Origin: Nitrospirota bacterium
GTDB lineage: Bacteria > Nitrospirota > Thermodesulfovibrionia > Thermodesulfovibrionales > Dissulfurispiraceae
DNA: 64,000 bases
Direction of reading: 5' to 3'
Assembly: GCA_963710375.1 (NCBI GenBank)
Contig: CAVPZX010000006.1
Location: forward strand, 64,001-128,000
The position numbers and the translations under genes are program-made. The notes beneath the pieces are model-generated. The model saw only the letters and a list, made by a program, of their open reading frames with translations. It made no database searches and was not told the origin of the DNA. Below, piece after piece: positions 1 to 64,000 of the stretch. The stretch's first letter is position 1. Each line of letters begins with the position of its first letter.

Positions 1-341
1 AAGAGAGTACCCCCTCTGCGACATATAAAGGACAGGTGCCTGATAAGGTGAAGCAAAGAAGATTTGAAGAGATTATGAAGCGCCAGGCTCTAATATCACT
101 TGAGATAAACAGGGAGATTATCGGCAGACGCTTCAGGGCAATTGTTGACGAGGCCGCGGAAGACGTTATTCTTGCCCGGCTCTATTCACATGCCCCTGAA
201 ATAGACGGGGTAGTCATTATTGAAAGAGCGGAAACGCGGGAATGCGAAGATAAGCTTAAAGCCGGCGATCTGGTCACAGTTGAAATTACCGATGCATATG
301 ATTATGATGTGAAAGGCAAGCTCCTAAAGGATGGGATATAG
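1..341 (+). CDS. rimO: 3' part of ribosomal protein S12 methylthiotransferase RimO (TRAM domain); begins before the window
   Basis: C-terminal 'APEIDGVV..' and 'V.ITDAYDYD' motifs typical of the RimO TRAM domain. Confidence 0.8.
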   Translation, partial: ESTPSATYKGQVPDKVKQRRFEEIMKRQALISLEINREIIGRRFRAIVDEAAEDVILARLYSHAPEIDGVVIIERAETRECEDKLKAGDLVTVEITDAYDYDVKGKLLKDGI

Positions 342-344
342 GCA

Positions 345-1208
345 ATGGGCAATGGGCGAAAGATTCCGTATCTTCATATAGTTCTTTTCATCTTGACTTT
401 TCTGTCAACGCTTTCCGCGGGTGCGCTTCAGCAGGGGATAAATATTATTAAAACACCCGGTAAAATTGTTGCAGGGCTGCCTTTTGCCGGAACGCTTATG
501 ACCATACTGCTTTGTCATGAACTGTCCCACTATATTGCATCGAGAAAGAACCACACGGTTGCAACACTGCCGTATTTTATTCCGGCGCCCTCAATATTCG
601 GCACCTTTGGTGCGTTTATAAAAATGAAGTCGCCTATTCTTACACGGAGGGCGCTCATCGAAATCGGGGCATCAGGACCGATAGCCGGTTTTATTGTTTC
701 TGTAGCAGCCTGCGTAATAGGCCTCCACCTGTCAAAGGTGATACCGCTGCCGCAGGGAGAAAGCACACTCTCTCTCGGAGATTGCCTTCTGTTCTCATTT
801 CTTTCCCGCGTGATTCTCGGCGCCACCCCGGAACACTATGATATCTTGCTGCATCCTGTTGCTTTTGCGGGCTGGATAGGGCTTTTTGTAACCTCTCTCA
901 ACCTCATACCTATCGGCCAGCTTGACGGAGGCCATGTCTGCTATGCAATCCTGGGCGAACGGCAACGTCATGTCTCTCAATTCCTTGTGGTGTTGCTTGC
1001 TCTTCTGGGAATATCGTCATTGCTTGGCTTTCCCGGATGGGATGGTTGGCTTGTGTGGGCAGTACTGATGCTAATCCTCGGGATTAAGCACCCTCCCGTA
1101 TTGCACTGGGAATCGCCTCTCGATCCTAACAGAAAGACAATAGCATTGCTGACCCTTGTAATATTTATTATCACGTTTATCCCTGAACCTTTCAAAGTAT
1201 CTCTATGA
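345..1208 (+). CDS. Site-2 protease family (M50) intramembrane metalloprotease
   Basis: HELSH (HExxH) and NLIPIGQLDGG (NxxPxxxxDG) motifs, multiple TM segments. Confidence 0.9.
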   Translation: MGNGRKIPYLHIVLFILTFLSTLSAGALQQGINIIKTPGKIVAGLPFAGTLMTILLCHELSHYIASRKNHTVATLPYFIPAPSIFGTFGAFIKMKSPILTRRALIEIGASGPIAGFIVSVAACVIGLHLSKVIPLPQGESTLSLGDCLLFSFLSRVILGATPEHYDILLHPVAFAGWIGLFVTSLNLIPIGQLDGGHVCYAILGERQRHVSQFLVVLLALLGISSLLGFPGWDGWLVWAVLMLILGIKHPPVLHWESPLDPNRKTIALLTLVIFIITFIPEPFKVSL

Positions 1209-2011
1209 GTCCGCAGGTAATAACAAGCACGGCGAATCCGCTGATTAAGGAAGCACTGAGAATAAAGGAAAGACACGGCAGGCGAGGAGGCGCTTTTTTC
1301 CTTATTGAAGGCCCGCATCTTATTGAAATGTCGCTGGCTTCGCCGTATGCCTCTCTGAAGCAGGTTTTTTTTACTCAAGACTTCTCTTCCGCAAGGGAGG
1401 GCCGGCGGCTCTTAAAGCGGATGGAGGAAACATCCGTCAATCTGGTCGAAACCTCTCAACGGGTGATGGAAAAGCTAACTGATACCGAAACGCCTCAGGG
1501 GATAGCTGCAGTGCTGGAGCTTAAGACGGTTTCCCTTGATGCGATACCCCTTAAAAATATCCCCTTGCTCGTTGTTTGCGACGGTGTCCGTGACCCCGGC
1601 AATATAGGAACAATTATCCGGGCATCTGATGCAGCAGGGGCAGATGCAGTCCTGCTGACACCGGGCACATGCGATGCCTTTATACCTAAAGCAATCAGGG
1701 CGTCGGCGGGAAGTATTTTCACTATCCCGGTTCTCTCTGCCGGTGTCGGGGTACTTATGAGCTTTCTGGAGGAGCGGCGAATGAGGCTGTATGCAGCGGA
1801 TGTCCATGCCTCACATTCTCTCTACGAAACCGACTTCAGGGAGTCTGCTGCTATTGCTTTCGGCAATGAGGCTTACGGTATCGGTGCTGAACTTCTCAAG
1901 AAGGCCGACCTTAGGTTCAGGATTCCGGTTATCGGCAGGGCCGAAAGCCTCAATGTTGCCATGGCCGCATCCATCAGCATATATGAAGCTGTCAGGCAGC
2001 GGGGACTTTAA
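1205..2011 (+). CDS. TrmH/SpoU family RNA methyltransferase
   Basis: DPGNIGTIIR, FGNEAYG, ESLNVAMA SPOUT motifs. Confidence 0.9.
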   Translation: MSPQVITSTANPLIKEALRIKERHGRRGGAFFLIEGPHLIEMSLASPYASLKQVFFTQDFSSAREGRRLLKRMEETSVNLVETSQRVMEKLTDTETPQGIAAVLELKTVSLDAIPLKNIPLLVVCDGVRDPGNIGTIIRASDAAGADAVLLTPGTCDAFIPKAIRASAGSIFTIPVLSAGVGVLMSFLEERRMRLYAADVHASHSLYETDFRESAAIAFGNEAYGIGAELLKKADLRFRIPVIGRAESLNVAMAASISIYEAVRQRGL

Positions 2012-2100
2012 GGATAGGATGTTCCTGCCGTTATCTATTTTTGGTTATAATTGTTTATACTAATAACTAATAAAACTGGTATTGAAAGGAGACTTTTCGT

Positions 2101-2544
2101 ATGAAGGTTATTCTCAGGGAGGATGTTAAAGACTTGGGTCATATCGGGGAAGTTCTGACCGTTAAGGATGGCTACGCACGCAATTTTCTGTTGCCTAGGG
2201 GACTGGCGTCTGAGGCCAATCTAAAGAATGTCAAAGCCTTGGAGCATGAGAAGAGAAAGATACAGGAAACGGTGAGAAAGGCAAAATCCGGCGCTGAAGA
2301 ACTGTCTTCTAAAATTTCGGCTCTTACGATTACTATTAAGGCAAAGGCCGGAGAGGAAGACAAGCTGTTCGGTTCTGTTACCGCTATGGACATTGCGGAA
2401 ACGTTAAAACAGGAAGGACTGGATATAGACAGGAAGAAGATCGTTCTGGAAGAACCGATCAAGCGGCTGGGTAATTACACTGTGAGCGTTAAAGTCCATC
2501 CGGAAGTCTCGGCGCAGTTTACCGTCCAGGTGGTAAGTGAGTAG
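2101..2544 (+). CDS. rplI: 50S ribosomal protein L9
   Basis: [31 protein letters not shown]. Confidence 0.97.
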
Positions 2545-2568
2545 GACGATAAAGAGCGGAGGGTAGTA

Positions 2569-3939
2569 GTGCAGGATGCCGCAGTAAGCATAGACAAATT
2601 GCCTCCCCAAAATATTGAGGCGGAACAGTCCGTTCTGGGCGCCATAATTTTTGACAACGAGGCATTGCCTAAGGCCCTTGAAATGCTGGCCGTTGATGAT
2701 TTCTACAGGGAATCACACAGGCGTTTGTACGATGCGATGCTCGAACTCTTCAACAAGAACCAGCCTATCGACATTATCACGATCACTGATCATCTCAGGA
2801 AAACAAATGGACTTGATGCTGTCGGAGGCATTACATACCTCTCGAACCTGGCAAACAGTATTCCCACATCCGCTAATATACGGTATCATGCGAAAATAGT
2901 CCGCGAGAAGGCGCTGCTGAGGGCCCTGATACAGACTGCGACCCATATCAGCACAAAGGTGTATGAAGATGACCTCGAAGCTGATGACATGGTTGACTAC
3001 GCGGAAAAGGTCATATTCGATATAGCTGATAAAAGGACCAAGGCCTCTTTTACTACCATGAAGGACGTGGTCAAAGATACCTTTAAAATGATCGAGCACC
3101 TTTATGACAAAAAAGAAGCGATTACCGGGGTGCCGTCCGGTTTTAAGGACCTCGATGAACTGACCGCAGGCTTTCAGCCCGGCGAACTGATTATCATCGG
3201 GGGGAGACCGGGCATGGGCAAAACCGCGTTTGCGCTTAATGTCGCCCAGCACGTGGGGATCGAAATGAATGAGCCGGTGGCTGTATTCAGCCTCGAAATG
3301 TCCAAGGAACAGCTGGCGATGAGAATGCTCTGCGCCGAGAGCATGGTCGATTCCTCGCTAGTGAGGAAAGGCTTTATCAATAGACAGGATTGGCCGAAGC
3401 TCACCAGTGCGGCGGGAAGGCTTTCGGAAGCGCCGATTTTTATAGATGATTCTTCGGCCCTTACCGTCCTCGAGATAAGAGCTAAATCAAGGAGGCTCAA
3501 GTTGGAGCACCGGGGGCTGAGCCTTGTAGTAGTCGATTACCTTCAGCTCATGCGTAGCAGGGGAACTTTTGAAAGACGGGAACAGGAGATATCGGAAATA
3601 TCCCGCTCCTTGAAGGCGCTTGCCAAGGAACTGAAAATACCTGTGATAGCTTTGAGCCAGCTTAACAGGGCCGTGGAGCAGAGGAGCGGTAACAAGCCGA
3701 CACTTGCAGATATACGGGAATCAGGCGCTATCGAGCAAGATGCAGATGTGATCATATTCATTTATAAAGACAGCGACCAGGTCAGGAGCAACCCTGCAGT
3801 CAGGAATGTGGTTAAAATTGATATAGCCAAACAGAGAAACGGCCCCACGGGCAGTATCAATCTTACATTTCTGTCGAACTGCACAAAGTTTGTCGATCAC
3901 TCCGGCATGTCGTATGAGGCTGAAGAAGAGGCGTACTGA
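2569..3939 (+). CDS. dnaB: Replicative DNA helicase
   Basis: PPQNIEAEQSVLG, GRPGMGKT Walker A, DYLQL, SGAIEQDAD, AKQRNGP. Confidence 0.97.
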   Translation: MQDAAVSIDKLPPQNIEAEQSVLGAIIFDNEALPKALEMLAVDDFYRESHRRLYDAMLELFNKNQPIDIITITDHLRKTNGLDAVGGITYLSNLANSIPTSANIRYHAKIVREKALLRALIQTATHISTKVYEDDLEADDMVDYAEKVIFDIADKRTKASFTTMKDVVKDTFKMIEHLYDKKEAITGVPSGFKDLDELTAGFQPGELIIIGGRPGMGKTAFALNVAQHVGIEMNEPVAVFSLEMSKEQLAMRMLCAESMVDSSLVRKGFINRQDWPKLTSAAGRLSEAPIFIDDSSALTVLEIRAKSRRLKLEHRGLSLVVVDYLQLMRSRGTFERREQEISEISRSLKALAKELKIPVIALSQLNRAVEQRSGNKPTLADIRESGAIEQDADVIIFIYKDSDQVRSNPAVRNVVKIDIAKQRNGPTGSINLTFLSNCTKFVDHSGMSYEAEEEAY

Positions 3940-4742
3940 TGAGAAGACCTCCAGCTGTAGCAGGTCAGTTTTATTATGGAACGGCGGCACGTTTAAAGGG
4001 CCAGGTTGAGCAGTATATCAGCAGGGATACAGTCAAAGAGAAAGTAATCGGCGCCCTCTCGCCTCATGCCGGGCTGATGTATTCCGGGCATGTGGCCGGT
4101 GCAGTCTACTCCTCAATCAGCTTCCCCGAGACCTTTATTCTCCTGGGACCTAACCATACGGGGCTTGGCGCCTCATTGTCGCTAATGGCCTCGGGGGAAT
4201 GGGAGATACCTACCGGTATACTCTCCATTGATGAGGACCTGGCTGGAGCTATAGCAGGGGAGCTTCCTGCCATTTCCCGCGATACCCAGGCACATGAGTT
4301 TGAACATTCCATTGAGGTGCAGTTGCCGTTTATAGCCTATTTTTCGGACAACGCCAGGATAGTCCCAATTGCTGTGAAGAACGCGTCATTGCAGGACTGC
4401 AAGATTATAGGTGAGGGGATAGCCAGGGCGGTTAAGCATTCCGGCAGGTCGGTCGTAATTGTTGCAAGTTCGGACATGAGCCATTATGTTTCCGATGCGC
4501 TTGCAAGGACGCTGGATAACCTCGCCTTGAATGAGGTGCTTGAATTGAACCCGGAAGGACTCTATTCTGTAGTAGTAAAGCAAAACATTTCCATGTGCGG
4601 CTTTATTCCTGCGACAATCATGCTCTATGCCGCAAAGGCATTGGGGGCACTACAAGCCAGGCTTGTGAAATATGCGACATCAGGTGAGGTAAGCGGTGAT
4701 TATGAGCATGTTGTCGGATATGCAGGAGTTGTTGTAAAGTGA
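3939..4742 (+). CDS. amrB: AmmeMemoRadiSam system protein B (MEMO1 family)
   Basis: PAVAGQFY, PHAG..YSG, GPNHTG, EHSIEVQLPF, SSDMSHY, VGYAG. Confidence 0.9.
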   Translation: MRRPPAVAGQFYYGTAARLKGQVEQYISRDTVKEKVIGALSPHAGLMYSGHVAGAVYSSISFPETFILLGPNHTGLGASLSLMASGEWEIPTGILSIDEDLAGAIAGELPAISRDTQAHEFEHSIEVQLPFIAYFSDNARIVPIAVKNASLQDCKIIGEGIARAVKHSGRSVVIVASSDMSHYVSDALARTLDNLALNEVLELNPEGLYSVVVKQNISMCGFIPATIMLYAAKALGALQARLVKYATSGEVSGDYEHVVGYAGVVVK

Positions 4743-5368
4743 TCGATTGCGACGAGATCACCGCTGCTGTTATCCTTGCCGGCGGCGGTAGTCGTAGATT
4801 CGGGGCCTTAAAAAGCTTTATCAATATAGAAGGCATGCCCATTATAGCGAGGAACCTGGCCCTTCTCAGGGAATTATTCCGTGAAGTGTTTATCAGTACC
4901 AACTTGCCGGAGCCTTACTCTTGCCTCGGGGCGCCGCTTATCGGCGATGTGCTTCCTTCGAGGGGACCTATGTCGGGAATTTACTCTGCGCTGATTAATG
5001 CACAGGGGCCGGGTATTTTTGTCGTGGCCTGCGATATGCCTTTTTTGAACAAACAGGTCATGACCTTTATCCTTGAACGGAGCCTGCGCCACTGCAGGGA
5101 ATGTGGTCCCTGCGATGCAGCTATTCCTGTATTTAATAATTGGCCTCAGCCTTTGTCAGGTGTATATTCACGAACACTGCTGCCTTATCTGGAGGAGGCC
5201 GTCGTTCACGAAAAAACTTCACTGACCCGTTTTTTACACGAGGTGAACACATATTTTATCAGTGAATCGGATATGAGGGAAATAGACCCCGGGGGCAGGT
5301 CATTTATGAATATCAATACCATTGAAGATTATAAGGCGGTAAAACATAAAGTGAATAGTGAAACGTGA
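4739..5368 (+). CDS. mobA: Molybdenum cofactor guanylyltransferase
   Basis: ILAGGGSRRFG, GPMSGI, ACDMPF, NINT motifs. Confidence 0.88.
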   Translation: MIDCDEITAAVILAGGGSRRFGALKSFINIEGMPIIARNLALLRELFREVFISTNLPEPYSCLGAPLIGDVLPSRGPMSGIYSALINAQGPGIFVVACDMPFLNKQVMTFILERSLRHCRECGPCDAAIPVFNNWPQPLSGVYSRTLLPYLEEAVVHEKTSLTRFLHEVNTYFISESDMREIDPGGRSFMNINTIEDYKAVKHKVNSET

Positions 5369-5378
5369 ATGGTGAATA
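5351..5378 (+). repeat. Heptamer tandem repeat (GTGAAWN)4 spanning the mobA stop
   Basis: gtgaata gtgaaac gtgaatg gtgaata; the TGA stop at 5366-5368 is inside the repeat. Confidence 0.7.
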
Positions 5379-5406
5379 AAAAAAATTTTGAGATTTTAGG
5401 AGTAGT

Positions 5407-6501
5407 ATGGAAAGAGGGCTTGTTGCTGAAATAGACTTGAAGGCGGTCTCCCATAATTTCAGGGTAACCAGGCAAATAACCGGAGGGAGGCCGGTCATCG
5501 CTGTGGTAAAGGCCGATGCTTACGGCCACGGAGCTGCCCAGGTATCTAAAAGGTTGGTCAGTGATGGGGCGGAATATCTTGCAGTTGCGTTTATGGATGA
5601 GGCCAGGGAATTGAGAGAGGCCGGCATTACCGTTCCGATTTTAGTGCTCTTTGACCCCGATAGTCACGAAGCTTTTGAATATAATCTTACGCCTGTTGTC
5701 GGCACTCTGAAAGCGGCATTTGATCTGTCGCGCGAGGCAGAGAAACGGGGCCGTAATATAAATATACATATTAAAGTCGATACCGGCATGGGGAGGTCCG
5801 GCTTTCTGGGACAGGTGCAACGCGATATCCTTGAGATTGCTCGTTTGAAGGGAATCACTATTGAAGGGGTTATGAGCCATTTCTCCGATGCCGACATCAG
5901 CGACCGCTTCTTTGCCTGTTCCCAGATTGCTGCGTTCAATACTCTTCGCAACGACCTGGCAGCTGCCGGATTACACATACCGCTGTATCATCTGGCGAAC
6001 AGCGCGGCAGTGATGGCTCTGCCTGAATCACATTGTGACGCTGTCAGACCCGGTATAATGCTTTACGGTCTCTCAAGCGGGGTTCCGACTGCTGATGTTC
6101 AATTGATCCCTGCCATGAGCGCGAGAGCCAGGATATTGGCATTGCGAAAGCTGCCGACCGGTACTCCTATAAGCTATGGGAGGACGTTTATTACTTCGAG
6201 AGAGAGCCTGATCGGCGTTATGGCAGCCGGTTATGCGGACGGTTTCAGCAGGCTTTTTTCGAATAATGCTTCAGTTTTGGTAAGGGGCAAAAGGGCCCCG
6301 GTTGTGGGCCGTGTATGCATGGATGTCACTATGATAGATGTTACGGACATTGCAGGGGTGTCTGAAACGGATGACGTGATCATTATGGGCAGTCAGGGGG
6401 AAGAGAGCATCAGTGCTGCAGAACTTGCTCAGTGGTCGGATACTATTCCTTACGAAGTAATGTTGTCCCTCGGAAGCAGGGCAAGGCGCATATATATTTG
6501 A
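5407..6501 (+). CDS. alr: Alanine racemase
   Basis: AVVKADAYGHG (PLP Lys), KVDTGMGR, SYG, GRVCMD. Confidence 0.97.
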   Translation: MERGLVAEIDLKAVSHNFRVTRQITGGRPVIAVVKADAYGHGAAQVSKRLVSDGAEYLAVAFMDEARELREAGITVPILVLFDPDSHEAFEYNLTPVVGTLKAAFDLSREAEKRGRNINIHIKVDTGMGRSGFLGQVQRDILEIARLKGITIEGVMSHFSDADISDRFFACSQIAAFNTLRNDLAAAGLHIPLYHLANSAAVMALPESHCDAVRPGIMLYGLSSGVPTADVQLIPAMSARARILALRKLPTGTPISYGRTFITSRESLIGVMAAGYADGFSRLFSNNASVLVRGKRAPVVGRVCMDVTMIDVTDIAGVSETDDVIIMGSQGEESISAAELAQWSDTIPYEVMLSLGSRARRIYI

Positions 6502-6510
6502 GGTTGGGAA

Positions 6511-8412
6511 TCAGTAGATCTCTTTATTGAGCAGAACATCTGTTTTGATATGATTCATCGAATAAACTTCATTTAAATACCTGGTAATATCAATCTGCTG
6601 CTTGCCAATATATGGCTTGAGGTAATTTACAGAATGCTCAACCATCTTTTTATACACACCATCATTGAGGAAATATGACGGAAAATCGACTATGCAGCTA
6701 TTAAGGACCGCATATAACTGTGGGTTGGTAAAATCCAGAAAGTCAAGATGACTGAAGGTCGCAATTATCTGTCCATCAAAGCTGTTCCATAACTTAACAA
6801 AAGCACTCATAAGAAAAGCAGGGAGTTTATTGATATCTTTAAATACCAGGATATCGAAATAGGAAAAATCCTCGACATACCACTGGTTGTCAGAGATATT
6901 GTTGCAAGGCACAACAATAACAGTTTTTGAGTTCATTCCAAAGCCCTCGAAGTTAATTATATTGCCCAGAATAAAGTGCGCGTAAGAAGCATCTTCATAT
7001 CTTAATGCCATTCTATTGAAACTTTTGAAAGTCTTCATGAGATATTCAAACCTGATATCCTTGCCAAAGTAGTTTTCAACAGCAAATGCACCGGCAGGTA
7101 GCGCAGGTTTCGATACGCTGCCCTTAACGGCAAAATCTGTTAAAATGGCCCTGGTCTCATTGACGCATGTATCAAAGAACTCCATGATTTTATTGTTGTC
7201 CATTCCCCTGGCCCTGAGTCTTCTTTCCAGGAAAAGCCCGCTATCTTTGTCTCTGTCCATAATGAACTTAACGGTAAGGAAGGTCAGGTATGCAATATAG
7301 GAAAAGATAAGTCCGTTTTTAGTTAATGATATTTTAATTTTTTCAGAAGGCGAATATTGTGGATTCAGTGTATTATGCGACAGGACATAACCACTATAGA
7401 GTTCCTCAAAAGCCCCCATGCCTTTTTCAAAATAGTATTTGTCTATCAGGATTGGATCTACACCAAATAATGCCTTCTCATACATCAGTGATACTTCCGA
7501 ATATAGCCTGGATGTTGATTTATAATAGTTGTCCAGTATGCCGCTGCTCTCCTTGATCAAAATCTCGACTCCGACCAGCTCACAGGCAAGAAGGGCGCTG
7601 CCTTCACGCTGTATGTCTGAAAAACCAAAGAGACGGCACAAATTTTTGAATACTGCAGATTTCAGAATATTATAAATCTGACAGTCCTTAAACGCGGACA
7701 AGGAATTCTCAGACCTAAAAATTCTCTTATGAACATAGTTCCGTAAAATCTCGCGAAGATTGTCGAGCCCAAGCCTGTTGACAGCAAAGTTGACATTTAA
7801 AGCGCAGACCTCTTTGCCGGCATCTGAACTGATTGCTCTTTCAAGCAATTCATCCTTCAGGAAGCGTTGATTCTGCTTGTTCGCTTTAGTAGTTTCTTCG
7901 TCCTGCTTACCATCTTCTTCAGCCTTTTTCCTTTCTTCTTCTGCTGCCGCCTTGCTCTCTTCTTCCTGCAGAGCGGAGATCTCTTCTATATAGATACCTA
8001 TCTTCCGGAAATTTGTCTCAGGGCTGTCTACCTCCATTAACAGATTTACCATTTTGGACAATATCTCGTCTTTTTTATATTGCTGGATGGATTTGTCCGA
8101 CACACTCATTTGAGGCGGGACGACTGCTTCTTTTGGTTTTTTTAACCTTTTAACAATAAAGTTGGGATCGTTAAAAGCTCCTAATAGTTGCAAGCCGATA
8201 TAATCCTTATCCTCCCAGCGAACATCTGTCTTTATTTCTAAAGTGGAAATCTTGAAGCTCAACGCCGGGGTTTTAGCTGCGAATCCGGGTGCTTTCTTTA
8301 TCTTCAGGCCTTTTCTACTGACCTCAACAATGCTTCCAATTCCCTCAACTGGAATCTCGTCGATAAAATACCTGTCGTGCTTCCTCTGGTTCAGAGGTTT
8401 TATCGTTGCCAT
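6511..8412 (-). CDS. Large hypothetical signalling protein with N-terminal PilZ-like domain and helical (HDOD-like) core
   Basis: QRKHDR (RxxxR) and EVSRKG PilZ-like motifs; 'FAVNRLG' resembles HDOD; start moved to ATG at 8412 (MATIKP) after a CAGGAAGG SD-like sequence. Confidence 0.55.
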   Translation of the reverse strand: MATIKPLNQRKHDRYFIDEIPVEGIGSIVEVSRKGLKIKKAPGFAAKTPALSFKISTLEIKTDVRWEDKDYIGLQLLGAFNDPNFIVKRLKKPKEAVVPPQMSVSDKSIQQYKKDEILSKMVNLLMEVDSPETNFRKIGIYIEEISALQEEESKAAAEEERKKAEEDGKQDEETTKANKQNQRFLKDELLERAISSDAGKEVCALNVNFAVNRLGLDNLREILRNYVHKRIFRSENSLSAFKDCQIYNILKSAVFKNLCRLFGFSDIQREGSALLACELVGVEILIKESSGILDNYYKSTSRLYSEVSLMYEKALFGVDPILIDKYYFEKGMGAFEELYSGYVLSHNTLNPQYSPSEKIKISLTKNGLIFSYIAYLTFLTVKFIMDRDKDSGLFLERRLRARGMDNNKIMEFFDTCVNETRAILTDFAVKGSVSKPALPAGAFAVENYFGKDIRFEYLMKTFKSFNRMALRYEDASYAHFILGNIINFEGFGMNSKTVIVVPCNNISDNQWYVEDFSYFDILVFKDINKLPAFLMSAFVKLWNSFDGQIIATFSHLDFLDFTNPQLYAVLNSCIVDFPSYFLNDGVYKKMVEHSVNYLKPYIGKQQIDITRYLNEVYSMNHIKTDVLLNKEIY

Positions 8413-8530
8413 GCCCGGTCCTTCCTGTTGAAGAAAATCATCAGGAACAATTATGTAACAGTCAAGAAAAAAATAGCAATGGCGAAGACAAAAGTGCCGA
8501 AGTCCGGTTGCTGCAGATATCAAAGAGGTC

Positions 8531-9559
8531 CTATCGAATCTTCAGGATCTTGGCGCCGCGAATCTTCCTTTCCTTAAGTTCCAGCAATGCCTTATTTGCA
8601 TCATCAAGCGCGTACTCCTGAATTTCAGGTTTGATGGGAATCTCGGCAGCAAGCGCCAAAAATTCTTCAACATCTTTTCTTGTGATGTTGGCTACGCTCT
8701 TTATCTCCTTCTCCATCCACAAATCACGGGGGTAATCAATATCAAATAGCGATTCCTTGTCCCTCTCCTCTTTACGGATAGCATTGATGACAAGCCGGCC
8801 TCCTTTCTCCAGGCTCCTCAATGCCTTCACAACCGGCTTCCAGGCAGGTGTGGTATCTATAATGGCGGTCAACTTCTCAGGCGGCTCATCTTCGGTATCC
8901 CCGGTCCAGAAAGCCCCTAGTTCCCGGGCAAATTCTCTCTCCTCCGTTGTTCTGGAAAAAACAAAAACCCTGGAGTTAGTATATTTGTATCGCAGAATTT
9001 TCAGGACCAGATGTCCGGAGGCCCCGAATCCTGTAAGCCCTATGTTTTCACCATCTTGCAAACCGGTCAACTTCAGCGAGCGATAGCCGATAGCTCCAGC
9101 GCAAAGAAGCGGGGCAGCCTCTGCATCAGAGAAGATATCGGGTATTCTATATGCAAAATCTTCTGAAACAACAGTGTATTCAGCGTACCCCCCGTTTGAA
9201 TCTCTTCCAGTCGCCATAAATTGAGCACACAAATTTTCGTTGCCTTCGAGGCAGAATTTGCATTTGCCGCAAGCAGAATTTATCCACGCTATTCCTACCC
9301 TTTCTCCAATATCGAACCTTTCTGCCCTACTCCCCGTGCGTTCGACCCTTCCAATAATCTGATGGCCCAAAACTATCGGGAAATGAGGTGGAGCGGTCCT
9401 TCCCTCGATCTCATCAATTTCAGTATGACAAACTCCGCACCGTGTGACTTTTACCAGAATTTCTTTCTCTCCGGCAACGGGCAACGGCATATCGATCAAC
9501 TCAAGGGGTTGACTATTCCTCTCAAAATACGAAACCCTGTTCAGCACCATGGCTTTCAT
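8531..9559 (-). CDS. Zinc-dependent alcohol dehydrogenase family protein
   Basis: CGVCHT, GHQ, CGKCKFC..C structural Zn site, LCAGAIGYR, GFGASG. Confidence 0.9.
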   Translation of the reverse strand: MKAMVLNRVSYFERNSQPLELIDMPLPVAGEKEILVKVTRCGVCHTEIDEIEGRTAPPHFPIVLGHQIIGRVERTGSRAERFDIGERVGIAWINSACGKCKFCLEGNENLCAQFMATGRDSNGGYAEYTVVSEDFAYRIPDIFSDAEAAPLLCAGAIGYRSLKLTGLQDGENIGLTGFGASGHLVLKILRYKYTNSRVFVFSRTTEEREFARELGAFWTGDTEDEPPEKLTAIIDTTPAWKPVVKALRSLEKGGRLVINAIRKEERDKESLFDIDYPRDLWMEKEIKSVANITRKDVEEFLALAAEIPIKPEIQEYALDDANKALLELKERKIRGAKILKIR

Positions 9560-9572
9560 TCGTATTCACCTC

Positions 9573-10130
9573 TTACCGCACTCGCAACAAGACGGCGCGA
9601 CTCCTTTGTATTCTTAAGTCACGTGAAACTTCAAATCCCCGGCTTTGAGCAATGGAAACGGTCTGCTCGAAATCCGGCTTTGATACATGTCCCCTGGGTT
9701 CTGCTACCAACAATTCTCCAGTCTGTTTCATTGTATTGTATATTTCACCAAACAAACGTTCTTTATCAGGCACCTCATGAAGTAACGCAAAGGCCAGCGC
9801 AAAATCGATTTTACCGGCAATGTCACTCACTCCAAGAGAGTTTTGACGACAAATTCGCACGTCAATTCTGTCGGATAATCCGGCTTTTAGAGCTCTCCTA
9901 ACGAGACCTTTAATCATTTTTTCTTGCAGATCCAGACAGACAACTTTCCCTGTTTTGCCCACAAGTTTAGCAAGCGGTAAAGAAAGAAATCCCATGCCGC
10001 AGCCAATATCTAAGACAGTCATGCCTTCCTTAACATAGGGGGCCACAATCTCTTCCGGATTCTGCAAAAGATGTCTCAATGGACTTACCAACAAATAACC
10101 CAACCACCAGGGACAGACTCTGTGACTCAA
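9573..10130 (-). CDS. Class I SAM-dependent methyltransferase
   Basis: VLDIGCGMG motif and N-terminal HRVCPWW; likely TTG start at 10130 after AAGGGGTG. The ORF-track start (10172) lies inside a MITE. Confidence 0.85.
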   Translation of the reverse strand: MSHRVCPWWLGYLLVSPLRHLLQNPEEIVAPYVKEGMTVLDIGCGMGFLSLPLAKLVGKTGKVVCLDLQEKMIKGLVRRALKAGLSDRIDVRICRQNSLGVSDIAGKIDFALAFALLHEVPDKERLFGEIYNTMKQTGELLVAEPRGHVSKPDFEQTVSIAQSRGFEVSRDLRIQRSRAVLLRVR

Positions 10131-10145
10131 TTCACACCCCCTTGA

Positions 10146-10325
10146 GGGCTCGCGAATAAATAACTTGCACATTGATGCATCTCAGATTCAGTCCATCTTT
10201 GCCCGGTCCTCAGTCGCAAAATCCTCGACGTAGCTGTGCTACGCCTGCGGTTTTGCTCAGTCGGATCAGCCAAATCTGACCCAAATCTGAGCGCCTGAAT
10301 ATACAAGTTATTTATTCTCGAGCCC
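10146..10325. mobile_element. 180-bp MITE-like element, family A copy 1, flanked by TGA direct repeat
   Basis: About 28-bp imperfect TIRs GGGCTCGCGAATAAATAACTTGCACATT / AATATACAAGTTATTTATTCTCGAGCCC; TGA at 10143-10145 and 10326-10328; similar inverted copy at 54391-54570. Confidence 0.85.
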
Positions 10326-10452
10326 TGAGGACAAGGGTACTCTATCACACTATGTTGAAGAAATCGAGTTCGTGATATCTTTTCCAAGCCCTTAAAGCGG
10401 CAAATAAGTTATAATTAATATTAATTATACTTTTGCTAGGAGGATTCATTTC

Positions 10453-11643
10453 ATGCTTTCTGAGAGAACACAAAGAATTCAGCCGTCGGCAACTCTGGCC
10501 ATGGATGCCAAGGCAAAGTCTATGAAGGCCCGGGGTATCGATGTGCTTAATTTTGGTGTCGGTGAGCCTGATTTCGATACGCCGGACCATGTTAAAGAGG
10601 CCGCTGTCAAAGCGATAAGGGATGGTTTTACAAAATATACCGCGGTTGGCGGCATTGATGAGCTTAAGGAGGCGATCACAAAAAAGCTTGCCGTCGATAA
10701 TAATCTTGACTATACCAAGGAAGAGGTTATCGTCTCGTGCGGGGCAAAACACAGCCTGTATAATATTGCGCAGGCACTGTTTAATCCCGGGGATGAGGTT
10801 ATAATACCTGTTCCATACTGGGTATCCTATCCTGATCAGGCGCTTCTTAATGACGCTGACCCAGTATTTGTCCCCACATATGAGGGGGACAATTTCATGC
10901 TGCGCCCCGGGGAGCTTGAATCGAAAATAACAGGCAGGACTAAGGCGCTTATACTCAATTCTCCTTCGAATCCGACAGGGTCTGCTTATGATCAGAAAGC
11001 GCTTGAGGAGATTGCCGGGATAGCGGTTAAACGGAACATCTTCGTCATTTCTGACGAAATCTACGAGAAACTTGTATATGACGGCATACGGCATGTGAGC
11101 ATAGCCTCATTGGGCAGCGAGATAAAAAAAAGGACCATTGTTGTTAACGGGCTTTCCAAATCTCATGCCATGACCGGCTGGAGGATAGGATACGCTGCCG
11201 GGCCAAGGGAAATTATTAAGGCCATGACCAACATACAGAGTCAGTCCACCTCAAATCCTACTTCTATATCACAGAAGGCTGCTGTGGCGGCCCTTACAGG
11301 GCCCCAGGACTTCACATCCGTTATGCGTACCGAATTCGACAGGAGGAGAAAAGTCCTTGTCGGCGGTCTGAATGCCATTGAGGGTATTAGCTGTCTGAAT
11401 CCCAAAGGCGCTTTTTATGCGTTCCCGAACGTTTCAAAGTTTTACGGGAAGGGTGTGGGGACAAGATGGATAAATTCATCGCTCGATATGGCGACTTATC
11501 TGCTGGAAGAGGCGAATATTGCCCTGGTTCATGGTGAAGCATTTGGTGATGATAAGTATATCCGGATATCATATGCGACATCAATGGATATCATAAAACA
11601 GGGACTTGAGCGCATGATGGATGCTTTATCGAAACTGAAGTAG
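10453..11643 (+). CDS. PLP-dependent class I aminotransferase (aspartate aminotransferase-like)
   Basis: GEPDFDTP, NSPSNPTG, DEIY, SKSHAMTGWRIGY. Confidence 0.93.
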   Translation: MLSERTQRIQPSATLAMDAKAKSMKARGIDVLNFGVGEPDFDTPDHVKEAAVKAIRDGFTKYTAVGGIDELKEAITKKLAVDNNLDYTKEEVIVSCGAKHSLYNIAQALFNPGDEVIIPVPYWVSYPDQALLNDADPVFVPTYEGDNFMLRPGELESKITGRTKALILNSPSNPTGSAYDQKALEEIAGIAVKRNIFVISDEIYEKLVYDGIRHVSIASLGSEIKKRTIVVNGLSKSHAMTGWRIGYAAGPREIIKAMTNIQSQSTSNPTSISQKAAVAALTGPQDFTSVMRTEFDRRRKVLVGGLNAIEGISCLNPKGAFYAFPNVSKFYGKGVGTRWINSSLDMATYLLEEANIALVHGEAFGDDKYIRISYATSMDIIKQGLERMMDALSKLK

Positions 11644-11644
11644 C

Positions 11645-12535
11645 ATGGTGATGGATAAGTTCCGTTCAGGATATGTATCCCTAACCGGCAGGCCGAATGT
11701 CGGCAAATCCACTCTGCTCAACGCCATTCTCGGAGAAAAGGTTTCCATTGTAACACCTAAACCCCAGACAACCCGGAACCGGCTTATAGGGATAAAAACG
11801 CTGCCTGATGCCCAGATAATCTTTGTTGATACCCCTGGAATCCACAAGCCAAAGCACAAACTTGGAGAGATTATTGTGAGGGAGGCCCGCGGGGCGGCTG
11901 CTGAGGTAGATCTTATTGTGTTTATTGCAGAGCCTGATCTGCCAGGCCCTGGCGATAAATTTATAATAAAGATGTTGCATGACCTGGGGAAGCCGACCTT
12001 ACTCGTCATAAATAAGATTGATACGAAGAAGAAGCTGCAGGTGCTTCCTGTGATCGAGGCTTACAGCAGTCTTTATCCCTTCAGGGAAATAATCCCTGTC
12101 TCAGCACTCAAGGGGGACGGGGTCAACATTCTTCTGAACAATGTCGTGCAGTATCTCCCCGAGGGACCGAAATACTATCCGGATGACATTGTGACTGATC
12201 AGATAGAACGGTTTATGGTCGCTGAGGTGGTCAGGGAAAAGGTCATGCAGCAGACCGAGGAAGAGATTCCACATTCAACAGCTACCGAAGTTTTACAATG
12301 GTCCGAGCGGAAAGACGGCGTTATTTTTATCACCGTTAATATTTATGTTGAAAGAAAGGGGCAAAAGGGTATAATAATAGGAAAAGAAGGCGCCAGATTA
12401 AAGGCCATTGGAACAGCTGCGCGCATCGAAATAGAGCAATTGTTGGGAACAAAAGTCTTTTTGGAGTTGTGGGTCAAGGTCAGGAAAGATTGGCGCAGTA
12501 ATAACCTTATGTTGAGTGAATTGGGGTTTAAATAA
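11645..12535 (+). CDS. era: GTPase Era
   Basis: GRPNVGKST, PQTTR, DTPG, NKID, KH domain IIIGKEG. Confidence 0.96.
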   Translation: MVMDKFRSGYVSLTGRPNVGKSTLLNAILGEKVSIVTPKPQTTRNRLIGIKTLPDAQIIFVDTPGIHKPKHKLGEIIVREARGAAAEVDLIVFIAEPDLPGPGDKFIIKMLHDLGKPTLLVINKIDTKKKLQVLPVIEAYSSLYPFREIIPVSALKGDGVNILLNNVVQYLPEGPKYYPDDIVTDQIERFMVAEVVREKVMQQTEEEIPHSTATEVLQWSERKDGVIFITVNIYVERKGQKGIIIGKEGARLKAIGTAARIEIEQLLGTKVFLELWVKVRKDWRSNNLMLSELGFK

Positions 12536-12987
12536 TGTTTATTCAGATGAAGGTTGAGGGTCTTCTTTTTGATCCTCGGAGCGGTATGTATATCCTGCTC
12601 CTGCAGCAAGTGGATGGTAATGAAACGCTTCCTATCTGGATCGGAAAGCCTGAGGCCGATGCGATAGCTCTTGCCCTTGGTAAGGTCATTACCCCAAGGC
12701 CGCTCACACATGATCTGATTAAAAATGTTTTTGACGGGCTGAATTCCAAGGTAACGAGAATTGTCATTACCGAAATTGTCGATAACACCTATTATGCCCT
12801 GATATATGCAGATAACGGCAAAAAAGAGGTCTCAATTGACTCGCGACCGTCTGATGCAGTTGCTGTTGCGCTCAGAGTGCAGGCACCTATTTTCATTGAA
12901 GAGCGTGTGCTTGAGGTCCGAAGGGCTGACGAGCTTGAGGAATGGCTTAAGAATCTCAGGCCGGAAGATTTCGGCAATATTATGTAA
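12535..12987 (+). CDS. Bifunctional nuclease family protein (DUF151)
   Basis: LPIWIG..EA, RPLTHDL, IDSRPSDA. Confidence 0.9.
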   Translation: MFIQMKVEGLLFDPRSGMYILLLQQVDGNETLPIWIGKPEADAIALALGKVITPRPLTHDLIKNVFDGLNSKVTRIVITEIVDNTYYALIYADNGKKEVSIDSRPSDAVAVALRVQAPIFIEERVLEVRRADELEEWLKNLRPEDFGNIM

Positions 12988-12990
12988 TGC

Positions 12991-13107
12991 AGGCAATAGG
13001 CAATAGGTGATAGGAAAAGAAAAAAATTCTCGTTCTGTTTTGTCTGCTCTTTATCTTATGCATTTGTTTTTTTCCCATAACCTATTGCCTATCGCCTATC
13101 GCCTATT
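12991..13107. repeat. Inverted heptamer tandem array (AGGCAAT)n ... (CCTATYG)n
   Basis: aggcaat aggcaat aggtgat at 12991-13011; cctattg cctatcg cctatcg cctatt at 13081-13107. Confidence 0.8.
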
Positions 13108-13115
13108 TTTTTAAA

Positions 13116-13883
13116 ATGCTAAAGCGAACTTATGGCATCGTTCTCAAGAATAGTGTTTTCGGGGAAGCCGACCTCATTGTTACCTATCTGACTCCCAATT
13201 ATGGATTGTTAAAGGCCTTTGCGAAGAGCCCGCGAAAAGTCAGGAGCAGATTCGGCAGCAGTCTTGAACCACTTACCTATGCTAGGATTTCGTTCTTCGG
13301 CAAAGAAGAAGCCAGTCTCCCGCGGTTGACTCAGTCTGATATTATAAAACCATTTCATGTATTGCGCTGCGATTTTAAACGTCTGCTTAATGTATCCGAG
13401 ATACTGGAACTGTGCCTCAATTTTCTCCCTGAAAGGGAGCCTGCCCCTGAGATTTTCAAGCTTCTCCTGCATATGATGACAATGCTGGAATCCAATGCCG
13501 ACAACAAACTCTTTTATCTTTTTTATAAAATGAGGTTGCTGCAGTCAGCTGGCTACGCGCCGAGGCTGGCTGCATGCGGAAAATGCGGCGCACACACCTG
13601 TTCACTGAAAAGTCGGGAGACTTTTGAGGGTGAATATCATAATTTTTATGTGCCCCATGGTACGGTTATTTGCAGTCGTTGTTTTACCGGCGAAGGCAAG
13701 TTCGTTCGCCTTTCGCGCAGCGCCCTGAGATTTCACGAGAGCCTTCTTAAGTGGGACCCCTCAGCCATTGACAGGGTCAATGCACCGGGACATCTTGTGG
13801 AAGAACTCATGGACATAATCGATGCTCATATCAGTTATGTGCTCGGCCCTTCTCGGTTTGCCGGAAAAACGCGCACTCTTTAA
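13116..13883 (+). CDS. recO: DNA repair protein RecO
   Basis: GEADLIV, SRFGSSLEP, CxxC..CxxC zinc finger; follows era. Confidence 0.92.
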   Translation: MLKRTYGIVLKNSVFGEADLIVTYLTPNYGLLKAFAKSPRKVRSRFGSSLEPLTYARISFFGKEEASLPRLTQSDIIKPFHVLRCDFKRLLNVSEILELCLNFLPEREPAPEIFKLLLHMMTMLESNADNKLFYLFYKMRLLQSAGYAPRLAACGKCGAHTCSLKSRETFEGEYHNFYVPHGTVICSRCFTGEGKFVRLSRSALRFHESLLKWDPSAIDRVNAPGHLVEELMDIIDAHISYVLGPSRFAGKTRTL

Positions 13884-14755
13884 AAGGCAACTGCTTTGAA
13901 AAACGTATAACAGAAAACTCCATCCGGTTCTGTTGCCCGATAAAGGTCCCGGATGCCTTTGTCGAAGGAGTTTTTATCAATTAACCCCGCTGCAAGTGCC
14001 GATTCACGTACCCCCTCGATCATGGCGGTAAAGGTTTTTTTTGTGAAGCCTTCAACGAGTTCGGGTTTGCCGGCATCAACATAAACCAATCGGGGAGATA
14101 CATGTATTGTCCCGAAGCCGGCCTCGTGCAGGAGTGGGTACAGTTCTCTGCCGATATTTGCGTTTCCGCCGGATCGTTTTTGCAGCTCAACCTGGCAACT
14201 AATGGCCTTATGAGCCGACTCACTATCAGGGAAGAAATATGCTGAACCGTGATCACCTTCTATCACGGTCATTGACCCGCCAATCTTCAAATGGCTTTTC
14301 AGAATCTTTAATGCCTCGACTGGCCGGGGCAGATGTTCGAGAACAAAACAGACAAAAACATGGTCGAATGAATTTGGCTCGAAGGGTAGATGGAAAATGT
14401 CACCTTGATCAAATATGACGTTAGTGATCCCTGCAGCCTCAGCATTCAACCTGGCAGTGAGGATTGAGTTTTCAGATACATCAACAGAAGTGAACAGTGC
14501 TTCCGGGCTATTTCCGGCAAGAGTTAATGTTTGTGCTCCTACGCCACAGCCTGCCTCCAAAATCTTGCTGCCTGCCGGGTAAATAGTGTCTGAGTGCAGC
14601 AACTCCACCAGTGTTGAAGCTTGATCCTGAAGACGGATATTTTCTTTAAGATCGTAGCCATGTACATATGAGTTTTTCAGTTCCATCTCCTTCATAGCCG
14701 GAAAACGCTTTGAGCTGCGACTCTTCGTCGCTCTCATGTCTGCAAATTCTATCAT
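13880..14755 (-). CDS. SAM-dependent methyltransferase (true start probably near 14686-14695)
   Basis: YVHGY, ILEAGCGVG, FVLEHL, IEGDHGS. Confidence 0.85.
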   Translation of the reverse strand: MIEFADMRATKSRSSKRFPAMKEMELKNSYVHGYDLKENIRLQDQASTLVELLHSDTIYPAGSKILEAGCGVGAQTLTLAGNSPEALFTSVDVSENSILTARLNAEAAGITNVIFDQGDIFHLPFEPNSFDHVFVCFVLEHLPRPVEALKILKSHLKIGGSMTVIEGDHGSAYFFPDSESAHKAISCQVELQKRSGGNANIGRELYPLLHEAGFGTIHVSPRLVYVDAGKPELVEGFTKKTFTAMIEGVRESALAAGLIDKNSFDKGIRDLYRATEPDGVFCYTFFKAVAF

Positions 14756-14932
14756 ACCACTTGTTAATTCTTTTTTCGTTTTTTTGACTGTGATCTGCGT
14801 AAAAGGGTAAAATATATATCATAATAAAATGCAATTAACAGGAAAGAGTTTAACAAGAAAATGAGTCAAGATGATAGCTGAACCGCTCATTCTTCAACGA
14901 AACCGGGGTCTTCAATTGACGATGCCTCCGCT

Positions 14933-16768
14933 ATGAAATTAAAAGCCAAATTCACACTAATCGTCTGTTGCCTTGTTATTACTATTCTTGTACTAACTGC
15001 GTTCTTCGCCTTTTCTCACTACAAAAAATCCATCAAAGAAGCTATCGCTAAGCAACAATTCCTCACGATCTCCGCACTTGCAGATGAAATTGACACTAAA
15101 CTTTTGACCGCTCAACAGGATCTTATCTTGATTGCAAAGGCCACTCCTCCTAACATAATGCAAAATACTGAAAAGGCGCAGGCCTTCCTTGACAACAGGC
15201 CGATTATGCACACAATATTTGACAATCATCTTTTTTTATTCACGCCATCAGGCAAAATATTCGTTGAATCACCGTATATTCCGGGCAGAAGGGGACTGGA
15301 CCTTTCTTTCCGCGAGTACATAATAAACACCCTTAAGACAAAAAAAAACTATATCTCTGATCCGTATGTGTCCTCGCAGCCGCATAAACATCCGGTCATC
15401 ATGCTCACAGTGCCGCTTTTTGACCACAAAGGCAAAATAACGGGCATATTAACCGGGAGCATCGATCTTATGAGAGATAACTTCCTGGGGAGACTAAGCG
15501 CTGTAAAAATAGGTAGAGAAGGTTATCTCTATCTGACTACTACTGACAGGACCTTGATTATGCATCCTGACAAGAAAAGGATACTGACAAAACAAGCTAC
15601 AGGCTTAAACAGGCTTTACGATGAGGCCATAGAGGGATTTGAGGGCACTGACGAAACCGTAACGTCATACGGTATAAAAATGGTTTCTTCTTTCAAGCGG
15701 CTGAAGGCAAAAAACTGGATCCTGGGTGCAAACTATCCTCAAGCTGAAGCATATAGTCCTATCCGGCAGGCGGAACACTATTTTTTAATCGCCACTATTG
15801 CAGGGATCATAGCGGTATTTTTTATCATTTCCTTCATCATAAAATATTTGACAAAGCCTCTTGAACTTTTCACCCGTCACGTTCAGGACCTTCCACAAAA
15901 AACAGGGGACGACAGATTCCTGAAAATAGAGACAAAAGATGAGATAGGAACGCTTTCCCTGGCATTCAATAAGATGGTGACCGAGATTGACAAGAGGTCG
16001 GAACTGGAACGGAGTAAGGAAGCGCTAAAGGAAGCGCATGACGAATTGGAGCTTCGGATAGAGGAACGCACAGCCGCATTAAACGCAGCCAATACGGCAT
16101 TAACAGTCGAGATCAGCGTGCGCAAGAAGGCCGAACAGCAGATAAAGCAGTCCCTGAAAGAGAAAGAAACACTTCTGAGGGAAATCCATCACCGGGTAAA
16201 GAACAACATGGCGGTAGTGTCAAGCCTCCTTTCTTTAGAGGCAAAAAAAATAAAGGATGCCACTGTGAGAGCCCTATTCGAAGAAAGCCAGCAGAGGATC
16301 AGGTCCATAGCCCTTGTTCATGAAAGGCTCTATCAGACAAAGGACCTATCAGCCATTAATTTTGAAGGCTACATCAAGTCAATAATTGCGGAGATAATCA
16401 GCCTGTACCGCATTGATACGAGCGCGATCACTACGGAAATCAACATTGGGGGTATTGAACTCGATCTGGAATCAGCCGTACCGTGCGGCCTGATAATCAA
16501 CGAACTCCTCACAAATGCCTTCAAACACGCTTTCCCTAATAATGGAGGTGGGTTAATAAGCATCAATTTTGCAGAGACTGACGGCGCCCACACACTGACA
16601 ATCAAAGACAACGGTGTCGGCCTGCCGGAAGGGTTTGATTATAAAGAGGCAAACACCCTGGGTCTTCAGCTTGTCAAAGTTTTAACGAGACAGCTTAAGG
16701 GAACTCTCCAAATCAAATCTGTTAAAGGAACAGAAGCCATAGTTTCGTTTAAAACCGAGAGGGATTAA
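14933..16768 (+). CDS. Membrane sensor histidine kinase (Cache-HAMP-HisKA_2-HATPase)
   Basis: Two TM segments flanking a Cache-like domain, HAMP 'DEIGTLSLAFNKM', EIHHRVKNN, NELLTNAFKHAF, DNGVG. Confidence 0.9.
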   Translation: MKLKAKFTLIVCCLVITILVLTAFFAFSHYKKSIKEAIAKQQFLTISALADEIDTKLLTAQQDLILIAKATPPNIMQNTEKAQAFLDNRPIMHTIFDNHLFLFTPSGKIFVESPYIPGRRGLDLSFREYIINTLKTKKNYISDPYVSSQPHKHPVIMLTVPLFDHKGKITGILTGSIDLMRDNFLGRLSAVKIGREGYLYLTTTDRTLIMHPDKKRILTKQATGLNRLYDEAIEGFEGTDETVTSYGIKMVSSFKRLKAKNWILGANYPQAEAYSPIRQAEHYFLIATIAGIIAVFFIISFIIKYLTKPLELFTRHVQDLPQKTGDDRFLKIETKDEIGTLSLAFNKMVTEIDKRSELERSKEALKEAHDELELRIEERTAALNAANTALTVEISVRKKAEQQIKQSLKEKETLLREIHHRVKNNMAVVSSLLSLEAKKIKDATVRALFEESQQRIRSIALVHERLYQTKDLSAINFEGYIKSIIAEIISLYRIDTSAITTEINIGGIELDLESAVPCGLIINELLTNAFKHAFPNNGGGLISINFAETDGAHTLTIKDNGVGLPEGFDYKEANTLGLQLVKVLTRQLKGTLQIKSVKGTEAIVSFKTERD

Positions 16769-16770
16769 AC

Positions 16771-18078
16771 ATGGAAAAGAAGAACATACTTATAATTGAA
16801 GACGAAGGAGTGCTTGCCTTACAGATAGAAGATGAGCTTTTGCGGATGGGGCATTCTATAGCCGGAATATATACCTCGGGAGAGGAAGCGCTTGGAGGCA
16901 TAGGAACAGCCAGGCCTGATCTGGTGCTGATGGACATAAAGCTTAAGGGAAAGATGGACGGTATAGAGACTGCTGATCGCATAAATAAGCAGTATGACAT
17001 ACCAATAATATATATGACGGCACACTCTGAGGAAAGCACAATTAAAAGGGCGAAACAGACAGATCCCTATGGATATTTGCTGAAGCCTATCAATGTCAAT
17101 GAACTTCAAATAGCCGTAGAAGTAGCGCTGTACAAATCTAAAATACACAAGGAAAAGGCACAGCTGACGCAGAAACTGCGAGAGAGCGAGGAACGTCTGA
17201 GTCTGGCATTGAAAGCATCAGGACAGTCTATTTATGATTCGAATCTAAAAACAGGCGAAGCTATAGTAAGTCCTAATTATGCCCTTATGCTTGGCTATGA
17301 TCCTGCTGAATTTCACGAGACCACCACAGAATGGATTAAGAGACTGCACCCTGATGACAGGGAACGGGTAGCTGCTGTTTACAGAGCTTACATTAAGGGG
17401 GAAATACCTGAATATAAAGTGGAGTTCAGGCAGAAGACAAAGGACCGAAAGTGGAAATGGATACTGTCTGTAGCCAAAATCACGGAGCGTGATGCAGACG
17501 GGAAACCGCTGCGAATGATCGGAACTCATACGGACATCACCGAGCGTAAGCAAGCGGAAGAGAAGATTCACCACCTGGCAACCCACGATGCGTTAACGAA
17601 CTTGCCTGGTTTGAGATTGGCAAAAGACCGCATATTAATGTCCTTGAAGATGGCTGATCGAAATAAAAAATTGGCGGCAATAATGTATATAGACGTGGAC
17701 GGTTTCAAGGAGGTCAATGATAGCTATGGGCATGTCGCAGGGGATATGTTGCTTAAAGAGTTGGGAAAGCGCCTTCTTTCCTGTGTACGCAAAGTTGACA
17801 CTGTTGCACGTATCGGAGGCGACGAATTTCTGCTGGTCTTAACAGAACTGCAATCTCCTGACGATGCAGCGCTTATTGCCAAGAAGATACTCCGGCTCAT
17901 GTCCCAACCTTTTGACCTTTATGGTAGGGTGGCGACAGTTGGGTTAAGTATCGGGATTGCGCTTTATCCGGATCACGGCAAGGATGCGGAGAGTTTAATT
18001 AAACAAGCAGATAAAGCTATGTACGTAATTAAGAATTCCGGAAAAAACAGGTACTCTTTCGCAAGTACAGCGAAGTAG
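16771..18078 (+). CDS. Response regulator-PAS-diguanylate cyclase
   Basis: REC (IED, LMDI, KP), PAS (LHPDD), GGDEF with RKVD I-site. Confidence 0.92.
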   Translation: MEKKNILIIEDEGVLALQIEDELLRMGHSIAGIYTSGEEALGGIGTARPDLVLMDIKLKGKMDGIETADRINKQYDIPIIYMTAHSEESTIKRAKQTDPYGYLLKPINVNELQIAVEVALYKSKIHKEKAQLTQKLRESEERLSLALKASGQSIYDSNLKTGEAIVSPNYALMLGYDPAEFHETTTEWIKRLHPDDRERVAAVYRAYIKGEIPEYKVEFRQKTKDRKWKWILSVAKITERDADGKPLRMIGTHTDITERKQAEEKIHHLATHDALTNLPGLRLAKDRILMSLKMADRNKKLAAIMYIDVDGFKEVNDSYGHVAGDMLLKELGKRLLSCVRKVDTVARIGGDEFLLVLTELQSPDDAALIAKKILRLMSQPFDLYGRVATVGLSIGIALYPDHGKDAESLIKQADKAMYVIKNSGKNRYSFASTAK

Positions 18079-18081
18079 TTC

Positions 18082-18258
18082 TTATTCATAAATTTATACA
18101 AGGGGCAGTCAGGCCACAGTGCTTCACTCATTCTCGCAAGGCATCCAGCCTTGCTCCGAGGCTATGACAGCCTGTGTCACCATCCTTGGTGTCACTTAGG
18201 CTGTCATAGTCCGCTCATCACCATGTCCCGCCTGCCCCTTGTATAAATTTATGAATAA
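18082..18258. mobile_element. 177-bp TIR-bounded MITE/REP-like element, family B
   Basis: Perfect 27-bp inverted repeats TTATTCATAAATTTATACAAGGGGCAG (18082-18108 and 18232-18258) plus internal stem GCTATGACAGCCT..AGGCTGTCATAGT; lies between convergent genes. Confidence 0.7.
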
Positions 18259-18264
18259 TGTGGG

Positions 18265-19035
18265 TTAAGGCGTATTTGAAATCCAGTTAACAATGATATC
18301 AACCACTTTATTTTCGATACCGAAATAGCCGTGAGCGCTCAAAGGTTCACATGGCCCTGATTCAGGAAATGCCCCACCGGTAACACCCTCGAAATCAACT
18401 TTAGGACTATGTTTGAATACCCTGGCCATACGTGCGGCCTCATCGAAAGGACATTTCTTGCATTCATCCTGACGATGATGGACCAGGAGCACCGGGTAGG
18501 AAGTCTTCTCAAGAGGAATCCAACGTAAAAACTCTGAATAACTCATTGTTGATGTAAGAATAACTCCTTTAATATTATCATGTTTCAGTTCTGCGCCAAG
18601 ATATGCCGCGGATATAGTGCCTCTGCTTGTCCCGACAAGATATATCGACTTGTACCCCTCCGACGTTAAGTATTCGACAACTTTTGTAATATCTTGCAGA
18701 TGCTCCTTTGATGTTCTGAAATTGTCATCCATTCCTCTTTTGTCGGAAGGAGAATCGACAACTGCGACGAGAAATCCCTTTTTTGCAAAATCCGGGGCGG
18801 TCCTGACTAAAAAATTCTTTCCTTTTGAGATAACTCCATTGTCGGAGCTGAATTGATTATACCCGCTTCCTCCCGGAAACATTATCAGAACTTTATCCGT
18901 CTGCGTATCAGTTGAAACAAGCAGAAGATTCAGAGTAACTCCCTGGCGAGTATCGATCTTGACGACTTCTTCACTCGCAAAAAGACATGAGGGGATCAGG
19001 ATCAAGAAGATAAAAAAGATTGTTTTCCTAAACAT
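18265..19035 (-). CDS. Exported alpha/beta hydrolase
   Basis: Signal peptide, GTSRG nucleophile elbow, C-terminal His (HGY). Confidence 0.8.
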   Translation of the reverse strand: MFRKTIFFIFLILIPSCLFASEEVVKIDTRQGVTLNLLLVSTDTQTDKVLIMFPGGSGYNQFSSDNGVISKGKNFLVRTAPDFAKKGFLVAVVDSPSDKRGMDDNFRTSKEHLQDITKVVEYLTSEGYKSIYLVGTSRGTISAAYLGAELKHDNIKGVILTSTMSYSEFLRWIPLEKTSYPVLLVHHRQDECKKCPFDEAARMARVFKHSPKVDFEGVTGGAFPESGPCEPLSAHGYFGIENKVVDIIVNWISNTP

Positions 19036-19168
19036 ATAAATACTCTCCTTCAGTTTTTCTTATCGCTTGATTTGAGTGTAACATAACTTGCCCCGGGATT
19101 GGCGGGTACTTGCGCGATGGGCATTATTCCGATTATCATTATGAATTCAACTGAGGTGAATACTTGTT

Positions 19169-20344
19169 ATGCCTGTGCATACCGGTCTTGACAGCTTTGA
19201 AAAGAGGTGGCCGAAAGGCTTAAGGGGAGCGAGGGTTGGGCTCCTTGTACACCCTGCTTCAGTGAACAGGAAACTGGAGCATGCTGCAGACCTCTTCCTG
19301 CGATCACGCAAGCTTACACTCAAGGTCCTTTTCGGCCCGCAGCACGGTATCCGTGGCGAGACACAGGATAATATGATTGAATGGGAAGGTTTCAGGGACG
19401 GGCGCACTGGATTGCCTGTTTTCAGTCTTTACGGCCACACAAGGAAGCCTGAGTCGGCGATGCTGGAAGACATCGACGTAATGGTTATCGATTTGCAGGA
19501 TATCGGTTCGCGCTACTATACGTTCATTTGGACTATGGAACTCTGCATGCAGTCCTGTCTTGAGGCTGGCAAACCGGTAGTGGTTCTCGACAGGCCCAAT
19601 CCCATAGGCGGCACGCTTGTGGAGGGACCGGTGCTCGATGAGCAATGTGCATCGTTTGTCGGACAACGGCCGCTTCCTGTGCGCCACGGTATGAGCATGG
19701 GGGAAATCGCATTATATTTGAAAGAATCATTCTATCCAGGACTTGAATTGCACATTGTTCCCATGCAAGGCTGGCAGAGAAAAATGTGGTTTGATAATAC
19801 GAAATTGCCCTGGGTTTTGCCTTCACCGAACATGCCTGCAATAGATACAGCATCCGTGTATCCTGGAATGTGTCTTCTGGAAGGGACCATGGTCAGTGAA
19901 GGACGCGGCACCACGCGCCCATTCGAGATTTTCGGCGCCCCCTATATAGATCCGGACAGACTTGTCAAAAAGCTCATTACATATAAACTGTCTGGTGTAG
20001 TTTTCAGGCCGATGTACTTTAAGCCTGCTTTTCAAAAGCATGCAGGCGCGCTCTGCGGAGGGGCGCAGATACATATTACCGGAAGGGAGCGCTTCAGGCC
20101 GTTCAGAACAGGAGTTGCCGTTATCATGTCTATACTAGATCTTTACCCGAAAGATTTCCTGTGGAAGCTTCCTCCATATGAATATGAAACGGAGAAAATG
20201 CCTTTCGATATTTTGGCAGGAACGGAAAGACTCAGGCAGGAGATAGAAAAGGGAGAGCGCCTCGACCGGATGGAGGCGTGGTGGAGAGAACAGAGTCAAA
20301 GCTTTCAGAAGAATGTGCGAAGAAGATTTATGCTTTATGTTTAA
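19169..20344 (+). CDS. namZ: Exo-beta-N-acetylmuramidase NamZ family (DUF1343)
   Basis: FGPQHG, DLQDIGSRYYT, LDRPNP, PSPNMP, SEGRGTTRPFE. Confidence 0.88.
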   Translation: MPVHTGLDSFEKRWPKGLRGARVGLLVHPASVNRKLEHAADLFLRSRKLTLKVLFGPQHGIRGETQDNMIEWEGFRDGRTGLPVFSLYGHTRKPESAMLEDIDVMVIDLQDIGSRYYTFIWTMELCMQSCLEAGKPVVVLDRPNPIGGTLVEGPVLDEQCASFVGQRPLPVRHGMSMGEIALYLKESFYPGLELHIVPMQGWQRKMWFDNTKLPWVLPSPNMPAIDTASVYPGMCLLEGTMVSEGRGTTRPFEIFGAPYIDPDRLVKKLITYKLSGVVFRPMYFKPAFQKHAGALCGGAQIHITGRERFRPFRTGVAVIMSILDLYPKDFLWKLPPYEYETEKMPFDILAGTERLRQEIEKGERLDRMEAWWREQSQSFQKNVRRRFMLYV

Positions 20345-22214
20345 AGATATCCGCTGTTTTGTCCCTGCTGCTGGTTTTGGCGAACGGATGAGGCCGATCA
20401 GCGACTATCTCCCAAAGCCGCTTCTTCCGGTACTCGGCAAACCGGTGCTTGGACATGTGCTCGAAAAACTCACCCGCCTAGGCGGGCTGATGGTGCAACA
20501 CATCGGCATCAATTTGCACCACAAAAAAGAACCGATCAAAGAATGGTTAGAAAGATCATCCTATAAAAGCAAGGTGTTTTTTTTCACCGAGGACCAGATA
20601 CTGGATACAGGTGGTGCGTTGAAGAACGCTGAATCGTTTCTGTCTGAGAGCAGCGTCTTTCTCGTTCACAATGCCGATATTCTCGCGGACTTTGACTTAA
20701 CAAAGCTGCTGGAGCACCACTATGCTTCAGGGAATATATTGACGCTTGCCGTCCACGATTGCCCCTGTTTTAATAGTGTTGCGGTGGACGGCAACGGCAA
20801 CCTGAAAGGAGTAGTTGGGAAGGCATATCTGCCAGATCCTGCGAAAGAACGTTTGGTAGCCTACACCGGCATTGCCGTATATGACAGGGCCTTCCTCAAG
20901 TTTCTCCCTGAAGGGAAATCGAGTGTTGTCAACGCCTGGATGAACGCCGCAGCGTCCGGATGCAGGACAGGCACAATGGATGTCACCGGGTCATACTGGA
21001 CCGATGTAGGGACGCCGGCTGCTTACGCTTCCGCTGTTATTAGTGCATTAAGGGCTGATGGCGAGAACCTCTATTTTGATACTGGAGCTGCTGGCTGTGC
21101 CGGTGCTCTCTTTAACGGTTATAACGCCGTCGAAAAGGGATGCAATATCAAACGGGGAGTTTCGCTGCGGAATTGTATTGTGCTGCCATGGAGCATGCCC
21201 GATCAGGGCGCTTACGAGAACTCTATCATAGGTCCGGATTTTGTTCTCCCCTTTGTCGAAAACAGGACAGAGGCGTCATCAGGTGATGGCGGAACGCTTA
21301 TAGGCATTGGCGGTTCCGACAGGAAATATTTGAGAGTCCAAAGAGAAGGGAAAACTGCAGTACTTATGCAGTGTGCCGAGGGTGATCCGGATTTCACGCG
21401 GCATATCGAATATACCCGCTTTTTTCGAAAATTCGAGCTCCCGGTGCCCGGGCTTATCAGCGTGAAGCCTGAAAGTGGTATTGCCATTTTCGAAGACCTA
21501 GGAGATATGTCTCTCTATAGCTGGTTTAAGTGTCCAAGAGACAGCAGCCAGGTGGAGCAGATATACAGAAGGACGCTTGATACCCTGGTAATGCTTCATG
21601 GCACGATAACAGATCACGTTGCCGAATGCCCTCTCCTTGCAAACAGGGTTTTTGATTATGACCACCTGCGCTGGGAGACGGCATATTTTATTGAGAGATT
21701 TATAGAGGGTGTGCGGGGGATGACAATATATAATTCTCAGCTACTGGAGGATGACTTCAATCGCCTGGCTTTGAAAGTTGATGCATTTCCGAAGACAGTT
21801 ATTCACCGTGACTTTCAGTCACAGAACATTATGGTCGTGCCGCCGGAAACTCCGAGGCTTATAGACTATCAGGGCGCACGGATGGCCCCCCCTGCTTATG
21901 ATGTGGTCTCTCTCTTATGGGACCCGTACTTTCGCCTGGATGACGCAATGCGGACCCGCCTTGTAGAATATTATATGGACCGCATGCATGCCGTAGACAC
22001 AGGCTTCGATGCTGAAAAGTTCAGGGCAACGCTGCTGCCCTGCCGTTTGCAGCGACACATGCAGGCCTTGGGCGCGTTCGGCTTCCTTTCTTCGGTAAAG
22101 GGCAAAAAATATTTTCTGAAGCATGTCCCCGAAGCATTGAGAATGCTGAAGGAAGAGACGGCCCTTGCCAGGGATGAGTACCCGGCGATGTATGAATTGG
22201 TGGCTGGACTCTGA
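20337..22214 (+). CDS. Fused MurU-like nucleotidyltransferase + AmgK-like anomeric sugar kinase (APH fold)
   Basis: N-terminal AAGFGERMRP..PKPL, DTGG, HNAD, WTDVGT; C-terminal GSDRKY.R, EDLGD, HRDFQSQN, IDYQGAR, YDVVSLL.D, QRHMQALGAF. Confidence 0.82.
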   Translation: MFKDIRCFVPAAGFGERMRPISDYLPKPLLPVLGKPVLGHVLEKLTRLGGLMVQHIGINLHHKKEPIKEWLERSSYKSKVFFFTEDQILDTGGALKNAESFLSESSVFLVHNADILADFDLTKLLEHHYASGNILTLAVHDCPCFNSVAVDGNGNLKGVVGKAYLPDPAKERLVAYTGIAVYDRAFLKFLPEGKSSVVNAWMNAAASGCRTGTMDVTGSYWTDVGTPAAYASAVISALRADGENLYFDTGAAGCAGALFNGYNAVEKGCNIKRGVSLRNCIVLPWSMPDQGAYENSIIGPDFVLPFVENRTEASSGDGGTLIGIGGSDRKYLRVQREGKTAVLMQCAEGDPDFTRHIEYTRFFRKFELPVPGLISVKPESGIAIFEDLGDMSLYSWFKCPRDSSQVEQIYRRTLDTLVMLHGTITDHVAECPLLANRVFDYDHLRWETAYFIERFIEGVRGMTIYNSQLLEDDFNRLALKVDAFPKTVIHRDFQSQNIMVVPPETPRLIDYQGARMAPPAYDVVSLLWDPYFRLDDAMRTRLVEYYMDRMHAVDTGFDAEKFRATLLPCRLQRHMQALGAFGFLSSVKGKKYFLKHVPEALRMLKEETALARDEYPAMYELVAGL

Positions 22215-22314
22215 GGGCACTTGTTTCCGCCCTGTCCTTGCCTATCTGAAACCTCCTCTCTAAGTTGCAAAATACTACAGAAAATACTAATATCAAAGGC
22301 AAATAAGGGGGGAA

Positions 22315-25152
22315 ATGGGAAAAACTCCTGAAGACGAAGCTCGCGAAGTAATCGACAATCTCCTTCAAAAGGCGGGCTGGCATATTTGTGATTATAAAAA
22401 TGCCAATATTCACGCCGGAATCGGCGTGGTCATCAGAAACTTTCCCCTAAAGCCCGGCCACGGAACAGCCGACTATCTCTTCTATATCGAAGACAAGGCA
22501 GCCGGTATTATAGAGGCGAAAAAGGAAGGGACAACCCTCACAGGCGTCGAGATCCAATCCGACAAATACAAGCAAGGCCTTCCCGATATTCTTCCCGCCT
22601 GGCATCGGCCTTTGCCTTTCTGTTATGAATCAACAGGCGTCGAAACCAGGTTTACAAATTACCTTGATCCGGATGCTTGTTCCCGCCGCATATTTTCTTT
22701 CCATCGGCCCGAGACCCTTGCAGCGTGGCTTAAGGATGAAAGACACGTTGCGTTAGACCGTGCAGCCGAGACGCTGGCAGTATACAATAAGCCCTCGACC
22801 TTGCGCTCACGACTTCGCGAGATGCCGCTGTTAAGAGAAGAAGGTCTCTGGCCGGCGCAGATCAAGGCGATCAGAAATCTCGAAAAATCTCTTGCTGATA
22901 ACCGACCACGCGCCCTCATCCAGATGGCTACCGGAAGCGGCAAGACCTTTACCGCTGTCAATTTCATTTACCGGCTCATCCGGTTCGGAGGAGCCCAGAG
23001 AGTGCTCTTCCTTGTTGACAGGGCAAACCTGGGCCGCCAGACCAAGAAAGAATTCGATCAGTTTCAATCGCCCTACAGTCCATACAAATTTACTGAGGAA
23101 TACATAGTCCAGCAGCTTAAGTCGAATAAGATCGACACCACCGCCAGGGTATGCATTTCAACAATCCAGCGACTTTACTCCATTCTTAAGGGAGAAGAAT
23201 TGGACGAGGAACTTGATGAACATTCTGCCGCAGGGCTTGAGGACCTATTCAAAGAGCCGCAGCCTGTGGAGTATAACCCTGCTGTTCCTCCCGAGACCTT
23301 CGACATCATCGTGACCGACGAATGTCATCGTTCCATCTACAACCTCTGGCGTCAGGTGCTCGAATATTTCGATTCCTTCATCATCGGCCTTACCGCAACA
23401 CCGAACAAACAGACCTTCGGGTTTTTTAACCAGAACCTAGTAATGGAATACCCTCACGAGCAGGCGGTGGCGGATGGCGTGAATGTCAATTACGACGTTT
23501 ACCGGATCAGGACAAATATCACCCAGAAAGGCTCGACAGTTGAGGCAGGCTATTTTGTGGATAAGCGTGACCGCGAGACCAGAGCTGTCCGATGGGAGAA
23601 GCTCGATGACGATCTCGAATATACCCCTGGCCAGCTCGACAGGGACGTAGTGGCGGAGGACCAGATCCGCACCATTATCCGGACCTTCAGGGACAAGCTC
23701 TTCACCGAGATATTCCCCGGCCGTACAGATGTGCCGAAGACACTTATCTATGCAAAGGACGACTCCCATGCCGAGGATATTGTGAAGATTGTCAGGGAAG
23801 AATTCGGCAAGGGGAATGAGTTTTGCCAAAAGATCACCTATAAGACCACCGGTGTAAGCCCTGATGAGCTGATCGCTTCTTTCAGGAACAGCTATTTCCC
23901 GAGGATCGCGGTTACGGTCAACATGATTGCCACCGGAACAGACATCAAACCCCTCGAAATCGTTCTCTTTCTGCGAACAGTCAAGTCACTCACTTACTTC
24001 GAGCAGATGAAAGGTCGTGGCGTGCGAATCATCAGTGACGACGATCTTATCGCGGTCACCCCAGATGCAAAGGGAAAGACTAAATTTATTATCGTCGATG
24101 CTGTTGGTGTCTGTGAGCAGGACAAGACCGACTCCCGTCCCATGGAAAAGCAGCGCACTGTTCCTCTTGAAAAGCTCCTTCAGGCAGTTGCCCTCGGTAA
24201 TACTGATCCTGAAGTTATCTCATCCATTGCAGTGCGTTTTTCGAGGCTCGAAAAAAAGCTCACTCCCGAAGATAAGGCGGCAGTCCAGAAACTCGCTGAT
24301 GGAAAGAGCCTTAAGGCTCTGACCGGCGTTCTTGTGCAGTCTATCGATCCTGACCGCCATGTTGAAAGAGCAAGGAAAGATAATACGGAAGTTATTGAGC
24401 CAACGGCTCAGCAGATCAAGCAGGCGTCCGAAAAGATCATTAAAGAGGCGGCATCGCCTTTCCACAATCCCGAGCTGCGAAATAAGATTCTCGAACTCCA
24501 CAGACTCACCGAGCAAACGATTGATACGGTGAGCAAGGATGAAGTAACCGAGGCCGGATTCAGCGCCGATGCGCTGGAGAAGGCGAAGGGGATGGTGACT
24601 TCATTCGAGCAGTTTATAAAAGACCACAAGGACGAAATAACCGCCTTGCAGATTCTTTACAGTTTACCTGCTCGTTCCATGAGCACGCGCGCAGGCAGGC
24701 GCCTCCAGTTCGAGCAGATCAAAGAGCTGGCGAATATTATCGAGCGGCCGCCCTATCTATGGGGGATCGACAGGCTCTGGGATGCATATGCCGCGCTTGA
24801 GAGGTCAAAGGTCAGGGGCGCGGGCAGCCATCGGATATTGACCGACCTTGTCTCCCTTATCCGCTTTGCCCTCCATCAGGACAATGAACTGGAACCCTAT
24901 GCAGAGCACGTGCAGGAGCGTTTTAATTCGTGGCTTGTAAGCCAGGAAAAGGCAGGGAAGAAGTTCAGCGACGAGCAGATATTCTGACTTGAGAAGATCA
25001 AGGAACATATTATGGGAAGTCTGAGCATGGGCAGAGAAGATTTCGACTATACGCCGTTCAAGGAAAAAGGAGGCATCGGAAAGGCTTATCAGCTTTTCGG
25101 GGAAGAGCTGTGGGGGATGCTTGATGAAATGAATGAGGTGCTGGCGGCGTGA
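22315..25152 (+). pseudogene. hsdR: Type I restriction endonuclease subunit R (EcoEI-like) with in-frame TGA at 24985-24987; frame continues to 25152
   Basis: ADY..IEAK nuclease motif, MATGSGKT, DECHR, QMKGRG. After the TGA the same frame reads LEKIKEHIMGSLSMGREDFDYTPFKEKGGIGKAYQLFGEELWGMLDEMNEVLAA*, overlapping the hsdS GTG. Confidence 0.85.
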
Positions 25153-26645
25153 GGAAAGGTCTTAAAAGAAAACTCTCTGATAATGCGACGTTACCAAAAG
25201 GATGGGAATGGTCTACGCTTGGTGAAATCTCAGATAAACCGCAATATGGATGGACCACGAAGGCCAATCATGAAACAGGTAATCTTAAACTTCTCAGAAC
25301 AACGGACATCACTTCGGGTGCCATTGATTGGTCCACTGTCCCATATTGCACAGAAAAGCCTGACGATATCGAAAAATATTTGGTCAAATCTGGCGATATT
25401 TTAATTTCGCGGGCAGGTTCTGTCGGCGTAAGTTTTCTGATAAATCGACCCGAACGCGCCGTATTCGCCTCGTATCTTATCCGTTTCAGAATAAAGGAGC
25501 CGATCGAAGCAAAATACGTCAACTATTACTTAAAAAGTCCAGCCTATTGGGACGTTATTGGCCAAAGCAAACTGGGGATAGCTGTTCCAAATGTTAACGC
25601 AACAAAGCTCTCACAGGTGCCGATTCCATTAGCTCCACTTAACACCCAACAGCAGATCACGGAGGAGATCGAAAAACAATTTTCCCGGCTGGACGAAGCG
25701 GTTGCGGGGCTCAAGCGCATCAAGGCAAACATCAAACGTTACAAAGCGGCTGTCCTTACGGCAGCTGTTGAAGGGAAGATGACGGAAGAATGGCGAAAAC
25801 AAAATCCAAATATTGAACCCGCAGATAAGCTCCTCAAACGCATTCTCGCCGAACGAAAAAAGAAATGGGAAGCAGAGCATCCCGGAAAGAAATTCAAAGA
25901 GCCCACATCACCTGACCTCTCAAATCTGACAGAGTTGGCGGAGGGGTGGGCGTGGGTTACGTTTTCGCAGATAGCGCTGTTTCAAAACGGCCGGTCTTTC
26001 CCTAGTAAGGCGTACTCTTCTGGCGGAGTAAAGTTACTCCGGCCCGGCAATCTATATTCGGATAGCTCAGTGAGGTGGAGAGACTACAATACAAGAAGAC
26101 TGCCAGAAGCATGGGCAGACAAGTATCCAGATTATCTTGTGGGCGGCGGCGAGCTTATCATGAATCTCACCGCACAGTCACTAAGAGATGAATTTCTAGG
26201 ACGTACATGCATCACTGGCGAAGTAGAACGTTGCCTCCTTAATCAGCGGTTAGCGAGGATCTCCCCATTGCTTGGTGTGCTTCCGCGCTTTCTGCTATGG
26301 GTCTTAAAGGCGAAGCGCTTCAGGGACTTTGTCGATACGCTTAATACAGGCAGCCTTATTCAACATATGTTTACCTCTGATCTTGATCAATTCAATTTTC
26401 CGCTTCCACCCCAAGCCGAGCAAGAATCCATTATTAAAGAACTTGAAAGCCGCTTTTCTGTCGCCGAAGAAATCGAAACTGTTCTGGACACGAATCTCAA
26501 GCGCGCTGAACGCCTGCGGCAGTCGATTTTGAAAATGGCTTTTTCCGGTCATTTGATTCCAAAGAGAGCGGATCATTATGCTGCGGATTTGGCCGAGTTG
26601 CCGATGGCGGCAGAATCGACAATCCCCTACGGTTCCAGCAAGTGA
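25149..26645 (+). CDS. hsdS: Type I restriction-modification specificity subunit
   Basis: Two TRDs each starting LP/LA.GW.W; conserved P.P...Q helical spacers; LRQSILKMAFSG. Confidence 0.92.
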   Translation: MRKGLKRKLSDNATLPKGWEWSTLGEISDKPQYGWTTKANHETGNLKLLRTTDITSGAIDWSTVPYCTEKPDDIEKYLVKSGDILISRAGSVGVSFLINRPERAVFASYLIRFRIKEPIEAKYVNYYLKSPAYWDVIGQSKLGIAVPNVNATKLSQVPIPLAPLNTQQQITEEIEKQFSRLDEAVAGLKRIKANIKRYKAAVLTAAVEGKMTEEWRKQNPNIEPADKLLKRILAERKKKWEAEHPGKKFKEPTSPDLSNLTELAEGWAWVTFSQIALFQNGRSFPSKAYSSGGVKLLRPGNLYSDSSVRWRDYNTRRLPEAWADKYPDYLVGGGELIMNLTAQSLRDEFLGRTCITGEVERCLLNQRLARISPLLGVLPRFLLWVLKAKRFRDFVDTLNTGSLIQHMFTSDLDQFNFPLPPQAEQESIIKELESRFSVAEEIETVLDTNLKRAERLRQSILKMAFSGHLIPKRADHYAADLAELPMAAESTIPYGSSK

Positions 26646-27295
26646 AAAAATCCCCTCGCTACGCCACCTCTCATCTCTCCGAATCCCAATTCGAGCCAGG
26701 CTCTAACGATCAGGTGCTCAAGAACAAATTAGGTATTACAAGTCCTGACGAAATTGACAGGCGTGAGAAAGAAGAGCAGTTGCGGGCAATGGATGACCTG
26801 ACTGAGCTTTTCGACAGAGACCACCGGTTCAATGCTGAAGACATTTGTTCAATGCATAAAATCTGGCTTGGAAACGTCTACGAATGGGCAGGGAAATATC
26901 GACAGGTAAAGATGAGCAAGGGCGATTTTACTTTTGCCTTTCCTGAACAGATTCCCAAATTAATGACCGAGGTCGAAAGGGGACCGCTCTACGTGTTCAC
27001 GCCATGTCACGTTAAAACACATGATGAGATCGCTAATGCATTGGCTGTTGTCCACACGGAATTGGTGCTAATTCATCCCTTCCGAGAGGGAAACGGCAGA
27101 GTCGCAAGAATGCTGGCTATATTGATGGGACTTCAGGCTGGATTGCCGCCGCTCGATTTTCAAGAAATGATCACAAAGGATAAAGAAGAATATATACAGG
27201 CAATTCATATTAGTGTTAGCGGAAACTATGCGCCAATGAAAAAGGTTTTTACAGCTGTTATTCGTAAGACGCTGCGGGTTCGTGAACAGCGATGA
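26642..27295 (+). CDS. Fic domain protein (AMPylase)
   Basis: Canonical HPFREGNGRVAR motif; VLKNKLGI, YEWAGKYR. Confidence 0.93.
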   Translation: MKKSPRYATSHLSESQFEPGSNDQVLKNKLGITSPDEIDRREKEEQLRAMDDLTELFDRDHRFNAEDICSMHKIWLGNVYEWAGKYRQVKMSKGDFTFAFPEQIPKLMTEVERGPLYVFTPCHVKTHDEIANALAVVHTELVLIHPFREGNGRVARMLAILMGLQAGLPPLDFQEMITKDKEEYIQAIHISVSGNYAPMKKVFTAVIRKTLRVREQR

Positions 27296-27455
27296 CCTCT
27301 TTCAGCTTCTTTTCCGCTGACTTTGAAAGCTTGGGATACTTGGTAAGCACCCCTTCGACCGCAGTTGACGAGGAGACAGCTTGATAAATCAACTCCTTAC
27401 ACAGTTTAGGGTCTTTGAGGTACGGATTAGTCTGTTTAAGAGGCTTTTTCAACAT
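27258..27455 (-). CDS. Putative Fic antitoxin (65 aa) with (S/T)xxxE(G/N) inhibitory motif
   Basis: STAVEG motif in a predicted helix (ELIYQAVSSSTAVEG); adjacent to fic; upstream TGaTAAAAT extended -10. Confidence 0.65.
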   Translation of the reverse strand: MLKKPLKQTNPYLKDPKLCKELIYQAVSSSTAVEGVLTKYPKLSKSAEKKLKEVIAVHEPAASYE

Positions 27456-27497
27456 ACTTTATTTTATCATATCGTGTCTGTATTTAGGGAGATTTAG

Positions 27498-28988
27498 ATG
27501 ACAAACGGTTCAGCCACAATTGTTCAAAAACTCTGGAACTACTGTAACGTACTGCGTGACGACGGGATGAGCTATGGCGATTACGTCGAGCAACTCACCT
27601 ACCTCCTCTTCCTCAAGATGGCCGATGAGCGGTCGAAACCTCCCCACAACCAGCCCAGCGCTATGCCCAGGCAGTACGACTGGCAGAGTCTCCTCAGGAA
27701 AGACGGCGATGACCTTTTCGACCATTACCGCCATTTGCTCGAAAAGCTGGGGCAGGAAAAGGGACTCTTGGGCCTTATCTTTGGCAGGGCGCAGAACAAG
27801 TTCCAGGACCCGGCAAAGCTCCGGCGTCTTGTGGTCGATCTGATCGGCAAGGAAGACTGGTCTTCCATGAGCGCTGACGTGAAGGGCGACGCTTATGAGG
27901 GACTTCTCGAAAAGAACGCACAGGATACGAAGTCAGGCGCAGGCCAGTACTTTACGCCCCGCCCCCTGATCAGGGCGATTGTGGATTCTGTTGCGCCTAA
28001 ACCAAAGGAAAAGGTCTGCGATCCTGCCTGTGGCACCGGCGGATTTCTTCTTGCTGCCCATGACTACATTGCGAATCACTACAAGCTGAATAAGGAAGAG
28101 AAACGCTTCCTCGATGAAAAAGCGCTGAAGGGATGGGAGTTGGTGCATAACACTGCCCGTCTATGCGCCATGAACATGATGCTCCACGGCATCGGGCACT
28201 CAGACGATCTCCCTCTCATTGTTGCCGACTCTCTTGCCAGTGACCCCGGCGAAAGGTTCGAGGTCGTGCTGACCAATCCGCCTTTCGGAAAAAAAAGCAG
28301 CACAACCATCGTTGGAGCGGATGGAAAGCCGTACAAGGAAAAAGAGACAATAGAACGGGATGATTTCTGGGCAACGACATCGAACAAACAGTTAAACTTT
28401 CTCCAGCATGTAAAGACCCTGGTCAAACCCCACGGCCGTGCAGCCGTCGTTGTACCTGACAATGTGCTCTTTGAAGGCGGCGCAGGCGAGACAGTCAGGC
28501 GGAAGCTCCTTCATGAGTGCGACGTTCATACACTCCTGCGCCTCCCGACCGGCCTGTTCTACGCCCAGGGCGTGAAGGCGAACGTCCTTTTCTTCGACAA
28601 AAAGCCGGCCTCTGAAACGCCCTGGACAAAGAGGCTCTGGATTTACGACTTCAGGACGAACAAAGATTTTACTCTAAAAACAAATCCATTGAAGCGTGAA
28701 GACCTTGATGAGTTCGTCAAGTGCTATAACCCGGCAAACCGGCATGACCGGAAACCGACATGGTCAGAGAAGAACTCCGCCGGTCGCTGGCGTGCATTTA
28801 ATTATGAAGAACTGGTTAACCGTGACAAGGCGAGCCTCGACATCTTCTGGCTCAAGGATGAAAGCCTGGAAGACTCCGAAAACCTTCCAGACCCTGACAT
28901 CATCGCCCACGAAATCGTCGAGGACCTTGAAGCGGCGCTGGGTCAGTTTAAGCTTATTGCAGAGGATTTGGGGGCGGAGCCAGCTTGA
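27498..28988 (+). CDS. hsdM: Type I restriction-modification N6-adenine methyltransferase
   Basis: KLWNYCNVLRDDG, GQYFTPR, DPACGTGGF, NPPF. Confidence 0.95.
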   Translation: MTNGSATIVQKLWNYCNVLRDDGMSYGDYVEQLTYLLFLKMADERSKPPHNQPSAMPRQYDWQSLLRKDGDDLFDHYRHLLEKLGQEKGLLGLIFGRAQNKFQDPAKLRRLVVDLIGKEDWSSMSADVKGDAYEGLLEKNAQDTKSGAGQYFTPRPLIRAIVDSVAPKPKEKVCDPACGTGGFLLAAHDYIANHYKLNKEEKRFLDEKALKGWELVHNTARLCAMNMMLHGIGHSDDLPLIVADSLASDPGERFEVVLTNPPFGKKSSTTIVGADGKPYKEKETIERDDFWATTSNKQLNFLQHVKTLVKPHGRAAVVVPDNVLFEGGAGETVRRKLLHECDVHTLLRLPTGLFYAQGVKANVLFFDKKPASETPWTKRLWIYDFRTNKDFTLKTNPLKREDLDEFVKCYNPANRHDRKPTWSEKNSAGRWRAFNYEELVNRDKASLDIFWLKDESLEDSENLPDPDIIAHEIVEDLEAALGQFKLIAEDLGAEPA

Positions 28989-29050
28989 TCCAAAGATCAT
29001 GATATTATGTCAGAATGCACATAAAACCTTCATAGGAAGTGGCTCGGGCT

Positions 29051-29404
29051 ATGAGTGATCGTCTAAATGAGATAATCGAGAAACTCCTCGAGTTCCGCAG
29101 GGAAAGGGACTGGAAACAGTTTCATCGTCCGAAAGACCTGGCAATCTCCATTGTCCTGGAGGCTGCAGAATTATTGGAGGAATTTCAATGGAAAACCGAC
29201 GAGGAGATAAAGCGCTACCTGCAAGAGGACGGATTGTCCCGTGTCGGGGAGGAGCTTGCCGATATTGCTATCTACATTGCGCTTATGTCTAACGACCTCG
29301 GCATAGATCTGCTTGAGGAGATGCGGAAAAAGATCAGGAAGAACGAGGAGAAGTATCCGGTGGAGAAATCAAAAGGCTCGTCAAAAAAATACGATAAACT
29401 GTGA
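29051..29404 (+). CDS. MazG-like nucleotide pyrophosphohydrolase
   Basis: RDWKQFH.PKDL, EAAELLE, EELADI, KNEEKYP. Confidence 0.9.
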   Translation: MSDRLNEIIEKLLEFRRERDWKQFHRPKDLAISIVLEAAELLEEFQWKTDEEIKRYLQEDGLSRVGEELADIAIYIALMSNDLGIDLLEEMRKKIRKNEEKYPVEKSKGSSKKYDKL

Positions 29405-29411
29405 CCCAAAT

Positions 29412-29514
29412 GTGAATAGTGAATGGTGAATCGTGAACGGCTCAAGGCAAAATTCAAGACGAAAAATCTTTAGCTTTTAACTATTCGCCATTCACCTTTC
29501 ACCATTCACTATTT
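29412..29514. repeat. Inverted heptamer tandem array (GTGAATN)4 ... (NWTTCAC)n
   Basis: gtgaata gtgaatg gtgaatc gtgaacg at 29412-29439; tattcgc cattcac ctttcac cattcac at 29482-29509. Confidence 0.8.
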
Positions 29515-29547
29515 GGCGCCTGCCCCTGCCGCTCCCTTCCTTATATA

Positions 29548-29556
29548 TGTTATAAT
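29548..29556 (+). promoter_or_regulatory. Extended -10 (TGtTATAAT) 5 nt upstream of the def ATG; candidate leaderless promoter
   Basis: tgt TATAAT tttat ATG with no SD. Confidence 0.55.
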
Positions 29557-29561
29557 TTTAT

Positions 29562-30080
29562 ATGGCTGTATTGGAGATCAAGAAGTATCCTGATGAGGTT
29601 TTAAAGAGGAAAGCACTGCCTGTTGAGCGCGTAGATGATTCGTTGCAGAGACTGATTGATGATATGATCGAAACCATGTATGCGGCCCCGGGTGTTGGCC
29701 TTGCTGCTCCCCAGGTCGGGGTATCCAAAAGGCTTATTGTAATCGATGTAAGCACCAGAGAAGAGAAATCCCCCCTTATTGTGCTGGTCAACCCACAGAT
29801 TATTGAAGCAGACGGATTTGTTGAATTTGAGGAAGGTTGCCTGAGTGTGCCTGAATATATTACTCTTATCACAAGGGCCGAAAGGACAGTGGTAAAGGGT
29901 CTCGACAGGAAGGGCGCTCCCGTGGAAATAGAGGGAACCGGTCTCCTTGCCCGTGCGCTTCAACATGAAATCGACCACCTGGACGGCGTCTTGTTTATCG
30001 ATAGGATGAGTTCGATCAAGAGGGAATTTTTTAAAAAGCGGTACCGTAAAACCCTGAGAGAACTCCACGCAGGCACGTAA
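29562..30080 (+). CDS. def: Peptide deformylase
   Basis: GVGLAAPQVG, EGCLSVP, QHEIDHLDG. Confidence 0.97.
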   Translation: MAVLEIKKYPDEVLKRKALPVERVDDSLQRLIDDMIETMYAAPGVGLAAPQVGVSKRLIVIDVSTREEKSPLIVLVNPQIIEADGFVEFEEGCLSVPEYITLITRAERTVVKGLDRKGAPVEIEGTGLLARALQHEIDHLDGVLFIDRMSSIKREFFKKRYRKTLRELHAGT

Positions 30081-30089
30081 GGTCATCCT

Positions 30090-31010
30090 GTGTCCTTGAT
30101 CTTTTTCGGCACTCCTGACTTTGCTGTACCGTCGCTGCGAGCATTGTTAAGTGAAGAAGATATCGCACTGGTGGTAACGCAGCCTGACAAACTGAAAGGC
30201 AGAGGCCATATCCTATCATCGCCTCCGGTTAAAGAACTGGCGCTTGCTTATGGTATCAAAGTTGTACAGCCCCCAAAAATAAGGAATGAGGAATTTTATA
30301 ATGTCGTAAAAAGAATTGCACCGGAGTTTATTATTGTGGTGGCATACGGAAAAATACTGCCCGAAGACGTCCTTAGATTGCCGCTGCACGGATGCATCAA
30401 TGTCCACGGTTCGCTTCTCCCTAAATATCGTGGCGCGGCTCCTGTTCAATGGGCGCTGATCAACGGAGAAAGAATTACCGGCGTCACGACAATCCTAATG
30501 GATACCGGAATCGACACAGGAGATATACTGCAACATGCCGAAGTTCAGATTCTGGATGACGATAATGCTGAAACGCTTTCAGGGAAACTTGCCGACCTTG
30601 GGGGGAAGACGCTTATAGAGACACTTAAGGGAATAAGGTCAGGCACGGTCAAGCCGGTACCGCAGACCGGCGATGCGACCTATGCGCCTCCGCTCAGGAA
30701 GGAGGACGGCAGAATAAACTGGGGCAGGAGCGCTCGCGAGTTGCTCCAGTTTGTAAAAGGCCTGTACCCATGGCCTTCTGCATTCAGTTATCTTAACGAT
30801 GAGCTGATAAAGATAATCAAAGTGAAGCCGCTTGATGGTGACGGCGTCGCCGGGAGGATCGAAAAGGCATCAGGGGGTCAACTTGTCGTAGGTACAGGGA
30901 AGGGCCTTCTTTTGGTAGAGGAACTCCAACCAGGGGGCAGGAGAATCATGTCTTCTGAAGCATTTATGTCAGGCCGGAGATTAAAAGAAGGACATGAAAC
31001 GTTTTCTTAG
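30090..31010 (+). CDS. fmt: Methionyl-tRNA formyltransferase
   Basis: FFGTPDFA, VVAYG, NVHGSLLPKYRGAAP. Confidence 0.96.
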   Translation: MSLIFFGTPDFAVPSLRALLSEEDIALVVTQPDKLKGRGHILSSPPVKELALAYGIKVVQPPKIRNEEFYNVVKRIAPEFIIVVAYGKILPEDVLRLPLHGCINVHGSLLPKYRGAAPVQWALINGERITGVTTILMDTGIDTGDILQHAEVQILDDDNAETLSGKLADLGGKTLIETLKGIRSGTVKPVPQTGDATYAPPLRKEDGRINWGRSARELLQFVKGLYPWPSAFSYLNDELIKIIKVKPLDGDGVAGRIEKASGGQLVVGTGKGLLLVEELQPGGRRIMSSEAFMSGRRLKEGHETFS

Positions 31011-31518
31011 AGGATTTGTTTTAAAGGTGCTATACCCGTTGCTGATGCTGGCAGGGGCTTTTCTGAAAAGCAGAAAAGAGCTATTCCAGCGCTACGTTAT
31101 TGATCTGAATAACTGGCTGATCAAAGCGGAGCCTGAGAGATACAGGACAAAGAGGATACTGCTGCTGTTGCCTCATTGCCTGCAGATAAGTGACTGCGAC
31201 GTCAGGATAACCATTGATATCAATAATTGCAAGCGGTGCGGCAGGTGTGGAATTAAGGACCTGATACAGGTGGCCGTTGATAATGACCTGAAACTTTTTG
31301 TTGCCACCGGAGGAAATCTTGCCAGACGCATTGTAAGTGATGTAAGGCCGGAGGCCATTGTGGCCGTTGCCTGCGAGAGGGATTTAAGCAGCGGCATTGT
31401 TGACAGCTATCCTCTCCCGGTTTTGGGTATCCACAATGAGAGGCCTTTCGGCCCATGCCGTGATACGCGGGTTGATCTGGAAAAGGTAAGAGAAGCCATA
31501 AAATTCTTCGGAACGTGA
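30994..31518 (+). CDS. DUF116 family protein
   Basis: LLPHCLQ, CKRCGRC, ATGG, VACERDL; typical fmt-rsmB context. Confidence 0.85.
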   Translation: MKRFLRGFVLKVLYPLLMLAGAFLKSRKELFQRYVIDLNNWLIKAEPERYRTKRILLLLPHCLQISDCDVRITIDINNCKRCGRCGIKDLIQVAVDNDLKLFVATGGNLARRIVSDVRPEAIVAVACERDLSSGIVDSYPLPVLGIHNERPFGPCRDTRVDLEKVREAIKFFGT

Positions 31519-31685
31519 AACGTTAATAGTGAATAGTGAAAGGTGAATAGTGAATAGTGAAAAGCAACAGACTAAAACCAAAGTAGAATTTTTATTTCTT
31601 GTATTTTGTATTTGTTTTTTTACTATTCACTATTCACCCTTCACTGTTTTTGTTACTATTTACTATTCACCTTTCACTTTTCACG
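31515..31685. repeat. Inverted heptamer tandem array (GTGAAWR)7 ... (YWTTCAC)n
   Basis: Seven units at 31515-31563, the first containing the upstream TGA stop; reverse-complement units at about 31617-31685. Confidence 0.85.
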
Positions 31686-31706
31686 TTCTTTGTTTTTCTA
31701 GATAGT

Positions 31707-33047
31707 ATGTCACCTGCCAGAGAGCGCGCTGTCGTTGCCCTTAATAAGATTTTCATAAGAGGAAAAAAACCCAGGGAAGTGATCGAGGCCCTGTCATGGG
31801 AGGACGACAAGAGGGAACGGGCCTTTCTTATGGAACTGGTATACGGGGTCTTGAGATACCGGGACTTGCTTGACTGGATGCTTAAGGATTTCTTAAGGAA
31901 GCCGGCTGGTTTATCATTCGATACGATCAATAACCTGAGAATTGCAGTTTACCAGATCGCGTATATGCGCGTTCCAGAATGGGCCGCTGTAAATGAGGCG
32001 GTTGATGTTGAAAAGGCGCAAAGGGGAAGGGCTTCGCTTGTGAACGCGGTATTGAGGAACTTTCTAAGGCGAATAGAGACGATACCCCCCCCGGATGACG
32101 ACATAGCGATCGAGACATCCCATCCCAGATGGCTCATAAAGCGTTGGGTCAAGCGGTTTGGTCATGATGGCGCCATGAGGCTCGCAAAAAAAAATAACGA
32201 ACTCCCGAAGCTCACCTTAAGAATAGATGACACCGTGGAACGGGAAAGAGCAGTGGCCGTCCTTGCAGCAAAGGGCGTTCAAGCCAATAAAACGAGTTTC
32301 TCTCCATCCGGCATTGCGCTTCAAGACCTGCATTCATTCAGCGATCTTCATGGCTTGCTGGATTTCCCTTTCCTTGTCCAGGATGAAGCAGCCCAGTTGA
32401 TAACCTTTCTGCTGGCCCCCTGTCCTGAAGAAATTATACTAGATGCCTGTGCCGCTCCCGGCGGAAAGACTACCCATATTGCAAAACTTATGGGTGACAG
32501 AGGGAAGGTCATAGCGGTCGAGACCGAATCACAAAGAATCAAACAGCTTGAGGAAAATATCACCAGGCTTGGGCTGCATTCAGTGGTGGTTGTGCACGGA
32601 GATGTTCGTGATGCAGAGGACGGTATCAGGCAGGCCGCCGGTTGCGAAACCGGTTCTGGCAATTGTTTGTTTGACCGTATTCTCCTTGACGCCCCATGTT
32701 CAGCCCTGGGTGTTATTCGAAGGAACCCTGATGTAAAGTACCGGCACCTTCCGCGGGATTTGCAGAGGTTCAGGGAAAATCAACTGGCGCTTCTTCAGGC
32801 TGTTTCCCGGTACCTGAAGGTCAACGGAAGTATGGTATATTCAGTATGTTCGACAGAACCGGAAGAAGGGGAGGAAGTAATAGGGACATTTTTACACAGT
32901 AATCAGAATTTTAGTATTATAAAGGGCGAGCATGATTTTCTGCGGCCTTTTGAATATAGCTATTCAGGGCGGGTATTTTACAGGACTTTTCCCCATGAGC
33001 ACGATATGGATGGTTTTTTCGCCGCACGGCTGAAAAGGATTGGATGA
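31707..33047 (+). CDS. rsmB: 16S rRNA m5C967 methyltransferase RsmB (Sun)
   Basis: NusB-like N-terminus, QDEAAQ, DACAAPGGKT, DAPCS, YSVCS; start moved to ATG 31707 because the ORF-track extension is repeat-derived. Confidence 0.93.
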   Translation: MSPARERAVVALNKIFIRGKKPREVIEALSWEDDKRERAFLMELVYGVLRYRDLLDWMLKDFLRKPAGLSFDTINNLRIAVYQIAYMRVPEWAAVNEAVDVEKAQRGRASLVNAVLRNFLRRIETIPPPDDDIAIETSHPRWLIKRWVKRFGHDGAMRLAKKNNELPKLTLRIDDTVERERAVAVLAAKGVQANKTSFSPSGIALQDLHSFSDLHGLLDFPFLVQDEAAQLITFLLAPCPEEIILDACAAPGGKTTHIAKLMGDRGKVIAVETESQRIKQLEENITRLGLHSVVVVHGDVRDAEDGIRQAAGCETGSGNCLFDRILLDAPCSALGVIRRNPDVKYRHLPRDLQRFRENQLALLQAVSRYLKVNGSMVYSVCSTEPEEGEEVIGTFLHSNQNFSIIKGEHDFLRPFEYSYSGRVFYRTFPHEHDMDGFFAARLKRIG

Positions 33048-33559
33048 AGAATTTAATAAAAATACCGGTGTATCTTTTTGCCTTGCTGGTTCTCGGCATT
33101 GTTTCAGGCCACCTGACTTTTCAACTTCTGAGCTTCAGCAGGACTGTTATTGTCCCTGATCTCAGAGGCAAGGGAATGATGGACGCTGACGACATTCTCA
33201 GGGGTAAGGGACTGCATATCCGTCTTGAAGGCGAGGATTACGATGCTGCTGTACCCCAGGGGAATATAATTCGTCAGGATATACTGCCCGGCAGCAAGGT
33301 AAAGCAGGACAGAGAAGTCGGTATCGTGTTGAGCAAAGGGCCGAAGATACAATACGTGCCTGATATTGTCGGCCAGCCTCTCGACAGGGCTGAAGCAATA
33401 TTAAAAGATAAGGGTATACAGATCGGAAAGATACTTTATGTTCATTCCGAGAAGACCACAAAGAATGTAGTTTTGGCGCAGAGGCCCGAGACGAATGAGA
33501 GCGGAGCTGATGTTTTCAGTATTATAGTGAGCCTCGGTGATTTTGAGGAAAAACAATAA
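33044..33559 (+). CDS. PASTA domain-containing membrane protein
   Basis: N-terminal TM, two PASTA repeats (VPDLRG, VPDIVG). Confidence 0.88.
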   Translation: MKNLIKIPVYLFALLVLGIVSGHLTFQLLSFSRTVIVPDLRGKGMMDADDILRGKGLHIRLEGEDYDAAVPQGNIIRQDILPGSKVKQDREVGIVLSKGPKIQYVPDIVGQPLDRAEAILKDKGIQIGKILYVHSEKTTKNVVLAQRPETNESGADVFSIIVSLGDFEEKQ

Positions 33560-33566
33560 GCAAGGA

Positions 33567-33656
33567 AGGTTTAGGTTGAGGTTAAGGTTGAGACTGAGCA
33601 ATTTTGTTCAATGTTGATATTTGTTTCTTACTTGACCTTAACCTTAGCCTTAACCT
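33567..33656. repeat. Inverted hexamer tandem array (AGGTTR)n ... (CTTRRC)n
   Basis: aggttt aggttg aggtta aggttg agactg at 33567-33596; cttgac cttaac cttagc cttaac at 33631-33654. Confidence 0.8.
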
Positions 33657-33675
33657 GTTTTTTTAAGGAGGAAAC

Positions 33676-34353
33676 GTGATTAAAATTGCTCCGTCACTAT
33701 TATCCGCAGATTTTTTGAGACTCGGGGAAGAAATAAAAGCGGCAGAGGCTTCCGGCGCAGATATAATGCATCTCGATGTAATGGACGGCCATTTTGTACC
33801 CAATATCACCATAGGTCCGGCAATTGTTGAATCAATACGTAAAGCCACTGCTCTGCCGCTCGATGTCCACCTTATGATAGAATCCCCGGACCGTTACTTG
33901 GATGATTTTATCAGAGCCGGGGCCGATTACCTCACAGTACATGTCGAAACTTGTATCCATCTTCACCGGACCGTTCATTATATAAAGAGCAAGGGGATTA
34001 AGGCCGCTGTATCGCTGAATCCGGCCACCCCTCTTTGCACCCTTGATCTCATTCTGCCCGATCTCGACATGGTGTTGCTTATGTCTGTCAATCCTGGGTT
34101 CGGTGGGCAGCATTTCATCCCATTCGTTCTGGATAAAATACGGTCGCTGAAAACTGTTATCAAAGAGAGGGGTCTGAACGCGCTTATCGAAGTCGATGGC
34201 GGAATTAAGCCGGGCAATGCGGTGGAAGTGGCATCTGCAGGGGCCGATATCATGGTCATGGGATCCGCTTACTTTTATTCCGGAGATTATAACGCTCTGA
34301 TGAAAGGGCTCAGGGAGCAATTAGCGGGAATCGGAGAGATGCATGGACGATAA
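33676..34353 (+). CDS. rpe: Ribulose-phosphate 3-epimerase
   Basis: IAPSLLSADF, HLDVMDGHFVPN, MSVNPGFGGQ, VDGG. Confidence 0.97.
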   Translation: MIKIAPSLLSADFLRLGEEIKAAEASGADIMHLDVMDGHFVPNITIGPAIVESIRKATALPLDVHLMIESPDRYLDDFIRAGADYLTVHVETCIHLHRTVHYIKSKGIKAAVSLNPATPLCTLDLILPDLDMVLLMSVNPGFGGQHFIPFVLDKIRSLKTVIKERGLNALIEVDGGIKPGNAVEVASAGADIMVMGSAYFYSGDYNALMKGLREQLAGIGEMHGR

Positions 34354-35437
34354 AATCATTGCACTTATAAGAAAGGCTGAAGTTTTAAGGGACAAGGCGC
34401 AATATCGTGAAGCCCTGAAGTTTTTCAAAAGCGCCCTGGCCATAAGCAAGAGAGGGGGCCACGTGAGCGGTATCCTCGATGCAACGCTTGCCATAGCCGA
34501 TATCAGCAGGATGACAGGTGACTTTGACCGGGCCATAAACAATTACGAGGAGGCGCTGGAGGCATGCGAAGCCCTTGGCCAGACTCTTACTGCCGCAGAC
34601 TGCATGGTTGGAATGGGGCTTTCCCTCAGGGCGATAGGGATGTGGAAAGAGGCGCTGCAGTTCGTTTCTGCGGCCAGGAAGACATACCGGAGAGAAAAGG
34701 ACAAGAGGGGAGCAGCGTTTTCCCTATGGGCGGAAGCCGGGGTGTATAGGGTAGCCGGGAATATAGGAAAGGCCATTACTTTATTCACCGAGGCAAAGAC
34801 TTCTTTTGCTTCGATCGGATTTAATTCCGGTATAGCATATGCTTTGTGCGGGCTTGGAGGCACTCACCGCATTGCGGGAAAATACGGTGAATCGCTGCAA
34901 TATTACCGGCAGGCAAATCAGATGTTCGGCAGCCTGAAGGACAAATTCGGGACCGCCTATTCGCATTGCGGTATCGGCAATGCGTACAGGATGCAGATGC
35001 GTTACGGTGATGCCATGCGGCATTTCAGAAAAGCGGCTCATCTCTATGAAGAGATAGGCGACATCGTGAGCTATTCCTATACCCTGTGGAGCATTGCCAC
35101 CGCTTGCAAGATGAAGAGGGACTTCCCGCAGGCCGAAACGTATACATCCGCTGCATTGCGCAACTTCAAAAAAACAAAGGACCCGAGGGGTGTTATATAC
35201 TGTGATATGCTGATCGGCGAAATGGATTTTATGAAAGGCAGAAATGCTGCTGCCGGGAAAAGGCTGCGCCGGGCGCTGCTCCTCGCCGGGAAGTATGGCT
35301 TCAGCCTGGAACAATGCCATGCGAAAACGCTCCTTGCGTTGTTGTCTGGCGCCTCGCGAGAGGCCGAGCCTTTATCGTGCTATAAGAGGATGGGAGTTGC
35401 CATGCACACTATCTCAGTTCCTTTTAATATGCCATGA
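34343..35437 (+). CDS. Tetratricopeptide repeat protein
   Basis: About 40-aa helical repeats (A....G..YR..G.Y..A). Confidence 0.85.
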   Translation: MDDKIIALIRKAEVLRDKAQYREALKFFKSALAISKRGGHVSGILDATLAIADISRMTGDFDRAINNYEEALEACEALGQTLTAADCMVGMGLSLRAIGMWKEALQFVSAARKTYRREKDKRGAAFSLWAEAGVYRVAGNIGKAITLFTEAKTSFASIGFNSGIAYALCGLGGTHRIAGKYGESLQYYRQANQMFGSLKDKFGTAYSHCGIGNAYRMQMRYGDAMRHFRKAAHLYEEIGDIVSYSYTLWSIATACKMKRDFPQAETYTSAALRNFKKTKDPRGVIYCDMLIGEMDFMKGRNAAAGKRLRRALLLAGKYGFSLEQCHAKTLLALLSGASREAEPLSCYKRMGVAMHTISVPFNMP

Positions 35438-35982
35438 GCGGTCTGAAGGTCCTAAGCATCCCGAACAGTGTCACATTTATCAGAATTGTGATCATTCCCG
35501 TATTTGTGACCGCGCTCGTTTACAATCGGGTCGATTACGCGCTGTTTCTTTTCATAGTAGCCAGCATCTCGGATATGTTTGACGGCCTTCTCGCAAGGAT
35601 AACCAACCAGCAAACCCGTCTCGGAGCCTTTCTCGATCCATTAGCCGACAAATTCCTGCTGATGACGTCATTCATACTGTTTTCAGTGTACGGTTGGATA
35701 CCGATGTGGATGACCATAACCGTGATTAGCCGTGACCTGATTGTAACGCTGGGTTGGTTACTGCTGTATCTGCTTTATGACATAACGAAGGTCGAACCGT
35801 CGTTTATAGGAAAGGCCGCTATTGCTACCCAGCTTGTCCTGATCGCCTATACGCTTTTTTCGCGCACCTTCCGGGGCGTACCGTCACCTGAAGTCTGGAT
35901 GCTCGTCATTGTTGCCCTGCTGACCGTCGTATCCGGACTCCAGTACATTTATAGGGGGTTGAAACAGGCCGGTGAAAAGTAG
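35434..35982 (+). CDS. CDP-alcohol phosphatidyltransferase (PgsA-like)
   Basis: PNSVTFIR, DMFDGLLAR..G.FLDPLADK. Confidence 0.9.
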   Translation: MSGLKVLSIPNSVTFIRIVIIPVFVTALVYNRVDYALFLFIVASISDMFDGLLARITNQQTRLGAFLDPLADKFLLMTSFILFSVYGWIPMWMTITVISRDLIVTLGWLLLYLLYDITKVEPSFIGKAAIATQLVLIAYTLFSRTFRGVPSPEVWMLVIVALLTVVSGLQYIYRGLKQAGEK

Positions 35983-37285
35983 TCCCGGAGTTGAAATAGA
36001 ATTAATAGCAGGAGGTAGTATAGCTGAACGGGCAGGCCTGCTACCTAAGGACAAGCTTATCAGAGTCAACGGCAAGAGGATCAAAGATGCAATAGACCTG
36101 CTGTTCTACAGTAATGAACCTGAACTGCAGCTCACGGTCGGCAGAGGTGACGTAAAGCTTGGTATAAACGCCTGCAGGAGCCGGGATGAGACCGTCGGGC
36201 TGGGGATTGGGCTAAAACCGTTCCATACCAGATCATGCAAGAACAACTGCATTTTCTGTTTTGTATCGCAGCTCCCAAAAGGGTTGAGGAAGTCCCTTTA
36301 TCTGAAAGACGACGATTACAGGATGTCGTTTCTCTATGGCAATTATATAACCTTAACCAACCTCACTCCCGAGGACAAACAGAGGATCATAGCTCAGCAC
36401 CTGAGCCCTCTGTATATTTCAGTCCATTCGACCAATTCTGCGATCAGGAATAAATTGCTTGGCGTCCACGCAGCGGAAAATATTCTCAAGGAGATCAAGT
36501 TCCTTGCCGACAACAAGATACGCATGCATACACAGATTGTTTTGTGCCCCGGCTATAACGACGGCAAAGGTCTTGAAAAAACAATCGCCGACCTCTACCG
36601 TTTTTATCCTTATGTGCAGTCGATAGCGGTTGTGCCGGTGGGACTCACTGCACACCGTAAAAAACAGCTGAAACCCGTGGATATGGAAGATGCCCTGAGA
36701 GCGCTGGATACTATACGCAAGTTCCAGCACAGGTTCAGGAGGAAGCACGGAGAAAGCATTGCGTATGGGGCTGACGAGTTGTATATCAAGGCTGCAGCGG
36801 AATTCCCCCCTCTGGATGACTACGGCGAGCTTCCGCAGATCGAAAACGGTGTAGGCATGGTCCAGTTGTTCATGCATCAGGCTAAAAAGGTGAAGCTTCC
36901 ACAGTCGCTCCAGAAGAGCAAGGATGCAGGCAGACGATTTCTCACATTTACAGGCGTTTCTTTCTACCCTTATCTCGCCAGGTATGTCGGCAGGCTCAGG
37001 AAGACAGGTATTGACATAGAGGCGGTGCCTGTCGAGAATACTTTTTTCGGCACAAGTGTAACAGTGACGGGACTCCTCACGGGCCGCGATGTAATTAAGG
37101 TCCTTTCCGGACTTGTGGACAAGTTCGACACAATTCTCGTTCCTGATGTTGTCCTGCGTTCTGAAGGCGACTTGTTTCTTGACGATATATCCCTGCATGT
37201 TTTAGAAGAAATGCTGGGTGTGCCTGTAGTGGCTGTGGCATCGACCCCACAGGGTATCATGGACGCGATAGCAGCCCTGTCATAA
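35972..37285 (+). CDS. PDZ + radical-SAM-like DUF512 protein
   Basis: N-terminal PDZ, CKNNCIFCF, KDDDYRMSF, QIENGVG. Confidence 0.88.
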   Translation: MKSSPGVEIELIAGGSIAERAGLLPKDKLIRVNGKRIKDAIDLLFYSNEPELQLTVGRGDVKLGINACRSRDETVGLGIGLKPFHTRSCKNNCIFCFVSQLPKGLRKSLYLKDDDYRMSFLYGNYITLTNLTPEDKQRIIAQHLSPLYISVHSTNSAIRNKLLGVHAAENILKEIKFLADNKIRMHTQIVLCPGYNDGKGLEKTIADLYRFYPYVQSIAVVPVGLTAHRKKQLKPVDMEDALRALDTIRKFQHRFRRKHGESIAYGADELYIKAAAEFPPLDDYGELPQIENGVGMVQLFMHQAKKVKLPQSLQKSKDAGRRFLTFTGVSFYPYLARYVGRLRKTGIDIEAVPVENTFFGTSVTVTGLLTGRDVIKVLSGLVDKFDTILVPDVVLRSEGDLFLDDISLHVLEEMLGVPVVAVASTPQGIMDAIAALS

Positions 37286-37289
37286 CGTA

Positions 37290-38399
37290 ATGGCGCGAGT
37301 CATCCTCAGAAAAGCAGCGTATGATTACGATACCTTGCGGCCGGTGTTCTTCGAGATTATGGACTCCCTCGGCGGTGGTCTCATTGGGAAGAACAGCCGA
37401 GTTTTGATAAAACCGAATCTTTTGGCCCCGGCGCCTCCGGAATGTGCGATAGTTACTCACCCGCTCGTAGTGAAAGCGGCTGTCGAATATGTGATCAGCA
37501 GACATGCTTGCCCGGTAATTTCAGACAGCCCTGCAATGGGGTCCTTCGAAAGAGTTTTAAAAGAAAGCGGAATCAAAGATGCGCTGAAGGGGCTTGATGT
37601 GGAGTACAGTGAGTTTAAGAAATCGGTGCCGGTTGCTGCCGGCATTCCGTTTCATACCGTTGCTATAGCCGAGGATGCGCTCGCATCTGATGTCATGATC
37701 AACCTGCCGAAACTTAAGACGCATGCCCAGATGTTGCTTACTCTCGGCGTGAAAAACCTTTTTGGATGCATTGTCGGATTGAGTAAACCGGAGTGGCATT
37801 TCAGGACCGGTGTAGACAGGGAGATGTTTGCCCGGCTATTAGCCCAGATATGCAAAGCGGTAAACCCTTCTTTTACTGTTCTCGACGGAGTACTTGCCAT
37901 GGAAGGGGAAGGTCCGGGAAGGAGCGGGACACCCCGTGAAATCGGTGTGTTGATAGGCAGCAACGATGCTGTGGCCCTTGATGCAGCAGTGTGCAGGATG
38001 CTCGGCATTGAGCCTGAAGAATTATTGACCTGCAAGGCTGCAAAGGAGATTGGCCTGTCAGGAGGTGATGCCGCCATAGACGGTGAAGTTCCGGTTATAA
38101 CAGATTTTAAATTTCCGGTTGTAGGTTCTCTGGTCTTCGGCCCTAAGCAGCTGCATGGCGCAATGAGAAGGCATCTGGTCCAGCGTCCGATCGTCGATGC
38201 ATCAACCTGCGCATTATGCGGAGAATGCTGGAAATACTGTCCTTCAAAAGCGATTCAGCGAAAAGGCAGGAAAATCGATTTTGATTATGATAAGTGCATC
38301 AGGTGCTATTGCTGCATAGAGGTCTGTCCGCACGGTGCGCTCAAGGCGGTTGACACATTGCCCGGCAAATTGCTGCGGAGTATAGCAAGGAAGTTGTAG
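37290..38399 (+). CDS. DUF362 domain protein with C-terminal 2x[4Fe-4S] ferredoxin
   Basis: IKPNLL, THP, NLPKLKTH, KNLFG; two CxxCxxCxxxCP motifs. Confidence 0.88.
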   Translation: MARVILRKAAYDYDTLRPVFFEIMDSLGGGLIGKNSRVLIKPNLLAPAPPECAIVTHPLVVKAAVEYVISRHACPVISDSPAMGSFERVLKESGIKDALKGLDVEYSEFKKSVPVAAGIPFHTVAIAEDALASDVMINLPKLKTHAQMLLTLGVKNLFGCIVGLSKPEWHFRTGVDREMFARLLAQICKAVNPSFTVLDGVLAMEGEGPGRSGTPREIGVLIGSNDAVALDAAVCRMLGIEPEELLTCKAAKEIGLSGGDAAIDGEVPVITDFKFPVVGSLVFGPKQLHGAMRRHLVQRPIVDASTCALCGECWKYCPSKAIQRKGRKIDFDYDKCIRCYCCIEVCPHGALKAVDTLPGKLLRSIARKL

Positions 38400-38403
38400 T
38401 GTA

Positions 38404-38432
38404 TTGACACTTGCCGGACTATCAGATAGACT
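38404..38432 (+). promoter_or_regulatory. Sigma70-type promoter for the oxidoreductase-cooF-cooS operon
   Basis: TTGACA-N17-TAGACT. Confidence 0.6.
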
Positions 38433-38498
38433 TTGACTTATAGGCAGGAAAGATCAAGGAGCCTTCTAAATTCTTCATTCAAAAAGGAGGTTTGTAGC

Positions 38499-39719
38499 AT
38501 GAATGCTGTCATAATCGGCCTGAGCGCTGCCGGGCTGTCATGCCTCGATGTTCTTTTGAAATTCTCTCCTCAAGTCAACGTTACCGCGATATCTGAAGAA
38601 AAATACTCTCCTTACTGCAGGTGTATGCTCACCCACTATCTAGGCAGGATTGTCCGGGAGGAACAGATGTACATAAAAGACATATCCGCCTGCCCGAATA
38701 ACGTTAATTTGATTTTCGGAGATAGGGTAGAGACTATTGATGTGCATAAAAGGTCGTTGACGTTGTCGAGCGGCAAAATAATAAGCTACGACAAGCTTCT
38801 TATTGCTACTGGAGCAAACGCTGTCAAACCGGAATATTATGACGAAAAAAAGAGAACTTTCACTTTGCGCTACATGGATGATGCCAGGAAACTTGAACAA
38901 TATATTAAAGACAGTGCGGTGGTTCTTGGTGGAGGGTTTGTCGGAATAAAAGCCGCCTATGGATTACTTGAGCGGAATGTTAAGGTTGAAATGATTGTAT
39001 CATCTCCTTACCCTCTTTCCCTGGTCTTGGATGAAAAGACAGCGCGGTTTGTGGAAAAGGATATGCGGGATGCCGGCATCGTCATACGCACCCAGGATGA
39101 CATTGCGGAGATAAACATGAAAAAAGAAAGTGTCGCTGTTTCCCTTAAATCTGGGATCGAAGTGTACAGTGATGTAGTTGTGGTCGGAAAGGGTGTAAAA
39201 CCAAGGGTTGACGTTGCCAGAAAATCAGGGATAAAGATCGATCTGGGAATCATGGTCAATGAATTCCTTGAAACCTCGGCAGAAGGTGTTTACGCTGCAG
39301 GAGATTGTTGCGAGACGATGGATGTGGCGCGGAAAGTGCCTTGGATTAACGCCCTCTGGCCTGTTGCAGCGGAACAGGGTTATTTTGCCGCACTAAATAT
39401 TTTGGGCCCCAATACCCCATATGCCGGAAGCATCGGAATGAACAGTCTCAAAACCCATTCCTTTCACCTTATCTCCGGAGGAGTCTTGAAGGAAGAGGAG
39501 GGGGTTGTCGTATATGAAAAACACTTCCCTCACCGTAAACAATTCCGGAAATTGGCGGTTAGAGACAACGTCCCCGTAGGGATGGCTTTCTATAACTGCC
39601 CGGAGGATGCGGGACTTTATATTAACCTTATCAAGAAGGGTATGCCGCTCAATGCCGATCCTGTCAAGATCGTTAACGGCGAATTGGACATAGCGGACAT
39701 ACTCATACCTCAACGTTAA
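38499..39719 (+). CDS. FAD-dependent pyridine nucleotide oxidoreductase (CODH-associated FNOR type)
   Basis: IGLSAAG, LLIATGA, GGGFVG, YAAGDC; AAGGAGG SD before ATG 38499. Confidence 0.85.
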   Translation: MNAVIIGLSAAGLSCLDVLLKFSPQVNVTAISEEKYSPYCRCMLTHYLGRIVREEQMYIKDISACPNNVNLIFGDRVETIDVHKRSLTLSSGKIISYDKLLIATGANAVKPEYYDEKKRTFTLRYMDDARKLEQYIKDSAVVLGGGFVGIKAAYGLLERNVKVEMIVSSPYPLSLVLDEKTARFVEKDMRDAGIVIRTQDDIAEINMKKESVAVSLKSGIEVYSDVVVVGKGVKPRVDVARKSGIKIDLGIMVNEFLETSAEGVYAAGDCCETMDVARKVPWINALWPVAAEQGYFAALNILGPNTPYAGSIGMNSLKTHSFHLISGGVLKEEEGVVVYEKHFPHRKQFRKLAVRDNVPVGMAFYNCPEDAGLYINLIKKGMPLNADPVKIVNGELDIADILIPQR

Positions 39720-39723
39720 AATG

Positions 39724-39847
39724 GACGGTTTCGTAAAAGGTCCATAGGCAAGGCGCGCAAATACTGAGGAATGAGGCGTACTTTGTGTACGCCGCAGTGA
39801 CTAAGGATGCAGCGCAACGCAGCATATGGACTTTTTACGAAACCGTC
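39724..39847. mobile_element. 124-bp TIR-bounded MITE-like element, family C
   Basis: GACGGTTTCGTAAAAGGTCCATA ... TATGGACTTTTTACGAAACCGTC near-perfect 23-bp TIR between the FNOR gene and the cooF SD. Confidence 0.75.
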
Positions 39848-39859
39848 GAGGAGGACGTT

Positions 39860-40459
39860 ATGAAAGTGGTTGTAGTTAAACCTGAGCGGTGTGTGGGATG
39901 CCTTCAATGCCGTTTCGCATGCGCCGTAGAGCACTCGATCAGCGGTTCACCCTATGCCGCACCCTACGAATCGGTCCTTTCGAAGCCGAGGATTCATATC
40001 GGGCTGACTAAAGACAAAGACACCTTCCCGAACAAATGCAGGCACTGCGACCCTGCACCCTGCGAGATGGCATGTCTGCCAAAGGCCATATTCAGAGAGC
40101 CTTCGACCGGAATGGTTCTCATCAACCCTGACCGGTGCATAAACTGCGGAATGTGTGCGATGGCCTGTCCTTTCGGCGTTGTTCGGTATCACGTCTATAG
40201 CAACAATAAGACAGCAGCCCACAAATGCGACCAATGCATAGTGCGGCAGAAAAAAGGCCAGGCGCCTGCCTGCGTCGAGGTCTGCAAGGTCGGGGCCCTC
40301 CTTTTCGAAGACTATAATAAAGTAATGGACAGGGATACAGACGAAATCTCCTCCCTGGTCTATCTTGGCATAAGATCAAAGGAACAGGAGAAAGGCCCAT
40401 ATCAGTCCTTAACTGCATATAAACACAAATTGGAAGATTTAAGGAGGCAGCAGTCATGA
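39860..40459 (+). CDS. cooF: CooF-like 4x[4Fe-4S] electron transfer protein
   Basis: Four Cys clusters (CVGCLQC..C, CRHC..PC..CLP, CINCGMCAMACP, KCDQC..PACVEVC); GAGGAG SD before ATG 39860; directly upstream of cooS. Confidence 0.85.
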   Translation: MKVVVVKPERCVGCLQCRFACAVEHSISGSPYAAPYESVLSKPRIHIGLTKDKDTFPNKCRHCDPAPCEMACLPKAIFREPSTGMVLINPDRCINCGMCAMACPFGVVRYHVYSNNKTAAHKCDQCIVRQKKGQAPACVEVCKVGALLFEDYNKVMDRDTDEISSLVYLGIRSKEQEKGPYQSLTAYKHKLEDLRRQQS

Positions 40460-42330
40460 GTGAATACGAGAAGCTTTCCATATGCAATGACGCACAACTG
40501 ACACTCAGAAAGGCTCATGAAGACGGAGTTGAAACTGTCTGGGACAGATTCAAGAAGCAGGAGCCCCAGTGCGGATACTGTGAATTGGGGGTGTCATGCC
40601 GGATATGCGTTATGGGACCATGCCGTATTGATCCGTTTGGTGAAGGACCTCAGTACGGAGTCTGCGGCGCAGATGCTGATATTATAGTGGCAAGGAACCT
40701 GGCGCGCATGATTGCCGCAGGGGCCGCGTCCCATTCAGACCACGGCCGTGATCTGGTTGAAGTACTGCACAAAATAGGCCAGGGCCTCGCTCCGGGTTAC
40801 ACTATCAAGGATGCGGACAAGCTCAAACGGGTGGCTGCTGAATATGGCATCGACACCGCGGGACTTGGCAATGAGGATATTGCCACGCGGTTGGCAGAGG
40901 CCATGATGGAAGATTATGGTATGAAGAAGGAACAGATCACGCTAATAAACAGGGCCCCCAAACAACGGCTTGAATTATGGAAAAAGCTGAAAGTGATACC
41001 GCGCGGTATCGACAGGGAGACCTCGGAGACCATGCATCGCACTCACATGGGTGTGGACAATGAATATGTCTCCATACTGCTTCATGCTGTAAGAAACAGT
41101 CTTGCCGATGGCTACGGCGGGTCCCTGATCGGTACGGAACTGTCGGATATCATCTTTGGAACTCCCAAACCGGGTTTCTCCGAAGTCAACCTGGGTGTTC
41201 TGAAAGAGGATTACGTTAATATTCTGGTCCATGGTCATAGTCCTGTTGTTTCAGAAATGGTCGGGCTCGCGGTTGACGACAAAGAGATGATTGAATTGGC
41301 AAAATCCATGGGGGCAAAGGGCATCAACCTCGCAGGGCTCTGTTGTACGGGGAACGAGATAATGATGCGAAAGAAGATCCCTATGGCTGGAAACCATCTT
41401 ATGACTGAACTGACCATGGTCACCGGGGTAGTGGAATCCATGATCGTTGACTACCAGTGCATTATGCCGTCATTAGGACAGGTGGCGCAGTGCTATCATA
41501 CTAAGATGTACACGACATCGGATAAGGCAAAGTTCCCTTTTATGGAGCATGTTGAATTTACGCCGATGAATGCCAGAGAACAAGCATTCAGAATAGTGAA
41601 GGAGTCTGTAAAGAACTTCAGCCGCAGAAACAAGGACAAAGTATATATTCCCGTTGCTCCGGTCAGGAACATGACAGGGTTCTCTGTGGAGTCAATAGTG
41701 GCGGCTCTCGGCGGAAGCCTGACGCCCCTGATCGATGCTATCAAGGCGGGGAAAATAAAGGGTGCAGTCGGTGTGGTCGGCTGCAACAATCCCAAGATAA
41801 AGCAGGATTCCGGACATGTCGAACTTATCAAACGACTTATCGCCAATGATATACTGGTACTTACGACAGGGTGCGTTAATGTTGCGGCAGGCAAGGCGGG
41901 ACTGCAGGTGCCGGAGGCGAAGGAGATGGCCGGGCCGGGACTGAAAGAGATCTGTGGACTTCTGAATATCCCGCCATCACTGCATTTGGGCTCGTGTGTG
42001 GACAATTCCCGTATAATGGTCATTGCCTGTGCGCTTGCAAATGCGATCGGTGTGGATATTGATAAATTGCCGCTTGCCGGAGCTGCTCCTGAATGGTACT
42101 CCGAAAAGGCCGCGACTATCGCGTTTTATGTTATGGCCAGCGGAATCTTTACGGTGCTTGGGGTGATGCCCCCTATCCTGGGAAGCAAGAAAGTCACCGA
42201 ACTTGCCACATCAGGGTTGAACGGTGTATTTGGCGCATGCTTCGCTGTGGAACCCGATCCTGTAAAAGCGGCCCAACTTATCACAAATCATATTATGGAG
42301 AAAAGGAAAGGGTTGGGACTCAGTGCTTAG
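40456..42330 (+). CDS. cooS: Anaerobic Ni,Fe carbon monoxide dehydrogenase catalytic subunit
   Basis: CGYCELGVSCRICVMGPC, HSDH, HGH, CCTGNE, YQC, GCNN, TGC, GSCVDN, EKA ligands. Confidence 0.96.
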   Translation: MSEYEKLSICNDAQLTLRKAHEDGVETVWDRFKKQEPQCGYCELGVSCRICVMGPCRIDPFGEGPQYGVCGADADIIVARNLARMIAAGAASHSDHGRDLVEVLHKIGQGLAPGYTIKDADKLKRVAAEYGIDTAGLGNEDIATRLAEAMMEDYGMKKEQITLINRAPKQRLELWKKLKVIPRGIDRETSETMHRTHMGVDNEYVSILLHAVRNSLADGYGGSLIGTELSDIIFGTPKPGFSEVNLGVLKEDYVNILVHGHSPVVSEMVGLAVDDKEMIELAKSMGAKGINLAGLCCTGNEIMMRKKIPMAGNHLMTELTMVTGVVESMIVDYQCIMPSLGQVAQCYHTKMYTTSDKAKFPFMEHVEFTPMNAREQAFRIVKESVKNFSRRNKDKVYIPVAPVRNMTGFSVESIVAALGGSLTPLIDAIKAGKIKGAVGVVGCNNPKIKQDSGHVELIKRLIANDILVLTTGCVNVAAGKAGLQVPEAKEMAGPGLKEICGLLNIPPSLHLGSCVDNSRIMVIACALANAIGVDIDKLPLAGAAPEWYSEKAATIAFYVMASGIFTVLGVMPPILGSKKVTELATSGLNGVFGACFAVEPDPVKAAQLITNHIMEKRKGLGLSA

Positions 42331-42336
42331 CTGACT

Positions 42337-42370
42337 TACGGAAGAGACCGGCTACCCGGTCTCTTCCGTA
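42337..42370. terminator. 15-bp perfect hairpin between convergent cooS and modA
   Basis: TACGGAAGAGACCGG-ctac-CCGGTCTCTTCCGTA. Confidence 0.65.
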
Positions 42371-42429
42371 TCGAGGCTGAACCCGTGCAGTTTTTCTTCA
42401 ATAAGAAGAGCACGGAACTATCCATTTTT

Positions 42430-43206
42430 TTATTTGGCTACTGTTTTAAATCCGTATTTCGCCAATATCTTCTTCCCTTCCGGCGAAGTCACCAGGGCAA
42501 TGAATGCCTTTGCCAGCGCGCCATTTTGGGATGCTTTTACCACGGCAATGGGATACACAACCGGTTTATGGCTGGCTTCGGGCGCTGTTGCCGCAATGGC
42601 CACTTCGTTTATCCTGATCGTCGCATCGGTAGAATACACTACACCTGCGTCAACCTCGCCCCTGGCCACATAGTCAAGCACCTGTCGCACGTTTTCTGTG
42701 AAGATCAATTTGTCTTTTAAACCGGCAAGCATCTTATAGTATGTTAAAACATCTTCTGCGTACCTGCCGGCAGGCACTGTCCTGGGATCGCCGATTGCGA
42801 TCTTTTTTACGTTTTCAGATTGGAGGTCGCCAAAGGATTTTATCGGGACCCTCGTGCTGCGAGGGACTATAAGCACAACAGTGTTGGCAGCAAAATTGGT
42901 CCTGGTACCGGGACTGATCAATCCCCTTGCCTCGGCGTCATTCATGTCTTTCTGGGCAGCAGAGGCGAAGACGTCAACAGGGGCTCCACCCGCGATTTGT
43001 TGCATCAGGTCTCCGGACGCCCCGAAATTAAACACCACTTTTGTCCCCCTGTTTTTTGCTTCGTAAATCTTGCCTATTTCCTCAAAGGCATTTTTCAGAC
43101 TTATAGCCGCAGAAACAATTATTTCCTTTGGGGGTGCGGCGAAAGCGAGCGATGATGACAAAAAGGCTGCTACAGTAATAAGTGCCAAAAGTATTTTTTT
43201 GAACAT
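42430..43206 (-). CDS. modA: Molybdate ABC transporter periplasmic binding protein
   Basis: Signal peptide, SAAISL, FGASG, DVFASA, VPAGRYA, NVRQVL; GGAGG SD before ATG 43206. Confidence 0.93.
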   Translation of the reverse strand: MFKKILLALITVAAFLSSSLAFAAPPKEIIVSAAISLKNAFEEIGKIYEAKNRGTKVVFNFGASGDLMQQIAGGAPVDVFASAAQKDMNDAEARGLISPGTRTNFAANTVVLIVPRSTRVPIKSFGDLQSENVKKIAIGDPRTVPAGRYAEDVLTYYKMLAGLKDKLIFTENVRQVLDYVARGEVDAGVVYSTDATIRINEVAIAATAPEASHKPVVYPIAVVKASQNGALAKAFIALVTSPEGKKILAKYGFKTVAK

Positions 43207-43313
43207 GGGTCCTTTTCCTCCTTCGATTGAAACCTGCACAGGGTACTCCTTAAGTTATAAAGCCTGTCCCATGCGTAATTTATTTTACAACACAAATAGG
43301 ACTATTGCAAAAG

Positions 43314-43337
43314 CGTTAGGCCATAATGTATATTACG
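43314..43337. promoter_or_regulatory. Candidate ModE operator in the divergent modA/modE intergenic region
   Basis: CGTTAGGCC-N6-TATATTACG; 9-6-9 layout resembling CGNTATATA-N6-TATATAACG. Confidence 0.4.
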
Positions 43338-43349
43338 CTTTAAATAAAC

Positions 43350-43727
43350 ATGGACAATAGAACTTCTCGTAAACAGGAAAAGTTATGCCCTTCTCTCAGA
43401 GGCCATATCTGGATCGAGGGAAGCGAAGGCACATTTCTGGGGTATGGAAGGATAGCTCTCCTTGAGCGGATTCGCGAATACGGCTCTATCACGAAGGCGG
43501 CAAAGTCGCTGGAGATGCCGTACCGGAAGGCCTGGTTACTAATTGATTCAATGAACCAGCAAGTGCCTAAACCATATGTTGTGACTTCTGCCGGAGGCAG
43601 GAAGGGCGGAGGCACCAGGGTCACACCTGAGGGTGAAAAAGCAATAAAAGTGTTCTGGAAAATCCACGCTAAATTCCAAAAATTTTTAATGAGCCAGGCT
43701 GGCGTAGTCAGCTCCATCTGTAAATAG
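43350..43727 (+). CDS. modE: ModE-family winged-helix regulator (DNA-binding domain only)
   Basis: GRIALLERI..YGSITKAAKSL.MPYRKAW, GG..GGG..VT; no molybdate-binding Mop domain. Confidence 0.85.
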   Translation: MDNRTSRKQEKLCPSLRGHIWIEGSEGTFLGYGRIALLERIREYGSITKAAKSLEMPYRKAWLLIDSMNQQVPKPYVVTSAGGRKGGGTRVTPEGEKAIKVFWKIHAKFQKFLMSQAGVVSSICK

Positions 43728-43741
43728 GCGGGAGGTAACTT

Positions 43742-46426
43742 GTGAGTATCAGGGTCATTATCAACGGCATCCAAAAAATTGTCGAGGAAGGGCAGACCAT
43801 CCTTGAGATCTGCAGGGAGTCAGGGTTATTCATCCCGACATTATGCTACGATGAAAGACTTGAGCCGTACGGAGGCTGCCGTCTTTGCCTCGTCGAGATC
43901 AAGGGCATTCCGAGACCGCTTGCCGCCTGTACAACACCTGTTCAGGACGGCATGGAAATAGCCACTGAAACCGAAAAGCTGACCCATCTTAGAAGGACCA
44001 ATCTCTCCCTTATTCTCTCGAACCATCCCAATGATTGCATGTGTTGTGAAAAGGCGGGAGATTGCGATCTTCAGGAATTGGCCTATATGTATAATGTCAG
44101 ACCCGGAGAATTCGAGGGCGAGAAATGGGACCTCCCTATACGGGAAGACAATCCTTTCATAACTTATGAGCCGAATAAATGTATTCTATGTGCGCGTTGC
44201 ACGCGCATCTGCAATGAAGTGGTAATGGCCGGAACAATAGACCTTGTCGGAAGGGGCTTTAAAGCGATGCCGGACACGGCCTACAGGAAACCCCGCACAC
44301 TCGAAAACTGCGAGTTCTGCGGGCAATGCGTCTCCACCTGTCCCACCGGTGCGCTGACCGACCGGAAAGGCAAGGGCAAGGGCCGTTCCCTTGATATTAA
44401 GAAAGTAAAGACCACCTGTTCTTACTGTGGGACCGGATGTAATTTCTATCTGAATGTGAAAGACAATAAGGTCGTAAAAGTGACCTCCGACTACGATGCT
44501 CCTGTGAACAGGGGCAACCTCTGTATCAAGGGAAGATACGGGTACGATTTCATTCACAGCGATGACAGGCTGAAGACCCCTCTTATTAAGAGGGACGGGG
44601 TCTTCCACGAGGCCACATGGGACGAAGCGCTTGAACTCGTCGCTAATAAATTCAGGGAACTGATAGACAAATACGGACCGGAAAAAGTCGGCGGGTTTTC
44701 GTCGTCGCGGTGTACGAACGAAGAAAATTATCTCCTTGCAAAATGGGCCAGATGCGCAGTTGGGTCGAACAACGTCGACAACTGCGCCCGAGTCTGACAC
44801 GCCCCTACTGTGGCCGGTCTGGCCACAAGCCTTGGAGCGGGAGCTTCTACTAATTCATTAAGTCAGATGCCGGATATGGACACACTGTTTCTGTTCGGAT
44901 CGAATCCTACGGAAGGTCATCCGATCATTTCTTTATGGCTTAAAAAGGCCTTGCGCCACGGCGCTAAACTCATCGTCGGAGATCCGAGAAAGACCTGGAT
45001 GGCGAAACGCTCCGACGTCTGGCTGAACCTCAAGCCCGGCAGCAATATCGCCATGTTGAACGGTCTTATTAATGTCATCCTTAAAAACGGCTGGGAAAAC
45101 TTGGATTTCATAGCCAAAAGGACGGAAGGTTTTGAGGAACTGAAAGCCAAGGTCCGGCATTATGATCTTGACCATGTGGAGAAGCTTACAGGTGTCTCGA
45201 AAGAGAAGATCATTGAAGCGGCCCGTATATATTCTCATGCCGGCAAGGCCATGATAGTGTACGGTCTCGGCGTAACCGAGCACCAGACAGGCACTGAAAA
45301 CGCTATGGCAATTGCCAATCTTGCGCTTGTCTGCGGTCAACTCGGAAGACCCTCAACCGGTATTATGGCGCTGAGAGGTCAGAACAATGTCCAGGGCGCA
45401 TCAGACCTCGGTCCGCTTCCTGCAACGCTGCCGGGCTATCAGCCCGTCACCGATCCGAAGGTGCGTGAAAAGTTCGAGAAGGCATGGAACGTCAAGATAA
45501 GCCCCAAACCGGGACTTAAATCAGTTGAGATGCTGGATGAGTGCAAGCGGGGAAATTTCAAGGGCTTGTACATACTCGGAGAAGACCCGGCACAGACAGA
45601 CCCTGACCTTAATCATGTCCGGAGCGCATTGGAGTCGATAGAGTTTCTTGTAGTGCAGGACATATTCCCTACCGAGACGACACAGTTTGCCCATGTAATC
45701 CTGCCAGGCGCAAGCTTTGCCGAAAAAGACGGGTCGTTTACGAACGGGGAGCGCAGGGTGCAGCGTGTAAGAAAGGCAATAGAGCCTCTAGCCTGCATGG
45801 CGGATTGGCAGGTCATCAGCAGAATTTCAACACTTATGGGATATCCAATGCATTATAATGGCCCCTCTGAGATAATGGACGAAATCGCGGGCCTGGTGCC
45901 CATGTACGGCGGAATTAGCTACGAGCGTATTGAGAAGCAGGGAATCCAGTGGCCCTGTCCTACAAAAGACCATCCCGGCACGACCACGCTCTACACTGAT
46001 TTATTCGCGCGGCCCGGAGGATTGGCCAAGTTCATGGCACTGGACCACAAAGGATCCGGCGAAAAGACTGATAAAGAATACCCGTTGGTATTGATAACAG
46101 GAAGGATCCGGGAACATTACAATAACGGTTCCATGACCGGAAGGGTGCCGGGGATCATGGAACTGGTCCCTGAAGAACTGCTCGAGATAAGTCCGGAGGA
46201 TGCGAGGGCGTTAAAGATCAAAAGCGGCGAAATGGTCAGCGTCTCTTCGAGAAGGGGTTCAGTCAAGGCAAAGGCCAAGGTGAGCGATCGCTCACAAGAG
46301 GGCAATATTTTTATGACGTTCCATTTCAGGAATACACTTACCAATATTCTTACCTCGGAACATCGCGATCCAATATCAGGAACGCCGGAATACAAGTCAT
46401 GCGCCGTGAGGATAGAAAAGTTATGA
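43742..46426 (+). CDS. fdhF: Selenocysteine-containing formate dehydrogenase alpha subunit (894 aa; UGA at 44795-44797 = Sec)
   Basis: N-terminal 2Fe-2S/4Fe-4S domains, CSYCGTGC, then NVDNCARV-U-HAPTVAGL in frame with the downstream ORF; LRGQNNVQG, PEYK. Confidence 0.93.
44795..44830 (+). promoter_or_regulatory. Bacterial SECIS element
   Basis: UGA followed 11 nt later by stem TGTGGCC-GGTCT-GGCCACA (44809-44827), same register and GGUCU apex as the E. coli fdhF SECIS. Confidence 0.85.
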
Positions 46427-46505
46427 TTTCTCTTACTTAAAATAATCAAATTGATAAGTCCCCAATCAACCCGGTGCGAAAAGCTCGAATTGACAGAAGG
46501 GTCCC

Positions 46506-46711
46506 GCAATTCAGACAGTGTAATGAAGGATATGTCTCCTACGCTCAGGCGCTACGTCCTGACAGTTCTAACGGCTTGTTCGCTACAGTCGCAAAACTCG
46601 CCCTTCGGGCTCAGACATTGCGCCTGTTAGACGCTCACTTCGCCGAGAACTGTTACCAGGACTCCGCGATTCGCTTCAGAGACATATCCTTCATTACACT
46701 GTCTGAATTGC
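46506..46711. mobile_element. 206-bp TIR-bounded MITE/REP-like element, family D
   Basis: Perfect 33-bp inverted repeats GCAATTCAGACAGTGTAATGAAGGATATGTCTC (46506-46538 and 46679-46711); internal GCCC-TTCG-GGC hairpin. Confidence 0.75.
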
Positions 46712-46748
46712 AGAGAAGAGTCAGCCACTTTTGCACATGATCCAAAAC

Positions 46749-46772
46749 AGTTGTATAATTGAAAATATAGCG
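46749..46772. promoter_or_regulatory. Candidate ModE operator upstream of the Moco gene cluster
   Basis: Reverse complement reads CGCTATATT-ttcaat-TATACAACT; overlaps a TATAAT -10. Confidence 0.55.
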
Positions 46773-46814
46773 TTACTTGGCTTACGGATATGGTGAATGA
46801 ATGGAAGTAATTCG

Positions 46815-47840
46815 ATGAAAACAATATCGGTCTTCGAAGCTGAAGGCATGGTCCTGTGCCACGATATTACAGAGATTGTACCGGATATGTTCAAGGGCAG
46901 GGCATTCAAAAAAGGGCATGTGGTCCGGCGCGAGGACATCCCCAGGCTGCTCGATCTCGGCAAAGAGCATCTTTATGTCATGGAATTGAATGAAAAAATG
47001 CTGCACGAAAACGACGCAGCGACAAGATTGGCCGTGGCAGCCGGAGGCCCCGGCATCAGCCTGACCGAGCCGGTGGAAGGCAAGGTTGAGCTGAAGTCTG
47101 AAATCAACGGCCTCTTAAAAATCAATGTCCAGGCGCTGGAAGATGTCAATGACATAGACCAGATCATTATTGCTTCAATCCACTCAAACCGGATGGTAAC
47201 CGCGGGGAAAACCCTGGCGGGCTGCCGTGTCGTCCCCCTGGTCATTGAATCTGAAAAAATAGATAAGGTGGAGACAATCTGCCGGACCTCTTTCCCGCTG
47301 TTCGAAGTAAAGCCGCTGCGTTCACTGAACGTGGGCATCATCACGACGGGAAGCGAAGTTTATCACGGCCGCATCCAGGACAAGTTTGGCCCGGTGCTGA
47401 TAGAGAAAGTTTATAAATTGGGCAGCCGTGTGATGCGCCAGCTTTTCGTGTCCGACAGCATTTCGATGATCGTAGAAGCGATCGAAGCGTTGCTGCGGGA
47501 GGGGGCCGGGTTGATTCTCATTTCAGGCGGTATGTCGGTCGATCCGGATGACGTGACGCCGGCGGGTATCAAGGCCGCAGGCGGCACTGTGGTTTCCTAC
47601 GGCGCTCCCGTACTTCCCGGCGCCATGTTCATGCTGGCATATATTGGATCGATCCCTGTGCTCGGCCTGCCGGGGTGCGTAATGTATCACAAGACGACGA
47701 TCTTCGATCTCCTGCTTCCCCGGATCCTGGCCGGCGACGGGATCACACGCAAGGATATTGTCAGGCTCGGCCACGGCGGGTTGTGTTCGATGTGCAATCC
47801 CTGCAAGTATCCAGATTGTGCGTTCGGGAAAGGGCATTGA
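46815..47840 (+). CDS. Molybdopterin-binding protein (MoeA/MoCF_biosynth-like) with C-terminal Cys cluster
   Basis: GMVLCHDITEI, HENDAA, TTGSEV, GGMSVDPDD.TP, PVLPG, GGLC..C..C.YP.C. Confidence 0.82.
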   Translation: MKTISVFEAEGMVLCHDITEIVPDMFKGRAFKKGHVVRREDIPRLLDLGKEHLYVMELNEKMLHENDAATRLAVAAGGPGISLTEPVEGKVELKSEINGLLKINVQALEDVNDIDQIIIASIHSNRMVTAGKTLAGCRVVPLVIESEKIDKVETICRTSFPLFEVKPLRSLNVGIITTGSEVYHGRIQDKFGPVLIEKVYKLGSRVMRQLFVSDSISMIVEAIEALLREGAGLILISGGMSVDPDDVTPAGIKAAGGTVVSYGAPVLPGAMFMLAYIGSIPVLGLPGCVMYHKTTIFDLLLPRILAGDGITRKDIVRLGHGGLCSMCNPCKYPDCAFGKGH

Positions 47841-47880
47841 AAATTAGACCCATGGTTTCATCCGGTTGTCTGCCGCATCC

Positions 47881-48933
47881 ATGATGAAAAAATTGTATCG
47901 TCAGATGGCGGATCTCCTGCTCAGCGGAGAGAGTTTCGTTATGGCGACTGTTTTCGATAAAACCGGATCAGCGCCGCGGTCCGACGGCTCAAAAATGGTT
48001 GTTCGCAGCAACGGCTCGATCATAGGATCGGTTGGCGGCGGGCGTCTGGAAGCCGATGCAATGCAGCTTGCAAAGAGCGTCTTTCAGAGCAAGCAACCCT
48101 TGATCCAGTCCTTTGCCCTTACCGGAGAGGATGCTGATGGCATGGCGATGATCTGCGGCGGGCAGGGAAAGATTCTGCTCGATTATATCGACGGAAATGA
48201 TCAAAACAACCGGATCCTTTTCGATAAAGCCGCGGCAATTCTCCAACGAGGCAGTAAAGCCTGGCTGGTAACCGCGCTCGGAGATCCGAAACAAAAAGCC
48301 ATACCGGCGCGGCAGCAGTGCCTGGTCAAGCATGATGGAACACTTATCGGGACGATCGGCTGCGATCCGGGATTTCTAACAAAACTTGTTTCCGGACCGG
48401 CGAGACTGTCCATCCATGCAGAGGTGCTCAACAACATCTTCATCCTTGTCGAGCCGATCCGTCAGACGGGAACGCTATATATCTTCGGGGCCGGTCATGT
48501 ATCGCAGAAAATCGCGCCACTGGCCGAGACCGTCGGGTTCAGGACCGTGGTACTGGACGACCGCAGTGAATACGCAAGCCGGGCGAAGTTCGCAGAACCT
48601 ACGGAGCTCATACTTATTGAATCATTTTCCCGATTGCCCGACCTGGGCATAGACGACAACAGCTATCTCGTGATTGTGACCAGGGGACATATGCACGACA
48701 AGGTGGTCCTGGAGCAGGCTTTGAGGACAGAGGCAGTGTATATCGGAATGATCGGAAGCCGGCGGAAGCGGGATACTATTTTCGAGACCCTGATACAGAA
48801 GGGCGTAACCAGGCATGATCTGGATCGTGTATATTCACCCATCGGCACCGATATCGGGGCGGAGACGCCCGAGGAACTCGCCGTGAGCATAGTTGGTGAG
48901 TTGATCAAGGTGCGCGCGGAACGGGAATGCTGA
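47881..48933 (+). CDS. XdhC/CoxI family Moco carrier/maturation factor
   Basis: GSAPR, GSVGGG.LE, MICGG, FGAGHV, VTRGH..D, YIGMIGS, SPIG..IGAETPEELA. Confidence 0.92.
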   Translation: MMKKLYRQMADLLLSGESFVMATVFDKTGSAPRSDGSKMVVRSNGSIIGSVGGGRLEADAMQLAKSVFQSKQPLIQSFALTGEDADGMAMICGGQGKILLDYIDGNDQNNRILFDKAAAILQRGSKAWLVTALGDPKQKAIPARQQCLVKHDGTLIGTIGCDPGFLTKLVSGPARLSIHAEVLNNIFILVEPIRQTGTLYIFGAGHVSQKIAPLAETVGFRTVVLDDRSEYASRAKFAEPTELILIESFSRLPDLGIDDNSYLVIVTRGHMHDKVVLEQALRTEAVYIGMIGSRRKRDTIFETLIQKGVTRHDLDRVYSPIGTDIGAETPEELAVSIVGELIKVRAEREC

Positions 48934-50093
48934 ACTCAAAAGAAGTAGCCGCCTTGGTGTTGGCTGCTGGTTGCTCATCACGGGCTCCTGGATTTAAACC
49001 GTTGCTGCCGCTGGGCGATGGCACTGTTATAGAAGCAACAGTTCGGAACCTCCGCCGCGGGGGCGTTGACGATATCATTGTTGTTATCGGCTACCGCATA
49101 TCAGAAATGATCCGTGAGTTGAACCGTCTGGATATACGGTATGTTTTCAATAAAGACTACGAAAAGGGAATGTTTTCATCGGTCGTCGCCGGGGTAAGTT
49201 CCATCTCTTCTCATGCAGAGGCTTTTTTCTTGTTGCCCTGCGACATGCCGCTTGTGCGGAGTCATACCGTTCGGATGCTTTGGAATGCATACCACCGGGT
49301 GAGCGCGAAAGTGATCTATCCGGTATTCCTAACGCAGCGGGGCCATCCACCGCTCATTTCAGCGCAGTGTTGCCCGGCGATTGCATCATGGACGCGACCG
49401 GAGGGGTTAAGCTCCCTTTTAGCTCTTTATGAAGATCAATCGTATGAGGTCGAAACAGCGGACGAAGGGATATTGATGGATATCGACAGTCCCGAAGACT
49501 ACACCAAAGTCGTGGATCGTTTTCAACACCGTGAGATCCCGACGCATAACGAATGTGAAGCAATCCTTGCCAAATTGGACGTATCGGAAGGTGTTGTGAG
49601 GCATAGCAGGCTTGTGTCCGAGGTTGCCCGGATCCTGGCGGAGCGATTGAATCGAGCAGGGTTGAGACTGAATGTCGGACTTGTTGTGGCTGGAGGGATG
49701 CTGCATGATCTTGCAAAAGGAAGGTCACATCACGAACGTCTCGGGGCACGAATGCTGGATATCCTGGAGTATTGCGATGTGGCTGCAATTGTTGCCTTGC
49801 ACCGTGACATCCAATTCGAGGAAGGGCAGCCGCCGAACGAAGCTGCGGTGCTCTACCTGGCTGATAAATTGGTAAAAGGCGATCGTCTTGTCTCAATCGA
49901 CGAGCGGTTTCAGGGAACTCTGGAGAAGTTTTCGCGGAACTTTGAAGTTCTTCTCAGGGTAAGGCAGCGCCTGCTCAATGCGCGGGTCATAGGCAGAGCG
50001 GTGGAGCGTTTGATTGGAACGAGCCTGGAACAGGCTCTTTCGGAGGATCGTGAAAAGAGAATAGGGAAAAGCACCTGGGGCATACCGATTTGA
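48927..50093 (+). CDS. MocA-like molybdenum cofactor cytidylyltransferase fused to an HD domain
   Basis: LAAGCSSR, KPLL, GMFSSV, PCDMP, GHPP, DIDSPEDY; then HS..V, LHDLAK, H, YLADK. Confidence 0.82.
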   Translation: MLNSKEVAALVLAAGCSSRAPGFKPLLPLGDGTVIEATVRNLRRGGVDDIIVVIGYRISEMIRELNRLDIRYVFNKDYEKGMFSSVVAGVSSISSHAEAFFLLPCDMPLVRSHTVRMLWNAYHRVSAKVIYPVFLTQRGHPPLISAQCCPAIASWTRPEGLSSLLALYEDQSYEVETADEGILMDIDSPEDYTKVVDRFQHREIPTHNECEAILAKLDVSEGVVRHSRLVSEVARILAERLNRAGLRLNVGLVVAGGMLHDLAKGRSHHERLGARMLDILEYCDVAAIVALHRDIQFEEGQPPNEAAVLYLADKLVKGDRLVSIDERFQGTLEKFSRNFEVLLRVRQRLLNARVIGRAVERLIGTSLEQALSEDREKRIGKSTWGIPI

Positions 50094-50154
50094 ACCGGAA
50101 GATCTATTGTTTGACATTTATAATCACTTAGAGTTTTTATAAGTATAAGTATGA

Positions 50155-51021
50155 ATGCAAAGCATCACTCCAGGGGGAGGAACAATTAATATAAGCGGAA
50201 AGACCAAAGTAGTGGGGCTATTCGGCTATCCTGTCGAACATAGCCTTTCACCGCTAATGCACAATGCCGCTTTTGCGCAGCTGGGTCTGGATTACTGTTA
50301 CGTAACATTTTTGGTAAAGCCCGATCGCCTGCTTGAAGCGGTGGAAGCGATAAGGGCATTGGACCTTAAAGGGGTTAACGTCACCGTTCCCCACAAAGAG
50401 AAGGTGATGCCTTTCCTGGATTCGATAAGTGAAGAGGCTTCCTTTATCGGTGCGGTCAATACAATTCGGAACGACGGCGGCACGTTGACAGGCTATAACA
50501 CTGACGGCAGGGGGTTCATGAGGTCGCTATCAGAGGCCGGGATCGATGTTTCGGGCAAGCGAGTTCTCGTTGTGGGTGCCGGAGGCGCCTCCCGAGCCGT
50601 TGGTTACTATCTTTGCACAGCTGCTTCGGAGGTATCCCTTTATGATGCCCTCATTGAAAAGGCTGAACAGTTGGCGCAGCATCTGAACCTTCTGAAAGGC
50701 AACGCCCGCGTAATTGACGCTACAGATTTCAAAGAAGGCCGGTTTTTTTCAGGACTGGATATTATTATTAACGCTACGCCGCTCGGACTTAACCTTCATG
50801 ACCCTGTTCCTGTTGACCTCTCACTGCTTAACAATAGCCAAACAGTGTGTGATCTCATTTACAAAGAGACGCCGCTGCTCCGCAAGGCTTCAGAGCACGG
50901 ATGCAGAACGCTGGACGGCCTGGGCATGCTCTTATGGCAGGGGATCTTCGCGTTCGAACTCTGGACAGGAAAGACGCCTTCCGTTGAGGTAATGCGCAAC
51001 GCGTTGCATACCGCTCGATAG
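50155..51021 (+). CDS. aroE: Shikimate dehydrogenase
   Basis: HSLSP.MHN, NVTVPHK, GAVNT, NTDG, GAGGA, NATP, DGLGML. Confidence 0.95.
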   Translation: MQSITPGGGTINISGKTKVVGLFGYPVEHSLSPLMHNAAFAQLGLDYCYVTFLVKPDRLLEAVEAIRALDLKGVNVTVPHKEKVMPFLDSISEEASFIGAVNTIRNDGGTLTGYNTDGRGFMRSLSEAGIDVSGKRVLVVGAGGASRAVGYYLCTAASEVSLYDALIEKAEQLAQHLNLLKGNARVIDATDFKEGRFFSGLDIIINATPLGLNLHDPVPVDLSLLNNSQTVCDLIYKETPLLRKASEHGCRTLDGLGMLLWQGIFAFELWTGKTPSVEVMRNALHTAR

Positions 51022-51087
51022 GTGCAGTGAACGCCACTGACCCGGCGCCCGGCTTTACAATGCTGCACCGCTATGGTAAAATTTCAC

Positions 51088-51600
51088 ATGAAAAGAATAA
51101 TATTTCTGTTTGTTTTTATATGTTTTTTTGGGGTGATTGCACTGCTTTTCGATAGAGAAGGAGACTTTAAACCTAAGGTGAATTTGACTGAAAACTCTTA
51201 CATGGATGGCGTCAGTATTATCCAGAGGAAGGAAGGTGTCGTCAAATGGACGCTGGGCTCGAAAAAGGCGATATTCCTTAACGAAAACGATGTGAAACTT
51301 GTCGGACTTACCATAACCTTTCCTGAAAAGGAGCTTACGCTCACCTCTGACGGAGGCCTGTACGATATCGGAAAGAGAAACCTGAAAATCGATGGTCATA
51401 TATGTGCATCAACCAAGGATTATGATATAGTTTGTCCCACACTTTTCTGGGATGCGTCGAAGAACGAACTCACTACTGACCAAAGGGTGCATATGATAGG
51501 TAAAAGATTTGATGTTGAGGGTGATGATTTGAACGCAACGAATGACAAGGCAACATTGAACAAAAATGTAAAGGCAACATTTTATTATGACAAACAATAA
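51088..51600 (+). CDS. lptC: LPS export ABC transporter periplasmic protein LptC
   Basis: N-terminal TM plus beta-jellyroll-like sequence upstream of lptA/lptB; ATG 51088 preceded by TGgTAAAAT-N5. Confidence 0.7.
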   Translation: MKRIIFLFVFICFFGVIALLFDREGDFKPKVNLTENSYMDGVSIIQRKEGVVKWTLGSKKAIFLNENDVKLVGLTITFPEKELTLTSDGGLYDIGKRNLKIDGHICASTKDYDIVCPTLFWDASKNELTTDQRVHMIGKRFDVEGDDLNATNDKATLNKNVKATFYYDKQ

Positions 51601-52099
51601 GGGTCTTTCCGGTGTGATAGCCGGGTTGCTGTTTGCTGCGGTTTTGTTTACGACCGGGGTTTTTGCAGCTGAAGAACAGAAGAACATTGAGCAAAACAAG
51701 AACGTCAAGGAGCCTACAGTTGTCACGTCGCAGAAAATGACAACTGACCAAAAGGCCAAAACCGCGCTCTTTGAAGGGAATGTGGTAACCAAAAAAGGAG
51801 ATCGGACTATGTACGCGGACAAGATGCTTGTCCATTATTCGGAAGAAAAGGGCAGCAGTAACATTAAGGAAATAGATGCCGAGGGCAATGTCAAACTCGT
51901 AAGGGGGGATAGAGTGGTAACCTCAAAATTTGCCGTTTACTATGCGGAACCTGAAGAGTATATTGTATTTACCGGTGACCCCCGTGCATCGCAAGGAGAG
52001 AACGTAGTGACCGGTACAAAAATAACGTACTTTATGAAAGATGATCACTCCGTTGTTGAAAACAGCAAGGTTTTCATTGTCAACAAAAACAGGCAATAG
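51587..52099 (+). CDS. lptA: LPS transport periplasmic protein LptA
   Basis: Signal peptide, FEGNV, AEGNV, TGDP, G.KI OstA-like motifs. Confidence 0.85.
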   Translation: MTNNKGLSGVIAGLLFAAVLFTTGVFAAEEQKNIEQNKNVKEPTVVTSQKMTTDQKAKTALFEGNVVTKKGDRTMYADKMLVHYSEEKGSSNIKEIDAEGNVKLVRGDRVVTSKFAVYYAEPEEYIVFTGDPRASQGENVVTGTKITYFMKDDHSVVENSKVFIVNKNRQ

Positions 52100-52200
52100 G
52101 CAATGGGCAATAGGCAATGAAAATAAAACAAAAGGACACGAAGCAGAAAGAGGTTTTTTTTTATTGTTACATATTTCCTATAGCCTATTGCCTATAGCCT
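52091..52200. repeat. Inverted heptamer tandem array (RGGCAAT)4 ... (CCTATWG)3
   Basis: 52091-52118 left arm, containing the lptA TAG; 52177-52200 right arm. Confidence 0.8.
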
Positions 52201-52210
52201 TTCTATTATT

Positions 52211-52954
52211 ATGAACCGGCATATTCTTGAAATAAGGGATCTTGCGAAAGCGTATGGCAAGAGGTATGTGGTAAAAGATATCAATATCTCGGTCAGTACG
52301 GGTGAAATTGTGGGACTTCTCGGCCCTAACGGCGCAGGGAAGACTACAACTTTTTATATGGTTGTTGGTATGATACATCCGGAGCAGGGCAGCATCATGC
52401 TTGACGGTGAAGACATACTGGGATTGCCGATGTATATGAGGGCAAGAAAGGGAATGGGCTACCTCCCGCAGGAACCCTCCATATTCAGAAAGCTGACTGT
52501 GAGAGATAATCTGAGGGCGGTTCTGGAGATCAAGGGCCCTGGCGGAAATGGGGGGACGAAGGCGGACATGGAGTCGCTAGTCGAAACGCTGCTTGAGGAG
52601 TTCAACCTGAAGGAGTTCGCAGACAGGGACGGCTACCGGTTGTCCGGCGGAGAGCGACGGCGAGCTGAAATTGCAAGGGCCATAGCGCTGCGTCCCATGT
52701 TTATGCTTTTTGATGAGCCGTTTGCCGGCATTGACCCTATTGCTGTTATAGAGTTGAAGAAGATGCTCAACTATTTGAAATCAAAAGGGCTTGGTATATT
52801 GATCACTGACCATAACGTGAGAGAAACGCTGTCCATAACCGACAGGGCATACATAATAAACAACGGTTCTATTCTGGCTGAGGGGATACCTGATGAACTT
52901 ATTAATAACCCGTCCGTCAAGGAAGCATACCTTGGGGAGGAATTCAGACTCTGA
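52211..52954 (+). CDS. lptB: LPS export ABC transporter ATP-binding protein
   Basis: GPNGAGKTTTF, YLPQEPSIFR, LSGGERRR, DEPFAGIDP, ITDHNVRETL. Confidence 0.96.
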   Translation: MNRHILEIRDLAKAYGKRYVVKDINISVSTGEIVGLLGPNGAGKTTTFYMVVGMIHPEQGSIMLDGEDILGLPMYMRARKGMGYLPQEPSIFRKLTVRDNLRAVLEIKGPGGNGGTKADMESLVETLLEEFNLKEFADRDGYRLSGGERRRAEIARAIALRPMFMLFDEPFAGIDPIAVIELKKMLNYLKSKGLGILITDHNVRETLSITDRAYIINNGSILAEGIPDELINNPSVKEAYLGEEFRL

Positions 52955-54390
52955 TGGCCCTGGAAAATAGACTGGATCTCAGACTTTCTCAGAAGCTTAT
53001 CCTTACCCCCCAGTTGCAGCAGGCTATCAAACTTCTGCAAATGCCGCAGCTTGAACTGGTCCAGGTATTGAGCCAGGAGCTTGTTGATAATCCTTTTCTC
53101 GAAGACTCCATCGATGAGCCGTACACAGATGAGGCTGCTGGAGAAGAGACGTCAGCCGAGGCCCCTGATGAGGTCTTTGATGCAGAGATATCTTTTGATA
53201 ACCTTGCCAGCTTTAGTGTCGATGATTATTTCGATGAGCGGAGCAGCGACGGAAGAGACCTGGGTTATTTTTCGCCCGGCGTCGACGAGCAGCCTTCATA
53301 TGAATTGTTCTATTCGAAAAAGCCTGACCTTTATGATCATTTGCTGTGGCAGCTCAGGCTCTGCAATGAACATGATCGCGTCAGGATGGCGGCCGAGGCG
53401 GTCATAGGCAACATCGATGAGGACGGCTACCTCAGGACTTCGGAAGAAGAGCTGGCTTCCGCTCTGGATACGGATACCGGCACTGTCAGGAAAGCCATTG
53501 CGTTGGTCCATAGTTTTGATCCTCCCGGCGTCGGGGCGCGGGACCTCAAGGAGTGCCTGCTGCTGCAGCTTAATGCACTTAACCTATGCGATACGCTTGT
53601 GGGAAAGGTTGTCGGCTGCCACATGGAACTTGTGGAACGGAAAAAATACGCAATGCTTGCAAAGCAGTACAATGCGACATTGGATGACATTATGACTGCG
53701 ATAAAAATAATCGAGGGGCTTGAGCCGCGGCCCGGCAGGATATTTTCGAGTACGGAGACCAACTACGTCGTGCCTGATGTTTATATAAGCAAAACAGATG
53801 AAGGCTATCAGATAGTCCTTAATGAAGAGGGTATGCCGAGATTGGTCCTTAATAACAGCTATCGCAAGCTTCTACTGAGAAAAGATATGCTTACAAAAGA
53901 GGAGCGGGAGTTTTTGAAGGACAAGCTCAAAAAGGCCACCGATTTGATCAAGAGCCTCGACCAGCGGAACAAGACCATATACAAAGTTTCAGCGAGTATC
54001 CTGAAGTTCCAGATCGACTTTTTCGACAGGGGGATGCAGTTTTTAAAACCGTTGAACCTTAAAGATGTTGCAACGGACATAGGGATGCATGAGAGCACCA
54101 TCAGCAGAGTTACCTCGAACAAATTCCTGTCCTGCGATCACGGGGTATCCAGTTTCAGGTTCTTTTTCAGCAGTGCTATACAGTCCGATGCAGGCGATGT
54201 CTCGTCTACCCTGGTTAAAGATTTGATTAAAAAAGTGATAGTCGAAGAGGATCCTATGCGTCCTTTCAGTGATCAGATGATAGTAGATAAACTGAAAGCA
54301 CAGAATATAAATATAGCACGCAGGACCGTTGCAAAATACAGGGAGGAACTTAAGATTCCTCCGCAAAACCAGAGAAAGAAGTACGACTAA
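52954..54390 (+). CDS. rpoN: RNA polymerase sigma-54 factor
   Basis: PQLQQAIKLLQ, HESTISR, ARRTVAKYRE RpoN box. Confidence 0.97.
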   Translation: MALENRLDLRLSQKLILTPQLQQAIKLLQMPQLELVQVLSQELVDNPFLEDSIDEPYTDEAAGEETSAEAPDEVFDAEISFDNLASFSVDDYFDERSSDGRDLGYFSPGVDEQPSYELFYSKKPDLYDHLLWQLRLCNEHDRVRMAAEAVIGNIDEDGYLRTSEEELASALDTDTGTVRKAIALVHSFDPPGVGARDLKECLLLQLNALNLCDTLVGKVVGCHMELVERKKYAMLAKQYNATLDDIMTAIKIIEGLEPRPGRIFSSTETNYVVPDVYISKTDEGYQIVLNEEGMPRLVLNNSYRKLLLRKDMLTKEEREFLKDKLKKATDLIKSLDQRNKTIYKVSASILKFQIDFFDRGMQFLKPLNLKDVATDIGMHESTISRVTSNKFLSCDHGVSSFRFFFSSAIQSDAGDVSSTLVKDLIKKVIVEEDPMRPFSDQMIVDKLKAQNINIARRTVAKYREELKIPPQNQRKKYD

Positions 54391-54570
54391 GGGCTCGTGA
54401 ATACATGATTTGTGCATTCAGGCGCTCAGATTTGGGTTAGATTTGGCTGATCCGACTGAGCAAGACCGCAGGCGTAGCACAGCTACGTTGAGGATTTTGC
54501 GACTGAGGATCTGGCAAAGATGGCCTAAATCCGAGATGCATCAATGTGCAAATCATGTATTCGCGAGCCC
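54391..54570. mobile_element. 180-bp MITE-like element, family A copy 2 (inverted), flanked by TAA direct repeat
   Basis: TIRs GGGCTCGTGAATACATGATTTG / CAAATCATGTATTCGCGAGCCC; TAA at 54388-54390 (rpoN stop) and 54571-54573. Confidence 0.85.
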
Positions 54571-54588
54571 TAAAAAGGGAGGGAGTGC

Positions 54589-55107
54589 ATGAACGTTATT
54601 ATGAATGGCCGTCATCTTGACATAACACCTGCATTGAGAAGTTATGCCGAAGAGAAAATAGGGAGGTTCGATAAATATTTGTCCAATATTACTGAGGCGG
54701 TCGTAACCTTGAGTGTGGAGAAATACAGGCACAAGGCCGAAGTGCTTCTGAAAGTCAATGGTGTACAAATCCAGGCTGAGGGAAAGACCGGCGAGGTGTA
54801 TTCGGCTATAGATCAGGTAGTCGAAAAGCTCGAGAAGCAGGTCGTGAAATATAAAGAGAAGCTGCACGATCACCGTAAAGGTGAAAAAAAGACAACAGGG
54901 ACTCTTGAGGGCGGCGGTACCGAGCGCGGCACAATAATAAAACACAAACGGTTTGATATGAAACCGATGAGTTCGGAAGAGGCTGTCAACCATATGGAAT
55001 TCCTCGACAAGAACTTTTTTGTTTTTACCAATGACAGAAGCGGCGACGTTAATGTTGTCTATCGCCGTGATGACGGCAATTATGGGTTGATTGAGCCGGC
55101 CAAATAG
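54589..55107 (+). CDS. hpf: Ribosome hibernation promoting factor (long HPF)
   Basis: GRHLDITPAL, YSAID...KLEKQ, C-terminal KPMS.EEA, VVYRR.DG.YGLIEP. Confidence 0.92.
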   Translation: MNVIMNGRHLDITPALRSYAEEKIGRFDKYLSNITEAVVTLSVEKYRHKAEVLLKVNGVQIQAEGKTGEVYSAIDQVVEKLEKQVVKYKEKLHDHRKGEKKTTGTLEGGGTERGTIIKHKRFDMKPMSSEEAVNHMEFLDKNFFVFTNDRSGDVNVVYRRDDGNYGLIEPAK

Positions 55108-55118
55108 ATGCCGGAAAG

Positions 55119-55994
55119 ATGGAAACACCTCCGATCGAAGTGATAATAGTCAGCGGGCTCTCGGGAGCTGGCAAGACCGTTGCTCTGAGGGCCCTTGAGG
55201 ATGCCGGCTATTTCTGCATAGACAATCTTCCGGTTACACTCATAGAGCCTTTTCTCTCCACAGTTAGGGCAGGAAAGAACATCAGGAATATCGGGATAGG
55301 CGTGGATATCAGAGAGTACTTATTTCTTTCCGACGCATACCGCATAATCTCATCGTTGAAGAGCCAATACAATATAAGGATATTGTTTCTTGAGGCTGAG
55401 AAAGAGGTCATGGTCCGCCGGTTCAAAGAAACGAGACGGCCCCATCCCATGGTGCCTATCAGCGGGGAGAAGAATCTCGAAAAAGCTATAGAGGAGGAAC
55501 GAAAGCTCCTCTCGGTTATCAGAGATGCAGCTGATACTGTGCTGGACACCTCGAATTTTACGCCGCATCAGTTGCGCGACCGGATCATTTCGAAGCATGG
55601 GACCGGGGAGTCCGGCAGCGCGATCAAGGTCACCATGATCTCTTTCGGTTTTAAGTTCGGGGCGCCGTATGACCTGGATCTACTCTTCGATGTGAGGTTT
55701 TTGCCTAATCCATACTTTATCGCCGAACTCAAGCCGCTTAAAGGAACTGACAGAGCAGTTGCTGATTTTGTCCTTAAAAGTGACGAGACTGCCGAGTTTC
55801 TCGCTCGCGTCGGCGCGTTGCTGGATTTTACACTGCCTTACTATATGAAGGAGGGGAGGTCTTATCTCACAATAGGAATAGGGTGCACAGGCGGCAGGCA
55901 CCGCTCGCCTGCCATTGTGGAGTGGCTGGCCAGGCGCCTTGATTCAAAGTATAAACTGGCTGTAAACATAGTTCACAGAGACATCGATACCTGA
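55119..55994 (+). CDS. rapZ: RNase adapter RapZ
   Basis: SGLSGAGKT, DNLP, ETRRPHP, SFGFKFG, DVRFLPNP, GCTGGRHRS. Confidence 0.95.
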   Translation: METPPIEVIIVSGLSGAGKTVALRALEDAGYFCIDNLPVTLIEPFLSTVRAGKNIRNIGIGVDIREYLFLSDAYRIISSLKSQYNIRILFLEAEKEVMVRRFKETRRPHPMVPISGEKNLEKAIEEERKLLSVIRDAADTVLDTSNFTPHQLRDRIISKHGTGESGSAIKVTMISFGFKFGAPYDLDLLFDVRFLPNPYFIAELKPLKGTDRAVADFVLKSDETAEFLARVGALLDFTLPYYMKEGRSYLTIGIGCTGGRHRSPAIVEWLARRLDSKYKLAVNIVHRDIDT

Positions 55995-56145
55995 ATAAAA
56001 CTCTTTCATTTTGACCCGCTTTTTTTTGTTATATAATTATAAAAAATTATAATTGATTATTCGCCTCTAAATTCTTGACAAAGGTGTGCCTTCATGTGCT
56101 ATCCTTCTTTTCAATGTTCATAAAAACCATTTCAAAGGTGAAATT

Positions 56146-56565
56146 ATGCTAGAGTTCAATCACTGGTTTTTTTATCTCCTTGCCAATTTTCTTGTCCTTC
56201 TTTTTGTCCTTAATCTCATCCTTTTCCAGCCTATTTTAAAGATAATGAAGGAAAGGGAGGGTGCAACCTCCGGCGCGCTTGATGAGGCCAAGTCCATGAC
56301 CATCAAGAAAGATGAGGCAGTTGCAAGAATGAACGCCGAACTGTTGGCAGCGAGAAATATGGCTAAAGCGGCATTCGATGGTTTAAGGGAGCAAGGACAA
56401 TCCCTGCAGAAAGAAACGTTATCAAAGGCCGAAGCTCAGGCTTTGGCGATAATTGAACAGGCAAGGAAGGAACTGCGGGCCGAGGCCGAGAAGGCCAGGG
56501 CTTCTTTAAAGGCCGATATTGAAAAATTCTCCGAAGAGATCGTAAGAAAACTGGTGAAGGCATGA
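56146..56565 (+). CDS. atpF: ATP synthase F0 subunit b'
   Basis: N-terminal TM (NFLVLLFVLNLILFQP) plus coiled coil; ATG 56146 after AAGGTG. Confidence 0.85.
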   Translation: MLEFNHWFFYLLANFLVLLFVLNLILFQPILKIMKEREGATSGALDEAKSMTIKKDEAVARMNAELLAARNMAKAAFDGLREQGQSLQKETLSKAEAQALAIIEQARKELRAEAEKARASLKADIEKFSEEIVRKLVKA

Positions 56566-57176
56566 AAAAGGTAACTCAAGCTTTGTCCAAATGTGATATA
56601 TTTTGTCGTTCCGCTTTTATTGCGGCTTCCGGGTTCTGGATTCTGTCGTCTGCCGCTTCTGCCTTTGCAGCTGAAGGGGGCGGCGAACACGGCGGCGGCT
56701 CTGTTATGCAATGGGTTTGGCGTTTGGTCAATTTCGCTATCCTTGTATTCATACTCGTCAAATTCGGCGGTAAACCCATGAAGGACTATTTCCAGCAGAG
56801 AAAGGCCTTGATCGAGAAGAGCATACACGAGGCCCAGGAGGCCAAAGCGCTTGCTGCAAAGGCATTGGCTGAGGTTGAAGAGAGGCTTAAACTTAAAGAC
56901 AAGGAAATAGAGGGTATTAAGGCTGCGGCGGTGAGTTCCGGTGAACGTGAGAAGGCCCGTCTAATCGAGGAAGGTGAACGTCTAAAGGCTAAAATACTTG
57001 AGCAGGCAAAGTCCAATATCGATTTTGAGCTCAAAAAGGCGAAGGATGTTATCAAGGCTGAAGCAGTTGAGGCGGCAATGCAACTCGCGGAAGAGAAAAT
57101 CAAATCTAAGATGACCAAAGAGGACCAGGACAGGCTTTTGCAGGAATCACTTAAACTGTTAGAGGGTAAAAATTGA
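56562..57176 (+). CDS. atpF: ATP synthase F0 subunit b
   Basis: WRLVNFAILV TM plus coiled coil. Confidence 0.88.
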   Translation: MKKVTQALSKCDIFCRSAFIAASGFWILSSAASAFAAEGGGEHGGGSVMQWVWRLVNFAILVFILVKFGGKPMKDYFQQRKALIEKSIHEAQEAKALAAKALAEVEERLKLKDKEIEGIKAAAVSSGEREKARLIEEGERLKAKILEQAKSNIDFELKKAKDVIKAEAVEAAMQLAEEKIKSKMTKEDQDRLLQESLKLLEGKN

Positions 57177-57712
57177 AAAAGATTAAAGGTGTCAAACGAT
57201 ACGCGAAGCAATTTTTGAGTGCTGTTGATTTGAATGAAGTGCCTGAGGGCATTGAACAGTTGGGGGCCATTTCAAATCTGATGGAGAAAGATAAGGCTTT
57301 CAGAAACCTGATGATAAGCCCTGTCTTCAGCGCGGATGAGATCGGGCGCATCATTTCTTATTTAAGCGTGAAGCTCAAAATGTCAGCCAAGGCTTCCAAA
57401 TATCTCCAATACTTGGTTGAGACAGGCGCGATAGGTGCACTTTCCGAAATCGTTAGGTCTATACAATCCCAATACTTCGATATCAAAAGACGGTCAAAAG
57501 CCGTGGTCATTACGTCAGTGCAGGTGGGCAAGGACTATGCAGCACAGTTGTCGGAGTCGTTGAAGCTGGTTACCGGTGGCGATGTTGACCTTGAGTTCGT
57601 TTTGGACCCGTCGCTTCTGGGCGGCGTGACGATAAAGGTCGGCAGTACTATGTATGACAGTAGTATAAAGGGCCAGTTGGGGCTTTTAAAAGATAAGCTT
57701 ATAAAGGGGTGA
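57173..57712 (+). CDS. atpH: ATP synthase F1 delta
   Basis: [20 protein letters not shown]. Confidence 0.92.
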
Positions 57713-57716
57713 TTGC

Positions 57717-59225
57717 ATGGAAATCAAGGTAGATGAGATTAGCGAGTATTTGAAAAAGCAAATAACCGATTTCGAGAAGCGCGTTGATGTCAGTGAAGTG
57801 GGTGTTGTCGTTGCGGTCGGCGACGGTATCTCGAGGGTTTATGGACTCGATAACTGTATGTCTTCAGAGCTTCTCGAGTTCCCCAATAATGTCTTTGGCA
57901 TGGCGCTTAACCTTGAAGAAGACATGATTGGAGCGGTCCTGTTCGGTGAGGACACCGACATTAAGGAAGGCGATGTTGTCAAAAGGACTGGAAAGATCAT
58001 GTCTGTTCCGGTCGGAGAGGAAATGGTCGGACGGGTTGTTAACGCTATCGGGCAGCCTATTGACGGCAAAGGGCCGATCAATGCGAAGTCAAGCAGAATT
58101 GTTGACGTTGTGGCCCCGGGTATTGTTGATAGGCAGCCGGTCAGGGAGCCGCTTCAGACGGGAATAAAGGCCATTGATGCGATGATCCCGATTGGAAGGG
58201 GACAAAGGGAGCTTATCATCGGTGATCGCCAGACAGGAAAGACGGCGATTGCCCTTGATGCGATCATCAACCAGAATGGCGGCGATGTCGTTTGTATTTA
58301 CGTTGCCATAGGCCAGAAAAGGGCGAGTGTTGCGCGTGTGGTAAAGACCCTTGAACAGTATGGAGCTATGGAACATACTATAGTGGTTTCTGCAACAGCG
58401 AGCGAGCCGGCCCCTATGCAGTATATTGCACCTTATACCGGATGCGCTATAGGCGAATATTTCAGGGACAACAAAAAACATGCTTTGATTATATATGATG
58501 ACCTCAGCAAACAGGCTACGTCATACAGGCAGCTCTCGCTCATCCTGAGGCGTCCGCCAGGACGTGAGGCGTTTCCCGGCGACGTATTCTATCTCCATTC
58601 CAGACTGCTGGAAAGAGCGTCGAAACTAAGTGATGAACTTGGCGGAGGCTCACTTACCGCCCTTCCTATAATTGAGACACAGGCAGGCGACGTTTCAGCC
58701 TATATTCCCACAAACGTCATTTCCATTACGGACGGACAAATTTACCTTGAACCGGATCTCTTCTATGCCGGCATCAGGCCTGCGGTCAATGTCGGCCTCT
58801 CTGTCAGCCGTGTCGGGAGTTCTGCGCAGACAAAAGCGATGAAGCAGGTTGCCGGGACGCTCAGGCTCGATCTTGCGCAGTTCAGAGAGCTTGCTGCTTT
58901 TGCCCAGTTCGGTTCCGACCTCGACAAATCAACAATGGCACAGATCGAGAGAGGAAAGAGGATGGTTGAGATTCTGAAACAGGACCAGTATGTGCCGCTC
59001 CCTATGGAGGACCAGGTCATGCTCCTCTTCGCAGGATCACAGGGCCACCTCGATGATGTTCCGGTTGAGGCATTAAAAAAGTTTGAGGCCGAATTCGTCA
59101 GCTTTATGAAGGACAGAAAGTCCGACCTCAGAAATGAAATCAGGGACAAAAAGGCGATTGATGATACGCTGAAAGAGAAACTGAACAGCGCGATAGCAGA
59201 ATTCAAGAAAGGCTTCATAGCTTAG
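57717..59225 (+). CDS. atpA: ATP synthase F1 alpha
   Basis: [29 protein letters not shown]. Confidence 0.98.
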
Positions 59226-59236
59226 AGGTATAAAGA

Positions 59237-60124
59237 ATGGCTGGTTTAAAAGAGATACGAAAGAGAATAGGGTCTGTTAAAAGCACGAAGCAAATCACAA
59301 AAGCTATGAAGATGGTTGCTGCAGCCAAATTCAGGAAGGCGCAGACACGGATTATCGAGCTGCGGCCATATGCCGATAAGATGCACTCGGTCCTTTCCGG
59401 ACTGGCCAGGAGTGTTGAAACAGGACATCCCCTTCTCGAAGTCAGGCCCAGGAAAAAGGTTGAGGTGATGGTCCTCACGAGTGATAAAGGCCTTTGCGGG
59501 GCTTTTAACACCAACATTATGAAGGCAGCGGTAAAGCTTATCAAGGAAATCAAGTCTGAAGAGATAGAGGTGAGCGTCAGCACTATCGGCAAGAAGGGAA
59601 CGGACCTTTTCAGGAGGAGAGGCCAGGCGGTGAGACGCTCATGGACGGGTATCTCAGGCAGGATTTCATATTTTAATGCAAAGGAAATCGCGGCTGATAT
59701 TATAGAGAATTACACGGGCGAACTATTTGACGAAGTCGTTCTTGTATATAACGAGTTTAAGTCGGCGCTCGTTCAAAAGGTCTCTGTAGTTCGCCTGTTG
59801 CCACTTGCAGCAGTGGACGGCCCGCCTGGGCGGGCTGAGCAGCCGGATATTCAGGAGGAAGTCCTCAGTTTTCTTTGTGAGCCTTCGCAGCAGGCAATAT
59901 TCGATAATCTGTTGCCGAAGAATCTTGAGATACAGGTTTTCAGGGCTCTTCTCGAATCGCAGGCATCGGAAGAAGCCGCGCGCATGACCTCGATGGAAAA
60001 TGCTACGAAAGCGGCTGATGACATGATATCCAGTTTGACCTTGCAGTATAACAAGGCACGTCAGGCGTCCATCACGAAGGAATTGATGGATATCGTCGGC
60101 GGCGTTGAAGCACTTAAGCAATAA
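59237..60124 (+). CDS. atpG: ATP synthase F1 gamma
   Basis: ITKAMKMVAAAK, SDKGLCG, NKARQASITKE. Confidence 0.97.
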   Translation: MAGLKEIRKRIGSVKSTKQITKAMKMVAAAKFRKAQTRIIELRPYADKMHSVLSGLARSVETGHPLLEVRPRKKVEVMVLTSDKGLCGAFNTNIMKAAVKLIKEIKSEEIEVSVSTIGKKGTDLFRRRGQAVRRSWTGISGRISYFNAKEIAADIIENYTGELFDEVVLVYNEFKSALVQKVSVVRLLPLAAVDGPPGRAEQPDIQEEVLSFLCEPSQQAIFDNLLPKNLEIQVFRALLESQASEEAARMTSMENATKAADDMISSLTLQYNKARQASITKELMDIVGGVEALKQ

Positions 60125-61573
<1,449 letters not shown>

Positions 61574-61585
61574 GGGGAATTCGGG

Positions 61586-61996
61586 ATGGACAATAAGATA
61601 AGACTTGATGTTGTAACGCCTTACGGTCTTGTGATGAGCGAGGATGTCGATGAACTTACTGCCGCCGGCAGCGAGGGCGAATTTGGCGTCTTGCCCGGTC
61701 ACGTGCCGTTCATCACAACGCTGAACATAGGGATGCTTATTATTAAGAAAGACGGTCATACAGAATATGTTTTTGTGAGTTCAGGATACTGTGAAGTTAC
61801 ATTTGATAAAGTTGTGGTACTGGCTGATAGCGCTGAGAGGGCTGAGGATATAGATGTTGACAGGGCTGCCGCAGCCAGACAACGTGCTGAAGAGCGGCTG
61901 AAGCAGGCTGAGAAGATTGATTTCGCGCGTGCCACTGCAGCGATCGAAAGGGCAACCATCCGTATCCAGATAGCAGAGAAAAGGTCTGCAAAATAA
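61586..61996 (+). CDS. atpC: ATP synthase F1 epsilon
   Basis: VVTP, GEFGVLPGH, LADSAE, ID..RA. Confidence 0.96.
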   Translation: MDNKIRLDVVTPYGLVMSEDVDELTAAGSEGEFGVLPGHVPFITTLNIGMLIIKKDGHTEYVFVSSGYCEVTFDKVVVLADSAERAEDIDVDRAAAARQRAEERLKQAEKIDFARATAAIERATIRIQIAEKRSAK

Positions 61997-62008
61997 TAAT
62001 TGCCGCTT

Positions 62009-62059
62009 AAATTTCGGCAGTTGGTCAAAAACAAACTGACCAACTGCCGAAATTTTTTT
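62009..62059 (+). terminator. Intrinsic terminator after the atp operon (probably bidirectional)
   Basis: 19-bp stem AAATTTCGGCAGTTGGTCA / TGACCAACTGCCGAAATTT followed by a T-run. Confidence 0.75.
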
Positions 62060-62079
62060 AATTTGTTGTACGATGTGGC

Positions 62080-62844
62080 TTAAAACGATTGTATATTCGT
62101 AGAACCAAAAAAAGAATCCGCAATATCCGGATTAATGAAATATTTGTCGATCACCGTTTGCGCTATCTTCATTCCTGCAGCATAATTGGTGATGCTGAAG
62201 GGAAATAGAGAGCCGCCGACTTTCTTAAAGTCCGAGTATTCTGTAGAAAGATACATCCTTTTATCGTCTTCGCTGAAATAACCGGTAACTTTTACTATAA
62301 TAAAAGTATGCACGTCAATAAAAACATCCATTATAGTACCCTCTTTATCAATCAGTCGCAGGACCTCAACAGGATTACCGTTTACGGAAGATTGTCCGGC
62401 GAAACTTATCTTATATGATCCCTTCAACAGGTCATGGAGTATGTCCAGGTGCTTATACTGATAAAGCATAGAAAAATACCTCGCACCGAATACTTCTTCA
62501 AGGGGAAGTCCGTCATCGCTCCTGTACCCTCTGTCGCCGTTCAATATCCTGAGTTCCGATGCGTGCTCGTATTTAGTTTCTACCCGGAGTTTCCTTTCTC
62601 TTTTCAAATAAAGCTCATACGTCCCATGGTCTTGGCGCATAAAAGCCTGGATTTCCCCTTTTGCATGAATGGAATGTATTCCTTCTACAACTTTTTTGCC
62701 GCCATAAGCGTCGATTACCTTACTAATGATAGATGTGATATGCTGGGCCTCAACCGGCGCTTCATCCGCAAAGAGGCCTTCCGGTCCTGTGAGAAAAAAG
62801 ACGCAGACTAAAATGTAAATTACATGTGTCATTCGATTTTTCAT
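62080..62844 (-). CDS. Exported hypothetical protein, possible LolA-like/lipoprotein-sorting fold
   Basis: Signal peptide, AYGG, 'YSDFKKVGG..FPF' beta-rich pattern. Confidence 0.55.
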   Translation of the reverse strand: MKNRMTHVIYILVCVFFLTGPEGLFADEAPVEAQHITSIISKVIDAYGGKKVVEGIHSIHAKGEIQAFMRQDHGTYELYLKRERKLRVETKYEHASELRILNGDRGYRSDDGLPLEEVFGARYFSMLYQYKHLDILHDLLKGSYKISFAGQSSVNGNPVEVLRLIDKEGTIMDVFIDVHTFIIVKVTGYFSEDDKRMYLSTEYSDFKKVGGSLFPFSITNYAAGMKIAQTVIDKYFINPDIADSFFGSTNIQSF

Positions 62845-62898
62845 GAGAATCTTTTCACGATACTGCTTTGATAAAGTTAATATCAATGCCAATCAGGA

Positions 62899-63840
62899 TC
62901 AGGATCCGGTTTTTCTCATTTCTACATAATGCGCTGCAGCCAGCGCTGCTATACACCCGTCGGAGGCGGCTATCACTATCTGGTTTGCGAACTTCCGCCT
63001 CAAGTCTCCAACGGCGAAGAGTCCCGGGACGTTCGTCTCACACTTATCATCCGTAATTACGAAACCCTGTTCGTTTATTCGGACTTCCTTGGGGACCAAC
63101 TGATTATTTGGAGAATAGCCGATAAGAATGAAGACGCCGTCAACCTGTAGTTCTCCTTTTTTTCCCGTTTCGGTATTTTCGTACGAGACCGCTTCAACAG
63201 TCCTGCCGTCCCCCCTGATTTCTGTAATGATAGTGTTCCAAATTACCTCAATTCCGGGCTCAGACTTAAGACGACTTTGCAATATGTTGCTTGCGCGCAG
63301 CGCATTGCCCCTATGTACAAGGTATACTTTCTTTGCCAGTCTCGACAGGTAAACTGCCTCCTCGACAGCGGTATCTCCCCCACCGACGACAACGACGCTC
63401 TTGTCTTTGAAGAAGAAGCCGTCGCATGTGGCGCAATAGGAAACGCCCGCTCCTAAGTATTCCGCTTCACCCGGGATTCCGAGCTTTCGCAAGGTCCCTC
63501 CCACTGCAATAATCAGGGCAACAGTATGGAGCAGCTTACCGCCGGCAAGTCGGACCGAGTGGAGCTCTGTCCCGCAGTTTATCGATGCAATTTCCTGCGG
63601 GATAATTCTCAGGCCGAAGGAGCCGGCCTGGTGGACCAGTTTTTCTGCCAAATCAAATCCGGTTATGCCCTCCAGGCCCGGGTAGTTATCAACCTCTTTT
63701 GATATTGCAATCTGGCCGCCGATCAATCCTTTCTCGAAAAGGACAGTTTTCAAAGCCGCTCTTTTGCAATATATCCCCGCAGTAAGCCCTGCAGGCCCCC
63801 CTCCCACAATAATTACTTCATATGTTTCATCAATGTTCAT
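62899..63840 (-). CDS. trxB: Thioredoxin-disulfide reductase
   Basis: GGGPAG, CATCDG, GGGDTA, FAVGD. Confidence 0.92.
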   Translation of the reverse strand: MNIDETYEVIIVGGGPAGLTAGIYCKRAALKTVLFEKGLIGGQIAISKEVDNYPGLEGITGFDLAEKLVHQAGSFGLRIIPQEIASINCGTELHSVRLAGGKLLHTVALIIAVGGTLRKLGIPGEAEYLGAGVSYCATCDGFFFKDKSVVVVGGGDTAVEEAVYLSRLAKKVYLVHRGNALRASNILQSRLKSEPGIEVIWNTIITEIRGDGRTVEAVSYENTETGKKGELQVDGVFILIGYSPNNQLVPKEVRINEQGFVITDDKCETNVPGLFAVGDLRRKFANQIVIAASDGCIAALAAAHYVEMRKTGS

Positions 63841-64000
63841 AGTTTCTCTTTATATTATACATGTTATGTAGCTAAAGTCTCCGTCTGAAGAAAGAGAAAA
63901 AGTATTCCTTCGCCTTTTCCTTAAGCGGCCTGCCACGCCATTCCTCCGGATCTATTCTTATAGAGTGTTTAATGTCCTCCTCGAAGAGGTCACTAATTTT

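What the first reader, a model, noticed from the sequence alone, without database searches (positions are those of the whole stretch)
26642..27469. Fic toxin with a convergent, antisense-encoded (S/T)xxxEG antitoxin embedded inside a type I R-M operon
Seen: a fic gene with the full catalytic motif HPFREGNGRVAR overlaps the hsdS stop (GTGA) and has no obvious internal inhibitory helix. A 65-aa ORF on the opposite strand overlaps the fic 3' end by 38 bp and carries STAVEG. It has its own TGaTAAAAT extended -10, 5 nt from its ATG. Established: class I Fic antitoxins (VbhA/FicA type) use an (S/T)xxxE(G/N) helix and normally lie upstream on the same strand. Inference: this is a tail-to-tail TA module with separate promoters, so Fic dosage follows R-M transcription while the antitoxin is expressed independently. 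It could add antisense control and may act as an abortive-infection back-up or guard for the R-M system.
Basis: partly seen in the sequence, partly recalled or inferred. Interest (0 to 1): 0.72.

Follow-up and report, generated by a model that had tools for sequence, protein, structure and literature searches.

The report
Convergent Fic toxin-antitoxin inside restriction operon
Two facing genes, a Fic-family enzyme and a small protein predicted to plug its active site, sit between two subunits of a restriction-modification operon; they are likely an ordinary relative of the published Yersinia FicY-AntY toxin-antitoxin pair, and a phage-defence role is untested.

Summary
A conserved 65-aa gene (27258-27455, -) carries STAVEG and overlaps it by 38 bp. 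The tail-to-tail layout is the family norm (51 of 53 genome loci) and is published: FicY/AntY of Yersinia pseudotuberculosis (PMC7479194). Relatives carry the same H141 and S22TAIET27 numbering. The predicted complex supports binding (0.90, best control 0.01), with the motif helix against Fic Arg156.

The R-M link is partial: 9 of 53 genome loci and 33 of 80 close-clade loci. The module looks like exchangeable cargo at the hsdS-hsdM junction, not a dedicated R-M guard. Here hsdR has a premature TGA. The Fic's best PADLOC match is the untested candidate PDC-S04.

Details I did not find in print: a -10 box 4-7 nt before the antitoxin start with almost no Shine-Dalgarno (72 of 74), likely leaderless; decayed hsdM 5' copies before fic (13 of 47); no ParE in this host, so FicY's target is missing. 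The scan had not noted this module before. Verdict: new member of a known kind, low to moderate interest.

The parts
22315..24987 (+). hsdR (type I restriction subunit, EcoEI_R_C type). Ends at an in-frame TGA (24985-24987); the frame stays open to 25152, so 55 C-terminal residues are lost
   Evidence: Pfam ResIII, HSDR_N, EcoEI_R_C. Trp at this position in 4 of 4 relatives. No difference from the window at this place in contigs of runs X1, X4, X5, from two studies
25149..26645 (+). hsdS (type I specificity subunit); its stop overlaps the fic start (GTGA)
   Evidence: Pfam Methylase_S; PADLOC Specificity_I; sequence
26642..27295 (+). fic, 217 aa, class I FicT-like enzyme of the FicY family; predicted AMP transferase
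   Evidence: Pfam Fic 5.5e-20; PADLOC PDC-S04 1.5e-72; AlphaFold2 pLDDT 93.4; Foldseek target-normalised TM 0.81-0.82 to VbhT, Fic-1 and EcFicT
27074..27109 (+). Catalytic motif HPFREGNGRVAR (His145-Arg156)
   Evidence: H145, G150, N151, R153, R156 invariant in 66 aligned rows
27258..27455 (-). AntY-like antitoxin gene, 65 aa, convergent with fic
   Evidence: 201 homologs; coding-type codon pattern; top hit of a profile of 32 proteobacterial STAIET antitoxins among 37,824 genome ORFs, E 9e-5, next 1.8; predicted complex
27351..27368 (-). Inhibitory motif S30-T-A-V-E34-G
   Evidence: S30, T31, A32, E34 invariant in 66 rows; residues 22-36 in the predicted interface, S30 next to Fic R156
27258..27295 (.). 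38-bp tail-to-tail coding overlap of fic and the antitoxin
   Evidence: the same 38-bp overlap in most close-clade pairs
27461..27469 (-). Extended -10 box TGATAAAAT, 5 nt before the antitoxin ATG; likely a leaderless promoter
   Evidence: -10 hexamer 4-7 nt before the start in 72 of 74 distinct upstream sequences, SD-like in 4 of 74; 0 of 32 fic starts
27498..28988 (+). hsdM (type I methyltransferase), starting 42 nt from the antitoxin start, head to head
   Evidence: Pfam N6_Mtase, HsdM_N; PADLOC MTase_I 1.3e-201
29039..29404 (+). MazG-like nucleotide pyrophosphohydrolase gene closing the island
   Evidence: Pfam MazG-like 3.8e-20

Best explanation
This is likely a class I Fic toxin-antitoxin module of the FicY/AntY type, sitting as exchangeable cargo at the hsdS-hsdM junction of a type I R-M operon. 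Shown: the two genes, their motifs, their convergent layout across the family, and the conserved -10 box. Predicted: the 65-aa protein lays its STAVEG helix against the Fic active site, Ser30 next to Arg156. Inferred from VbhTA, Fic-1/AntF and FicY/AntY: Glu34 blocks productive ATP binding, so AMPylation is off while antitoxin is present, and the complex may remove AMP as Fic-1-AntF does. Inferred: free Fic AMPylates a type II topoisomerase B subunit and arrests growth; here that would be GyrB, because no ParE was found. Inferred: fic is translationally coupled to hsdS and read from the upstream operon transcript, while the antitoxin is made from its own leaderless mRNA, so the cassette brings its own antidote wherever it lands. 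It persists mainly as a selfish or island-stabilising module and often decays toxin first.
For: Convergent antitoxin in 51 of 53 Fic-found genome loci; the two misses are a contig end and a fic fragment. A convergent fic, whole or part, in 68 of 80 antitoxin-found metagenome loci. All 42 intact Fic genes with room downstream keep the antitoxin; only 37 of 67 antitoxin loci with room keep an intact fic. Complex score 0.90, best of 3 controls 0.01; the mark was reached by 116 of 157 solved and 2 of 215 mismatched pairs; runs agree in at least 95% of contacts, partner pLDDT at least 84. Relatives L027, L030 and L038 have Fic His141 plus antitoxin S22TAIET27, the numbers given for FicY and AntY. 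Yersinia proteins P0126, P0133 and P0143 have S22TAIET27. Neighbours vary widely. 17 plasmid-collection records carry the Fic, several beside an integrase. Decayed hsdM 5' copies precede fic in 13 of 47 windows, 0 on the opposite strand.
Against: No activity, toxicity or expression was measured. The window's clade is split from the proteobacterial members by a long branch (0.89 changes per site), with 34-46% Fic identity and STAVEG in place of STAIET. FicY modifies ParE and not GyrB, yet this genome has only one GyrB-family and one GyrA-family locus, so the target must differ or be absent. The complex pass may reflect likeness to solved class I complexes, and the Glu34-Arg156 pair itself is not among the 25 best-listed contacts. 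The 42/42 versus 37/67 contrast compares different data sets and clades, and includes near-duplicates and possible assembly errors.
Confidence: 0.72

Rival explanations
1. An abortive-infection system coupled to the R-M operon. hsdR-hsdS-fic-(reversed antitoxin)-hsdM would form a noncontiguous operon, like tha/ith in Staphylococcus prophages. Phage infection, or a change in R-M transcription, would lower antitoxin output and free the Fic to stall the infected cell.
For: Best PADLOC match is the defence candidate PDC-S04, full length, 1.5e-72; PDCs were defined by embedding in BREX, DISARM or type I R-M (10.1101/2024.01.29.577857, section 10). hsd genes or fragments lie near 33 of 80 close-clade loci. 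Other neighbours include SMODS, OLD, HerA, HNH, TOTE and HEPN proteins. Another Fic, SoFic, is an abortive-infection system (PMC12249575, part 1 of 4). No terminator predicted between the genes. Noncontiguous toxin/inhibitor operons exist (PMC11087260, passages).
Against: 44 of 53 genome loci have no type I hsd gene within about 4 kb. 6 of 8 relatives with this hsdM type lack the antitoxin nearby. The convergent layout is kept away from R-M operons, so it did not arise for R-M coupling. The local hsdR is truncated. fic is broken or absent at 30 of 67 antitoxin loci. The SoFic match is weak (PADLOC 3e-19; NCBIfam 28 bits against a cut-off of 550).
Confidence: 0.18
2. A mild or non-toxic Fic (EcFicT-like). 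The Fic-antitoxin complex would act mainly as a reversible AMPylase/deAMPylase switch on an unknown protein, not as a growth-arrest toxin.
For: Several class I Fics showed no activity on GyrB or ParE (PMC7479194, passages). [quoted passage not shown] This host lacks ParE.
Against: Intact fic was never found without the antitoxin (42 of 42), the pattern expected of a toxic enzyme. The catalytic motif is canonical and invariant. FicY arrests growth.
Confidence: 0.08
3. The small ORF is a chance antisense frame, or a real gene unrelated to Fic.
For: The motif alone occurs in 152 of 5545 short ORFs of this genome. No Pfam, NCBIfam or PADLOC family and no solved-structure sequence matches it significantly.
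Against: Coding-type conservation, invariant motif, linkage to fic across phyla, conserved -10 box, predicted binding at the active site.
Confidence: 0.02

Closest known systems
FicY/AntY of Yersinia pseudotuberculosis YPIII (PMC7479194; passages read)
   Same: Class I Fic with a downstream, convergent antitoxin gene, suggested independent promoters and an STA(I/V)E motif. Relatives in my alignment have the same His141 and S22TAIET27 numbering.
   Different: Separate, likely Nitrospirota-centred clade (long branch); STAVEG instead of STAIET; 65 aa against about 52 aa in the enterobacterial relatives; 38-bp overlap against 4 bp there. The antitoxin is likely leaderless, while the enterobacterial relatives have SD-like leaders. 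Inside an hsd operon. Host lacks ParE, FicY's target.
Class I FicTA modules VbhT/VbhA, EcFicT/EcFicA, Fic-1/AntF (PDB 3SHG, 5JFF, 8WT0)
   Same: Same fold (target-normalised TM 0.81-0.82), canonical HPFxxGNGRxxR motif, separate (S/T)xxxE(G/N) antitoxin contacting the second motif Arg (for Fic-1/AntF, PMC13327609 passages).
   Different: For EcFic and Fic-1 the antitoxin gene is upstream or co-transcribed; for VbhA this is recalled. The antitoxin profile finds none of them by sequence at E up to 10. Fic identity 22-28%.
PADLOC PDC-S04 (phage defence candidate; candidates described in 10.1101/2024.01.29.577857)
   Same: Full-length match of the Fic to model PDLC04839, 1.5e-72; found embedded in a type I R-M operon, the criterion used for PDCs.
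   Different: An untested candidate. No PADLOC model matches the antitoxin. The main text does not mention Fic or S04; its tables S3-8 could not be seen. That 'S' means single-gene is recalled.
Noncontiguous operons, such as tha/ith of S. aureus phage 80alpha (PMC11087260, PMC7154746; passages read)
   Same: An inhibitor gene with its own promoter lies reversed inside an operon that carries the toxin.
   Different: Unrelated proteins (HEPN RNase). Co-transcription across the reversed gene was shown there by RNA-seq and is not shown here.
SoFic/AS1 (PMC12249575; part 1 of 4 read)
   Same: Fic-domain AMPylase with a small downstream antitoxin gene; anti-phage.
   Different: Class II, about 360 aa, with an internal inhibitory helix and a C-terminal domain; only a weak match here.

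Membership tests
Class I Fic toxin-antitoxin (FicTA) | Fic domain with canonical HPFx(D/E)GNGRxxR motif | tested here: met
   HPFREGNGRVAR at 145-156; Pfam Fic
Class I Fic toxin-antitoxin (FicTA) | No inhibitory (S/T)xxxE(G/N) motif inside the Fic | tested here: met
   None in the window Fic; stricter pattern in 0 of 66 rows
Class I Fic toxin-antitoxin (FicTA) | Separate small neighbouring gene with a conserved (S/T)xxxE(G/N) motif | tested here: met
   STAVEG; S30, T31, A32, E34 invariant in 66 rows; linked in 51 of 53 loci
Class I Fic toxin-antitoxin (FicTA) | Antitoxin binds Fic with the motif helix at the active-site Arg | tested here: inconclusive
   Prediction only: 0.90 against control 0.01; residues 22-36 in the interface, S30 next to R156; E34-R156 not among the 25 listed pairs; like complexes are solved
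Class I Fic toxin-antitoxin (FicTA) | Toxin AMPylates a target and inhibits growth; antitoxin neutralises it | not testable with these tools
   Indirect only: 42 of 42 intact fic genes keep the antitoxin
FicY/AntY type | Antitoxin gene downstream and convergent | tested here: met
   definition from PMC7479194
FicY/AntY type | Sequence homology to FicY and AntY | tested here: inconclusive
   The two sequences were not obtainable. Fingerprint match in relatives: His141 plus S22TAIET27, Yersinia members. A profile of STAIET antitoxins picks the window ORF first, E 9e-5
FicY/AntY type | Target is ParE (topoisomerase IV) | tested here: not met
   One B-subunit locus, scoring best as GyrB, and one A-subunit locus in a 98.76% complete genome. 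This is a property of FicY, not of class I membership; the actual target is untested
FicY/AntY type | Antitoxin has its own promoter | tested here: inconclusive
   Conserved -10 at 4-7 nt in 72 of 74; transcription not measured
PDC-S04 / Fic anti-phage system | Match to the PADLOC model | tested here: met
   PDLC04839, 1.5e-72, residues 6-208
PDC-S04 / Fic anti-phage system | Protects against phage | not testable with these tools
   No assay; PDCs are candidates
R-M guard (PrrC-like; role recalled) | Almost always embedded in type I R-M systems | tested here: not met
   9 of 53 and 33 of 80 loci have an hsd gene or fragment nearby; PrrC is described as almost exclusively embedded
Noncontiguous operon | One transcript crosses the reversed gene and the two mRNAs regulate each other | not testable with these tools
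   Gene layout fits and no terminator is predicted; no transcript data

The most novel reading that the evidence does not exclude
The PDC-S04 Fic family is a two-gene anti-phage system whose antitoxin has been overlooked because it is short and on the opposite strand. In this clade the antitoxin comes from a leaderless mRNA facing the R-M transcript, forming a noncontiguous operon, so R-M transcription or phage shut-off of host expression tips the balance and frees a GyrB-directed AMPylase. The cassette moves between hsd operons by duplicating the hsdM 5' end.
Probability: 0.15. Interest if true: 0.55.

Novelty: new member of a known kind. Interest (0 to 1): 0.27.

Why it matters
Modest. It extends the convergent FicY/AntY design from one Yersinia example to a wide family (many Pseudomonadota and a likely Nitrospirota-centred clade) whose antitoxin has no Pfam, NCBIfam or PADLOC model and is mostly annotated as hypothetical. 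It has a practical use: anyone testing PDC-S04 Fic genes for phage defence should clone the reversed downstream gene and its -10 box too. Because the host lacks topoisomerase IV, this member offers a test of how Fic target choice shifts between ParE and GyrB.

Tried and rejected
1. No RNA holder listed for the region; this is no evidence on expression either way.
2. The sigma-70 scan did not list the antitoxin promoter because it needs a -35 hexamer; it found 1 other site against 1.4 expected and no terminator.
3. The -10 control at offset 8-11 scored 48 of 74, but it overlaps the same AT-rich element and is not independent; offsets 12-23 gave 7-12 of 74.
4. The supplement of PMC7479194 was too large to read, so FicY and AntY were not compared directly.
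5. The antitoxin profile found no solved antitoxin at E up to 10.
6. No Fic relative in the phage collection at E 1e-20.
7. My motif regex missed the antitoxins of L007 and L026; an HMM found them, and the counts include them.
8. The R-M label on the Fic tree needs 10 changes (shuffled mean 16.8), but many 'no R-M' rows are short contigs, so I draw no order of events from it.
9. TGA recoding was rejected as the cause of the hsdR stop: hsdS and fic end in TGA at or near their expected ends.
10. A promoter for hsdM on the reverse face of the same -10 box was considered and not tested.
11. G058/L146 (E 9e-4, 20 positions) is treated as a likely chance match.
12. Literature searches: PDC-S04; Fic/antitoxin/convergent; FicY/AntY; Fic-1/AntF; Fic with R-M and hsdS; Fic anti-phage; leaderless/convergent antitoxin; noncontiguous operon. 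The listings showed no paper on this clade, on a leaderless Fic antitoxin, or on Fic TA modules in hsd operons. Most hits were seen as listings only, and subscription journals are largely not covered.
Full report
OBSERVATION. The region reads hsdR (22315-24987), hsdS (25149-26645), fic (26642-27295), a reversed 65-codon ORF (27258-27455), hsdM (27498-28988) and a MazG-like gene (29039-29404), between housekeeping genes. The closest named relatives are Nitrospirota (L001 at 58%, L051 best segment 88%; named hits), so the host is likely of that phylum (inference).

THE SMALL ORF IS A REAL GENE. It has 201 homologs among 201 candidates. In 30 close relatives, mismatches fall 296/102/766 on codon positions 1/2/3, with 595 synonymous and 303 non-synonymous codon changes. 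S30, T31, A32 and E34 are invariant in a 66-row alignment spanning 19-88% identity. It has no significant Pfam, NCBIfam or PADLOC match.

THE CONVERGENT LAYOUT IS THE FAMILY RULE. Of 53 genome loci found with the Fic alone, 49 had a convergent motif-bearing ORF by regex and two more by HMM, so 51 of 53. The misses are a contig end (L034) and a fic fragment (L053). Of 80 metagenome loci found with the antitoxin (the best 80 of 184), 68 have a convergent fic, whole or part. All 42 intact canonical fic genes with room downstream keep the antitoxin, whereas 37 of 67 antitoxin loci with room keep an intact fic, 23 a broken or partial one and 7 none (13 short loci set aside). That is the decay pattern expected of a toxin and its antidote. 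The two sets differ in clade and data quality and contain near-duplicates, so it is a hint, not a statistic.

STRUCTURE. The AlphaFold2 model (pLDDT 93.4) matches class I toxins VbhT, Fic-1 and EcFicT with target-normalised TM-scores of 0.81-0.82. The predicted pair scores 0.90 against a best control of 0.01; this mark was reached by 116 of 157 solved complexes and 2 of 215 mismatched pairs; the runs agree in at least 95% of contacts and the partner's pLDDT is at least 84. The interface includes Fic 150, 152-153 and 156-157 and antitoxin 22-36, with Ser30 next to Arg156. In Fic-1/AntF the equivalent Arg146 contacts Ser24 and Glu28 (PMC13327609, passages). The Glu34-Arg156 pair is not among the 25 contacts listed. 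Like complexes are solved, so the pass may show likeness only, although no solved antitoxin matches this one by sequence.

PROMOTER. Of 93 close-clade loci examined, 88 were usable and gave 74 distinct upstream sequences. A TAnnnT hexamer (at least 4 of 6 to TATAAT) ends 4-7 nt before the start in 72 of 74 (5 nt in 57; TG extension in 45), an SD-like word occurs in 4 of 74, and the sequence further upstream is not conserved. Controls: 0 of 32 fic starts; 7-12 of 74 at offsets 12-23; 48 of 74 at offset 8-11, which overlaps the same element; 207 of 5545 short ORFs in the genome. By the usual sigma-70 geometry (established knowledge) transcription would start at or next to the A of the ATG, so the mRNA is likely leaderless. 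Among 32 proteobacterial antitoxins, 6 show this layout and 12 have SD-like leaders, so it is mainly a trait of this clade and a few others. No transcript data were available.

R-M LINK. Type I hsd genes or fragments lie within about 4 kb in 9 of 53 genome loci, and near 33 of 80 close-clade loci (21 of 43 with at least 2 kb on one side; 6 of 11 with 2 kb on both). The module also occurs in other type I operon types, between hsdS and hsdR (L025, L090). Among 60 related genomes, 10 match the antitoxin profile (one likely by chance) and 8 carry this hsdM type; only G035 and G049 have both close together. Neighbours elsewhere range from housekeeping genes to SMODS, OLD, HerA, HNH, TOTE and other TA genes; of the downstream neighbours I scanned 84 of 107, leaving out those already identified as hsdM by tblastn, duplicates and a few short ORFs. 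The Fic also sits in 17 plasmid-collection records, several beside integrases. In the close clade a decayed copy of the hsdM 5' end lies just upstream of fic in 13 of 47 distinct windows, and in none on the opposite strand; further truncated copies follow the antitoxin in several loci. This fits insertion with long target duplication, described for whole R-M systems (PMC2853133, passages; lead from earlier finding e1-2413706). The window itself has no such copy. So the module is enriched in, but not tied to, hsd operons.

LOCAL hsdR IS TRUNCATED. An in-frame TGA at 24985-24987 stands where 4 of 4 relatives have Trp, and the frame runs on for 55 codons to the stop that overlaps hsdS. Contigs of three runs from two studies cover the site with no difference (X1 may be the source sample). 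This matters because the assembly has at least one likely error, a frameshift in gyrB. The lost part lies in the EcoEI_R_C domain; that this region helps HsdR bind the methyltransferase is recalled. Restriction is therefore probably impaired here while the TA pair is intact, which does not fit a dedicated guard, though the mutation may be recent.

COMPARISON WITH WHAT IS KNOWN. PMC7479194 (passages) describes FicY/AntY of Yersinia pseudotuberculosis: antY lies downstream and convergent, carries S22TAIET27, and inhibits FicY in vitro; the authors suggest independent promoters; FicY (His141) AMPylates ParE, not GyrB, and arrests growth. Relatives L027, L030 and L038 have His141 with S22TAIET27, Yersinia proteins in the same family have S22TAIET27, and a profile of 32 such antitoxins ranks the window's ORF first of 37,824 genome ORFs (E 9e-5, next 1.8). 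The deposited sequences were in a supplement I could not read, so the tie is indirect. The window's clade is distinct (branch 0.89, support 100/100). The genome has one GyrB-type and one GyrA-family locus and no ParE was found; its GyrB keeps a Tyr in the ATP-lid segment (equivalence to the modified Tyr is recalled). The Fic's best defence-library match is PDC-S04, from a set predicted by embedding in BREX, DISARM and type I R-M (10.1101/2024.01.29.577857, passages and section 10); its supplementary tables, which may describe S04, could not be seen. A reversed inhibitor gene inside an operon is the noncontiguous operon layout shown for tha/ith (PMC11087260, PMC7154746, passages). PMC5675462 (passages) added nothing on convergent antitoxins or hsd linkage.

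MECHANISM AND VERDICT. Most likely (0.72) this is a FicY/AntY-type class I TA cassette. Fic is coupled to the upstream gene, the antitoxin supplies itself from a minimal leaderless promoter and blocks the active site, and loss of antitoxin frees an AMPylase, probably against GyrB. An R-M-coupled abortive-infection role is possible (0.18) and untested. The core claim of novelty, a convergent (S/T)xxxEG antitoxin, is already in print. What my searches did not find is the breadth of the family, the leaderless promoter, the hsdM 5' scars and the ParE-less host. New member of a known kind; interest 0.27.

Noticed in passing
window 24985-24987: Premature in-frame TGA in hsdR at a conserved Trp; 55 C-terminal residues lost; same letters in contigs of three runs. 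The R-M system is probably modification-only in this population.
   Followed up: yes
L001:3102-3161 and 4021-4080; also L057, L083, L107, L124, L016: Repeated 60-90-bp decayed copies of the hsdM 5' end flank cargo genes at the hsdS-hsdM junction, like a cassette array without an integrase; 13 of 47 windows upstream of fic. IS200/Y1_Tnp-like genes are frequent co-cargo (L058, L059, L082, L105).
   Followed up: partly
G000:C2:999507-1001916 (L134): The single gyrB gene is split by a frameshift near 1000490 in the assembly, likely a sequencing error since the gene is essential; no parE or parC was found in the genome.
   Followed up: partly
window 29408-29516: A multicopy imperfect inverted repeat of about 100 bp (GTGAAT/ATTCAC-rich) after the MazG-like gene, with matches on all nine contigs; similar runs near 31550-31700. 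REP- or MITE-like.
   Followed up: partly
window 26560-26645 and 27258-27290: HsdS has an extra tail ending AAESTIPYG and the antitoxin ends HEPAASYE; both resemble the 'AAE..A.Y' tails that I recall on many mobile and defence proteins. Not tested.
   Followed up: no
L057:hsdM 5' copy; L083:hsdM 5' copy: Short in-frame inserts (about 10 codons) interrupt truncated hsdM 5' copies, like the palindromic mini-elements of earlier finding e1-5197665.
   Followed up: no
window 20313-22214: A fused nucleotidyltransferase plus APH-type phosphotransferase gene (633 aa) borders the island; it resembles a MurU-AmgK cell-wall recycling fusion (recalled).
   Followed up: no
L024, L026, L037: Fic relatives with altered motifs (HPYREGNGR, HPVREGNGR) that still keep the convergent antitoxin.
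   Followed up: no
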